From contig OX597842.1 of assembly GCA_951406725.2 (NCBI GenBank), positions 28,334,001 to 28,398,000 of the forward strand: a DNA stretch of 64,000 bases, given 5' to 3'. The notes beneath the pieces were generated by a model that ran no database searches, had not been told where the DNA came from, and saw nothing but the letters and a program-made list of their open reading frames with translations. The position numbers were made by a program, and so were the translations under genes. Positions within the stretch are counted from its first letter, which is position 1; each line of letters begins with the position of its first letter. Origin of the DNA: Octopus vulgaris (lineage: Eukaryota). This document shows, one piece after another, positions 1-64,000 of this stretch.

Positions 1-150
1 AGAATAAGTCCTGGGGTCGGGTTGCTTGATTAAAGGCGGTGCTCCAGCATGGCCACAGTCAAATGACTGAAACAAGTAAAAGAGTAAAGAGAGATATTAT
101 GTATACATGCTCCAGCATGGCCGCAGTCAAATGACACAAACAAGTAAAAG
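1..150 (+). mobile_element. 3' end of tRNA-derived SINE (family A), tail partly duplicated
   Basis: ggcggtgctccagcatggccacagtcaaatgactgaaacaagtaaaagag matches the 3' end of the full copy at 29077-29487; the tail recurs at ~107-150. Confidence 0.85.
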
Positions 151-157
151 AACACAT

Positions 158-1545
158 CGTCATCATCTTCCTCGTTGTCATTATTTAATGTCTGCTTTCC
201 ATTCTGGCATAGGTTGGACTGTTTGACAGAGAAGCAGAAAAGTGCAGGGCTGGGTCAGGCTGCAATGTCATCTTTACAATGGTTTCTACTGCTAGATGCC
301 CTTCCTAATGCCAACCACAGAATGTACTGGGTGCTTTTTATGTGTCGCCAGCATCAGTCGATGCAGGGAGCAGGTGTGGCTATGAGGTAGGGAGTTTGCT
401 ACCCAACCCATGCTTGCAGTTTGGGTAAGTGTCTCCCATGATGGCCTTGGGTCAACTAAAACCTTGTGAGTGGATGTGGTAGATGGAAACTGAAAGAAGC
501 ATATCACGTATACACATATCATCATCATCGTTTAATGTCTGCCTTCCATGCCAGCCTGAGGTGGGTGGCTTGACAGGAGTCTGCCAGGTGGAAGACTGCA
601 CGAGATCTGTGATTGTTTTAGCAGGATTTTTACAGCTGGATGCCCTTCCTGACACCAACCATTCAGCAGAGACGGTTATGCCTTTTTATGTGGTAAGTTT
701 TTGGTAAGAATCTCACTTCACTTGGAAACAGGTAAGGATTGGCAACAGGAAGGGCATCCAGCTGTGGAATATCTGCCTCTGTATAATCCATCTGATCCTT
801 TGAAGCATAGAAAAGTGGATGTTAAAATGATGACAATGATGACGGTCTGTCTTGTTCCGTAAAGGAGCTTCTACACAGGTTACAGAAGCTTCTGGAAATA
901 GCAGCCAAATATTTCTGAAATATTAAATAAAGGATATTGAACCATGTACTTGCTCTCAAAGCAAGTGGTCCCGTGGCATCTTAAGCCAATGTCTTCTACT
1001 ACAGCCCTGGGCCAACTAAAGCCTTGTGGGGAGATTTGGTAGGTGGAAAGTGTATCATGTATACAATTAGGTGCGTATGTGTGTCTTTGTGTTTCTCCTC
1101 CCCTCCCTGCCATACTGCATGTGACTATGGTTGTTAGTTTGTTTACATCCTTGTGACATAGTGGTTGGTCCAAAGAGACTCATAGAATATGTAGCAAACT
1201 TAAATATAAGTAGAGGGGTTGATTCGTTTGATTGAACCATTTAAAGAAGTACTCCAGCATGGCCACAGTCCCTGGCTGAACCAGTTGCTGGCACTCTATG
1301 TTTTAGTTTATCCAATCAACTGAAAAGCCTGCTCATGGAATTAACATGCAAATGGCTGAGTATTCCACACGGATGGTGAGAAGACTGGCCCTTTGAATTA
1401 CAGGTGAGACTCATTTTTGACTCCTGAGGGGACTGATGCAAAGTGAAATAAAATGGCTTGGAGACTCATTGCACCACTGTGTATCGAACTCACAACTTTA
1501 CAATTGTGAGTGAAATACCCTAACCACTAAGCCATGCCACTTCAC
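158..1545. mobile_element. Mosaic of old, diverged RTE 3' tails and SINE fragments
   Basis: RTE-tail motif gatgcccttcctaatgccaacc (-) at ~295 and ~640, and ggaagggcatccagc (+) at ~748; SINE-A-like body ~940-1290; reverse tRNA-like head ~1480-1540. Confidence 0.7.
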
Positions 1546-1682
1546 AGGTGAAACAAGTGAAAGGAGAGAAGAGAAAGAAAAGAGATAAATAATTAGAGAA
1601 AGGTAAAAATGATTCATCTATATACAGAATGTTGTAAAACTTTCAATGCCTCAATGGATTCTGCCCCATGCAAACGTAGATA

Positions 1683-3095
1683 ATGAATAATTTGACTGAA
1701 CCAAAAACCCCTGATACAAAAGAGAAGCCATATCATTGTGATATCTGTGGTAAATCATTTTCTAATTGTGGTAACTTGACTAAACACAAACGTACACATA
1801 CAGGAGGGAAACCATATCACTGTGATGTCTGTGGTAAATCATTCTCGCAAAATGGTCATTTGACTCATCAAAAACATATTCATCCTGGGGAAAAACCATA
1901 TCAGTGTGATATCTATGGTAAATCATTTCCTGAGTCTGCTCCCTTGAGATCACACAAACGTGGTCATACAGGAGAGAAGCCATTTCAATGTGATATCTGT
2001 GATAAATCGTTCGCTAGCAATAGTCACTTAATTCGTCACAAACGCATTCACACTGGGGAAAAACCATATCACTGTGATATCTGTGGTAAATTATTTCCTG
2101 AGTCTGCTCCCTTGAGATCACACAAACGTGTTCATACAGGAGAGAAGCCATTTCATTGTGATATTTGTGGCAGGTCATTCTCTCAAAGTGGGGACTTGAC
2201 TGTACACAAACGTATTCATACAGGAGAGAAGCCATTTCATTGTGATATCCGTGATAAATCGTTTGCTAGCAATAGTGTATTGACTAATCACAAACACAGT
2301 CATACTGGGGAAAATCCATATCAGTGTGATATCTGCGGTAAATCATTTTCCAGAACTGACACTGTCACTCGTCACAAACATATTCATACTGAGGAAAAAC
2401 CGTATCGGTGTGATATCTGTGGTAAATCATTTTCTCAAGGTGGTGACGTGCTTAAACACAAACGTACTCATACAGGTGAGAAGCCCTATCATTGTACTAT
2501 CTGTGGTAGATCATTTTCTGGAAGTAGTGACTTGATTAAACACAAGCGTATTCATACGGGAGAGAAACCGTATCATTGTAATATCTGTGGTAAATCATTT
2601 GCTGATAGTAGCACTTTAAATTGTCACAAACGTATTCATACGGGAGAGAAGCCATATTTTTGTAATATTTGTTATAAAGCATTCACTGAAAATAGTCAGT
2701 TGACTAAGCACAAGCGTGTTCATATAGGAGAGAAACCGTATCATTGTAATATCTGTGGTAAATCATTTTCTGAAAGTAGCACTTTAACTAGGCATAAACG
2801 TATTCATACGGGAGAGAAGCCATATTTTTGTAATATCTGTTATAAAGCATTCTCTACAAATAGCTATTTGATTAGTCACAAATGTATTAATACTGAAGAA
2901 AACCCATATCAGTGTGATATTTGTGGTAAATCATTTTCTCACAACAAGACTTTAAATAATCACAGACGTATTCATACAGGAGAGAAGTCATATCATTGTT
3001 ATATTTGTGGTAAATCATTCTCCCAAAGTGGGGTCTTGTCTAAACACAAACGTACCCATACAGGGAAGAAACCACATGATTGTGATATCTGGTGA
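1683..3095 (+). CDS. Tandem C2H2 zinc-finger protein (16 finger units, TGEKP linkers), single coding exon as seen
   Basis: 470-aa ORF of 28-aa CxxC-x12-HxxxH units; fingers 2, 3, 7 and 14 have lost a Zn ligand; no effector domain visible; an upstream exon cannot be excluded. Confidence 0.9.
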   Translation: MNNLTEPKTPDTKEKPYHCDICGKSFSNCGNLTKHKRTHTGGKPYHCDVCGKSFSQNGHLTHQKHIHPGEKPYQCDIYGKSFPESAPLRSHKRGHTGEKPFQCDICDKSFASNSHLIRHKRIHTGEKPYHCDICGKLFPESAPLRSHKRVHTGEKPFHCDICGRSFSQSGDLTVHKRIHTGEKPFHCDIRDKSFASNSVLTNHKHSHTGENPYQCDICGKSFSRTDTVTRHKHIHTEEKPYRCDICGKSFSQGGDVLKHKRTHTGEKPYHCTICGRSFSGSSDLIKHKRIHTGEKPYHCNICGKSFADSSTLNCHKRIHTGEKPYFCNICYKAFTENSQLTKHKRVHIGEKPYHCNICGKSFSESSTLTRHKRIHTGEKPYFCNICYKAFSTNSYLISHKCINTEENPYQCDICGKSFSHNKTLNNHRRIHTGEKSYHCYICGKSFSQSGVLSKHKRTHTGKKPHDCDIW

Positions 3096-3217
3096 ATCAT
3101 TCTCTAGCAATAGTAACAAGCATATTCATACTGGGGAAAAAAACCATATCAATGTCATATCTGTGGTAAACCATTCTCTGCAAATGGCCTCTTAAGTACT
3201 CGTGAGTATTCATACAC
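3096..3217 (+). pseudogene. Out-of-frame remnants of fingers 17-18
   Basis: tgtgatatctggtgaatcattc lacks 2 nt relative to tgtgatatctgtggtaaatcattc; followed by catattcatactggggaaaaaaaccatatcaatgtcatatctgtggtaaa. Confidence 0.8.
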
Positions 3218-3756
3218 AAGTGTAACTGTATCAGTATTAAAATTTATTACAACACGACAACAATTATGAATATTTTGTCTGCTAAAAGACAGGGTTTATT
3301 CCTCTTCAAGCTTGACATTATCAACTTCAGTTTCTTGGATGTCCACATGAAATTCATGAATCACAACTTCAATATCATTTATATATCTAAATACATCAAC
3401 ACAGAGATGACTTTGGTTTCGGAAGATGATTGTGCTGGATTTTTGAGGAATTGTTATGAGAGAATAAAGGAATGGGAATAAGGAATAACATTTTTAAGTG
3501 ACATTGATTTTGCCTTTGTTGTGTTTTCATCATCAACATCATCATCATCATCATACTTTACCATCCATTTCCTTTGCAGGCTTGGATGGGAAAGTGTGAC
3601 AGGTGCTGGCAAGCCAGAGTGCTGCTCCAGGTTCCACTCAGATTTCGTTTGGTTTCTTTGGCTGTATTCCCTGAAGATACGTAGTTTATAAATATGCCTG
3701 TACCATAACAGCATGAATCTAGTAGTAGCTCTTTTGGTTATGTATTTAGTTTGAGA

Positions 3757-4553
3757 TTTTTTTTTCTAGTTTCAGCTCAGAGCAGCGGCCATGCTGATGC
3801 ACCGCCGTTTTGTGCTACACTGTTATTACGACGGACCTTGTCTAATATGTGGCACTTGGTGAAGAATGGAGTTTGATATAGCTATTCTCATTTACACCTC
3901 TTGCCCTGAGGTAGGTTCATCTGGGACTCTTGACAGGAAGATGTCCAGCTTTGATTTAAAAGCCGCTACATCTACTTTGTGCAAGTTCCTCAGACTCTTT
4001 GGGAGAATATTAAAAAGCTGTGGGCCCTTGAAACCCAGGCTGTTGCAGAAGCTGGTCCTGAAGCGTGATGGCATTGCTGGGATCTTTGGTACTATGCAGT
4101 GTCGTCCCGTTCTAGCATTGGTGTAGCTTACAATGCCAAAATTTGGCACAGTTCCTTCCAGGATCTTCCAGACATATATTACTGCATACCTCTCCCGTCT
4201 TCTCTCCAGGGAGTAGAGTCTTAGCTGTTTCAACCTTTCCCAGTAGCTGAGCTGTTGCAAAGAGACGATCTTCTTTGTGAATCTTCTCTGGATTGCTTCA
4301 AGGTCCGCTGTTAATTTCACGCTGTTGGGTGACCATAGCTGTGAGCAGTAATCCAGGCGACTGAGGACGAACGTCCGGTAGTGGACCATCATGGTTTCCA
4401 TATCTCTGGTTCTGAATGTTCTTAGGATCCAACCAGCCAGTCGTCTGGGATTGAAATTTCCTGTGGACCAGTGTATCCTGTAAGTTTAATATTCAGTTTT
4501 GGATGCTGGTAGCGCAGGGCCTGGAATTTTTCAGCATTAAATTGCATATTATT
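3757..4553 (-). mobile_element. 5'-truncated CR1/L2-group LINE 3' fragment
   Basis: ORF pieces MQFNAEKFQALRY and LDYCSQLWSP...YSLERRRERY are homologous to the end of the LINE at 17624-21208; same 3' tail. Confidence 0.9.
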
Positions 4554-4814
4554 ATATGTATTTGTGTGAACACACCTGATTACTAAAATAAATGTAATCA
4601 AATCTTGTATTCGAAGCATTTTTCTGAATGGGGTAGTGGCATGGACTCCCTTTTGCAGACAAATAAGAAAAACTTGAAACTTTTCGCATGTGTGCAACAC
4701 ATGCAGCAAAATGGCAAGATAAGACATCAAATGTCAAAATCCTAGAAATGTGTGATATGTCCAGTATCCATAGCATGCTGATGAGAATTCAGTGCAGAGG
4801 GGTAGGACATGTTT

Positions 4815-5443
4815 TCATCATCATCATCGTTTAGCGTCCGCTTTCCATGCTGGCATGGGTTGGACGGTTCAACTGGGGTCTGGGAAGCCAGAAGGCTGCA
4901 CCAGGCCCAGTCTGAGCTGGCAATGTTTCTACGGCTGATGCCCTTCCTAACGCCAACCACTCCATGAGTGTAGTGGGTGCTTTTTATGTGCCACTTGCAC
5001 AGAGGCCAGGCGAGGCTGGCAAACGGCCAATGATCAGATGGTGCTTTTTACGTCCCACCAGCACGGAGGCCAGTTGGGGCGGTGCTGGCAACGGCGACGT
5101 TCGGATAGTTCTCTTATGTGCCACCAGCACTGAATCACAGCGACAATTTCCATTCATGTTGATCGATTTTGATTTTGATTTTGTCATTTTTTGATTTTTT
5201 GATTTTTTGATTTTCACTTGCCTCAACAGGTCTTCACAAGTAGAGTTTTGTGCCCCAAGAAGGAAAGGTATGTATAAGTGGACTGAGGCCATGGGTTATG
5301 GTCTCACTTGTCCTGCCGGGTCTTCTCACACACAGCATACTTCCATAGGTCTCGGTCTCTAGTCATTTCCTCGGTCAGACCTAAAGTTCGATGGTCGTGC
5401 TTCACCACCTCATCCCAGGTTTTCCTGGGTCTACCTCTTCCAC
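4815..5443 (-). mobile_element. RTE LINE 3' fragment (ORF end, 3' UTR, (GAT)n tail)
   Basis: Reverse-complement match to ~10270-11000. Confidence 0.9.
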
Positions 5444-5786
5444 TTTATAAGTGAAAAATTACTGCATTATGAAAATGTTAACGCATGATAAGACGATTCC
5501 TCTCCAGTCCTATGGCTTTGTAAACTTGTGTGAGCTCATGACAACGGATCATCTTTTAGCGTTGGGTCCTGAGACACTCCTTCAGTGCTTGGATACACCA
5601 ATGTTCAGCTTATTTTTGCTGTAGCATCCAGTTTTCTGAGGGAACGATTTCACCGTATCTTCTGTTTGGTATAATTGATAAGCTGAAGGGTCTGCACATT
5701 TCATTTTTGGCCATGTCCAGGGCAACCGGCTGTGGAACCAGTCTCTTGAAATTTCTTGACAATTTTCTTGACTGTTGTTCGGTTAC

Positions 5787-6100
5787 TTTTAAGCATTTTT
5801 TTTTGCTATAGTTGTATTACTTTCGCCTCCTTGGAGAGTATTATGATTGAATTTCGGTCTGTAGCCATTATCTAATCTATAATTGTGAATTTATTTGTTC
5901 TGAAGCAAACACAAGACACACTAAGCTTTTACAATGATGTATAATTTTCATATCTTATCGCATCTGTTGATTGTTATTAAAGTCCAAAATTGGGGGCCTT
6001 AATTTCGGAACAACCTGTTCACACACACACATTATCATTATCTCCTCTCTCTCCCTCCCATTCCCCATCTCTCTCTCTCTTTCTCTCTCACTCTCTCTCT
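5787..6100. repeat. Copy of a local unclassified repeat (unit X)
   Basis: gctatagttgtattactttcgcctcc...aagcaaacacaagacacactaagc is near-identical at 17270-17590 and 35250-35580. Confidence 0.85.
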
Positions 6101-6120
6101 CTTTGTATATATATATATGT

Positions 6121-6388
6121 GGAGGCGCAATGGCCCAGTGGTTAAGGCAGCGGACTCGCGGTTTCGATTCCTAGACCGGGCGTTGTGAGTGTTTATTGAA
6201 CGAAAACACCTAAAAGTTCCACGAGGCTCCGGCAGGGGGTGGTGATCCCTGATGTACTCTTACACAATTCTTTCTTCTGTTGGCCTGCTCGCTTAGCCAG
6301 CGGGGTGGCGTCATTCGAAGGCTAAAACAATGCGAACTCATTGTGACCAGCGATGTGTAACAACATCTGATGGTCTGGTCAGTCACGA
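6121..6388 (+). mobile_element. tRNA-derived SINE (family B) with internally deleted head
   Basis: A-box-like tggcccagtgg, B-box-like ggtttcgattcc; near-identical copy at 35711-35970. Confidence 0.85.
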
Positions 6389-6392
6389 AAAG

Positions 6393-6455
<63 letters not shown>

Positions 6456-6521
6456 TATATACATACATATATATATATACAAATATATATATATATACAC
6501 ATACATATATATATATATGTT

Positions 6522-6720
6522 GATTCGTTAGCTCTTGCGCGCATTTTTTTCTCTCCTTGTTTCTCTCCTTGTTTCTTTTCTGTGTATCTTTCTGTCGAAG
6601 AGCGTAGGCTCAAAACGTAAAAGACTTGTTTTATTTCTATTCCTGAGCGCCATACTAATACAATTGTTTGTTTGTACTCCACCTGCCTTCGTCTTTTGTT
6701 TATTTTCGTAAAGCTTCCTG

Positions 6721-6724
<4 letters not shown>
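6522..6724 (+). mobile_element. Penelope-like terminal (pLTR-type) fragment with hammerhead-like motif, family 3
   Basis: tcttt-ctgtcga-agagc-gtag-gctc-aaaa-cg-ta-aaaga; related copies at 23877-24068 (-) and 29511-29697 (+); PLE assignment is inferred from the motif. Confidence 0.6.
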
Positions 6725-6765
<41 letters not shown>

Positions 6766-6959
6766 TATATATATACATATATATATATACATATATATAT
6801 ACACATATATATATATATATATATATATTTATGCACAAAATTTATGCAAACTACAAACAATACAGACCCACCCGGCAACCCGATTGACGACACCCCACCC
6901 ACAAACCCCCCACCCCCACCGTTCCTTCATCACCCCCGATTACCTTCTCTCCTAAGACT

Positions 6960-7151
6960 ATATACATATATATGGATGTGGGCATGTGTATGTGTGCACA
7001 TGTATGTATAGGAGTGTATATATGTATTTGTATGTGTGTGTGTGCATTTGTGTATGTACATGTGTATGTGTAGGAGTGTATACGCGTGTATGTGTATATG
7101 CGTGCATGTTTTTTTGTGTGTGTATATATATATGTATGTATATATATATAC

Positions 7152-7197
<46 letters not shown>

Positions 7198-7518
7198 TTA
7201 TATATGTGTGTATATATGTAGGTGTATATATATGTGTATGTATATGTGTGTGTATATGTATCTGTGTATATGTGCATATACACAAACATATGTGCATATG
7301 TTTGTATATATGTGTGTGTATGTATTAATGTATGTGTGTGTGTACACGAGTATATATTTATGTGTATGTGTATGCATATGTATATGTTTATGTACGTGAA
7401 TATGTATATATATGTGTATATAAATATTTATATGTATGTGTTTATGTGCGTGTATCTATGTGTGTGTATGTATGTATGTGTAGGTGTATGTGTATATATA
7501 TGTACGCATGTGTGTATT

Positions 7519-7580
<62 letters not shown>

Positions 7581-7779
7581 CGTGTGTGTATGTGTAAGTA
7601 TGAGTATATGCATGTATAGGTTTATGTATGTATGTATGTATATGTGTATGTGTGCGTATGCTTGTATGTGTTTATATGTATGCGTATGTGTATTTATGTA
7701 TATGTATATATATATATATATATAACGTGCCTGTATACTTGTGTATGGGTGTATGTATGTATATGTATGTGTATGTGTA

Positions 7780-7867
<88 letters not shown>
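6960..7867. repeat. Compound (TA)n/(TG)n/(TATG)n microsatellite
   Basis: Direct reading. Confidence 0.95.
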
Positions 7868-7871
<4 letters not shown>

Positions 7872-8020
7872 TGTGTGGTAAGTAGCTTGCTAACCAACCA
7901 CACGGTTGCGGGTTCAGTCCCACTGCGTGGCATCTTGGGCAAGTGTCTTCTGCTATAGCCCCGGTCCGACCAATGCCTTGTGAGTGGATTTGGTAGACGG
8001 AAACTGAAAGAAGCCTGTCG

Positions 8021-8057
<37 letters not shown>

Positions 8058-8227
8058 TTGTGTGTCTGTGTTTGTCCCCCTAGCATTGCTTAATAACTGA
8101 TGCTGGTGTGTTTAGGTCCCCATCACTTAGCGGTTCGGCAAAAAGAGACTGATAGAATAAGTACTAAAAGGTGGTGCTCCAGCATGGCCGCAGTCAAATG
8201 ACTGAAACAAGTAAAAGAGTAAAAGAG
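7868..8227 (+). mobile_element. tRNA-derived SINE (family A), small internal deletion
   Basis: tggctgtgtggtaagtagc...gggttcagtccc head, internal TA/TG tract, LINE-like tail. Confidence 0.9.
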
Positions 8228-8343
8228 AAAAAAGAGTATATATATATGTATATAAGTATGTATGTATATATGTGTATATATGTATGTGTGTGAATGTATG
8301 GACTTGTAGACTTTTATATGTATATATAGGTTTGTGTGTTTGC

Positions 8344-8375
<32 letters not shown>

Positions 8376-8734
8376 GTGAGTGTGTGTGTATGTGTGTAGA
8401 TATGCATATGTGTTTTTATACGTGTATATATATGTGTGTATACATATGTATATATATATATATGGACTCGTAGATTTTTGTATTGGTTTGTGTATGTGTA
8501 TGTGTGTAGATATGTATATGTATGTACGTGTACGTATGTGTATGTATGTGCATGTATGTGTATGTATGCATTTATGTATACAGGTATGCATGCATGTGTG
8601 CATACATGTATTTATATGCGTATGGATGCGTATATATGCGTATGTATGTTTACATGCACATATGGTTTTATATGTGCATATGCGTTTATATAAGCGGGCA
8701 GATATTTATTTATGTGTGTTTATGCTTACGTATG

Positions 8735-8804
<70 letters not shown>

Positions 8805-8873
8805 GGTCCCGGGTTAACCACAGTAAATAAGGTACTCAATACATAGCAGAGTAAAATTAATTTATTATATAGA

Positions 8874-8930
8874 AGGAGCTTCTACAGGACTAGAACTGTT
8901 TCATTCAAGAGAAATCTTCAGGAAGCTCCT
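8874..8930 (-). ncRNA. Type I hammerhead ribozyme fold (Penelope-like family 1)
   Basis: Minus strand reads AGGAGCUUC-CUGAAGA-UUUC-UCUU-GAAU-GAAA-CAG-UUCUAGUC-CUG-U-A/GAAGCUCCU: 9-bp stem I, intact core, 4-bp stem III, GUA triplet; 10.1-11.1 is U.U rather than G-C. Confidence 0.75.
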
Positions 8931-8982
8931 GAAGATTTTTGTATTGGTTTGTGTATGTGTATGTGTGTAGATATGTAGATTT

Positions 8983-9030
8983 CTGAAGATTTCTCTTGAA
9001 TGAAACAGTTCTAGTCCTGTAGAAGCTCCT
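8983..9030 (+). ncRNA. Inverted, 5'-truncated second copy of the family-1 hammerhead
   Basis: ctgaagatttctcttgaatgaaacagttctagtcctgtagaagctcct; the 5' arm of stem I is missing. Confidence 0.6.
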
Positions 9031-9038
9031 TCTATATA

Positions 9039-9073
<35 letters not shown>

Positions 9074-9077
<4 letters not shown>

Positions 9078-11006
9078 GTTTGGGTTTGTGCCAGGGAAAA
9101 GTACTACTGATGCTATATTCCTGGTAAGGCAGCTGCAGGAGAAATACCTAGCCAAAGATAAGCCCCTGTACCTGGCTTTTGTTGACATGGAGAAAGCCTT
9201 CGACAGGGTCCCCCGATCCACTTATCTGGTGGGCAATGAGAAAACTAGGGATAGATGAATGGTTAGTGAGAGCTGTGCGGGCCATGTATAGGGACGCCGC
9301 TAGTAGGGTGAGGGTTGGAAATGAGTACAGTGAAGAATTCCGGGTAGAGGTAGGGGTCCACCAAGGCTCAGTACTCAGCCCCCTCCTATTTATCATAGTC
9401 CTCCAGGCAATAACGGAGGAATTCAAGACAGGATGCCCTTGGGAGCTCCTCTATGCTGATGACCTTGCTCTAATTGCTGAGTCGCTATCAGAACTGGAGG
9501 AGAAGTTTCAGGTGTGGAAACAAGGATTAGAATCGAAGGGCCTCAGAGTCAATCTAGCTAAAACCAAAGTCGTAATCAGTAGGAAGGTAGACAAATCACA
9601 AACACCTTCAGGTAGATGGCCCTGCTCGATCTGTAGAAAAGGTGTAGGTAGAAACTCTATAAGATGCACCAAGTGTAAGCTATGGACACATAAGAGATGC
9701 AGCAATGTCAAAGGAAGGCTAACTAGGAAGATGGTTTTTGTATGTGGCAGATGCTCAGGAACAATAAACACTGAAAATGCTCTGAGACCAACTTCTGTCA
9801 CTTTCCAGGGAGAAAAACTAGAAATAGTTGATAGTTTCCGTTACCTAGGTGACCAAGTCAGCAGCGGGGGCGGGTGTGCTGAAAGTGTAACTGCTAGAGT
9901 AAGAATAGCTTGGGCAAAGTTCAGAGAGCTCTTACCTCTGCTGGTGACAAAAGGCCTCTCGCACAGAGTGAAAGGCAGACTGTATGATGCGTGTGTACGA
10001 ACAGCCATGCTACATGGCAGTGAAACATGGGCCGTGACTGCTGAGGATATGCGTAAGCTCGCTAGAAATGAAGCCAGTATGCTCCGATGGATGTGTAATG
10101 CCAGTACTCACACTCGGCAGAGTGTAAGTACCTTGAGAGAAAAGCTGGACCTAAGAAGCATCAGTTGTGGTGTGCAAGAGAGACGTTTGCGCTGGTATGG
10201 TCATGTGGCGAGAATGGATGAAGATAGTTGTGTGAAAAAGTGCCACACCCTAGCGGTTGAGGGAACCTGTGGAAGAGGCAGACCCAGGAAAACCTGGGAC
10301 GAGGTGGTGAAGCACGACCTTCGAACTTTAGGTCTCACCGAGGAAATGACTAGAGACCGAGACCTCTGGAAGTGTGCTGTGCGCGAGAAGACCCGGCAGG
10401 ACAAGTGAGTCCACAACCCGTGGCCTTCTACATGGGAAGGAGCCAGCCTACGTATGCATACCTTCCCTTCTTGGGACACAAAACTCTACTTGTGAAGACG
10501 TGTTGAGGCAAGTGAGGATCAGAATCGAAATCGATCAATGGAAATTGCGGATGTGCTACCAGTGCCGGTGGCATGTCGAAACTCTGCTTGTGAAGACCCA
10601 TTGAGGCAAGTGAGGATCAGAATGGAAATCGATCAATGGAAATTGCAGATGTGTTACCAGTGCCGGTGGCATGTAAGAGAACCTTCCGTTTCGCGACCGT
10701 TGCCAGCACCGCCCCGTTTCGTGTTCGTTGCCAGCCTTGCCTGGCCCTCGTGCCGGTGGCACATAAAAAGCACCATCCGTTCGTGGCCGTTTGCCAGCTC
10801 TGGCTGGCACCAGTGCGGGTGGCACGTAAAAAGCACCCACTACACTCACGGAGTGGTTGGCGTTAGGAAGGGCATCCAGCCGTAGAAACACTGCCAGATT
10901 TGACTGGGCCTGATGAAGCCTTCTGGCTTCACAGACCCCAGCAGAACCGTCCAACCCATGCTAGCATGGAAAACGGACGCTAAATGATGATGATGATGAT
11001 GATGAT
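9074..11006 (+). mobile_element. 5'-truncated RTE-clade LINE (RT with PHD insert, 3' UTR, (GAT)n tail); one frameshift near 9221
   Basis: QFGF, DMEKAFD, QGSVLSP and YADD motifs; RGRPRKTW C-terminus; stop at 10408; near-identical to 21232-23876. Confidence 0.95.
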
Positions 11007-11079
11007 GTATGTATATATATATGTATGTATATGTATGTGTATATGTTTGTGTATGTGTGTAAGTACATAGTTGTATGTA

Positions 11080-11144
<65 letters not shown>

Positions 11145-11622
11145 ATTTATATATATGGACTTGTAGATTTTGTATGGGCATATATGTATATATATATATG
11201 TATATATGTGTGTATATATTTATGTATATATATATATGTGGCCTCGTAGATTTTTGTATGGGTATATATGTATGTGTATATGTGTAGATATGTACATGTA
11301 TGTACGTGGACGTATGTGTATGTATGTGCATGTGTGAATATGTGTGTGTGTATGTATATGCATGTATGCATTTACGTATACGGGTATGTATGCATGTGTG
11401 CATATATGTATTTATATGCGTATGGATGCGTATATATGCGTATGTATGTTTACATGCACATATGGTTTTATATGTGCATATGCGTTTATATAAGCGGGCA
11501 GATAATTATGTGTTTAAGTGTACAGAAGTACGTTTATATATGTGTGTTTATATATGCATGATTATGTATATGTTTATGTGAACGTGGGTACATTTATGTA
11601 TGTATGCATGTGTGTATTGGTG

Positions 11623-11657
<35 letters not shown>

Positions 11658-12330
11658 GTATATATATATATGTATATATATATGTGCATGTGTAGAGAGA
11701 GATATATGCACATGTATAAGTGGATGAGGAGGAAATGAGTGAGAGAACATGTGTGTATATGTATGTGTATGAGTGTGCGTGTAAGTGTGTGTGTGTGTGT
11801 GTGAGTGTGTGCGTTTGTATCCGTGGGCAACGAGATAGAAAGGAAGGGAGAGGAGAGTAGTAGAAGAATCCCTTTTTGGCCAGCTGGAACCCCAGGGGGA
11901 ATTCTAGGAACTTTTGGCGTGTCTAATCTAGCGGCACTGAATGTGTGTCGGTGTGTAGGCAGGTCATAAATTATACCTCTTGTGATTTTGAAGACGGTCA
12001 GCTAAGAACTTCGTATACTTTGTATGACTGTACTGTGGAGGTGTGTGTGCGTCTCTGTGTGTACGTGTGGGGTTTTTTTTGTGTGTGTGGGTGTGTGTGT
12101 GAGTTTGGAGTAGGGGGGAGAGACAAATAGAGAAAAGGAAATAAAAATAAAAAATAAAATAAGGGAGGAAGATGAGGAGAAAAATATATATATGTGTGTG
12201 TGTATATGTGGGTTTATATATATGTGTATATATATATGTGCGTGTGTTTGCGTGTTTCCATGTATGTGTGTGTGTATTTGTATGTATGTGTATTTGTATG
12301 TGTGTATATATATATGTATGTATATATGTA

Positions 12331-12369
<39 letters not shown>

Positions 12370-12373
<4 letters not shown>

Positions 12374-13633
12374 TGAACATCAATGGAATTTGTATCTTTG
12401 TGGTACCAGTACCGGTGGCACACAAGAAAACCATCCGAACGTACCGGTGGCACACAAGAAAACCATCCGAACGTGGCCGTAGCCAGTACCGCATCGACTG
12501 GCCTCTGTGATGTGGGCACATAACAAACACCATCCGATCGTGGCCGTCCGCCAGCCCCATCTGGCACCTGTGTCGGTGGCACATAAAAACACCAACCGAA
12601 GACCCGGCAAGACTAGTCAGGCCATAACCCGTGGCCCCTACTTGGGACGTAGTCAGTCCACCTGTGCATACCTTCCTTCCTTCTTGTGACACTTGTGAAG
12701 ACCTGTTGAGGCAAGTGAAAATCAAATCAAATCAAGTCAAAATAGATGAACATCAATGGAATTTGTGTCTTTGTGGTACCAGGGCCGGTGGCACGCAGGA
12801 AAACCATCAGAACGTGGCCGTGGCCAGTGCCGCATCGACTGGCCTCCGTGCTGTGGGCACGCAACAAACACCATCCGATCGTGGACGTTTGCCAGCCTCA
12901 TCTGGCACCTGTGTCGGTGGCACATAAAAACACCATCCGAAGACCCGGCAAGACTAGTCAGGCCATAACCCGTGGCCCCTGCCTGGGACGTTGTCAGTCC
13001 ACCTGTGCATACCTTCCTTCTTGTGACAATTGTGAAGACCTGTTAAGGCAAGTGAAAATCAAATCAAAATAGATGAACATCAATGGAATTTGTATCTTTG
13101 TGGTACCAGCGCCGGTGGCACACAAGAAAATCATCCGAACGTGGCCGTAGCCAGTACCGCATAGACTGGCCTCCGTGCTTTGGGGACGTAACAAACACCA
13201 TCCGATCGTGGCCGTCCGCCAGCCTCATCTGGCACCTGTGTCGGTGGCACATAAAAACACCATCCGAGCGTGGCCGTTCGCCAGCCTCGACTGGCACCTG
13301 TGTCGGTGCCAGCCTCATCTGGCACCTGTGTCGGTGGCACATAAAAACACCATCCGAGCGTGGCCGTTCGCCAGCCTCGACTGGCACCTGTGTCGGTGGC
13401 ACATAAAAACACCATCCGAGCGTGGCCGTTCGCCAGCCTCGACTGGCACCTGTGTCGGTGGCACATAAAATCACCCACTACACTCTCGGAGTGGTTGGCG
13501 TTAGGAAGGGCATCCAGCTGTAGAAACACTGCCAGATCTGACTGGCCTGGTGCAGCCTTCGGGCTCCCCAGACCCCAGTTGAACCGTCCAACCCATGCTA
13601 GCATGGAAAACGGACGCTAAATGATGATGATGA
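12370..13633 (+). mobile_element. Head-to-tail trimer of RTE 3'-UTR segments ending in one (GAT)n tail
   Basis: agatgaacatcaatggaatttg at 12371, 12744 and 13071; gaagacccggcaagactagtcagg twice. Confidence 0.85.
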
Positions 13634-14032
13634 TATGTATATATATGTGCTTGTGTATTTATGTGTATGTAAGTATGTGTGTGTCTGTATGCATATACAT
13701 GGGCATATGTATATGTATATATATGGATGTTCGCATGTGTATGTATGTGGGTTTGTAAGTATATTTATTTTATATGTTTTTTCATTTATCTACTTCTTCC
13801 CTCAACTTAATAACAACAACAACGAACTGACTAAAAGCAATAGTCTTCTAATTTACCTAAAACTCCATTCAATTATTCTATTCATTTATTCATTTATTTA
13901 CTTTATCACTGATTCTTTTGACCACTCCCATAAGAACGACAGTATGTGCCCTGCTTACCCAAAAAACGTCCCCCACCACCACCCCATTAAATCTGCCTAA
14001 ATGTATAAATACCAGACCTTATTTTTACAGCC

Positions 14033-14083
14033 AGCTTCCTGATGATTTCATTTGAATGAAACAGTACTAGTCCTATAGAAGCT
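14033..14083 (+). ncRNA. Third family-1 hammerhead copy (mutated stem III)
   Basis: AGCUUC-CUGAUGA-UUUC-AUUU-GAAU-GAAA-CAG-UACUAGUC-CUA-U-A/GAAGCU; C.A mismatch in stem III; tataaata ~30 nt upstream. Confidence 0.65.
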
Positions 14084-14119
14084 CCTTCTATAAAATATAA
14101 TATATATATATATATATAT

Positions 14120-15866
14120 CATCATCATCATCATCATCATCATCATTTAGCGTCCGTTTTCCATGCTAGCATGGGTTGGACGGTTTAACTGGGGTCTGTG
14201 AAGCCGGAAGGCTTCATCAGGCCCAGTCAGATTTGGCAGTGTTTCTACGGCTGGATGCCCTTCCTAACGCCAACCACTCCGCGAGTGTAGTGGGTGTTTT
14301 TTACGTGCCACCTGCACAGGTGCCAGACAGAGCTGGCACAACGCTATTTTCCTGGTAAGACAGCTGCAGGAGAAATACCTAGCCAAAGACAAACCCCTAT
14401 ACCTGGCTTTTGTCGATATGGAGAAAGCCTTCGACAGGGTCCCCCGATCCCTTATCTGGTGGTCAATGAGGAAACTAGGGATAGATGAATGGTTAGTGAG
14501 AGCTGTACAAGCCATGTACAGAGATGCTGCTAGTAAGGTGAGGGTTGGCACCGAGTACAGTGAAGAATTCAGGGTAGAGGTTGGGGTCCACCAAGGTTCA
14601 GTCCTCAGCCCCCTCCTATTTATCATAGTCCTCCAGGCAATAACCGAGGAATTCAAGACTGGATGCCCCTGGGAGCTCCTCTATGCTAATGACCTTGCTC
14701 TAATTGCTGAGTCTCTATCAGAATTGGAGGAGAAGTTTCAGGTGTGGAAGCAAGGTTTAGAATCGAAGGGCCTTAGAATCAACCTAGCCAAAACCAAAGT
14801 CCTAATAAGTAGGAAGGTAGACCAATCACAAACGCCTTCAGGTAGATGGCCTTGCTCGATCTGTAGAAAAGGCGAAGGTAGAAACTCTATAAGATGCACC
14901 AAGTGTAAGCTATGGACACATAAGAGATGTAGTAATGTCAAAGGAAGACTAACTAGGAAAAAAGTTTTTATCTGTGGCAGATGCTCAGGAGCAATAAACT
15001 CTGAAAATATGCAGAGACCAACTTCTATCACGTTTCAGGGAGAAAAACTAGAAGTAGTTGATAGCTTCCGCTACCTAGGTGACCAAGTCAGTAGCGGTGG
15101 CGGGTGTGCTGAAAGTGTAACTGCTAGAGTAAGAATAGCCTGGGCAAAGTTTAGAGAGCTCTTACCCCTACTGGTGACAAAAGGCCTCTCGCTCAAAGTA
15201 AAAGGCAGACTGTATGATGCATGTGTACGTACAGCCATGCTACATGGTAGTGAAACTTGGGCTGTGACTGCTGAGGATTTACGTAAGCTCGCAAGAAATG
15301 AAGCTAGTATGCTCCGTGGCTGTTTGCCAGCTCTGTCTGGCCCCGTGTCGGTGGCACGTAAAAGCACCATCCGTTCATGTCCGTTGCCAGCCTTGGCTGG
15401 CCCCCGTGCCGGTGACACGTAAAAGCACCGTCCGTTCGTGGCCGTTTGCCAGCTCTGTCTGGCCCCGTGTCGGTGGCACGTAAAAGCACCATCCGTTCGT
15501 GTTCGTTGCCAGCCTCGGCTGGCCCCCGTGTCGGTGGCACGTAAAAGCACCATCCGTTCGTGTTCGTTGCCAGCCTCGGCTGGCCCCCTTGCTGGTGACA
15601 CGTAAAAGCACCGTCCATTCGTGGCCATTTGCCAGCTCTGTTTGGCCCCGTGTCGGTGGCACGTAAAAGCACCATCCGTTTGTGTCCGTTGCCAGTCTCG
15701 GCTGGCCCCCGTGCCGGTGACACGTAAAAGCACCGTCCGTTCGTGGCCGTTTGCCAGCTCTGTCTGGCCCCGTGTCGGTGGCACGTAAAAGCACCATCCG
15801 TTTGTGTCCGTTGCCAGCATCACCTGGCCCCATGCCGGTGACACGTAAAAGCGCCATCCGTTCGTG
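14120..15866. mobile_element. RTE LINE with internal inversion: 3' tail on - (14120-14338), RT fragment and 61-bp array on + (14342-15866)
   Basis: RT ORF 14418-15317 (YADD changed to YAND) fused to a 3'-UTR array; inverted tail joined directly at ~14340. Confidence 0.9.
15315..15866 (+). repeat. 61-bp tandem array (~9 units) from the RTE 3' UTR
   Basis: aaagcacc recurs at 15361, 15422, 15483, 15544 and onward. Confidence 0.9.
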
Positions 15867-15889
15867 ATATATACATATATATATATATA

Positions 15890-16226
15890 TGCTTATAAAT
15901 TCCAAAACATTTCCAGGCGAGGAATGTACCCCACAACATAGACTGGTAGTTTGTGACTTTAGGATCAGGACTATGAGGACGAACAGAAGACGACCAACAT
16001 GGAGAAGAAGGATCTGGAAGCTTAAAGATCCTGCAAATGGACAGAGATTTAGGGACATATTACTTGACGCCTTTGATTCTTCAATTTTGATTTTGATTTT
16101 CACTTGCCTCAACAGGTCTTCACAAGTAGAGTTATGTGTCCCAAGAAGGAAGGTATGCACAGGTGGACTGACTACGTCCCAGGTAGGGGCCACGGGTTAT
16201 GGCCTCACTTGTCCTGACGGGTCTTC
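15890..16226. mobile_element. RTE endonuclease-end fragment (+, to ~16075) fused to an RTE 3' piece (-)
   Basis: TFPGEECTPQHRLVVCDF...RIWKLKD; then the reverse complement of the ORF end/3' UTR. Confidence 0.75.
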
Positions 16227-16644
16227 TTTTACATCAAGTTCAAAATTTAACGCCAGCCGTTAAACTGTCAATATGTTGCTGTCTGTCGTTAACAAATGCC
16301 AGCCATGGTGACTCTACTATCCTCAGATTCTATCCCTTCAAACTTTGGTTTCCAATATTTTATTATTTTTATTCAGCTTGCAAGTTCGTCTGTCCCTTTT
16401 AAATGTTAGCGTTTTGCTGTCTGCCTTGAAGCAGACCTTTCCATTGCCACTGCCTCATATTTCTGATTGATCTTTCTAAATATTTTATTTCTCAACTTAC
16501 TCAAGATCTTTTGTTGTTTATAAATGGGAGAGAGATAGATAAAGATAGTGAGTAAGAGAAAGCGAGGGAGAGTCCGAGAGAATAGAAAAGTAAGAGAGTG
16601 GGAAAGTGAGAGAGAAAGGAGAGAGAAACAAAGAGGGAGAATCA

Positions 16645-16950
16645 TCATCATCATCTTCGTTTAACGTCTGTTTTCTGTACTGGCACGGGTTGGACAGTTT
16701 GACCGGGGTTTGGGAAGCCAGGAGGCTGCACCAGGCTCCAGTCTGATCTGTCAGTGTTTCTACAGCTGGATGCCCTTCCTAACGCCAACCACTCTATGAG
16801 TGTAGTGGGTGCTTTTTTCGTGCCGCCGGCACAGGTGCCAGGGGAGCTTGCAGCGGCAACGATCGGTTGGTGCTTTTTACGTGCCACTGGCACAGAAGCC
16901 AGTCAAGGCGGCGCTGCAATCGGCCACGTTTGGATGGTGCATTTTATGTG
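16645..16950 (-). mobile_element. RTE 3' tail
   Basis: (CAT)n followed by gatgcccttcctaacgccaacc. Confidence 0.85.
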
Positions 16951-17015
16951 CTGAAAGGAAGCAACAGAAAGTAACAACCACACTCTTACCCGCGCGTAGA
17001 GTGGGTCACCTTCAG

Positions 17016-17096
<81 letters not shown>

Positions 17097-17097
17097 A

Positions 17098-17590
17098 ACA
17101 TAATTAATAATACCGGTCCAGGAAATAGATGGTAAATGTTTTTATTTTTCATTCCCTTCGAGACTTTATCCCCAATTAGTGGTTTGGACTTTAGCTGTTC
17201 CTTCTAGCGTAAGGTAGTCTTATGATGGACACCTCTTTTTGTGTTTAAATGCACACTGTATTTTAAACATACTTTTAAGCATTTCTTTGCTATAGTTGTA
17301 TTACTTTCGCCTCCTTGTGGAGTATTATGGTTGTATTTCGGTCTGTAGCCATTATCTAATCTATAAATGTGAATTTATTTGTTCTGAAGCAAACACAAGA
17401 CACACTAAGCTTTTACAATGATGTATAATTTTCATATCTTATCGCCTCTATTGATTGTTATTAAAGTCCAAAAATTGGTGGCCTTAATTTCAGAACAACA
17501 TGTACACACACACACATTATCATTATCTCTTCTCTCTCCCTCCCATTCCCCATCTCTCTCTCTCTTTCTCTCTCACTCTCTCTCTCTCTC
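17098..17590. repeat. Unit X copy
   Basis: taattaataataccggtccaggaaatagatgg... matches 35080-35580 and 36250-36420. Confidence 0.85.
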
Positions 17591-17623
17591 TTTGTATGTA
17601 TATATATATATATATATATATAT

Positions 17624-18166
17624 GAAAGAAGTCACCCCCACCTAGTAGACATAAAAGAAGAAATAAAAGGAGAAAAAACTCAAACAAAACCAAAAAATGA
17701 AACAGCCAAGAATAGAAGTAAAACTGACTATCCATATACCAAAAAGGATGGAAACAAACAGCGCACACGGGTGTGTAGGTTCTACCTGAGAGGTACCTGC
17801 TGGCATGGAGAGGAAGGTGCAGGCTGCCGTTTTGCACATCGGGGACCCTGCCGCAGAGACACGAAACAGATCAGAAACAAACTAACAAACGGAAAAGGGA
17901 TGGACCACGCACCACCTGCCCCAAAACGGAGGTACGCAGATGTGGTGCGTGCCACAAACGGCCAACATGATGTTGTTGAAAGGGCAGCTGCTGAACAAGA
18001 ATCATTTTTGTGCATGGCACAAAAGATTGTACAGCAGCTAACCTGGCTTCATCAAACCCAAGCTCGCAGATGGGACTACCCCAAATATACAAGACCACCA
18101 CAGCAAATAGACCCAAGGTGGACACAGCCGGCAACAGCATTTACCTCACCTCGATGCTCCTACTGA
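17624..18166 (+). CDS. LINE ORF1 remnant with C-x7-C-x8-C-x3-H (CCCH-type) finger
   Basis: Frame is open from the (TA)n junction through CRFYLRGTCWHGEEGAGCRFAH to the stop at 18166; overlaps the ORF2 frame. Confidence 0.65.
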   Translation, partial: ERSHPHLVDIKEEIKGEKTQTKPKNETAKNRSKTDYPYTKKDGNKQRTRVCRFYLRGTCWHGEEGAGCRFAHRGPCRRDTKQIRNKLTNGKGMDHAPPAPKRRYADVVRATNGQHDVVERAAAEQESFLCMAQKIVQQLTWLHQTQARRWDYPKYTRPPQQIDPRWTQPATAFTSPRCSY

Positions 18167-21118
18167 ACATCAGAGGACTGCAAACACTCAGTAACAGGAC
18201 AAAAATCCCGTTCTTGAGAGACTTTGTTGCATGCAATCAAGCCTTATGCATAGCACTTACGGAAACGCACCTGAAACCGGACATAGCAGATGCGGAATTA
18301 CACATATCACAGTATGTTGTACTACGGACCGACAGAAAAGAAAGGAGTCATGGAGGAGTTGCTATGTACATCCGTGAGGACCTCACACCCCAGGTCCTTT
18401 TGTCATACTCAAACTCGGTGTGTGACACACTAATTGTACATATAAGGCAACTTGATGTAGTTGTGTGTGCTACATATCGCCCTCCAGATGCCCCAAGCCA
18501 TGTAGGCAAGTTTGAAGACTGCCTTATAAAAATAGAAGAAGTTCTAATCACATTAGAACAACACATAAGTGTACTTCTTATGGGAGACTTCAATCTACCC
18601 AATGTCAGATGGCCCGAGGGCCTTTCTCTCCCAGGAATGACAAGATGTGAACGAGGACAGGCGAGGTCCCTCCTGAACCTCATCAACACCCTGTACATGG
18701 AGCAAGTAATACTCCAACCACCAACCAGGGCAGGTAACACACTGGATCTCTGCTTCACAAATAATATGGATCTCATCCATAATGTGAAAGTGACACCGAC
18801 ACTACTCTCGGATCACAACATGGTAGAGCTGACCATGTACAGGCCAAAGGAAAGCATGGACATGCAGCCTACAAGAAACCCTCAGAATCTTTCCAGCTTG
18901 AACTTCCATAAGGCAAACTGGAAACAAATTGAGAAAGAGATCCTAAAACAAAACTGGCCTGAATGTCTCCTCTCGCCAGACATCGACGTGAAACTTCAAC
19001 AATTCATGTCTGTAATGCAAGCCATATGCTACAAATGTGTCCCAGAGAGAAAGGCCACTGTACACAAGAACAAAATCCCCAGAGAGAGGAAAATTTTAAT
19101 GAGACTGCATACAAAAATTTCAAATCGCCTAAACAAACAAATTGAAAGCAGTGAAAAGTCCCGCCTGAAAATAAAACTGTTGGAAATTGAAAAATGTCTG
19201 CAACTCTTCCATGAAAAGGAAAGAGCAGACAAAGAAGCCTGGGCTATAGACAACATAAAATCTAACCCCAGAGCTTTCTACAGGTATGCCAAAGAAACAG
19301 CTACGGTGCACTGTAGGATAGGGCCACTCCTTGAAAAGGATGGCACACTCACAGGAAAACCAATGAGGGTAAGTGAAATACTGAATGAGCAATTCAAGAG
19401 TGTTTTCACTCCACCCCTTGGGCATTTCCAAATCACCAATCCAACTGACTTCTTTACCACTGCAGATATAAAATCAGAGGCGGCGACGATAGATTACATC
19501 GATATAAAGGAAGACGATGTAATAAAGGCTATAGATGAAATGAAAACAGACTCAGCCACTGGCCCCGATGGATTCCCGGCAATCTTCCTAAAAGTATGTA
19601 AGAGAGTCCTAGCAAGACCACTGCAGTTCCTCTTTCAGAGCTTCCTTGCAGCTGGCAAACTTCCAAGAAAACTGAAGGAAGGTAAAATATGCCCTATTCA
19701 TAAAGGAGGTAGCAGAGTGGAGGCCAAGAACTACAGACCTATCTCTCTGACCTCATATATCAGCAAGGTCATGGAACGAATAGTCAGAAGGAAACTGATC
19801 ACCTTCCTTGAAGAAAATGACTTGCTGCCTGAAACCCAACATGGTTTCCGACCAGGAAGAATCTGCTTAACTCAGCTCCTACAATACTATGACTGGGTGC
19901 TGAAACGACTGCTCAACCACTCAAATGTGGAAGTGATATATATCGACTTTGCAAAGGCCTTTGATAAAGTCGATCATGGAATGATATGTCACAAACTGTG
20001 TGATCTTAGCATAGTTGGAAAACTGGGAGAATGGCTTCATGACTTTCTGAAAGATAGAAGTCAGGTGGTAGTAGCCAATGGGGCCACTTCCATTAACACG
20101 CAAATAGTGAGCGGTGTTCCGCAGGGCACTGTTTTGGGACCACTACTGTTCATAATGGCCCTCTCAGACATGCCCTCAGCCACGCAGAGAGACACGATCA
20201 CAAGTTATGCAGATGATACAAAAGTTTCACAGGCAATACAGAACCCTGAGGACACTAAACGCCTGCAATGTGAGCTGGACAAAATATACAAGTGGGCTGA
20301 AAAGAATAGCATGCAGTTCAATGCTGAAAAGTTTCAAGCTTTATACTATCAGCATGCAAAACTAAATGCAATACCCAATGAATACACTGGACCCAGAGGA
20401 ATTGCAATCTCAGAGGCACAATCAGTGCATGACCTGGGTATTTTACATGAGTGATGACGCAACCTTTCGTGTACATGTTGCTAAAATGGCAATGAAATGT
20501 AGACGACTGGCCGGATGGATTCTCAGAGCCTTTAGAACAAGAGAACAAGAAACCATGATGGTCCTCTGGAGGACACTTGTCCTAAGCCACTTTGACTATT
20601 GCTCTCAGCTATGGTCACCATCCAGTGTCAAGTTGATCACAGAACTTGAGGCGATCCAACGTAGCTACACGAAGAAGATAGCCTCTGTACAGAATGTAAG
20701 CTACTGGGAAAGTCTCAAGAGATTAAAACTCTATTCTTTGGAGCGTAGGCGAGAAAGATATGCCATAATATACATCTGGAAGATCCTGGAGGGACTTGTC
20801 CCAAACTTTGGCATTGAGAGTTACACAAATGCCAGAACTGGGCGCCACTGCGTGGTGCCTAGGACTCCAAATTTGGCATCAAGATGTAGGACAAGATACT
20901 GTGATAGCTTGGGCTTCCGAGGCCCACAGCTCTTCAATATCCTCCCGAAGAACCTAAGAGACCTGCATGGGTTGGATGCAGATGTCTTTAAAATGAAACT
21001 GGATCTCTTCTTGTCAGGTATCCCAGATGAACCAACTTCACGGCAGGAGGTGCAGATGAGGGCAGCTGCAACGAACTCTCTCGTGCACCAAATGGCAGTT
21101 GCTAAAAAGCACTCGTGA
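18010..21118 (+). pseudogene. LINE ORF2 (APE endonuclease + RT) with a single +1 frameshift near 20443
   Basis: ORFs 18010-20454 and 20366-21118 join at DLGI|YMSDD if one T is removed from ggtattttac. Confidence 0.9.
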
Positions 21119-21231
21119 AGTAAAACCATGTAGCAATACCAAATGGCGGTGCCCCAGCATGGCCACAGCTCGTGAGCTGAAACTAGAATCAATCAATCAT
21201 CAATCAATTATATATATATATATATACATAC

Positions 21232-23844
21232 ATTGGAAGGCTTGGAAGGTCTGGAAAAATGGGGGTAGCAGAGAATTGTATCAGACTGCCAAAAGAGAAG
21301 CTAGGAGATAGGTTTATTTAGCCAGAGGGGAAGCAGATAATAAAAAATTTGCCAATGTTGTGCGCCGTGAGGACCAAAGACTGGAGGTGTTTCGCATTGC
21401 AAGACAGTGTGTGAGAGAGAATCGTGATGTGGTAGGAGAGAAGTGTGTTCGCATAGAAGATGGTTCACTTGCGCTAAATGAGGATGCAAAGAGAGAGGTT
21501 TGGAGATGCCACTATGAAAGGTTGCTGAATAAAGAAAATGAATGGGATAAAGAGAGTCTGCCGAATGTGGACCCAACAGAGGGACCAGCTATCCGAGTTG
21601 ATGGTTCCGTGGTAGCTAAGGCAATTAGAAGCATGAAGACAGGGAAAGCCCCAGGCCCATCAGGAATCACTGCAGAGATGCTCAAAATGTCTGGTAGTGT
21701 CGGCTATAGCCTAGTGACCCATATAGTTAATCAGGTGATACACAAAGGAGTCATACCCAATGAATGGTGTAGCAGCATAATAGTCAACTGCTACAAAGGT
21801 AAAGGTGACGCCCTAGATACAAATAACTACAGAGGTATCAAGCTGTTGGATCAGGTGATGAAGGTTACGGAGAGGGTCATAGCCCAACTAATTAGAGAGA
21901 GAGTTAGTTTAGATGAGATGCAGTTTGGGTTTGTGCCAGGGAAAAGTACTACTGATGCTATATTCCTGGTAAGGCAGCTGCAGGAGAAATACCTAGCCAA
22001 AGATAAGCCCCTGTACCTGGCTTTTGTTGACATGGAGAAAGCCTTCGACAGGGTCGCCCGATCCCTTATCTGGTGGGCAATGAGGAAACTAGGGATAGAT
22101 GAATGGTTAGTGAGAGCTGTGCGGGCCATGTATAGGGATGCTGCTAGTAGGGTGAGGGTTGGAAACGAGTACAGTGAAGAATTCCGGGTAGAGGTAGGGG
22201 TCCACCAAGGCTCAGTACTCATCCCCCTCCTATTTATCATAGTCCTCCAGGCAATAACGGAGGAATTCAAGACAGGATGCCCTTGGGAGCTCCTCTATGC
22301 TGATGACCTTGCTCTAATTGCTGAGTCGCTATCAGAACTGGAGAAGTTTCAGGTGTGGAAACAAGGATTAGAATCGAAGGGCCTCAGAGTCAATCTAGCT
22401 AAAACCAAAGTCGTAATCAGTAGGAAGGTAGACAAATCACAAACGCCTTCAGGTAGATGGCCCTGCTCGATCTGTAGAAAAGGTGTAGGTAGAAACTCTA
22501 TAAGATGCACCAAGTGTAAGCTATGGACACATAAGAGGTGCAGCAATGTCAAAGGAAGGCTAACTAGGAAGATGGTTTTTGTATGTGGCAGATGCTCAGG
22601 AGCAATAAACACTGAAAATGCCCTGAGACCAACTTCCGTCACTTTCCAGGGAGAAAAACTAGAAATAGTTGATAGTTTCCGTTACCTAGGTGACCAAGTC
22701 AGCAGCGGGGGCGGGTGTGCTGAAAGTGTAACTGCTAGAGTAAGAATAGCTTGGGCAAAGTTCAGAGAGCTCTTACCACTGCTGGTGACAAAAGGCCTCT
22801 CGAACAGAGTGAAAGGCAGACTGTATGATGCGTGTGTACGAACAGCCATGCTACATGGCAGTGAAACATGGGCCTTGACTGCTGAGGATATGCGTAAGCT
22901 CGCAAGAAATGAAGCCAGTATGCTCCGATGGATGTGTAATGTCAGTACTCATACTCGGCAGAGTGTAAGTACCTTGAGAGAAAAGCTGGACCTAAGAAGC
23001 ATCAGTTGTGGTGTGCAAGAGAGACGTTTGCGCTGGTATGGTCATGTGGCGAGAATGGATGAAGATAGTTGTGTGAAAAAGTGCCACACCCTAGCGGTTG
23101 AGGGAACCTGTGGAAGAGGCAGACCCAGAAAAACCTGGGACGAGGTGGTGAAGCACAACCTTCGAACTTTAGGTCTCACTGAGGAAATGACTAGAGACCG
23201 AGTCCTCTGGAAGTGTGCTGTGCGCGAGAAGACCCGGCAGGACAAGTGAGTCCATAACCCGTGGCCTTCTACATGGGATGGAGCCAGCCTACATATGCAT
23301 ACCTTCCCTTCTTGAGACACAAAACTCTACTTGTGAAGACCTGTTGAGGCAAATGAGGATCAGAATCGAAATCGATCAATGGAAATTGCAGATGTGTTAC
23401 CAGTGCCGGTGGCATGTCAAAACTCTACTTGTGAAGACCCGTTGAGGCAAGTGAGGATCAGAATCGAAATCGATCAATGGAAATCGATCAATGGAAATTG
23501 CCGATGTGTTACCAGTGCCGTTGGCATGTAAGAGAACCTTCCGTTTCGCGACCGTTGCCAGCACCGCCCCGTTTCGTGTCCGTTGCCAGCCTCGCCTGGC
23601 CCTCGTGCCGGTGGCACATAAAAAGCACCATCCGTTCGTGGCCGTTTGCCAGCTCTGTCTGGCACCTGTGCGGGTGGCACGTAAAAAGCACCCACTACAC
23701 TCACGGAGTGGTTGGCGTTAGGAAGGGCATCCAGCCGTAGAAACACTGCCAGATTTGACTGGGCCTGATGAAGCCTTCTGGCTTCACAGACCCCAGTAGA
23801 ACCGTCCAACCCATGCTAGCATGGAAAACGGACGCTAGGCAATA

Positions 23845-23876
<32 letters not shown>
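21232..23876 (+). mobile_element. 5'-truncated RTE-clade LINE
   Basis: Complete RT region, 3' UTR, long (GAT)n tail; the endonuclease is missing. Confidence 0.95.
21360..23249 (+). CDS. RTE reverse transcriptase ORF (629 aa, N-truncated) with in-frame PHD finger
   Basis: GKAPGPSGI, NYRGIKL, QFGF, KAFD, HQGS, YADD, then CSIC-CTKC-H-C-CGRC, then FRYLG. Confidence 0.9.
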   Translation: MRREDQRLEVFRIARQCVRENRDVVGEKCVRIEDGSLALNEDAKREVWRCHYERLLNKENEWDKESLPNVDPTEGPAIRVDGSVVAKAIRSMKTGKAPGPSGITAEMLKMSGSVGYSLVTHIVNQVIHKGVIPNEWCSSIIVNCYKGKGDALDTNNYRGIKLLDQVMKVTERVIAQLIRERVSLDEMQFGFVPGKSTTDAIFLVRQLQEKYLAKDKPLYLAFVDMEKAFDRVARSLIWWAMRKLGIDEWLVRAVRAMYRDAASRVRVGNEYSEEFRVEVGVHQGSVLIPLLFIIVLQAITEEFKTGCPWELLYADDLALIAESLSELEKFQVWKQGLESKGLRVNLAKTKVVISRKVDKSQTPSGRWPCSICRKGVGRNSIRCTKCKLWTHKRCSNVKGRLTRKMVFVCGRCSGAINTENALRPTSVTFQGEKLEIVDSFRYLGDQVSSGGGCAESVTARVRIAWAKFRELLPLLVTKGLSNRVKGRLYDACVRTAMLHGSETWALTAEDMRKLARNEASMLRWMCNVSTHTRQSVSTLREKLDLRSISCGVQERRLRWYGHVARMDEDSCVKKCHTLAVEGTCGRGRPRKTWDEVVKHNLRTLGLTEEMTRDRVLWKCAVREKTRQDK

Positions 23877-24068
23877 ATAACGGGAAGGTTTACGAAAATA
23901 AGCGGGGGACGAGGGCAGGTGGAGTACAGGCAAATAATGTATTGGTTTGGTGCTCAGGAATAGAAATAAAACAAGTCTTTTGCGTTTCGAGCCTGCGCTC
24001 TTCGACAGAGGGATACATGGAGGAGAAGCAAGGAGAGAGAAAAATTGCGTGTAGGGGCTAACGATCCG
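23877..24068 (-). mobile_element. Penelope-like family-3 fragment with clustered A-to-G substitutions on the + strand
   Basis: Aligns by eye with the reverse complements of 6522-6724 and 29511-29697. Confidence 0.75.
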
Positions 24069-24249
24069 ATATATATATATATAGCTAGAATATGTATTGT
24101 CATCTCAATAACCTAACTCATTCCTTTACATATATATATATATATGTATATATGGAGATAGATGGATAGGTAGGTAGATAGCATGCTTAGTGTTGATACA
24201 CAAAACTCTCAGTTCTTGAGTAACTTTGTAACTTCTGCCAATTATTAAT

Positions 24250-24288
<39 letters not shown>

Positions 24289-25089
24289 TGGCTAGCAATC
24301 TATCCGGCATTCACCATGATAGATTGTTAGCCACTAAACCTTTTCTATTTTCTCTCCCTGTTTATTTCTGTGTTCCTCTGGGGCTAAAACAGTAACAACA
24401 GGTACAGGGATGAGCCATAGAAAGAGCCACTTTGTGGTCACTTGACCTATTAGAAATAGCAGCTAAATCTCCCTCAGAACGTTACCCTTTTGTTTCAAAG
24501 GAAGAATGCATTGGATAACAGTATGGCTCTAGACAAACTATTCTTGAATATGATATGGGATGGTCATAGCTGAGACACGTTTAATAGTAAATTTTTTGAA
24601 TTAGGGTTAACCTAGAGCTAAACAGAACACACATACACACACACACACTAGGCCTTTGTGCGTGAGCACATTCCTGGCAATAATGTCTGTTCATTCCACT
24701 TCAGGCATTCTTTTTGATCCTTTTGTTACCATATTTCTGCATATTTCTAATTAAATACCCTACTCATTATGTGTCACAATTAATTTTGAAGATAATCCAG
24801 TAATCTGAAGGGCCTTAATTATACAAAACCACTAACTCTTTTATGATCTATTAAGTTTGTGAGTTTTTGTTATCTAAAAAACATTATTTTAGCCAAATGG
24901 CCATTCATTAAATTAGAATGGAAGGTAATAAAACGAAACATATGGGTGCAGGTGTGGCAGTGTGGTTCCCAACCACTTGGTTTTGGGTTCAGTCCCACTG
25001 TGTGGCACCTTGGGCAAGTGTCTTCTACCGTGACCCTGGGCCAGCCAAAGCCTTGGGAGTGGATATATATTTTTTTTTCTTCACCTTAC

Positions 25090-25673
25090 TGGCACTTGTG
25101 TTGGTGGCATGTAAAAAACAACATTCGAGTGAGGTCATTGCCAGTGCCGCTGGACTGGCTCCTGTGCAGGTGGCACATAATAACACCATTTGAGCATGGC
25201 CATCGCAAGTACTGCTTGACTGGTCCTCATGCCGGTGGCACATAATAACACCATTTGAGCATGGCCATCGCAAGTACTGCTTGACTGGTCCTCATGCCGG
25301 TGGCACATAATAACACCATTTGAGCATGGCCATCGCAAGTACTGCTTGACTGGTCCTCATGCCGGTGGCACATAATAACACCATTTGAGCATGGCCATCG
25401 CAAGTACTGCTTGACTGGTCCTCATGCCGGTGGCACATAATAACACCATTTGAGCATGGCCATCGCAAGTACTGCTTGACTGGTCCTCATGCCGGTGGCA
25501 TGTAAAAGCACCCACTACACTCTCAGAGTGGTTGGCGTTAGGAAGGGCATCCAGCTGTAGAAACTCTGCCAGATGAGATTGGAGCCTAGTGCAGCAATCT
25601 GGCTTGCCAGTCCTCAGTCAAACCATCCAACCCATGCTAGCATGGAGGGCGGATGTTTAACGATGATGATGAT

Positions 25674-25676
<3 letters not shown>
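25090..25676 (+). mobile_element. RTE 3' tail with five identical 65-bp units
   Basis: taacaccatttgagc at 25181, 25246, 25311, 25376 and 25441; tail motif and (GAT)n follow. Confidence 0.9.
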
Positions 25677-25717
<41 letters not shown>

Positions 25718-26730
25718 GTCATATTGAAGGCCGCCAAAATGATGGCAAGATGATTTAGTAAAACAGTTTGGAGCAAGATAGAAAAGAATGGGGCAATCAA
25801 GAAAATTGAAAGTGCATTGTAATCAGCAGTGTATGACAATATCCGATAGCCTGGTCAATACAATGAAGTACACACACACACACACATACATTTACTTATG
25901 TCTACACATACATTTATGCATACACATGTCTATACATACATCCACTTTGTTGTGTGTGTGTGTATCTATGATCACTGTCATCATTTAATGTCCATTTTCT
26001 GTACTGGTATGGGTTTTATGATTTGACGGTTTGACAGGATCTGGCCAGCTGTGCTTAGCTGTACATACATTCACTTATTTGCCTGGCTATACATATATTC
26101 ACTTCTGTCTACTCACACATTTACGCATACACATATGCATACATACATCCACTCGTGTCCATGTGTGTGTCTGTGTGTATATACAATCATTGTCGTCATT
26201 TAATGTCCATTTTCCGTGCTGGTATGGGTTTGACGGTTTGACAGGAGCTGGCAAGCCGGATGACTGTGCCTGGCTGCACATACATTCACTTCTGTCTACT
26301 CATACATTTATGCACACACATGTATATACATACATCAACTTGTGCGTGTATGTGTGAGTGTGTGTATATGATCGTTGTCGGCATTTAATGTCCATTTTCT
26401 GTGCTGGTATCGGTTTGACAGTTTGACAGGAGCTGGCAAGCCACAAGACTGTGCCTGGCTGTACTCCCTCCTTTGGCATGCTTTCTATGGCTGGATGCCC
26501 TTACTAATTCCAATTACTTTACAGAGAGTACTGGGAGCTTTATGAGACACCAGCACCAGCTAGGTCACCAGGTAATTTGCAAGACATGACCCATCGGCTG
26601 AGGGCTTAGTAGTTGTGATGAAGTTGGCTTTGTGTCAAGTGATTAGAGGTTGGAGTATGATAGACGGACAGAAACAGATGTCTTGCTGTAGAGAAGTGAG
26701 TCAGGATTTACCATCTACATATATATGTAC

Positions 26731-26766
<36 letters not shown>

Positions 26767-26882
26767 TTATATATATATATTTATGATTATTAATAGTAGG
26801 GAATATAATGTTCCAAGGCAACAGAGGAAAACAAACTCAATTTAGCAATACTAAATCAAGTTTCATGATATATATATATATT

Positions 26883-27174
26883 TTGTTTGTTCCTTCTCGA
26901 ACCATGCCTGGCTCATAAGGGCCGGTTTCCCGGTTTCTTTGCGTATAGGTTCCCCACCTGGATGGGATGCCGGTCTGTCGCAGGTGAGCTGCAAGATGGA
27001 GGACGAGAGAAAGTTGTGGCGAAAGAGTCAGCAGAAGTTTCGCCATTACCTTCTGCCGGAGCCGCGTGGAGCTTAGGTGTTTCGCTCATAAACACACACA
27101 TCGCCCGGTCTGAGATTCGAACCCGCGATCCCTCGACCGTGAGTCCACTGCTCTAACCACTAGGCCATGTACCT
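26883..27174 (-). mobile_element. tRNA-derived SINE, family-B head with a different 3' half
   Basis: Minus strand tggcctagtggttagagc...gggttcgaatctc (A/B boxes); body shared with 6121-6388 up to ~actctttc, then diverges; (ACAA)n tail. Confidence 0.85.
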
Positions 27175-27296
27175 CTACTATATATATATACATACACACA
27201 CACACACATATATATACGCACATACAAACATATACACATATATCTACACGCACATACACATAAACATATATTCACATGCATATATACACATGCACA

Positions 27297-27332
<36 letters not shown>

Positions 27333-27357
27333 CACACACACATATGCATACACACAC

Positions 27358-27410
<53 letters not shown>

Positions 27411-27710
27411 TATGCATACTTAAGCTAGTAACCTGCCTCACTCTTGATTCCGAATTCCTTTTGCCAAGTCTGTCCGTAAACGAAGTGATCCCAAGATAAG
27501 AAATCTTTGAACTTTAATTCATCCGTATCTCTATTTATTATTATTATTTATTAATTATTATTATTCTGATCCCCCTAGTCGCCACTCTGTTTACTATTTC
27601 AGCCTCGCCTCGTTTTTGCATATTCTGTATAATTCACTAGTTATCGTTATAGATATTTAAGATCTATCTCCCTTACAGGGCTGATTAGAAATTGGCTGCC
27701 GGTTCTTCGT

Positions 27711-28089
27711 GCCTAGAACCTGTCCTCTGAACCACCCCTCCCGCTGGTGCTCCCCTATATTTCTGCACCCCCACCACCACCATTATAGGTGTCTACTCTT
27801 TGAACCCCCCTCTTCAATACGCTATTTCACCATGCATTACCCCTCTCTCGATATCCTACGTTCTACTTGCCTAGAACCTGTCCTCTGAACCACCCCTCCC
27901 ACTGGTGCTCCCCTATATTTCTGCACCCCCCACCACCATTATAGGTGTCTACTCTTTGAACCCCCCTCTTCAATACGCTATTTCACCATGCATTACCCCT
28001 CTCTCGATATCCTACGTTCTACTTGCCTATTACCTGTCCTCTGAACCACCCCTCCCACTGGTGCTCCCCTATATTTCTGCACCCCCCCC
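27711..28089. repeat. ~157-bp tandem repeat, ~2.4 copies
   Basis: cctgtcctctgaaccacccctccc at ~27719, ~27877 and ~28033. Confidence 0.9.
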
Positions 28090-28531
28090 ATAAAAAAAGC
28101 ACCATCCGAACGTGGCCGATGCCAGACCCCTCTGGCACCTGTGCAGGTGGCACGTAAAAAACACCCACTACACTCGCGGAGTGGTTGGCGTTAGGAAGGG
28201 CATCCAGCTGTAGAAACACTGCCAGACTAGACTGGAGCCTGGGGCAGTCCCGAGCTCTCCAGACCCCGGTCGAAACCGTCCAACCCGTGCTAGCGCGGAA
28301 AACGGACGTTAAACGATGATGATGATGATGATGATGATATATATATGCATAAACACACATATATACACTACACTCACTACACTCACGGAGTGGTTGGCGT
28401 TGGGAAGGGCATCCAGCCGTAGAAACATTGCCAGATCAGACTGGGCCTGGTGCAGCCTTCCGGCTTCCCACACCCCGGTTGAACCGTCCAGCCCATGCCA
28501 GCATGGAGGCGGACGCTAAACGATGATGATG
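28090..28531 (+). mobile_element. Two consecutive RTE 3' tails
   Basis: ggagtggttggcgtt(a/g)ggaagggcatcc and (GAT)n occur twice. Confidence 0.85.
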
Positions 28532-29076
28532 ACCCACACACACACACACATATATACATACACACATATATATACATACACACACACACATATATATATA
28601 TATATACATAAATACACATTTATACACGTGTATATAAACTCACATGCACACACACAAACACAAATCCTCACCATCTCAGACTTTCTCTTTTACAAACACG
28701 CAATGAAACGGAAATGTATGGGAGACCAATGGAATCACTGGCTGTCATTGCTGTTCAATGAAGCCAGCAGCTGTTATTAGTTCTGAAGTTAACCAATTGA
28801 ATATTGGATGGGTGGTGGGGGGGGGGGAATAAAGAGAAGTACCTCTTAGTGTGAAATTGAAACTAAAACTGTGAGGATTCCATATGAAGGTGTGTTTATT
28901 ACGTAGATGTTTATTTTTAGCCCTGACCGGACAGGAGTTAAACGTGACCATCTCATATTATTGTACGTCACGTACTACACTGGGCTGCCTAAATATGTAT
29001 GTAATATATGTACATGAATGTAGTGTATATGTGTATATGTATGTTATGTGTGTGTGTATGTATATATATATATATA

Positions 29077-29487
29077 GGCGCAGGAGTGGCTGTGTGGTAA
29101 GTAGCTTGCTAACCAACCACATGGTTCCGGGTTCAGTCCCACTGCATGGCATCTTGAGCAAGTGTCTTCTGCTATAGCCCCGGGCCGACCAATGCCTTGT
29201 GAGTGGATTTGGTAGACGGAAACTGAAAGAAGCCTGTCGTATATATGTATATATATATATAAGTGTCTGTGTATATGTTTGTGTGTCTGTGTTTGTCCCC
29301 CTAGCATTGCTTGACAACCGATGCTGGTATGTTTACGTCCCCGTCACTTAGCGGTTCGGCAAAAGAGACCGATAGAATAAGTACTGGGCTTACAAAGAAT
29401 AAGTCCCGGGGTCGATTTGCTCGACTAAAGGCGGTGCTCCAGCATGGCCGCAGTCAAATGACTGAAACACGTAAAAGAGTAAAGAGT
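29077..29487 (+). mobile_element. Full-length tRNA-derived SINE (family A)
   Basis: tRNA-like head, ttgagcaagtgtcttc core, internal microsatellite, 3' tail shared with the CR1/L2-group LINE. Confidence 0.92.
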
Positions 29488-29510
29488 ATATATATGTTAT
29501 GTCTGTATAT

Positions 29511-29697
29511 GATGGATCGTTGGCCACTACACGCATTTTTATTCTCCCCTTGTTTTTTCTGTGTCCCTTTCTGTAGAGGAGCGTAGGCTCGAAACGTAAA
29601 AGACTTTTTCTATTCCTGAGCGTTATACTGGTACATCTGTTTGTTTTGTGCACCACCTGTCTTCGTCTTTTGTTTTTTTCGTGAACTCTCCTCCTAT
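29511..29697 (+). mobile_element. Penelope-like family-3 fragment with hammerhead-like motif
   Basis: cttt-ctgtaga-ggagc-gtag-gctc-gaaa-cg-ta-aaag. Confidence 0.6.
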
Positions 29698-29716
29698 ATA
29701 TATATGTGTATGTATG

Positions 29717-29787
<71 letters not shown>

Positions 29788-30255
29788 ATGTGAAGTATAT
29801 GTGTATGATGTTTATATGTATGTATGCATGGATACAATATGTGTCTAATGTTCGTATGTATATGTAGTGTATGTGTGTATATGTATGTAATGGATGTGTG
29901 TATATATGTTATGTATGTTATTTGTGTGTGTGTATATATATATATGTTATGTGTTTATATTATGTATGTATGTTATGTCTGTGTATATATTTACATATAT
30001 ATATATACCAACTCGCTCACCTATGTATGTATGTATGTATATGTGTGGTATATGTGTATGATGTTTATATGTATGTTACATATGTAATGTATTCATGCTA
30101 TATATATGTAAAGTATGTGCATGAAGTGTATATACATTATGTTATGTATGTGTGTATGTTGTGAATAAACATAATGTATGTATGTTATGAATAAATGTCA
30201 TGTATGTTAAATTTATACATGTATGGATGTATGTTATATATATATATATATCTAT

Positions 30256-31900
30256 CAGGGGCGTGCACTCTCAGGTATGCAAGGTATGCGTTGCATGCCC
30301 TGTGATTTTTTTATCCATATGATCGGAAAATTAGATAAAATAGTTACTTTGTTTCAAAGAAAATCCCTCCAGTTGTATTTTGTCTCCCCTTCTCTCTCAG
30401 TGACTCTACTTCTGCTTTTAGAAGTCATGCATCTACAAGACCAGCATGTCAGACACTCCCTCTCTGTCTCAGTTTGTCCTTCCTTCCCCTCTCTCTCTCT
30501 CTCTCTCTCTTTCTCTCTTAGTGACATGTTTAAAAGACATGCTAAAGGGATAGGGCATTTGAAATATTTTTACCCCCCCTTCCCCTTTCTCTTAGTGGCT
30601 CACATGCCTTGGGAAGACCCTCATGACCTCCCTCTCTGTCTCTTAGTTTGTCCCTTCTTCCTCTCTCTCTCTTAGTGAATTGATAAAACAGATGTTAGGA
30701 GGAAAGGTCGTTCATAGTATTTTGTATCCCCTTCCTCTCTCTCTCAGTGGCATGTCATGCTATGAGCTGACCGCATGATACCCACTTTCTGTATCTTTCT
30801 GTTTTGTTGAAATTGACTTACAATTTACGCTGGCGCTTCCACGTGTGTGTGTTCGTATATAAGAACAACCTTTTACGAAATGAGTGAAATGTGTGTTATA
30901 AACGATATTTTGAGAAATAGTTTTTTGAAAGGAGAATTCGCTGGAAAATAATTAATTATAACGGTGGGAGACCAACACCGAAAAGGGCTAATGCATTAGA
31001 TAACATTGTTAAGAAAAAAGATTTCCGAAGGCAACAGCAATGGAATTACTCCTCACGGCTTAATTATTACCACAAAGGAAAATTATAATTTCATAATCAG
31101 CCTTTTTGAGCACATCATAGAAAATCCTGAAGCATGGGATGATACCACCATAAATTCAGCAATTGGATTCTTACACACTTTAAAAGCTCCTGATTTCTTA
31201 TTTTTGTTAGAAGTATTCAGTGAGACTTTTTCTTTTTTCTTATTTAACATCCTCCAGAGTAAAAGTCATGACATAGTGTATTGTAAAGATCAAATAGATA
31301 AAACTAGAACTGTACTCGAAAACAAACTTGATAATTTTTCAATCTCTTTTACTTGTTTCAGTCATTTGACTGCGGCCATGCTGGAGCACCGCCTTTAATC
31401 GAGCAACTCGACCCCGGGACTTATTCTTTTGTAAGCCCAGTACTTATTCTATCGGTCTCTTTTGCCGAACCGCTAAGTAACGGGGACATAAACACACCAG
31501 CATCGGTTGTCAAGCAATGCTAGGGGGACAAACACAGACGCACAAACACACACACGCATATATATACATACATATATACCACGGGCTTCTTTCAGTTTCC
31601 GTCTACCAAATCCACTCACAAGGCTTTGGTCGGCCCGAGATTATAGTAGAAGACACTTGCCCGAGTTGCCACGCAGTGGGACTGAACCCAGGGGGAAAAA
31701 TATGGAGTCGATGCAGGAATCGGAATTCAGAGATCCAAGAATATATCTATTGAGCCCCAACGACATTATAAAATGCTTTATAACAAAATTATCAGTACAA
31801 TAGTTGACCAAATAAAAGCACGATATTCATCCTTAGAAGAGTTTAAATTCATGGAACTTTCGAATTTCAACAAATTTGATGAGTATTGCAAACAATTTAA
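30256..31900 (+). mobile_element. Degenerate hAT (Tip100/ZMYM1-like) DNA transposon interrupted by a SINE
   Basis: 5' end caggggcgtgcac...ggtatgcaaggtatgcg; transposase-like pieces GRPTP, AIGFLHTLKAPDFLFLLEVF...LFNILQSK and IISTIVDQIKARY. Confidence 0.7.
31344..31690 (-). mobile_element. SINE family A (5'-truncated)
   Basis: Reverse-complement match to 29130-29480. Confidence 0.9.
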
Positions 31901-32034
31901 AAATCATGGGTACTATTTAAGAAGAGTGGTCCCGGTGTGCGCATCCGAGCATCTACGCCAGCTAGTCGTGACAAGTCAATCCTTACTTTGTGTTTTTGTG
32001 TTTTATATATTTTGTTTAAAAAATTTTACTTTGC

Positions 32035-32262
32035 AGGCGGCACGTAAAAAGCACCCACTACACTCACGGAGTGGTTGGCGTTAGGAAGGGCATCCAGCCG
32101 TCGAAACACTGCCAGATCTGACTGGGCCTGACGAAGCCTTCCAGCTTCACAGACCCCAATTGAACCGTCCAACCCATGCTAGCATGGAAAGCGGACGCTA
32201 AATGATGATGATGATGATGATGATATACACATATGTATATATATATATATGTGTGTACATAT

Positions 32263-32300
<38 letters not shown>

Positions 32301-32487
32301 TTAGCGTCCGTTCTCCATGCTAGCATGGGTTGGACGGTTCAACTGGGGTCTGTGAAGCTGGAAGGCTTCATCAGGCCCAGTCAGATCTGGCAGTGTTTCT
32401 ACAGCTGGATGCCCTTCCTAACGCCAACCACTCAGTGAGTGTAGTGGGTGCTTTTTACGTGCCACCCGCACAGGTGCCAGACAGAGC
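32035..32487. mobile_element. Two RTE 3' tails in tail-to-tail inverted orientation
   Basis: + copy 32035-32222 and - copy 32264-32487, separated by ~40 nt. Confidence 0.9.
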
Positions 32488-32566
32488 TATATATATATAT
32501 ATATATTTATATATATCTAAGTATATGAAAGAATGGAGTTGAACGACTGGTTAACAAGTATCCTTT

Positions 32567-32651
32567 ATTCTCGACATATGTTTCGAAGGCTGCAAATTCC
32601 TATTTCCGAAGGAATAAGGAGTACATTTTGCAGATTTCTCATCAGGAAAAT
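32567..32651 (-). ncRNA. Type I hammerhead ribozyme, canonical core, GUC site, palindromic minimal stem III
   Basis: Minus strand AUUUUC-CUGAUGA-GAA-AU-CUGCAAA-loop-UUUGCAG-CC-UUC-GAAA-CAUAUG-U-C/GAGAAU. Confidence 0.85.
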
Positions 32652-32735
32652 CCAGGAACTTATGTCGACATCAAAATGCACAAACAACTTTTAGTTGACT
32701 GCTCTCAAGGAGCCCATGGCAAAAATAAGGGTCTC

Positions 32736-32754
32736 TTTATAAGGAGTGACGTCA
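32736..32754 (-). promoter_or_regulatory. CRE palindrome plus TATA box upstream of the hammerhead
   Basis: TGACGTCA at 32747-32754 and TATAAA (minus strand) at 32736-32741, ~85 nt 5' of the ribozyme. Confidence 0.4.
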
Positions 32755-33390
32755 GAGTGGTTGAATGTAGAAGAATCTGGAAGGATCTAAAGGTTCAAGG
32801 GTTCAAACGAAGTAGGAGGAGGGAGGCATAAGAATATTAAGGTGAGAGGGTGCAGGTCAGAAGAATGGTGGGCTTAATTGATTTCTTTTATGAATGAGTG
32901 CCTGTGTGTGTGACTGAGTATAACTGCCTTAATGTGTGTATGTGTGTGTATGAATGCGTGAATGTGTCTGTGGATGGGCAGATGTCAGAAATACTGACTG
33001 CTGCTAGGTGAGAGGTCTGTGTCTGTGTGTTCGATTATGTTTACTGTAGGTGAATGAAAGTATATAGAGAAAGGGAGGGAGAGTCGGGCGAGTCGGGCGA
33101 AATCTGCAAAATGTACTCCTTATTCCTTCGGAATTAGGAATTTGCAGCCTTCGAAACATATGTCGAGAATAAAGGATACTTGTTAACCAGTCGTTCAACT
33201 CCATTCTTTCATATACTTATATATTTTTAAAATAAACATACAAATTTCCGCACGAAAGCACGTAGTCTATACCCTAGGGACGTAGCTTCAACCGTGTTCT
33301 TTCTGATGCGAATTTCCTACCCGGGTATCGGTTATCTTTCGAATTATCCTTAATAAGATAATTCAATCAACTACTCAAATATTTATATAT

Positions 33391-34644
33391 ATCATCATCA
33401 TCGTTTAACGTCCGTTCTCCATGCTAGCATGGGTTGGACGGTTCGACCGGGGATCTGGGAAGCCAGAAGTCTGCACCAGACTCCGGTCTTATCTGGCAAT
33501 GTTTCTACAGCTGGATGCCCTTCCTAACGCCAACCACTCCGTGAATGTAGTGGGTGCTTTTTACATGCCACCTGCACTGGTGCCAGGCGAAGCTGGCATC
33601 GGCCACGGTCGGATTGGTGCATTTTACGTGCCACCGGCACGGAAGCCAGTCGAGGCGGCACTGGCGTCGGCTATGATTCGGATGGTGCTTTTTACGTGCC
33701 ACCGACACGGAAGCCAGTCGACGCGGCGCTGGCATCGGCCACAATTCGGATAGTGCTTTTTACGTACCTCCAGTCCCAGGGCGCTGGCATCTGCCGGGTG
33801 CCAGTCATAGGATTAGTTCAATTTCGATTCCGATTTCGATTTCACTTGCCCCAACAGGTCTTCGCAAGGAAAGGGGGGTTGGCATGGGTGCCTGTCGTCG
33901 GATGAGGTTCGATATCGACTTCGCTTGCCTCAACAGGTCTTTGGGTCCAAGGGAGGAAAGGCATGCATAAGTGGGCTGGGCACACTTGTCCTGCCTGGTC
34001 TTCTCACGCACAGCATATTTCCAAAGGTCTCGGTCGCTGGTCATTTCCCCAGTGAGACCTAAGGTTCGAAGGTTGTGCTTCACCACCTCGTCCCAGGTTT
34101 TCCTGGGTCTACCTCTTCCACGGGTTCCCTCAACTGCTAGGGATTGGCACTTTTTCACACACCTATCCTCATCCATTCTCGCCACATGACCATACCAGCG
34201 CAATCGTCTCTCTTGCACACCACAACTGATGCTTCTTAGGTCCAACATTTCTCTCAGGGTACTAACGCTCTGTCGAGTATGCACGCTGACATTACACATC
34301 CATCGGAGCATACTGGCTTCATTCCTCACGAGCTTACGCATGTCCTCAGCAGTCACGGCCCATGTTTCACTGCCATGTAGCATGGCTGTTCGTACACATG
34401 CATCATACGGTCTGCCTTTTACTCTGAGCGAGAGGCCTTTTGTCACCAGCAGAGGTAAGAGCTCCCTAAACTTTGCCCAAGCTATTCTTACTCTAGCAGT
34501 TACACTTTCAGCACACCCAACCCCACTACTGACTTGGTCACCTAGGTAACGGAAGCTATCAACTACTTCTAGTTTTTCCCCTGGAAAGTGACGGAAGTTG
34601 TTATCTGCAGATTTTCAGAGATTTTTGCTCCTGAGCATCTGCCA

Positions 34645-34645
<1 letters not shown>
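33391..34645 (-). mobile_element. 5'-truncated RTE LINE of a sister subfamily
   Basis: ORF 33805-34446 is homologous to the RT C-terminus; different proximal 3' UTR; (CAT)n tail. Confidence 0.92.
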
Positions 34646-34705
<60 letters not shown>

Positions 34706-34756
34706 TATATACTTATATATATATACATATATATATATACTTATATACATATACAT

Positions 34757-34827
<71 letters not shown>

Positions 34828-34931
34828 AAATATTGAATTTCTTAATCAGGAGGCGTTCGATGCTTCCTAGGGCTATACAGCGGTGGTGTACCCCCTACTG
34901 TCACGTTCATGTTAGATTGACAGTATACAAC

Positions 34932-34980
<49 letters not shown>

Positions 34981-34989
34981 TACATATAT

Positions 34990-36420
<1,431 letters not shown>

Positions 36421-36429
36421 ACAAACATA

Positions 36430-38812
36430 TGTACTCACCTACCATATCAGTGTAACTCATAATTTCTTTGTAGACAACCTGAAGATTTATGCTAAAAGTG
36501 TGAACAATGCTTAAAAACAACTGGAATTAATAACCTTTTCAGCTGAGGTAGGCATGGAATTTGGCCAAAAGAAAAGTTCGGATTTGGTTATAGAACAAGG
36601 AAAGTCAGTACCCCAAACCCAAAACCTGTGCATCAACGGTCTCTCCCGCTTCCTCCTTCTCTCTCTCTCTCTGACTTTTTATGTATATATATATATTTAC
36701 AAATACACTTCCATAAATACATATGTACATACATACAGGTATAACAACAGACATGCATACATAATTACATATATATACATACACGCATACATGTATAACA
36801 AAATATGATAGCAGAGTGTGTAAAGTAATATTTAAGTTGAATGATTAACTTAAAACCAACTGGAATTAATTCCAACCTTTTCAGCTGCTATTGGCAGACA
36901 GCCTTTCATCCAACCTTTCAACAGGTCTTGTTTTTAATTTTGTTGGGTTTCTAGCAACGCTCCTTTCCTTATCCATCCATAGTACATGACCATACCAATA
37001 CAAATGTCTCTCCTGTACGCCACATCCAATGCTTCTTATCTCCAACATTTCTCTCAGGATGCTTACACTCTGTCGTGCATGCACACTGACATTACACATC
37101 CAGCGGCTCATGCTAGCTTCATTTCTTTCAAGCCTACACGTCCTCTACAATCACAGCCCATGTTTCACTGCTGTGAAGCATGGCAATTCGCACACATGCA
37201 TCGTACAATCTACCTTTCACTCTGAGCGAGAGACCCTTTGTCGCCAGTAGGTGTAGGAGCTTTCTAAACTTTGCCCAGGCTATTCTTTTTCTAGTGGTGA
37301 CACTCTCTGAGCATCCACCCCCACTACTAACTTGCTCACCTAGGTAGTGGAAGCTATCAACTGCTTCTAGTTTCTTCCCCTGGAGTGTGATGGAATCTGT
37401 TTTCTGAGTATCTGTGCTGTATATTGCCCCCCCCCTGTGCATCTGCCTCACACGAAAGCTATCTTCCTGGTTAACCTTCCTTTGATGTTGCTGCACCTCT
37501 TATGTGTCCATAGTTTACACTGAGTACATCTTATGGAGTTTCTACCTACACCCTTTCTACAAATCGAGCAGGGCCACCTACCTTAGCAGGTGTAATAAAA
37601 GTTTCTATAAAGAAATAATTGTAGATACAACCACAAATCACCAGAGGGACAGAATACTTGTTTCTCCACAGAAACAGGGTTTTTCTTTTCACCCTCATCC
37701 TCTCTTATCAATTATGATCATATTCAGAATAGACAGTGTGAAGGCACATGGCTACCTTGGAAGTTGGAACACCTACTCCAGAGTACTGGAGGTTGTGGCT
37801 ATCAGGCAGACCAGCATTCGTGACCATCTTGAGTGGCTACAGGTTTATACATCTCCAAGACTTCTGGTAATGGGTCGTGGAGTAATTATGTTAATTCAGA
37901 GAGGACTGGATCTCATACCATCAACCAGGACATAGTAGATACGTTGGTAGTGCTGGACATGACCAGTGGTGTAAGCCATTCGTTCCTTTATAATTCAGAG
38001 TAGGTGGGGTAGTCAGTGTTCTTCAGACATCTGGAAGCCTTCTTAAAAATGTTCCACATCTTAAAGCAAGGAAAAGTCTTTTAAATGAATGCAAGGGCCG
38101 TTAGAAGAGGGTGGAAACGCCTTGCATATCTGCTCAGATGCTTCCAGCTGTCTCACAAGTACCAAATGGATTACTTGGAGGCACCATTGTGGCCATGGAC
38201 AAAATAATATATGGTCATCCAGATCGTATCCACGAGGTGGAGTTAAAAGGTTCACCAATTAGTTATTTTTAATAAAAAATAACTTACCCATCTACATCGA
38301 AAGAGTCACCTTGAGCAGCAATTTACCTGTTCCACAAATCCACCAGTGTAATTTATCTCTATATACATGCATACTTTCATACACACACACACACACACAC
38401 AATTTGAGAGGTCTTGGTATCCAGAAGACCTAAATGGCAGGTAAGGCTATGTAGGTGCTACAGGAGGACCAGTGTTAGACTCCCGGTTCAATAATAGTAT
38501 GAGCGAGGGGGTCCAACGCGGGTCGTGTGTGAGTATGTATATGTTGAATAAAGTGAGACAACAAAGCCAAGGCAGTGTGATATTTTGGGGACATTTTAAA
38601 GAGAAAGGTAGTCTTACAGTGATATTCCCCTTAGATTAGATAGATGGAAGAGCATTGTAGAAAATGAAGGAGGGTATATTTTAGATTAAAATACAACTTT
38701 GCTTATCGTAATTTTGGAAAATAAAAGAAGCATAAAAAACTCCATTATTTATGGGGTGACCCGATATATGTGTGTGTGTATATATACATATATATATATG
38801 TATATATACACA

Positions 38813-38903
<91 letters not shown>

Positions 38904-39900
38904 CACACATATGTACATATGTACATAGTATGTTAGTAAAAAGCTCAGAGATGATAGTAACATTGATCATCAAAGCAGTCTATCATGGACCAATAGCCAG
39001 GTAACTACCTCCCACTTTGAAGGGTATGTGTTTGCAATCCAGGAACAGGAAATATCAACCTGATGCGCAAAAGGGGTAGAGATGCAGGAGAAGCAGTAAA
39101 ATATGGCAACCGACACCTACTTTGTGGAATTAACACTGACGATATCAGCCACATCACACGTCATTGTCCAAAAATGTCATCACGGTTCTCTACCAATGAG
39201 ACATGATGTTGTAGCAAGGACACTCTATAATGAAATCTGTCAGAAGGATAACCCTGCGGACAGAGAAATAAGAACCCACAGTACAGTAGAAACCATAGCC
39301 ACTGGTGGAATGTCCCAGTGAAGACCTCAGTAAAATGTAAGCACAAAAGACCTGATATAATGATTTGGGATAGAGGAGAGAAACTGTGTAGAGTTGTGGA
39401 AATTAGCTGCCCAACAGATGTTAACATAAATCTGAAGATGAGTGAAAAAGAGAATACCTACATTGAACTATTGAGAAATCTGCAGTTAATCTATTCAGAT
39501 TACAAGTTCAGGCTTATACCTGTAGTTATTGGGGCACTGTGGATATGGAACATACTGCCTAAATACCAATCTTCAGAAATTAGGCTTCTCAAAAATCTTT
39601 AAAACATGAACTCAGGACGACAAGCGAGAAACTTTGCTATCACATGCAAATTTTTGAACAAGCCAATATCAATCGTGAGTTTGCTTCCAACCCACAAGCA
39701 TTATAGAGAGAGACAAGGAAGGAAAACATTACCATTAAGAAAGTTCCCTCCCGAGAAGCTCTACAATCATTCTGGGGAAAAATTTGGAATGAAAAGAGGG
39801 ATTTCAACCTCAATGCATCATGGTTAAATAGAACTGAGAAAGAATACTGTACTAACACTAACAGTAAAACATACAAAATTGATGCAGAAACCTTTGCTAT
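36430..39900 (+). mobile_element. Fragmented R4/Dong-type (restriction-like endonuclease) non-LTR fossil with nested insertions
   Basis: RT piece THNFFVDNLKIYA...GMEFG (36430-36640); C-terminal EGYVFAIQEQEI, RHDVVA and RPDIMIWD...VEISCP...IPVVIGAL (39000-39600). Confidence 0.75.
36950..37580 (-). mobile_element. Old RTE RT fragment
   Basis: VDSFHYLGEQVSSGGG...KGRLYDACVR, with frameshifts. Confidence 0.85.
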
Positions 39901-39958
39901 AGCAGTAGGAAATCTCTTAACTGCACAGCCACGCTTGAACCTATTTTATACAGTCACA

Positions 39959-39993
<35 letters not shown>

Positions 39994-40279
39994 CACTGTA
40001 GTGTCCAGATGATCAGCCATTGCTGTGCCCTGCTGGTCACACTGCAATTCTTCACGTTATTCTGAGGACAAAGGTGTATAAGCGACACAGATCATGATAT
40101 TCTCCTGAAACAGGGCACCAGTCGATCACAGGGTTATTTATTTACAACTCAGTTGACGGGAACAATGTGAAATGAGGTATTCATCTGAGGGCCTCTAAGC
40201 ACCACCCTCTGGGATTCGAAATCATGAACACAAGATTGGGAACGCCATAACGTAATCACTAGGCCACACATGTTTACAA

Positions 40280-40329
<50 letters not shown>

Positions 40330-40849
40330 TGTGTGTGTGTATGATCATGTTTCCATATAGGTGTTGCCCAATAAAACCAATGATAAAAATTTTAACAAGT
40401 TGTCAAGGTTTAAGTGGGCTTCATATAATCTCCATACATAGGTGTGAGTGTGTATGTGTGTACTAAATGAATTGAATTAGACTTTGAGAGGATAAGTTGT
40501 AAACAACATCCAAGGTCACAGAAATTCATATCAGTTAAAGAGTAGCATGATATTGAGTGAACGTAATAAAAGAAGATAAAATGTATAGATAAATATAATT
40601 CCACGAAAAACACAATGAATAGCCTTATTGGCTGAGACGACTTACTTCCTTTTACTACAATTATATAAATTTATGAATCTAAGATCATTTTATTCATACC
40701 AGTGAGAGGACTTGAAGATTGATATCTCAAATTTTAAAACTCCGAACAACCTTACTCAGCTGAAAATCTTAAAACTCAAACTTATCCAACTGAAAACTTC
40801 TGATTCAAGGTAAAGAAAAATTTTCTCGTCTTAAATCTTGTCATATATA

Positions 40850-41990
40850 AGCCAAAATTTGGTACAATCCCTTCCAGGATCTTCCAGATGTATATCACTG
40901 CATATCTTCCCCACCTTCACTCTAGGGAGTAAAGTCTTACCTGTTTCAGCCTTCCCCAGTAGTTGAGCTGTTGCAATGAGATGATATTCTTTTAGTAGCT
41001 TCACTGGATTGCTTCAAGGTCCACTGTTAATTTTACACTGTGGGGTGACCGTTGTTAGGAGCAGTAGTCCAGGCAGCTGAGGATAAATGTCCTCCAGCGG
41101 ACCATCATGGTTTCTTTGTCCCTGGCTCTGAAGGTTCTCAGGATCCATCCATCCAGCCATCTGCACTTTGTCGTCATCTTGTTAAAGTGCACTTGGAAAG
41201 AGGTATCATCACTCATGTCGATACCCAGATCACACACGTGATTGTAATTCCCCACTAGGCCAGTAAACCCTGTATGTTTTCCGTTCAAATTTGGGTGCTG
41301 GTAGTGCAGGGCTTGAAATTTTCCAGCATTAAACTGCATATTATTGTCCTCAGACCATCTGTAAATTGCATCCAGCTACTGCTGCAGGCATGCAACATCA
41401 CTACGGTTTTGCATTTTCTGCAAAAATTTCTCCGTAGCTAGCAAAGGTATCAGGGCAGTGGAGAGCATATCTGAGAGGGCCACTATGAAAATCATTGGCC
41501 CTAAGACAGTGCCCTGTGGAACACCACTCACTATTTGTGGTTCCGCTGAGGTGGTACCACTGGCTACCACTGCCTGACTTCTGTCTTTCAGAAAGTCATG
41601 TAATCATTCTCCAAGTTTTCCACCTTTGCCAAGATCACGTTGTTTTTGGCATATCATATCATGATTAACTTTATCAAAAGCTTTTGCAAAGTATATTACG
41701 TCCACATTTGAGTTGTTAAGTAACTGTTTCAGCACCCAGTCATTGTGCTATAGGAGCTGTGTCAGGCAACTCCTACTTGGTTGAAAACCATGCTATCACT
41801 CAGCAAGTCGCTTTCTTCCAGGAATGACTTTGCTTGTGTGTGAAGTCAGAGAGATAGGCCTATAAGTTATGGCACCTGCTCTGCTTCCTCCTTCATGGAT
41901 TGGGCATATTATTCCCTTCTAAAGTTTGCTTGGCAGCTTGCCATTCGCAAGAAAACTCTGGAGGAAAATCTGTAGTGGTTTTTCCTGGGC
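40850..41990 (-). mobile_element. Degenerate CR1/L2-group LINE RT fragment
   Basis: IVSGVPQGTVLGP, MQFNAGKFQ and LDYCS pieces. Confidence 0.88.
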
Positions 41991-42019
41991 ATATATATGT
42001 ATATACATTATATATATAT

Positions 42020-42806
42020 AAATATTGATCATAGAACAAACATCAAATTCGAGTCAGCGACTTTATATATAACACCGTAACATTTCATCATATATAAATA
42101 TTACCATGGCTCTTAAACATAAAAAGTATACATATATAAAATACACAGAAGGTAAAAATATATACACGAATAAAAACACAGATATATAGAACAGCCTATC
42201 AAGAAGGTATATACAATTGGCTAAAAATTCCAAAGCGTGTCGTGCTGCTAAAAATCCAATTAAACTAAAATAAAATATCAATCGACTAAACAAAGAATTT
42301 GTTGAGATTCCTGTTCATCATGATGTGGGGGTCATTGCCAAGATGCGCTTTAACTCATAATCGAACTGCGGCAATGAACTCCTGAAATGGCCATAGGTGT
42401 GTTTCACTTGATTTTGTGGAACTCTTTTTGCTACTGGACTCTAACCTACCATGGGTTTTATGAAACAAACTTTTTTCACGTACTCTTTCATTTGAGGGGA
42501 GTAAGAAAATTTTTCTTTTTAGTCGATATTTTATTTGGATTTTTAGTAGCATGACACGCTTTAGAATTCTTAGTCGATTGTATATACCTTCTTGATAGGC
42601 CGTTCTATACACCTGCATTTTTATTCACATATATATTTTTTACCTTTGATGATTTTTATGTCTACTTTATATGTTTTTTTTTATATATGTATACTCTGTA
42701 TGTTTAAGAGCCATGGTAATATTTATATATGATGAAATGTTTGGAGATACGGTGTTATATATAAAGTCATTGACTCGAATTTGATGTTTATTTTATGATC
42801 AATGTT
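42020..42806. repeat. Unclassified inverted repeat, ~280-bp arms, ~200-bp spacer
   Basis: acatcaaattcgagtca / tgactcgaatttgatgt and cctatcaagaaggtatatacaat / attgtatataccttcttgatagg. Confidence 0.85.
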
Positions 42807-43026
42807 TCTTTATCTCTGTCTCAGTTACATTTGAGCACTTCTTTTTTTGCAGTCCTATAAACCCTTTGTTTCCATAGAAAGGAGACAAAAATTATTTCTT
42901 GTCGTATATATATGTATATATATGTAAAAGGGCACCATTCAAGCGTGATCGTTACCAACATCGCCTCACTGGCACCTGTGCCAATGGCATGTGTAAAAAG
43001 ATTTGAGCAAGATCATTGCCAGTACC

Positions 43027-43255
43027 TATTTCTTTATTACCCATAAGGGGCTAAACACAGAGGGGACAAACAAGGACAGACATAGGTATTAAGTCGATTA
43101 CATCGACCCCAGTGCGTAACTGGTACTTAATTAATCGACCCCGAATGGATGAAAGGCAAAGTCGACCTCAGCAGAATTTGAACTCAGAACGTAGCTGTAG
43201 ACGAAATACCGCTAAGCATTTCGCCCGGCATGCTAACGTTTCTGCCAGCTCGCCG
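43027..43255 (-). mobile_element. SINE family C inserted in an RTE tail with a 14-bp TSD
   Basis: tcattgccagtacc at 43013-43026 and 43256-43269; minus-strand gagttcaaattc B-box and a gcctttcatcc..ggggtcgat..aagtaccag central domain. Confidence 0.9.
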
Positions 43256-43483
43256 TCATTGCCAGTACCGCCTGACTGACCCCCATGCCAGTAGCACATA
43301 AACAGCACCCACTACACTCTCGGAGTGGTTGGCGTTAGGAAGGGCATCCAGCTGTAGAAACTCTGCCAGGTCAAGATTGGAGCCTGGTGCGGTCATCTGG
43401 TTCGCTAGCCCTCAGCCAAAATCGTCCAACGCATGCTAGCATGGAAAGCGGACGTTAAACGATGATGATGATAATATACATAC

Positions 43484-43685
43484 TTCTTTACTACCCACAA
43501 GGGGATAAACACAGAGGGGACAAACAAGGACAGACTCCAGTGCGTAACTGGTACTTAATTAATGGAACCCTGAAAGGATGAAAGGCAAAGTCGACCTCAG
43601 CGGAATTTGAACTCAGAACGTAACGGCAGACGTAGTATGGCTACGCATTTCGCCCTGCGTGCTAACGGTTCCGCCAGCTCGCCGC
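43484..43685 (-). mobile_element. Second SINE family C copy (internal deletion)
   Basis: Homologous to 43027-43255. Confidence 0.85.
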
Positions 43686-43689
43686 ATAC

Positions 43690-45260
43690 ACACACACAGC
43701 ACACACGCTCGCGCGCACACACACACACATGTGCACAAAAATGGTTCATACACATGTCTATATACGCACATGCACAAGAAAAAACAGGGCTAGAGGCAAA
43801 ATACAGGATCTTTTCCTTTTGAACGGCACATGGCAACACAATTTCTAGTTAACTAAACACTTTTAAACTCCATATACTGGTAGAATGTGTTTATAAAGTA
43901 TCATTTTTTCTTTGCTTTATTGAGAAAATTCTATAGTTTGTAAGATATTTCCTCTTTAAAATCGAGGATTTCGGCAATTTTAACCAATCGCTGGAGTCTA
44001 TTTGGAGTGAAAACATTCCGTGCTGTATGAATATGTCCCTCCTTTAAGAAACAGATTGGGATTATTTACATTTGCGAAGAAAAAAAGATACCCTTCCCCC
44101 ACACCTAACCCTAACCCTAACCATAATTCTAAACCTAACCCTAAAATAGATTGAAATGCAATAGATTGATACTAGGGTTATAATTATGGGTGACATTTTC
44201 ATTTGACTCCGCCAGAAAAAAATCCCATTTTCCATAGCGGTGTCGTATGAAATTGTCACCCATAATTATAACCCTAGTATCGATCTATAGCATTTCAATC
44301 TATTTTAGATTTAGGGTTAGAGTTAGGGTGAGTTAGGCTTAGGGTTAGGGGTGGGGAAGGGTATCTTTTTTTCTTCGCAAATGTAAATAAACCCAATCTG
44401 TTTCTTAAATGAGGGACATATTCATACAGCACGGAATGTTTTCACCCGAAATGGACTCCAGCGATTGGTTAAAATTGCCGAAATGCTTGAATTTAAAGGG
44501 GAAATATCTTACAACATATAGAATTTTCTCAATAAAGCCAAGAAAATGTGATATTGTGTTGACATGTGCCGTTCAAAAGGAAAAGATCCAAAATACATAT
44601 AAAAAAATAAGTAATAAAAGTAAAACATGTCTATATACGCACGCACACACACACACAAAAAGGTTCATATACACATCTATATACGCACATGTACAAGAAA
44701 AAACGGCTAAAGGCAAAATAGAGGAAAATGGGCAAAAAATGTGTAAAAAAGACAAAGACTAAAACACATCTATATACACACATACTCGCATGCACGTGTG
44801 TCCACGTACAAGCTTTTTATCTCTCTATACTTTTTACTTATATTTCTTTATATTTTTTATATATATATATCTATATATTTTTTACATATTTATAGAGATA
44901 TTGTTTTATAGGTTTATTGCTCATATATTTTTTACACATATATTTTCTCTATTCTACCTTCCACCCTGCATTTTCCCTTTGCGTATATAGAGTGTATATG
45001 GAATCTTTTGTGCGCGCGTGTGGATGTGTGCATGTGTGCGGATACAGGCGTATATAGACGTGTGTGCGTGCATGCGAGCATGTGCGTATATAGGACGTGT
45101 TTTACTCATTGTCTTTTTACATATTTTTTTACACATTTTCCTGTATTTTGCCTTTAGCCGTGTTTTTTCTTGTACATGTGTGTATATAGACGTGTGTATG
45201 AACCGTTTATTGTGCACGCATGTGTGTGTGCGTATATAGACGTGCGGGTATGCGCGTATA
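43690..45260. mobile_element. Older internally repetitive palindromic element hosting the foldback
   Basis: tacaagaaaaaacggctaaaggcaaaata (43775 variant, 44692) inverted at ~45143-45174. Confidence 0.6.
43806..44589. mobile_element. Foldback/MITE-type DNA element, near-fully palindromic, with internal telomere-like repeats and TSD
   Basis: Ends ggatcttttcctt..gaacggcacatg / catgtgccgttc..aaggaaaagatcc; flanked by aaaataca on both sides; (CCCTAA)n at ~44104-44143 and (TTAGGG)n at ~44311-44349. Confidence 0.9.
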
Positions 45261-45842
45261 TAGACGTGTGTGTTGACCAGACTATCAAATGCTGTTACAC
45301 ATCCCTGGTCACAATGTGCTTTGCATCATTTCATCTTTCAAGCAGGCCAGTGAGTGTTCCCCCTAATCACAACACAAGTCTCTTGGAGGGTGATCCATTT
45401 ACAGCTGAGTGGACTGCAGCAAAGTGAAATGAGGTGTTTTGCTCAAGAATACAAGGTACTGCTCAGTATGGGAATTGAACCCACAATCTAGCCACTGTAA
45501 GTGCAACACCCTAACCACTAGGCCACACGCCTTTACACACACACACGCGCACACAAACACACACACATATGTATACATATACATAGATATACATATGTTT
45601 GTATATGCATGTATGGTAGTCATTTTTACGTCTGTTTTCCATGCTAGCATGGGTTAGATGAATATGTATTTGATGCCTTTTTTTATTTCTGGATCCCCTT
45701 CATGTCCTTAATCCTTACCTGTTGCTCAAGTAGGGGATCTCTTATTCCAATGGTCTATTCGTCAACGGGAGAAATGATAACAATCTAATCACCGAAAGCT
45801 AAGAAATTGCCAGAGACAACAAATGTAAACACACACACGCCT

Positions 45843-46255
45843 TTGTGTGTGTGTGCTTGTGTGTGTGTGCATGTGTGTGCTGTGTGTGTGTGCATGTGTG
45901 TGTGTGCTTTTGTGTGTGTGTGCTTGTGTGTGTGTGTGCTTGTGTGTATGCTTCTGTGTGTGTGTGTGCTTGTATGTGTGTGTGTGCTGGTATGTGTGTG
46001 TGTGCTTCTGTGTGTGTGTGTGTGCTGGTATGTGTGTGTGTGTGTGCTTGTGTGTGTGTGCTTGTATGTGTGTGTGTGTGTGTGCTTGTATGTGTGTGTG
46101 TGTGTGTGCTGGTATGTGTGTGTGCTTCTGTGTGTGTGTGCTGGTATGTGTGTGTGTGTGTGTTGTGTGTGTGTGCTTGTGTGTGTGTGCTTGTGCATGT
46201 GTGTGCTTGTATGTGTGTGTGTGTGTGTGCTTGTATGTGTGTGTGTGTGTGTGTG
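45843..46255. repeat. (TG)n-based compound microsatellite with periodic GCT interruptions
   Basis: Direct reading. Confidence 0.95.
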
Positions 46256-46463
46256 ACCAATGAGACTGTGATAAGCAGAGCAATGTAGCAAACCAAAAGA
46301 TGCAACACAATGACTGTTGTTAGGTTTATTAGTGTCAAGAAGAACATTCAGCTATAAATAATTGTTGAGATAAGCTGAAGTTTTTAATATTTCTTTAAAT
46401 TGCTCTTTACCTCATTTTATAAGTTTTTAAAAACTATCTTATTTTCCTTTTTATTCAAAAGAC

Positions 46464-46547
46464 ATGGATGTAGATAAGATCATAAGCAAGATTCAGAATG
46501 GGGACTTTAAAGAAGTGAAACGATTTATAAAAAAAAATCCTGAAACT
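46464..46547 (+). CDS. Ankyrin-repeat gene, coding exon 1 (MDVDKIISKIQNGDFKEVKRFIKKNPET)
   Basis: AG acceptor at 46460-61, ATG 46464, GTAAGT donor at 46548, phase 0. Confidence 0.65.
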
Positions 46548-46689
46548 GTAAGTTTACTTTATATTGCTTCTTCAATGTTAAATGTTTGTTTATTATTTTA
46601 TACACAATATTAAATGTTCCTAAATAACCAGATATATTTGTCCATAATATTTCATTTCTTTCTTTACCTCTTTCCTCTAATCCTCATCA

Positions 46690-47100
46690 TTGTCACTTTT
46701 TATAAATATTCAACCAGACAATGAGGCATGCCAGAATTGATGGAATGTGAGTGAGAGAGAAACCCATCCTTACACACTGCAATGGAGTATTCTGGCAGGA
46801 AATATTCAGTCCAAGAGATGGGGGAAAGATGGACCCAATAGATAAATGATGACTTTGTCAAGAAATTCTCTTGCCATACACAGTTAAAGGTTTTACCGAC
46901 GTCAAGGGCTACAGTATTTCTTTTGCAGAAGTTGTCAAACATAACCAAAACACTGGGGAGTCACATAGGAATCAGACCCCTGCTTGAACCGGCTTTATGG
47001 AACTGTACTGGGGCTCATTGAATAGAGAAAGATACCCAAAGGGAGAAAGATGATGGTTGTTTATGACTTTTTACTTCATAATTGAAATATTAGAAGTTAG
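46690..47100 (-). mobile_element. Highly degenerate LINE RT remnant (intronic)
   Basis: VALDVGKTFNCVW...INSGMP resembles RT motifs DxxKAFDxVW and GVPQG. Confidence 0.55.
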
Positions 47101-49337
47101 AATGACTGGCTGGTAGTCAGCAGATAGGACACTATCAGCAAGAATTATAAAACAGGGCTTCTCTAAGAGAGTAATGCTACCCTTGGGTAGGGATTGCAAA
47201 GAATTTTATAAGGACCAGGGAGCCAAGGCGGCTATGGTTGTACAAATATATAAAACTCAATGTGTAGTTGAGTTTGGATCAGAAACTAAAGTGAAGTGGT
47301 GATGCATCAAATGTTCACTTATTGTGGGGTGGTGCTGTGGTAAGTAGTCACCCATGTCAAGACTAGGACCCAAAAGTAAATTAATCTGACCTGTGAGAAC
47401 ATTAAAAATCAGAGATATTGAATCATAGCAAGAAAAGGGGCATTGAAAAACTCTTAGTAAATAAAAAAGGGCCATAATTGAAAAGTTTAAGAAGCACTGG
47501 TATAGAACCATCATGGTTAGGGAGTGGTGGGTGGAATGATTCTGTAAAATCTATAGAGATACTCTAGGTAAGAGACCAGAAAATGTGGCTTTTAATTTGG
47601 GAGGGAAGACAGCTGACAAATGGTGAAATGCAGAAAAAACATCCTTTAATTTCTTGATGACCATCATACATGTATTTCAATGGTGGGTGAATGTCTGCCA
47701 GTTTAGTGAGGGTAGGTGTTTTCCTCAAGGTGAAGTCAATAGTGTTTTTTTGTACAGGTGTAATACAGTTGTGTATGAACCACTCACACCTTCTTACATA
47801 TTGTATGGCTACAAACTAATGTAAGCCCTGACACTGCTGCTGCCTCATTTAGGCTCAAAATTCCGATCCCTACTTTCAGAATATTTCTTATTTTCTCCAT
47901 TGTTTCTTTTCATTTCTATCTCCTCCTTTTCCATAGTTGCACATATTTAGCTGTGGTTGGTGTCGTTCCAAAGTTGTCGCAGATATCTAATCACAAATAA
48001 TTACTTTGTAATAGATTCAGTGATTAGCGTAAAAGGATTTTCAATCTTTTCCTTGAGCTTATGCATGAACTGAACAGTCTTTCTAAGCTTTTTTCGCCCT
48101 GGTTTACCTGTGCTCTACAGTCAATAGAATAAGGGACAGTTCTCTAAAACCTTTCTTGTAGATTTGCTTTCATTCTTTTTCAAGCTGATCTCATGTGGCT
48201 GTTTCACCAGACATGACATCTGAAGATCCATGCTTCATTTCAAACATCCTGTTCTTCTCTCACCATTTCTTAAACCTCTTTCATCATTATAGCATTAAAT
48301 GAAAGTGCTACTATGCCAGGCATCAGTGATAACACAGTGTAGAATTTCATGAGCTTTTCCAGGGAATACTAAACTAAAACCCTGTCTGACATATTTAGAA
48401 TCTACACAATTATTTCTGAGGGTTTTCACCCTTTATAGCTCTTCACCTGTCCAATTACTTTATACACCATCTTATGGTCTAATCTCTGCGGTTGGTTAGT
48501 ATAGATGGTTTCTCTTATTTACCCGTGTGTCTCCTATAAGGTACCAAGTTTGAAATCTTGTCAGTGTTCTCTTCAATTCATAATTGATATCACAGATACC
48601 AGTAATAAACTGGAAGCTTGTCTCAACTGATTTTTTTTGGCCTTTAGTCAGACAAAAGTGAGGTTGTAACTAAAGACAGACATTTTATGTTTCATAAGAA
48701 AGACTCTTCCATCTTCCATGAAACGGTATTTGTACTGGTTTCCCTCAATATTGCTCTGTCCACTTCTATGAAAGGTCAGGAAGCACAAATCATTTCAAGA
48801 AAGACACCAATGGTCGCCTAAAGTGCATGTCATAGTATAACACAGAATAAAACTCATAAAGACATAAAAGGGAGCAGTAAAAGAACCATAAAAAGGAAAG
48901 GGTGCATAGGAACCTCAGATGTAGTGTTTCTGAATTACAGAAAGTGTGGTGTTTTTGAAGGATACAGCTAATAACCAATGTAGATAGTTTATTCCATGCC
49001 TTGACAATTCTGAGCATAAAAATATTGTTTCTGATATCATGGAAACTGGGATGGGTGTTTTTTTTTTACTTTATAAGCATGTCTCAGAGTGGTAAAGATA
49101 TTAAATTCCAGAAGTGGTCAAATTTGTTATTGGAAGATGAGGGATAATCTTGTGGGATCAAGTGAGTTGCTAGAAATGACAAAATTCTGTGTTGATGCAT
49201 GGAGAAGCAATACATTTAAGAAATGATAAGTGATTGAGTGAGGCTAATTGTATGGTTGTACATCTATGGACAGCTTCCAGTAGATTGGCATTCTGGACAA
49301 AATGAGCATACCAGATTGGAGATGTAACCTATACATG

Positions 49338-49640
49338 ATGGCTAACCCCCTCGTTATCGAGTATGGCCATTGCACGAAGCTTAACTGTTATTGATGCTGT
49401 GATCGAATGTGACTTGTTAGCCCAGCTAAAGATCTACAATGTCTTGTACAAAATTGGCAACTAAGACCTTCACTGGTAATAGCCGGCTGTAGTTGTAACT
49501 GGGCTTCATGTACCTTTGCATGTCGTTTAAGTCCTCCTGCCGAATTACACTCTCTTCCACATGCCCGACAGATATGATTAGTATGGTGTGTTACACCACC
49601 ACCAGTGGCCAGGTGGTCACTCATCTGTCTCGCTTTATGA
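49338..49640 (-). mobile_element. 3' end of an RTE-BovB-type LINE with C-terminal zinc fingers
   Basis: CRACGRECNSAGGLKRHAKVH...CQFCTRHCRSLAGLTSHIRSQH-stop, then a short 3' UTR shared with 49848-49893. Confidence 0.65.
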
Positions 49641-49847
49641 CTATGAAGATGACGCGTGAGTCATCCTATACATACATACATGTATACATATCAGCATATA
49701 TATAACAAAGTATGGATATAGTAATCTAATTAGGTAACAATGTCTAAGTTAAATGTTTGTGAGAATTTGAAGTTGTAGCTTTACTCTACTTAGACCAGTG
49801 GTGGGACTTGAATGACTGGAACTATACATACATACATACATATATAT

Positions 49848-50244
49848 GGTGGCTGCCCCCTCGTTATCGAGTATGGCCATTGTACGAAGCTTAATCAATG
49901 TTGTTATCATGCAATGCCTGTGCAAGAAGATTTTTTTTAAAGTGAGGAAAGTCTGTGCACTGAGTCAATCCCACTCACTAAGCAACAGCAGTCATAATCC
50001 GGAAAGAAGAACAATTCAACATCATCGGCAACCACTGAGCTGCAGGTTTTATGCTGGAGTTATCCCAGTTACCTGAGTTACCTTCGCCTAGAAGGATGCC
50101 CAAACAAAGGCTAGGAGTCCTTCACTCCCAATGGTTTAACCGCACGATCGGGTATTCAGTCCGATTATTTCTATGTTCCTGTGCATGATACAGCCTTAAG
50201 ACATTTATTGGAAGGCTGTTGACTCTCAAGAGTTCCTCCACCCT
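49848..50244 (-). mobile_element. Non-autonomous RTE-BovB-type derivative (5'-UTR-like part joined to the 3' tail)
   Basis: ccccctcgttatcgagtatggccattg tail identical to ~49346-49372; minus-strand ctaggcgaaggtaactc...aaaacc resembles RTE 5' UTRs. Confidence 0.5.
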
Positions 50245-50410
50245 TACATACATACATACATACATACATGTGTGTGTGTATATGTATATGAAGGCGCATG
50301 ACTCAATGGTTAGGGCAACAGGTTCACAATCAGGAGATAGTGAGTTTGATTCCCAGTCTGGGCTGTGTGTTGTATTCTTCAGCAAGACATTTTATTTCAT
50401 GTTGCACACT

Positions 50411-50445
<35 letters not shown>

Positions 50446-50591
50446 CTTTCTTTCTTCATCTTTCATATCTCTTTCTTTCACTCCAGCATCTTCTTTACTC
50501 TCTCTTTTCTTCTTTCTCTCTCTCTCTATTCTTCCCTCCTCTCTCTCTCTCCTTTGATATATTTTATATATCTTCTCTTTCTTCTCTTCAG

Positions 50592-50743
50592 GTCAACCAA
50601 ATAAACTCATACAGTCAAACCTTCTTAATGGCGGCTTGTGAACAGGGCAGCACAAGTCTAATAGCCTTCTTGATAGAATCTGGAGCCAATATAGACATGA
50701 GTGACAAAGGCAAGAATACAGCATTGCATTATGCTGTGGAAAG
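50592..50743 (+). CDS. Ankyrin-repeat gene, coding exon 2
   Basis: Polypyrimidine-CAG; VNQINSYSQTFLMAACEQG...GANIDMSDKGKNTALHYAVE; GTAAGG donor; phase 0 to 2. Confidence 0.9.
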
Positions 50744-51799
50744 GTAAGGCTTGAATTAATTAAAATCTTCAGATCTGCTTTTGTTTTGAAATTTTTTGCA
50801 ATTCCAGACTATTTGAATATCCAAAGATACCATAATAGTGGCAGTGTGACACGATAACAACATGATAGTAGTAACCAAATAACATCTTTTTCTCATTTTC
50901 TCCATGAATCCTCTTCATTGAATCACAAAAATCTTTTTCGTTATTTTTTGTCAAAACAGATATGATTAGTATGGTGCGTTACACTACCACCAGTGGCCAG
51001 GTTGTCACTCATCTGTCTCGCTTTATGACTATGAAGATGACTCGTGAGTCATCCTATACATACATACATATCATTATATATATAACAAAGTATGGAAATA
51101 TTCTTTGAGAGCCAACAGTTCTTAAGATTGACCCATTCTGATTCAGTGTCTTCTCTTCATATTGATTATGGGGAGATCGATCAATTTTTCTCCAAAGAAA
51201 ATGTTATTTGAGATCTAAAGCAACAAGAAAGATTCTCTAGCTTGTTTTGACAGTAAATAATCTGTAAATTTCTTACAGAAATTATTTCTCACCTCCATCT
51301 GCAACTCACTCAACACATTTTGAGATCTATTATATTTTGAATTGTGCTTCATAAGGTCATCTCTGGACAATAAAACATGTTTTGAAGTTCTTATTAGTTT
51401 CTATAGCTTCTGCAGTCACAAATTGTTCCAGAATTTTGCACAAACACACAAACACACACACACCATCATTGTCATTGAATGTTCCTTTTCCATGCTGGCA
51501 TGGGTAGGAGGGTTTGATAGGAACAGACAAGTCAGAAGACCACACCAAACACTACTGTCTGCTTAGGTTTGGTTTCTATGGCTGGACGACCTTCCTAACA
51601 CCAACCACTTTGCTGAGTGTACTGGATGCCTTTTACATGCCATCCGAACCAGTGAGGTCACCAGTTAATTGCGAGACAAAGACCTCTCGACTGGTTGAGG
51701 TGGTGAGGTGGGGGAGCTAATATTGCTGGAGAGAAAGGTGTCTTGCATTAGAAGAGGGACATGGCTCCTTCAGATGGAGAAGACAGAGGAGGGAAACAC

Positions 51800-52315
51800 T
51801 AGGTTAAAATCTAGTGTTTGGCCCAAGCAAAGAAAAAGGAAAAAAATAGTGCAATAGGTGTGAAACAACATGTAGTAAACGAATATGAAAAAAAAAATAT
51901 GGCGAACGGGAGGTGGGGAGACGACTCGGAAAATTCAAATCTCCCCACTTCCCCGTTCGTCGGCGAATTTTTTGTTCTTCATTTTCGTTTTTTACACATT
52001 ATTTTACACCCGGTACTCTACTTTTGTTCAAGTTTTGTGACAGGGCGGGTGGGTTGGGTGCAGACTCGGATGATTCACACGATCCGGTAACCCCACTCGA
52101 CAACCGGTCCCAAAAATGAAAACAAAAAGTGTAACAGGTGTAAAACAACATGTAGTTTTCGGATCCTGTGAGATTGATCGTGTGAATTTTCCGAGTCGTC
52201 TCCACCGCCCCTCGTTCGCCAACGTATTTTTTTTTTTTACATATTCGTTTTACATTTTATTTTACACCTATTGCACAATTTTTTTTGCTCGAGTCAAACA
52301 CTGGAGTTTAACTTA
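51800..52315. mobile_element. MITE-like element with ~135-bp imperfect TIRs
   Basis: taggttaaaatctagtgtttgg / tcaaacactggagtttaactta and gagacgactcggaaaattca / tgaattttccgagtcgtctc. Confidence 0.8.
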
Positions 52316-52316
52316 T

Positions 52317-52399
<83 letters not shown>

Positions 52400-53150
52400 T
52401 ACACACACACACACACATATATACACACACACATATATAATAAATATTTGTGTGTTTATATATTCATTTATGTGTGTTATATGACCGCCATACTTTACTG
52501 TTTCTTTTGGCGGTAAAAATACGCCTCGTTGCCCTTAACAACAAACTTTCTCTTGCATAGTCTGTTGCTATGACAACATTACATTTGCAGACGTAGTTTT
52601 CCCGCCAATTACGACGTGCTGCTGCTGTTGTTGTTGTTTTCTTAGATTGATGAGAAATCTGCTATCAATTAGTTTGTCTATAATTTTCAGACATTCCATC
52701 TTTCGCAAAAGGGTTACAATACATTTTTCAATGTATACCTAATATATAGATACTAACAACGGTACTTAATCCTTGTTTTGTATTGTACACTCGCTGGGAT
52801 AAAAATATTTATACTTTATACCCTCACCTATTAATATGTGTATACACAAACACGTACACATTTGTTTACTGTGTATTAACGATTATACGTATTTCAGTGG
52901 CTCATATTTCTCTGTCTGTCTGTCTCTCTATATACATACATATATATATATATACATACATACACATACATGCATATATATATATAAATATATATATACA
53001 TACACATATACACCTGTATAATATTTTTGACTTTGACATTATCGCAGAGTGGTCCCGGTTGCGCACACGCGGATTCGCGCGTGCGCGCTAGCCAGACGTA
53101 GGTACTCGATACTCGAGATCCTATAAATATATATATGCGTCCATATGTAT

Positions 53151-53842
53151 AGGCATACCTACACAACTGGGCCCCACGACGAATTTGTTTCCTTATAACT
53201 TTGAGACAAATTGATATTTTTTAATGAAATTTCTTTGACAAAAATGCTTCAGATGATGAAGATTCCAATTATATCGGAAATGGTTGTAAAAACAAAATTC
53301 ACCCAAATCCGTTTTGTTTTTCTATAACTTTCAGAAAAGTGGATATTTTGTTTCTGTGAAAATTTCTACAAATCCCTTTCAAATGGTGTAGATTAGGATT
53401 ATATCGGAATTTAACATGAAAAAACTTTAAAAATTTGATGGTTTCACACACATACATACTGACACACATCACGGTTATTTTCCCAAAATTCATCTTTTTA
53501 TTTTCTGGTTTGTGTCAGTGTATATCTGTGCGAATCCACCAATTTTTATAATTTTCTTCATATTAAATTCCGATATAATCGAAATCTTCACCATCTGAAA
53601 CGGTTTTATTGAAAATTTCATTTGAAAATATCTATTTTTTTGGAAAGAAAGCCGACTCGGGTGAACTTTCCTAAATTTCTCTCTCCACCCACCGAAAAGG
53701 TTTTTCTCACAACAAATTCCGATATAATTGGAATATTTGCCATCTGAAGGATATTTGTGAAAGAAATTTCATTGAAAAACATCCATTTTTCTAGAAGTTA
53801 CAAGGAAACATTCGTCTGGGGCACATTTGTGTAGGTTTGCCT
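53151..53842. mobile_element. MITE/foldback element with internal subrepeats
   Basis: aggcatacctacacaa / ttgtgtaggtttgcct termini; attatatcggaa twice on the left, ttccgatataat twice on the right. Confidence 0.8.
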
Positions 53843-53994
53843 CTACATACATACATATTTGCATATATATTTATATATATACACACGAGGCTGTAGTATA
53901 CATAGGTTTTTATGCATTTAATGGAACACGAGTGTATATTTAATGTAATTATTAAGTGAATGTGATGTTTTATGTTTGTTTTTCTTCCTTTCAG

Positions 53995-54151
53995 CCACAA
54001 AACTGATGCTGTGGCCTTCTTAGTCTCCAGTGGAGCAAATGTTAATAAGCAGGACTCAGAAGGCGACACACCTCTACATCGGGCTGTGGTGAATAAATAT
54101 GAAGATGTAGTCAAAGTCCTGTTAAATAGCAAAGAAAATAACAATTTACAG
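53995..54151 (+). CDS. Ankyrin-repeat gene, coding exon 3
   Basis: HKTDAVAFLVSSGANVNKQDSEGDTPLHRAV...; phase 2 to 0; GTCAGC donor. Confidence 0.9.
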
Positions 54152-54159
54152 GTCAGCGA

Positions 54160-54193
<34 letters not shown>

Positions 54194-54605
54194 ATAATGA
54201 TATGTATGTTGGTTTGTGTTATATGTATATGAAACAGTTTATATTTATGTTTTTAATTAAAAACTTTTCTTCAGCTCACACAGACCTGTACATACATACA
54301 CAAATATACACACACATAAACGCATATATACACAAAAATGCATAAACAAATGATCCGTGAAGATATAAAACACGTATGTATATATAGGTATTTATGTATC
54401 TATGTATGTGCGTGAGTGTATATATATATATGCATACACATATGTGTGTGTGTATAGATACATTATAAATCTCATTTATTTTCCCCTCACCTTCATTCCA
54501 CCTGTTTAAATTAATCTGATTCTTTTTTTCTGACATTTTTCATTTTTTTTCCTTCTTCCCCCAATAAACACCATCTTTAATGTCTTTATTGTTTATCTTT
54601 TTTAG

Positions 54606-54964
54606 GTTAATCTGCAAAATAATGAGGGTTGGACAGCTCTCCATCTTCCCTGTCTCTATAGACAAACAAACATTGTTGAACTTCTCCTGCAACAGAATGG
54701 CATCGATGTTAATGCTGTGACGGAAAATGGTTGGACAGCTCTCCATTTTGCCTGTCAGGGGGGACAAACAAACATTGTTGAACTTCTCCTGCAACACAAT
54801 GGCATCGATGTTAATGCTGTGACCAAGTATGGTTCCACCCCTCTTCATATTGCCTCTATTCATGAACACAAGGAAGTTATTGAACTTCTCCTGCAACAGA
54901 ATGGCATCGATGCCAATAAGGTGAACGAATTCGGTAACACCCCTCTACATTGGGCAGTTCAAAA
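54606..54964 (+). CDS. Ankyrin-repeat gene, coding exon 4 (3.5 repeats)
   Basis: GWTALHL, GWTALHFAC, GSTPLHIA, GNTPLHWAV; TAG acceptor, GTAAGT donor; phase 0 to 2. Confidence 0.92.
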
Positions 54965-55871
54965 GTAAGTCCCCAATGGATTTGGATTATCCAAATCTGT
55001 TTCTTTAATCTTTGTTTTCTTGTTTCGAGTCATTCATGTCATAATCCCACCATGGGTCGTCATGCTTCACCTCTCTCTCTCTCTCTCTCTCTCACACTCT
55101 AATGACACTGTAATCTAACTTCATTAATTAATCATCATAATTATTGTTGTTGTTGTTGTTGTTACCTGACTGGATTCTTTACTTCATCTCATCCTTCGTT
55201 ACCTCAACGTTACAGGTTCAAATCCTCTCCCTTCTTCCTTTCATTCCATGTAAAACACCTCACCCCCCCTCTCTTGAAATTATCCTCTTTCCTCTGGCCC
55301 TGGGCTAAATGCAGAATCATCCCCTTACTTTGATCCGTTTGTGTTCCAAGTTCAACTCCTGGGGTCAAAATCTGTACCAGTAATATCCAGGGGTTCATTT
55401 AATAAATTGTCCTCCCTCTTTACTCCTGTTCTTGTGTCTGATTACTGTTGGAAAATATTCAGATAAAATTTACAAGTGTTGATATCTGGACGGTTTCCTA
55501 GTCTTCTGATTGTTTACGGAATATGTGGTGTAATTTTTAATTATGTATCTTATGCAAATAACCTACATCTTCTTTACACTGGTTATGGTAAATCTGGGTT
55601 TTGAGTTTATACTCTTCTTATAAATTTTGTCTGAATATTTTCCAACCTTTGCCTTTTATTAACCCTTACGTCTTTCTACCCTTTTAGGCCCCTCTTTTTT
55701 GTATATTACTAATTACCCTTCCAACCCCTTTCGTTGTATTAACAATTAATATTATCTTAATTTTAATGATTCTTAATACTATTTTAGTTAACAGTATGTA
55801 TGTGTATGTATATATATACATATATGTGTGCGTGGTTGTTTTCGGGTATATGTATTTGTTTATATATATAT

Positions 55872-55919
<48 letters not shown>

Positions 55920-56156
55920 TTGTAAAAAAGAGGTTTGAAAACGCTACTATATTCGATAAATTTTAATTTTCTTATGAATTTTACATGTTTCGGTTCCTTT
56001 ACTTATTGTATCATATTACTCATTGATGTGCATTGTTTTGTTCTGTACTATTATGTTTGACCTTGATGTTCATATGTAGTTGGTTAATAAATTATGTGAT
56101 TGGGTATTATCTGGTAGTTGATTATTGATTAAGGTGTATTTCTCCATTTTCTTATT

Positions 56157-56159
56157 TTG

Positions 56160-56190
<31 letters not shown>

Positions 56191-56205
56191 GCATTTGTGT
56201 ATGTA

Positions 56206-56262
<57 letters not shown>

Positions 56263-57033
56263 GTATGTATGTATATATATATGTATGTATGTGTGTATGT
56301 ATGTATGTGTGTATGTATGTATGTATGTGTGTGTGTATTATGTTGTGTATTATGTATGTGTGTATGTATGTGTATATATATATATATATATATATGTATA
56401 TGTATGTATGTATATATATATATGTATGTATGTGTGTATGTATGTATGTGTGTATGTATGTATGTATGTGTGTATATATGTATGTATGTGTGTATATATA
56501 TATATATGTATGTATGTGTGTATATATATATATATATGTATGTATGTGTGTATATATATATATGTATGTATATATATATATGTATGTATGTATGTGTGTA
56601 TATATATATATATATGTATGTATTTGTGTATGTATGTATGTGTGTATATATATATGTATGTATGTATGTGTGTGTGTATATATATATGTATGTATGTGTG
56701 TGTGTGTATATATATATATGTATGTATGTATGTATGTGTGTATATATATAAAATATATATATATGTATGTATTTGTGTATATATATATGTATGTATGTGT
56801 GTATATATATATATATGTATGTATGTATGTGTGTATATATATATATGTATGTATATATATATATATGTATGTATGTATGTGTGTATAGATAGATATGTAT
56901 GTATGTATGTATGTGTGTATAGATAGATATGTATGTATGTATGTGTGTATAGATAGATATGTATGTATGTATGTGTGTGTATATATATATATATATGTAT
57001 GTATGTATGTGTGTGTGTATATATATATGTATG

Positions 57034-57076
<43 letters not shown>

Positions 57077-57083
57077 ATATATG

Positions 57084-57127
<44 letters not shown>

Positions 57128-57165
57128 CATACATACACACATGTATAATATGTATATGTGTGTAA
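56157..57165. repeat. ~1-kb (TATG)/(TA)/(TG) compound microsatellite (intronic)
   Basis: Direct reading. Confidence 0.95.
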
Positions 57166-57265
57166 GTAATTATTGATGTAATTAGGTTGTAATGACCCAA
57201 TTACATTTGTTTTAATTAATCTGATTACAATTATTTTTTTCCTTTCCTCTTTCTATAACTTTCAG

Positions 57266-57302
57266 TCAAGACTATGATGTGGTGGCTTCAATGCTGGCCC
57301 AG
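57266..57302 (+). CDS. Ankyrin-repeat gene, 37-nt coding exon 5 (N-QDYDVVASMLAQ)
   Basis: Polypyrimidine-CAG, GTTAGT donor; phase 2 to 0 exactly bridges exons 4 and 6 and supplies the missing second helix. Confidence 0.8.
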
Positions 57303-58104
57303 GTTAGTTAACAAATACATAATTATATCCTGTCTTTAATATTCAATATTAATATCATGAAAATACCAGTGAAATTCTGGTGGGTAGGTTTAATCAACTT
57401 CACTGCAGCAGCCTTTAAGCGGCAGGTCTTGGGTCTGTGAAGAATAATTATATTGGTGATAACAATGATGACAGTAGTAGTGGCGTTGACAGTCCAACTG
57501 ACCACCACTGCTGACAGTACTATCTTCAATGGTCAGACAAAACAAGGTCATTATGAATTCAACCCATATATATCAGATTATATATACTATCATCATCATC
57601 ATCATCTTTTAATATCGCTCTGTCATGTTGTATGTGTGTGTGATATGTTATATATGTACATTGTTGGTGTCAACATTTTATCTTGTGTCCAATAATTTAT
57701 TTGGCTACTTTTTCCCCTCTGTACATATGTATAAATATCTATGTATGTATATATATATATGTATGTATATGTTTATGTACACACAGAGTTATTCGTACCA
57801 GACACATTGCATGCTGAGATTATGCAGCAGAGAAAAGTTAAAAAGTCCTTGTCCCCAGCAACAAAGCTAAATGAGGGTACGCTGCACTCAGTCCCTATTG
57901 CTTCGTTAATCCATTACCATCAATACATGATGAATCAACTTCCCTTCTCCTCTCCCTACCTAACTCAACGGATTAACTACCCTTACTGTATTTGTCTACC
58001 TAACTTATTTACCTGTATTTGTATTAACATTGCATTGCATGAATGCCAGGATGCGGCACCCTCCACTGCTGGTGGTGACAATACCTGATTAACTCCTATT
58101 TACA

Positions 58105-59190
58105 GGTGTCCATAAACAACCTTTTCAGATGCTGATAGCTGCAGTCATTGTAGGCACAGCAACAATCATCTCGTCCTATGCGCTCCTCCCCACACACACA
58201 CACACAACTGGGTCTGCCAAATCAACTGAAGGGCTACTTCTATGACACTCTTCTGCTGGCCACTTCAAAGATAAATGACTGTGACCTTATCTTCGTGGCC
58301 AGTGATTTCAATGGATATGTTGGGCAGCACCGAGGTATCTTCCATGGGGGACGCAGATTTGGTTCCTGAAATGAGGGGAGTGCAAGGCTACTGGAGTTCT
58401 GTGGTGCAAATGACCAAATAATCACAACACTTGCTTCAGAAAGCTGGCCAGCCACTTGATAACCTATAAATCCAAGGTACATGCTCACCAAACTGACTAC
58501 ATTCTCACCCAAAAGCAGGATTCATGGCTGCTCATAAATGCAAAGGCCTTCAATAGAGAAGAATGTAGCCCACAGCATAGGTTACTCATTAGGGAGTTCA
58601 AGCTACTGGCTTGAAGGATTCCAAGAAGCAAGCCAGTTTGGAAAGGAAGAGTATGGAAGCTGAAGGAACCTTCAATTAGTCAGAAATTTAGTGATGTCCT
58701 AAATGAAGCATATAATGGGAAGGAGGAGGAATTTCAGACTTGCAGCATTGAGGATAAGTGGAAGTTCCAATGGGACAACTTGCTGAGAATTTCAGACCAA
58801 ATTTGTGGCTGGTGCAATATCCCAGCCAGGCATAGGGTGATGTGGTGGTGGAAAAGGGTAATTGACAGGGACAAGGATGGGAAGGGTGGTGGCAGCTGGG
58901 AGTTGTATCTGGCAGTTAGAAAGGAAGCTAGGAAGCAGGTATACTCAGCCATGAGTGAAGCAGAAAGGAAGAAGTTTGCCAATGTCTTGCAATGTGAGGA
59001 GCAGAGATTTGAAGTGTTTTGGCTTACCAAGGAAAATTGTGATGTTGTGGGAGAGAAGTGTGTTCACATGGATGATGGCTCCGTTGCAGTTAGTGACTCT
59101 GCAAAGAAATAGGCTTGGAAGTGCCACTATGAAAGGCTCCTAAATGTAGAGAACGCGTGAGAGAAGGAGAGGCTGTCTAAAGTGGATCCA
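58105..59190 (+). mobile_element. Old degenerate RTE fragment (APE and linker)
   Basis: IFVASDFNGYVG and ELYLAVRKEARKQVY...DVVGEKCV pieces with stops. Confidence 0.8.
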
Positions 59191-59891
59191 AGAGATCTGT
59201 TTGTTTTTTTTAGTTGTTCGAAGAAAAGTTCATTTCTATGTTTTCGTTTCTCATTGTGTTCGTTTTTTTATGTCTTGTACCCATATATGCATGTATATAT
59301 ATACATATATATATATGTAGGTATGTACATATATTTATGTAAATATGCATATATTTATATATTATATATATATATATATTCAGTGGCAATTTTGATTGTT
59401 ATATGAATGTGTGTGTGTGTGTATATATATATGTGTGTGTGTGTACATGTTACATCCATAACGTTAATATCTTTATGCATCTGTATGTACAGTGATGTAA
59501 GGATGTGGACACTAACCAACTCCCCCGTTTTATGGATCCCTTATTAACATAGCAACATGAAAGGCTTACATTAAGTATATAATTCGTCTTTACTAGACTT
59601 GATCTGCTAATTATATTTTCACTCTTGTTCTAGTCCCCTAAAACATACTATATAGTGAGGGATAAATGAAGATGAGGCTGAAACAATCTGTTTATGACAT
59701 CTTAATAGATTTATCATGTCCCTAACAAATATCCATAGCGTGTTATAGAGGGACCTTACAGAAGGTTGACTACACTAACAAACATCAAATGTACATGATC
59801 AGGTTGATCAAGTACCCAGTAGAAGACAGCAATGTCACATCCACCCTAATTTTCATGTACATTTTCAATTTCTATTTTTACTTCCACAAAG

Positions 59892-60101
59892 GATTCAGTG
59901 AAACTGGATATTGCGAACAATGATAAAAGAACACCCTTACTGGAAGCCGTGTCTGCAATCCACATCGGAATAGTCCACAAACTAATCACGTGCGGTGCAA
60001 ATATGAATGCCATCGACAAGGATGGCAATAATTGTTTGCATATTGCAGCAGAGAAAGAGGAATTTTGTTCTGAGAAGGAACATATTACCATTTTAGATGA
60101 G
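59892..60101 (+). CDS. Ankyrin-repeat gene, coding exon 6
   Basis: DSVKLDIANNDKRTPLLEAV...DKDGNNCLHIAA...ILDE; GTAAGT donor; phase 0 to 0. Confidence 0.9.
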
Positions 60102-61870
60102 GTAAGTTTTTTAAATTGATTGTGAATGTGTGTGTGTGGTTGGCATTAGATAGGGCATCCAACCACAGAAACCATGCCAAAACTGGCAATTGGACCCTGA
60201 GCTGCTCTGCAGTTGGCCAGCCCTTGCTGAACCATTGAACCCACACCAGCATGGAAAATGGACATTAAATGATGATGAGGAGGATGAGTAGAAGTGTGAG
60301 CTTGTGTGTGTGTAAGATAAAGAGAGAGAAATAGAGAAACGGGCAGACATTGCTTGCCATGTCTATTCACTCCCATCCACCTCTCTTCCATTAGTATTAA
60401 GTAATCCAGTCAATCCAGATAACCCTAGTTATATTATGTAACTAACTATATTCCATCTCCTTTCACCCTCGAAGGCATGCTCTCTCCACTGTAAAGGAGG
60501 TAACCCATCTTGTTGGCTATATAAACACAGCCATCACAGTGTGAAGGAAAGGTGACCAATGACAAAGAGGAGACATTCCCAAATAACAATAAAACAGGGA
60601 GGAGGAGAGGTCTGTGTGACATGATAGACGATAACCTTTATAATGCTGGTGCCATGATAAATGCATCCAGACCATTCTGGGAAGAATTCTTCCCGAAACG
60701 ACTCTTTATCACACATCTTGCACACAATGTGTATCCACTGGTTTCCTGTAGACATGTCATCACAATGTTGAATGTTAGAACACTAGAGAATGGATACAAT
60801 GAACGAAGGTCCTTGGTGTGTTTTCCTGTATGTAGGTTGTGTATGTTCAACTACATATTTATCTGTCTCTCTCTCGCTCTCTTTCTGTATATATATATAT
60901 AGATATATATATATATATATATATCTAAACAAATGCATCAACATGTATCCATAGGGAGATCTGATGGTATATATTGTCTACTGTTTCAGAATTCAACCGA
61001 CTCTTTGATTCCCGTATAAATAAAGGTCACTACTGATGTGTGACTCTATTTCAGACATTTGATGATCATATGTAAATTGTAGTAATGTCTACTTTGGTGA
61101 GAAGAAGCCACTCTTGCAGTCAGCTACCCACCCAACTGGAATTGTCTAACAGTTTGAGCAGTTTATTAACTATAATGTGTTGGTGTGCTGCCTCAACTGT
61201 AACACTAATTCTTACTTCCTTTACTTCACCTTCATTATCCAAAGAAGTTTCTTTATTAATTATGGAAACGTTGTTCTTTTTGGATATGTCTGTGTGGTGT
61301 TGCTTTTGTTGTTGTGTCTGTTCTAAGTATTCTCAGTTCTCATGTAACTTGTTTGCTGTCATGTTGTTGTGTTATATTTATATATACAATACTCCTCCAT
61401 ATTTCTTGTGTGATGGCCATTTATGGATTCACCAAGCTAGTTGAATAGATAGTTTGTTGTGTTCTAATATTTGTGATGTTTGTTCCATTATATTCCATAT
61501 ATTTGACTTGATGCTATGATTTGGTTTTAAATTGTTTTTTATTGAATATCTTGTGATATTTGTGATTGGCAAATGATTATTTACACATTAATTACCAATA
61601 AACTTGATGTTAATCAGTAATGTTTGTTCTGTTTAATATAATGACCATATATATAAAATATGTCATAATGTTGAGAATAGACTAAAAACAAATGAAAATG
61701 GGAAATGGATTCAATTAGAGATGATGTCGGAACTTAATATTGTGCAATCAGTTTAAGCGCTGGAGATACAAACTATTTGTATACGTAGTTGAACTGTTGT
61801 GTAATTTGGGTATCTACGAAGTATATTTGCGAAATATTGTTATCATCATTTTATACTTTGTCATTTGTAG

Positions 61871-62049
61871 TGCTGTGCTAAGCTTGGGTTGCCGATCGAA
61901 AAGAGGCTCTCTGGTGTAGGAGTCGCTGGCTATCTAGCCCACCAGGGGGCCAACTTGTACAGGAAAAATAATAAGAATGTATCTCCATTGGACCTCATTG
62001 GGGATGCAGATTTGAAAGAAAAATTTAAAAAATTATTACTGCCACAAAA
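61871..62049 (+). CDS. Ankyrin-repeat gene, coding exon 7 (gene continues downstream)
   Basis: CCAKLG...VAGYLAHQGANLYRKNNKNVSPLDLIGDADLKEK; TAG acceptor, GTAAGT donor; resembles the last ankyrin repeat of Mind-bomb proteins. Confidence 0.85.
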
Positions 62050-62444
62050 GTAAGTATTCGTTGGCAGTGACAGTTTATTTTCTATTTTGTATATAATCAT
62101 GTTTATGTTTGTTTAATTTTCATTCTACCAATACATTATACTGCCATAGTGTCTTGATCAAAGGCCACACAACAATAGTATGAAGAACAATAAACAAAAT
62201 GCAGTTGTTATGTGATCCAATGAAGAGCACTGTTTGGGTTGGTAGTTGTACCTCACTGTCTACCACCACCCATCTACCTTTCTTAAAGTGAATGAACAGA
62301 TTTTGAAGTTGTTACATAAAAACAAATGGAATTTATCTGTCTACCAACATGTTCTCTCTCTTCTCTGTTCCAATCAGTTCATTATTATGAAAGGTTTCGT
62401 AAGAAAATAAACTACACACCCAAACAGTGTGTGTATATATATCA

Positions 62445-62700
62445 TCAACATCATTATCATCATTGCTTAACGTCCGTTTCCATCCTGGCATGAGTTGGAT
62501 GGTTTGAAAGGGAGCCCGCCAGAAGTCTACACCAAACTTCTGTCTGTTTTGGCATGCCCAGCAGAGTGGACTGAGTAACACCAGCGCAGGCAAGGCCAGT
62601 TTTGGAATGGTTTTTACAGCTGGATGTCCTTCCAAATGCCAGCCACTTTACAGTGTGGACTGGATGCTTTTTATGTGGCCCCAGCACTGGCAGGGTCACC
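62445..62700 (-). mobile_element. Diverged RTE 3' tail
   Basis: (CAT)n-like start, gctggatgtccttccaaatgcc. Confidence 0.7.
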
Positions 62701-64000
62701 AAGTGTATATATACACACACACACACATATTTCTGTTAATATTGCTAGAACACTGACACACATCTTCACAGAATAAAATTGCCAGGAAACATAAATCGTT
62801 CTGGTAACACCTATACCATTCTTAGTCTTTTAGGCTTCTTGGTCACATTAGACTCCTGTATTTCATAAGTTTTAGCTGTTACTTTGCCATATATTTGTTA
62901 GCTGCTGATGAACAAGACACATTATTCTCTGTGAGAATATGCATAACTTTCTTTGTCTGTTGAAATTCAGATATTGTCTTTAGATGTTGATTTCTGAACT
63001 GTATAAATATAGCTCTGTTTTATCCGATAGACAAGCATTGGTTGGACTTATTTATTAGCAAATAATCTTTTATGCAAGTATTGTAATGACATAATGTATA
63101 CAGAGCTGAGGTGTACTACAACTTACTGGGAAAGGGTAAAAGAGGGGATGGAAAGCAGTGCTTAGTCAAGTAAAGAAAGACCGTTATGAAAGCTAGGAGT
63201 ACATGCACGATACATAGAATAAAACACAAAAAACAGAAAGGCTAACAGTAAAAGAGGCATAAAAAGGTTCCTCAGGAGTGTAGTGGTCTATGTAGCTAAA
63301 TAGTTGAATGATCTCCCTTGCAAGAAAGCCTATAGAGTAACCTCCCTTCACTAAGTTTCTCGCAGCATCTGTGTCATAAGATGTGATTCTTAATTATTCA
63401 AGTATCTTAGCGTTTCTCTTGGAAGTTTCTAGAATATTTAGCATTCCATTCATAAAAACAGCTTGCTAACCCTGCTCTTTGCTTGTTAGTCGATTAGACT
63501 TAGAGCCATTCACGTCATTGCTATGTCCGTCTGTTTCTCTACGCCACATGGCTGAAAACCACCACTTGGCTATTATTTCTATATTTCCTATCTCTGAACT
63601 TTCTTGTATAGATTATTTCATTCAACTAGATGCTACATATTAATTCTGTGTATCGTCATCGACCAGTAAATAAAATATATTTTTCCGAAGTAAATATATA
63701 GGTCTTGAATTTATTCTTCATCTCTTTATGAACTCTTGTAAATAACATACACGCAGCCACATCAACACCTTGTACTGGCTATATATCCTCAGTAAGAAAA
63801 GAATATTTTGAAGGATGCCGTATCCTGACAGCTAACAGCTGACTCAGGTGGTTTGTTGTGTGCTTAAATAATTCTGAGTGAGATAAAGTATTTCGTAAAG
63901 TCATGGGTGCTGCACTGTTTTTTATTTTAATTTTATAAGAATGTCTGCTGCTGGCTGAGATTTTGAATTCAAAAATGTTGCCAAAGTTGTTGTTGGCAAG

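Follow-up and report, generated by a model that had tools for sequence, protein, structure and literature searches.

A predicted type I hammerhead with a long stem II in a 5′-truncated Hydra-like Penelope element of Octopus vulgaris

The locus lies in a 64-kb stretch of Octopus vulgaris contig OX597842.1 (the window), where an insertion formed by two head-to-head arms of a Penelope-like element was delimited by a 15-bp target-site duplication found on either side (Table 1). The direct arm runs from 511 nt before the predicted cut site of a hammerhead motif to +55, starting ~120 nt past the point where the ORF ends in full copies, and the inverted arm covers positions -65 to +212 (with the equivalent of C17 at 33164), both arms being identical at 120 of the 121 positions over the stretch compared. 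As described previously, the inverted arm begins at the base right after CUGAUGA and, since it lacks this motif, it holds no complete ribozyme. The same inversion junction was found at a locus 90 kb away (L002), which is therefore a duplicate and not a second event. Moreover, the insertion lies between copies of a SINE-like, high-copy repeat with (CAT)n at its end, and the left-hand copy is absent at the duplicate locus. In summary, the locus is one ordinary truncated copy among hundreds.

Table 1. Features of the insertion and its surroundings (positions in the window).
Feature	Positions	Strand	Basis or remark
Whole insertion, two head-to-head 5′-truncated arms of a Penelope-like element	32518..33378	.	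Ends are the short (+55) and long (+212) termini of the family
Direct arm, 3′ non-coding region/pLTR	32518..33092	-	90% identical to L031
Inverted arm, G10.1 through cut site to long terminus	33099..33378	+	Arm comparison
Inversion junction with 9-nt duplication	33084..33101	+	Sequence inspection
Long 'tail', in one arm only	33220..33378	+	Arm comparison, 3′-end survey
Target-site duplication, left copy, 15 bp, in TA tract	32503..32517	+	15-mer found twice in the window
Target-site duplication, right copy, 15 bp	33379..33393	+	15-mer found twice in the window
Type I hammerhead, stem I extended; cut predicted at 32573/32572 (C17 at 32573)	32561..32657	-	Motif scan, structure alignment
Core CUGAUGA	32645-32639	-	
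Stem I, 6 bp	32651-32646 with 32572-32567	-	One U-G wobble
Stem I extension, four pairs beyond an internal loop	32657-32654 with 32564-32561	-	
54-nt stem II: 12-position basal helix (2x2 mismatch here), asymmetric loop, apical hairpin	32585..32638	-	Two-sided change in 6 of 12 basal pairs (22 copies)
GAAA	32584-32581	-	
Palindromic stem III ACAUAUGU, putative dimer interface	32574..32581	-	Self-complementarity across copies
Leader helix A, 5′ strand, complementary, in full copies, to the region of the start codon	32532..32541 (-); also 33196-33205 (+)		RNAalifold, pairing counts
Leader helix B, 5′ strand	33324..33334	+	Partner just before AUG in tandem copies, not in the window copy
CRE and TATA box, likely pLTR promoter	32737..32754	-	CRE 32747-32754, TATAAA 32742-32737; 5′ ends pile up at ~32733-32704
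SINE-like repeat copies	32029-32488; 33394-33590		
Second hammerhead-like family, inverted pair	8860-9044; 14033-14119		In TA tract
Inverted-repeat element	43888-44564		212-nt arms, 91%
84-nt periodic array	1692-3167		At least 15 copies

On the minus strand, the direct arm presents all the core nucleotides of a type I hammerhead, a self-complementary stem III and a stem II made of 3 bp (including G10.1-C11.1), a 2x2 loop, 7 bp and a 30-nt apical part. The core, the 6-bp stem I, the palindrome, the unusually long stem II and the predicted cleavage position all coincide with those given in the preliminary description of this DNA, where the extension of stem I was not mentioned. Besides this motif, a strict hammerhead scan of both strands of the window returned a single weak candidate of 4 bp. 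Single-sequence folding gives poor evidence for the motif (z = -1.52), with 12 of 200 shuffles folding equally well. Furthermore, the covariance-model search proposed earlier yielded no Rfam hammerhead match on positions 32480-33400 at E<=10, likely due to the long stem II, and the Rfam matches across the window were only microsatellite-driven miRNA matches among those listed (150 of 213). Given the unremarkable single-sequence fold and the lack of an Rfam hammerhead, a comparative test was needed.

A 356-nt query yielded 2,254 candidates in the genome, of which 40 were scored, with identities of 93-100%, while a 21-nt word from the core occurred 359 times and a 28-nt downstream word 489 times. 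The full core pattern was matched in 67 of the 75 sampled arms belonging to the subfamily of the window, and all core bases were kept in 21 of 22 aligned copies chosen to span the sister subfamilies. This conservation, and not folding, makes the case against chance, and it is also the outcome of the test named in the preliminary description. Across the 22 copies, core position 7 was variable (U, A or G) and C11.1 was substituted only by U, whereas position 17 was never G: it was C or A, and U in a single row among 16 others. The hammerhead structure was paired in 86.4% of the cells, compared to 31-48% in slid controls, with two-sided changes in 10 of 34 pairs and a weaker apical helix of stem II (80% paired), and RNAalifold recovered stem II unprompted. 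Since the pair-change counts come from related subfamilies, one change is counted repeatedly in them; two tree-robust measures of covariation, less clear owing to this relatedness, were reached by 28 and 329 of 500 shuffles and are not clearly above them. Stem II spans 53-56 nt across the lineage and, judging from these alignments, is best explained as a selected structural arm rather than as a switch unique to this locus. When the alignments were inspected by eye, the bulge of stem II had no partner recurring consistently for a loop I-loop II contact, and candidate pseudoknot partners of the bulge, upstream or downstream, were discarded for being inconsistent across subfamilies.

In the case of stem III, the variants ACAUAUGU, ACACGUGU and ACAUGUGU were found, with a palindrome centred on UA, CG or the wobble UG, and their self-duplexes had predicted energies of -7.0, -10.3 and -6.0 kcal/mol, respectively, vs. 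+2.4 kcal/mol for the monomer hairpin. Both the computed energies and the retained palindrome fit cleavage as a dimer, as the dimer-type stem III proposed earlier would predict. Overall, the comparison supports that the type I hammerhead, for which cleavage is predicted, is real, conserved and carried by a retroelement family.

Several of the first 30 loci examined run upstream into a GIY-YIG ORF, and at L031 a near-complete, interrupted RT and endonuclease ORF has an inverted arm on one side and the same pLTR on the other. In such ORF-linked copies, the pLTR is ~90% identical to that of the window. A search with the RT gave 107 scored matches with 74-100% identity, many of them in open frames of ~900 aa. 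In particular, the ORFs of sister subfamilies are open over ~890-910 aa, and their tandem units are spaced by 3.6 kb (period of ~3.62 kb); tandem or partial tandem copies with hammerhead pLTRs appeared at L083, L087 and L133, and the ribozyme runs through to the AUG in tandem copies. According to motifs and alignment, one ORF encodes the RT and, C-terminally, a GIY-YIG endonuclease (EN); scanning two pieces of ORF against Pfam produced no significant match. A Naiad identity, initially guessed from the C-terminus, was ruled out by the C-terminal EN. The window itself contains no family ORF. The preliminary description had proposed a second ribozyme-bearing retroelement family without an ORF: the retroelement family holds, but the lack of an ORF does not, as other genomic copies join the exact pLTR to an RT/GIY-YIG ORF, the linkage that the family reconstruction suggested there was meant to look for. 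Tandem retrozyme-like arrays, also suggested there, are not supported by the ORF-linked copies and their variable truncation points.

The Hydra clade is described as having DKT, CxxC and CxH around conserved E and N, a C-terminal EN, a CxCX5C linker, RWK and (TA)n targets (PMC8557442). The family shares with it, and with Hydra-1_Obim as an example, the single ORF with RT and C-terminal GIY-YIG, the DKT, the CxxC and CxH flanking conserved E and N, and a type I hammerhead near the 3′ end, as well as the (TA)n preference, with TA repeats abutting most of 89 3′ ends. It differs in that two family ORFs have RWL in place of RWK (RW being invariant in 10 aligned proteins) and in that the CxCX5C linker is missing from L087 and L078, while it appears in six of eight aligned relatives, with a spacing variant in one more. 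Moreover, the ORF here is of ~895 aa with Asn/Ser-rich inserts in a 3.6-kb unit, whereas Hydra elements are generally <3 kb (PMC8557442). Because the linker is missing, the family was filed as Hydra-like and not as a tested Hydra member, its likeness to Hydra-1_Obim being judged by eye. On sequence grounds, the hammerhead is assigned to the pLTR of a Hydra-like Penelope element, present here as a truncated copy. The ORFs without the linker zinc finger (L087:5864-8548 and L078:2174-4873) are still (TA)n-targeted, which cuts against the proposed link of the linker with microsatellite targeting.

A total of 97 arms, drawn from the first 100 of the 489 listed sites, were used to survey 5′ ends; they had been sampled by a word located 3′ of the cut, and hence blind to 5′ extent. 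Of those, 87 end within 700 nt. A pile-up was found 10-40 nt past the TATA box (-170), with 18 ends at -160 to -131 compared to 5.2 expected (p ~1e-5), which is only suggestive because the bin was chosen after viewing an overlapping sample. It fits RT running off a transcript begun at the CRE/TATA promoter, and suggestively so. The CRE is the sole one in the window, and both motifs, which had been put forward earlier as the ribozyme's own promoter, are indeed present, partly kept in sister subfamilies and missing in some. On the other hand, four ends fell at the core (-75 to -62), where the background rate predicts 4.25; the break of the inverted arm at this point, which the preliminary description had pointed out, is therefore attributed to chance among scattered breakpoints. 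A hint of a hot spot at CUGAUGA in a core-selected sample was gone in the 3′-selected one. The cut site was spanned by 86 of the 97 arms, so the templates were mostly uncut. None of the 97 arms had its 5′ end at -3 to +1, and 11 ends lay at +2 to +15 compared to 6.3 expected (p = 0.06), a pile-up at the cut thus being not significant. Furthermore, assembled contigs of seven presumed RNA runs and one of unknown kind cover the family, and no leader intron was seen in these contigs, which carry no end or strand information.

The 3′ ends fell into defined classes: from a total of 89 in 60 loci, 29 were at +49 to +63, 16 at +68 to +80 and 42 at +207 to +213, with two elsewhere. Long and short ends are ~140-155 nt apart, and a subfamily with ~74% RT identity has the same two ends, 155 nt apart. 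Among two-armed insertions with both outer ends resolved, 26 of 27 paired a long with a short end (two-sided p ~4e-7; counted by eye), leaving out L154, L159, L160, L163, L168 and L208, in which an outer end was unresolved or the layout complex. The one-sided tail is the signature of PLE tails, which has been ascribed to RT starting at two sites; an inverted 5′-truncated arm accompanies it, and the tail exceeds the 30-40 bp described for PLEs. In the Hydra-1_Obim-type loci L274-L285, with short stem II, copies were seen by eye to end at two places ~60 nt apart.

In tandem copies, the AUG lies 255-267 nt from the cut, which delimits a conserved leader of ~260 nt. Two helices, A and B, were found unprompted by RNAalifold on five copies, the 5′ strand of helix A lying ~30-40 nt past the cut and its 3′ strand doubling as coding sequence. 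Over 16 copies, the leader helices were paired at 95.6%, compared to 28-46% when slid; helix A was 99% paired, with six invariant pairs and two varying only to wobbles, while its ninth pair, gapped in the alignment, was U-A for C-G in five copies and mismatched in L130. Helix B showed two-sided change in four of 11 pairs. The tree-robust measures were reached by 475 and 215 of 500 shuffles, and the covariation of the leader stems from few lineage events. The AUG had a pair probability of 0.75-0.98 in all six single-copy folds, and the folding z was strong in two of the six copies (-7.2 and -7.8) and weak in four (-0.9 to -2.0). Moreover, the 3′ ends of the copies are enclosed by the helices and fall within stretches predicted to be unpaired inside the leader domain. 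An exact search for the leader-junction pattern returned 0 sites. The conserved fold likely hides the start codon and may mark where copying begins; the leader might act as a protein-binding and priming platform that also gates translation. By eye, the leader (33315-33352, plus strand) and the published Hydra-1_Obim 5′ region share GCTACC..AGGT followed by GAATTATC, in the same order before the AUG, which are possibly a deeply conserved Hydra leader signal.

Compared to known systems, the stem II of 53-56 nt departs from the Hydra hammerheads in File S2 of PMC8557442, all of them with short stems II of 3-7 bp and loops of <=10 nt; the same file includes two spike-moss elements as precedents for a long stem II, and Naiads have 'half cores' 35-50 nt apart (PMC8557442). 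The short-stem hammerhead of the Hydra-1_Obim type is a separate family in the same genome, with 39 exact sites. As far as the sections consulted of Cervera & de la Pena 2014 (PMC4209133) go, metazoan PLE hammerheads, proposed there to cleave as dimers, are likewise of type I, located in the pLTR and provided with a short palindromic helix III, and they frequently form opposite-strand pairs 100-700 bp apart, as in the pattern found here. The helix II called 'larger than usual' in that text has 7-8 bp, whereas here ~12 bp, an internal loop and an apical hairpin are combined with an extended stem I. The Poseidon element PAc of Anolis, in the parts considered of Frangieh et al. 2024 (PMC11167929), also has two internal sites at which the RT starts, a tail on one side only, AT-rich targets and uncut RNA as the (main) template in vitro; its tail is cited as 30-40 bp and its sites lie inside the ORF, whereas here the ends are ~140-155 nt apart, fall in a leader that is non-coding and border on TA-like bases with which the target could pair. 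Animal non-LTR retrozymes, according to the portion consulted of bioRxiv 10.64898/2026.07.22.740005, share a type I hammerhead related to PLE pLTRs, but are tandem non-coding units, while the family here has an ORF.

We consider it probable that the hammerhead-bearing pLTR of a truncated Hydra-like Penelope copy was inserted here via a cut in the TA tract and priming at two sites on one uncut RNA. This account has as its established parts the family identity, the linked ORF, the target duplication, the two end classes and the scattered inner breaks. The CRE/TATA promoter would start the transcript shortly before the ribozyme, whose cleavage would be slow and would require dimers formed through the palindromic stem III; in tandem copies, this cleavage would release an uncapped ORF RNA, whose 260-nt leader past the cut would fold over the AUG. 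The leader would also present priming sites at ~+57/+74 and +212 in unpaired AT-rich stretches able to pair with the TA target, and the RT/endonuclease would cut the TA tract and use two sites of a single uncut RNA to prime the two DNA strands.

The reading of the preliminary description, namely an independent family that is non-autonomous, resembles retrozymes, has its own promoter and lacks an ORF, is very improbable. The absence of a family ORF from the window and the predominance of short copies (75 of 97 arms with the 5′ end <=240 nt upstream of the cut or in the first 15 nt after it) would agree with it, but longer copies are continuous into the GIY-YIG ORF, tandem copies are continuous from the ribozyme to the AUG, and the variable truncation points define no fixed unit, so this reading is largely refuted. 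Even less credit is given to a long stem II doubling as the SECIS of an ORF that encodes a selenoprotein, in the manner of some Naiad elements: such SECIS-bearing Naiads exist (PMC8557442) and the window copy shows an AUGA...AAA...GA layout, but AAA reads AUA in most of the subfamily and the ~900-aa ORFs are open with no internal UGA, which serves as a normal stop where others use UAG or UAA. This reading was ruled out for the lack of conserved in-frame UGA codons.

A harder case is that of a hammerhead fold and long stem II kept as a protein-binding or translation-initiation scaffold, with weak or dispensable cleavage, which we regard as unlikely. A sister subfamily (G000; L132, L135, L138, L145, L146, L149 and L150) has the core CCGAAGA and open frames of up to 778 aa, and exact matches to its U4C core numbered 480 sites, compared to 397 for U4 in an identical context. 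The U4C change impairs hammerhead cleavage. Its amplification to that number of sites would favour a scaffold, as would the arms spanning the cut (86 of 97) and, in the parts considered of each paper, the anole element core mutants without effect on insertion in vitro (PMC11167929) and the viral 5′ UTR type I hammerheads that assist cap-independent translation (PMC13725137). Elsewhere, however, the variation obeys catalytic rules (position 7 free, position 17 never G, palindrome kept), which makes selection on cleavage the easier explanation. Along with the preferred account of insertion, a wider reading is advanced tentatively, and we hold it to be possible though rather doubtful: the hammerhead may be the 5′ module of a 350-nt control domain of structured RNA, a platform for an RT/endonuclease dimer with a leader locking the AUG, a toggle between translation and template, and two priming sites 155 nt apart. 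Cleavage would then be optional, enough so for a subfamily with the U4C core to exist at hundreds of sites.

The class of element is known; what sets this lineage apart is its long stem II and long tail, along with the structure of its leader and the U4C subfamily. In full-text searches of the literature, neither the ribozyme of this family nor a 54-nt stem II in a Hydra-type element nor a PLE leader pairing over the AUG was found, and the portion consulted of the main text of PMC13282606 makes no mention of hammerheads; Repbase, Dfam, the repeat library of PMC13282606 and the bioRxiv supplements may already contain the family. The function of PLE hammerheads, the recognition of RNA by PLE proteins and the translation of the ORF are given as open questions in the parts considered of PMC8557442 and PMC11167929. 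The lineage offers natural tests within one genome, with many open-ORF copies, a covarying leader pairing with the AUG, sharp 3′ ends and sister subfamilies with U4 vs. C4 cores, and it shows a high-copy hammerhead form that Rfam misses.

Other features were observed in the window and at the sampled loci. The second hammerhead-like family in the window has the core CUGAAGA or CUGAUGA and a 12-nt stem II region, and it is probably the 'family 1' of the preliminary description. Unrelated hammerhead motifs with stem II regions of 16-29 nt appeared near family elements on the minus strand of L079 (6133 and 6698), L088 (1535) and L074 (1813). Moreover, the period of the 84-nt array points to a likely C2H2 zinc-finger exon, and the inverted-repeat element is MITE-like, with short CCCTAA runs inside.
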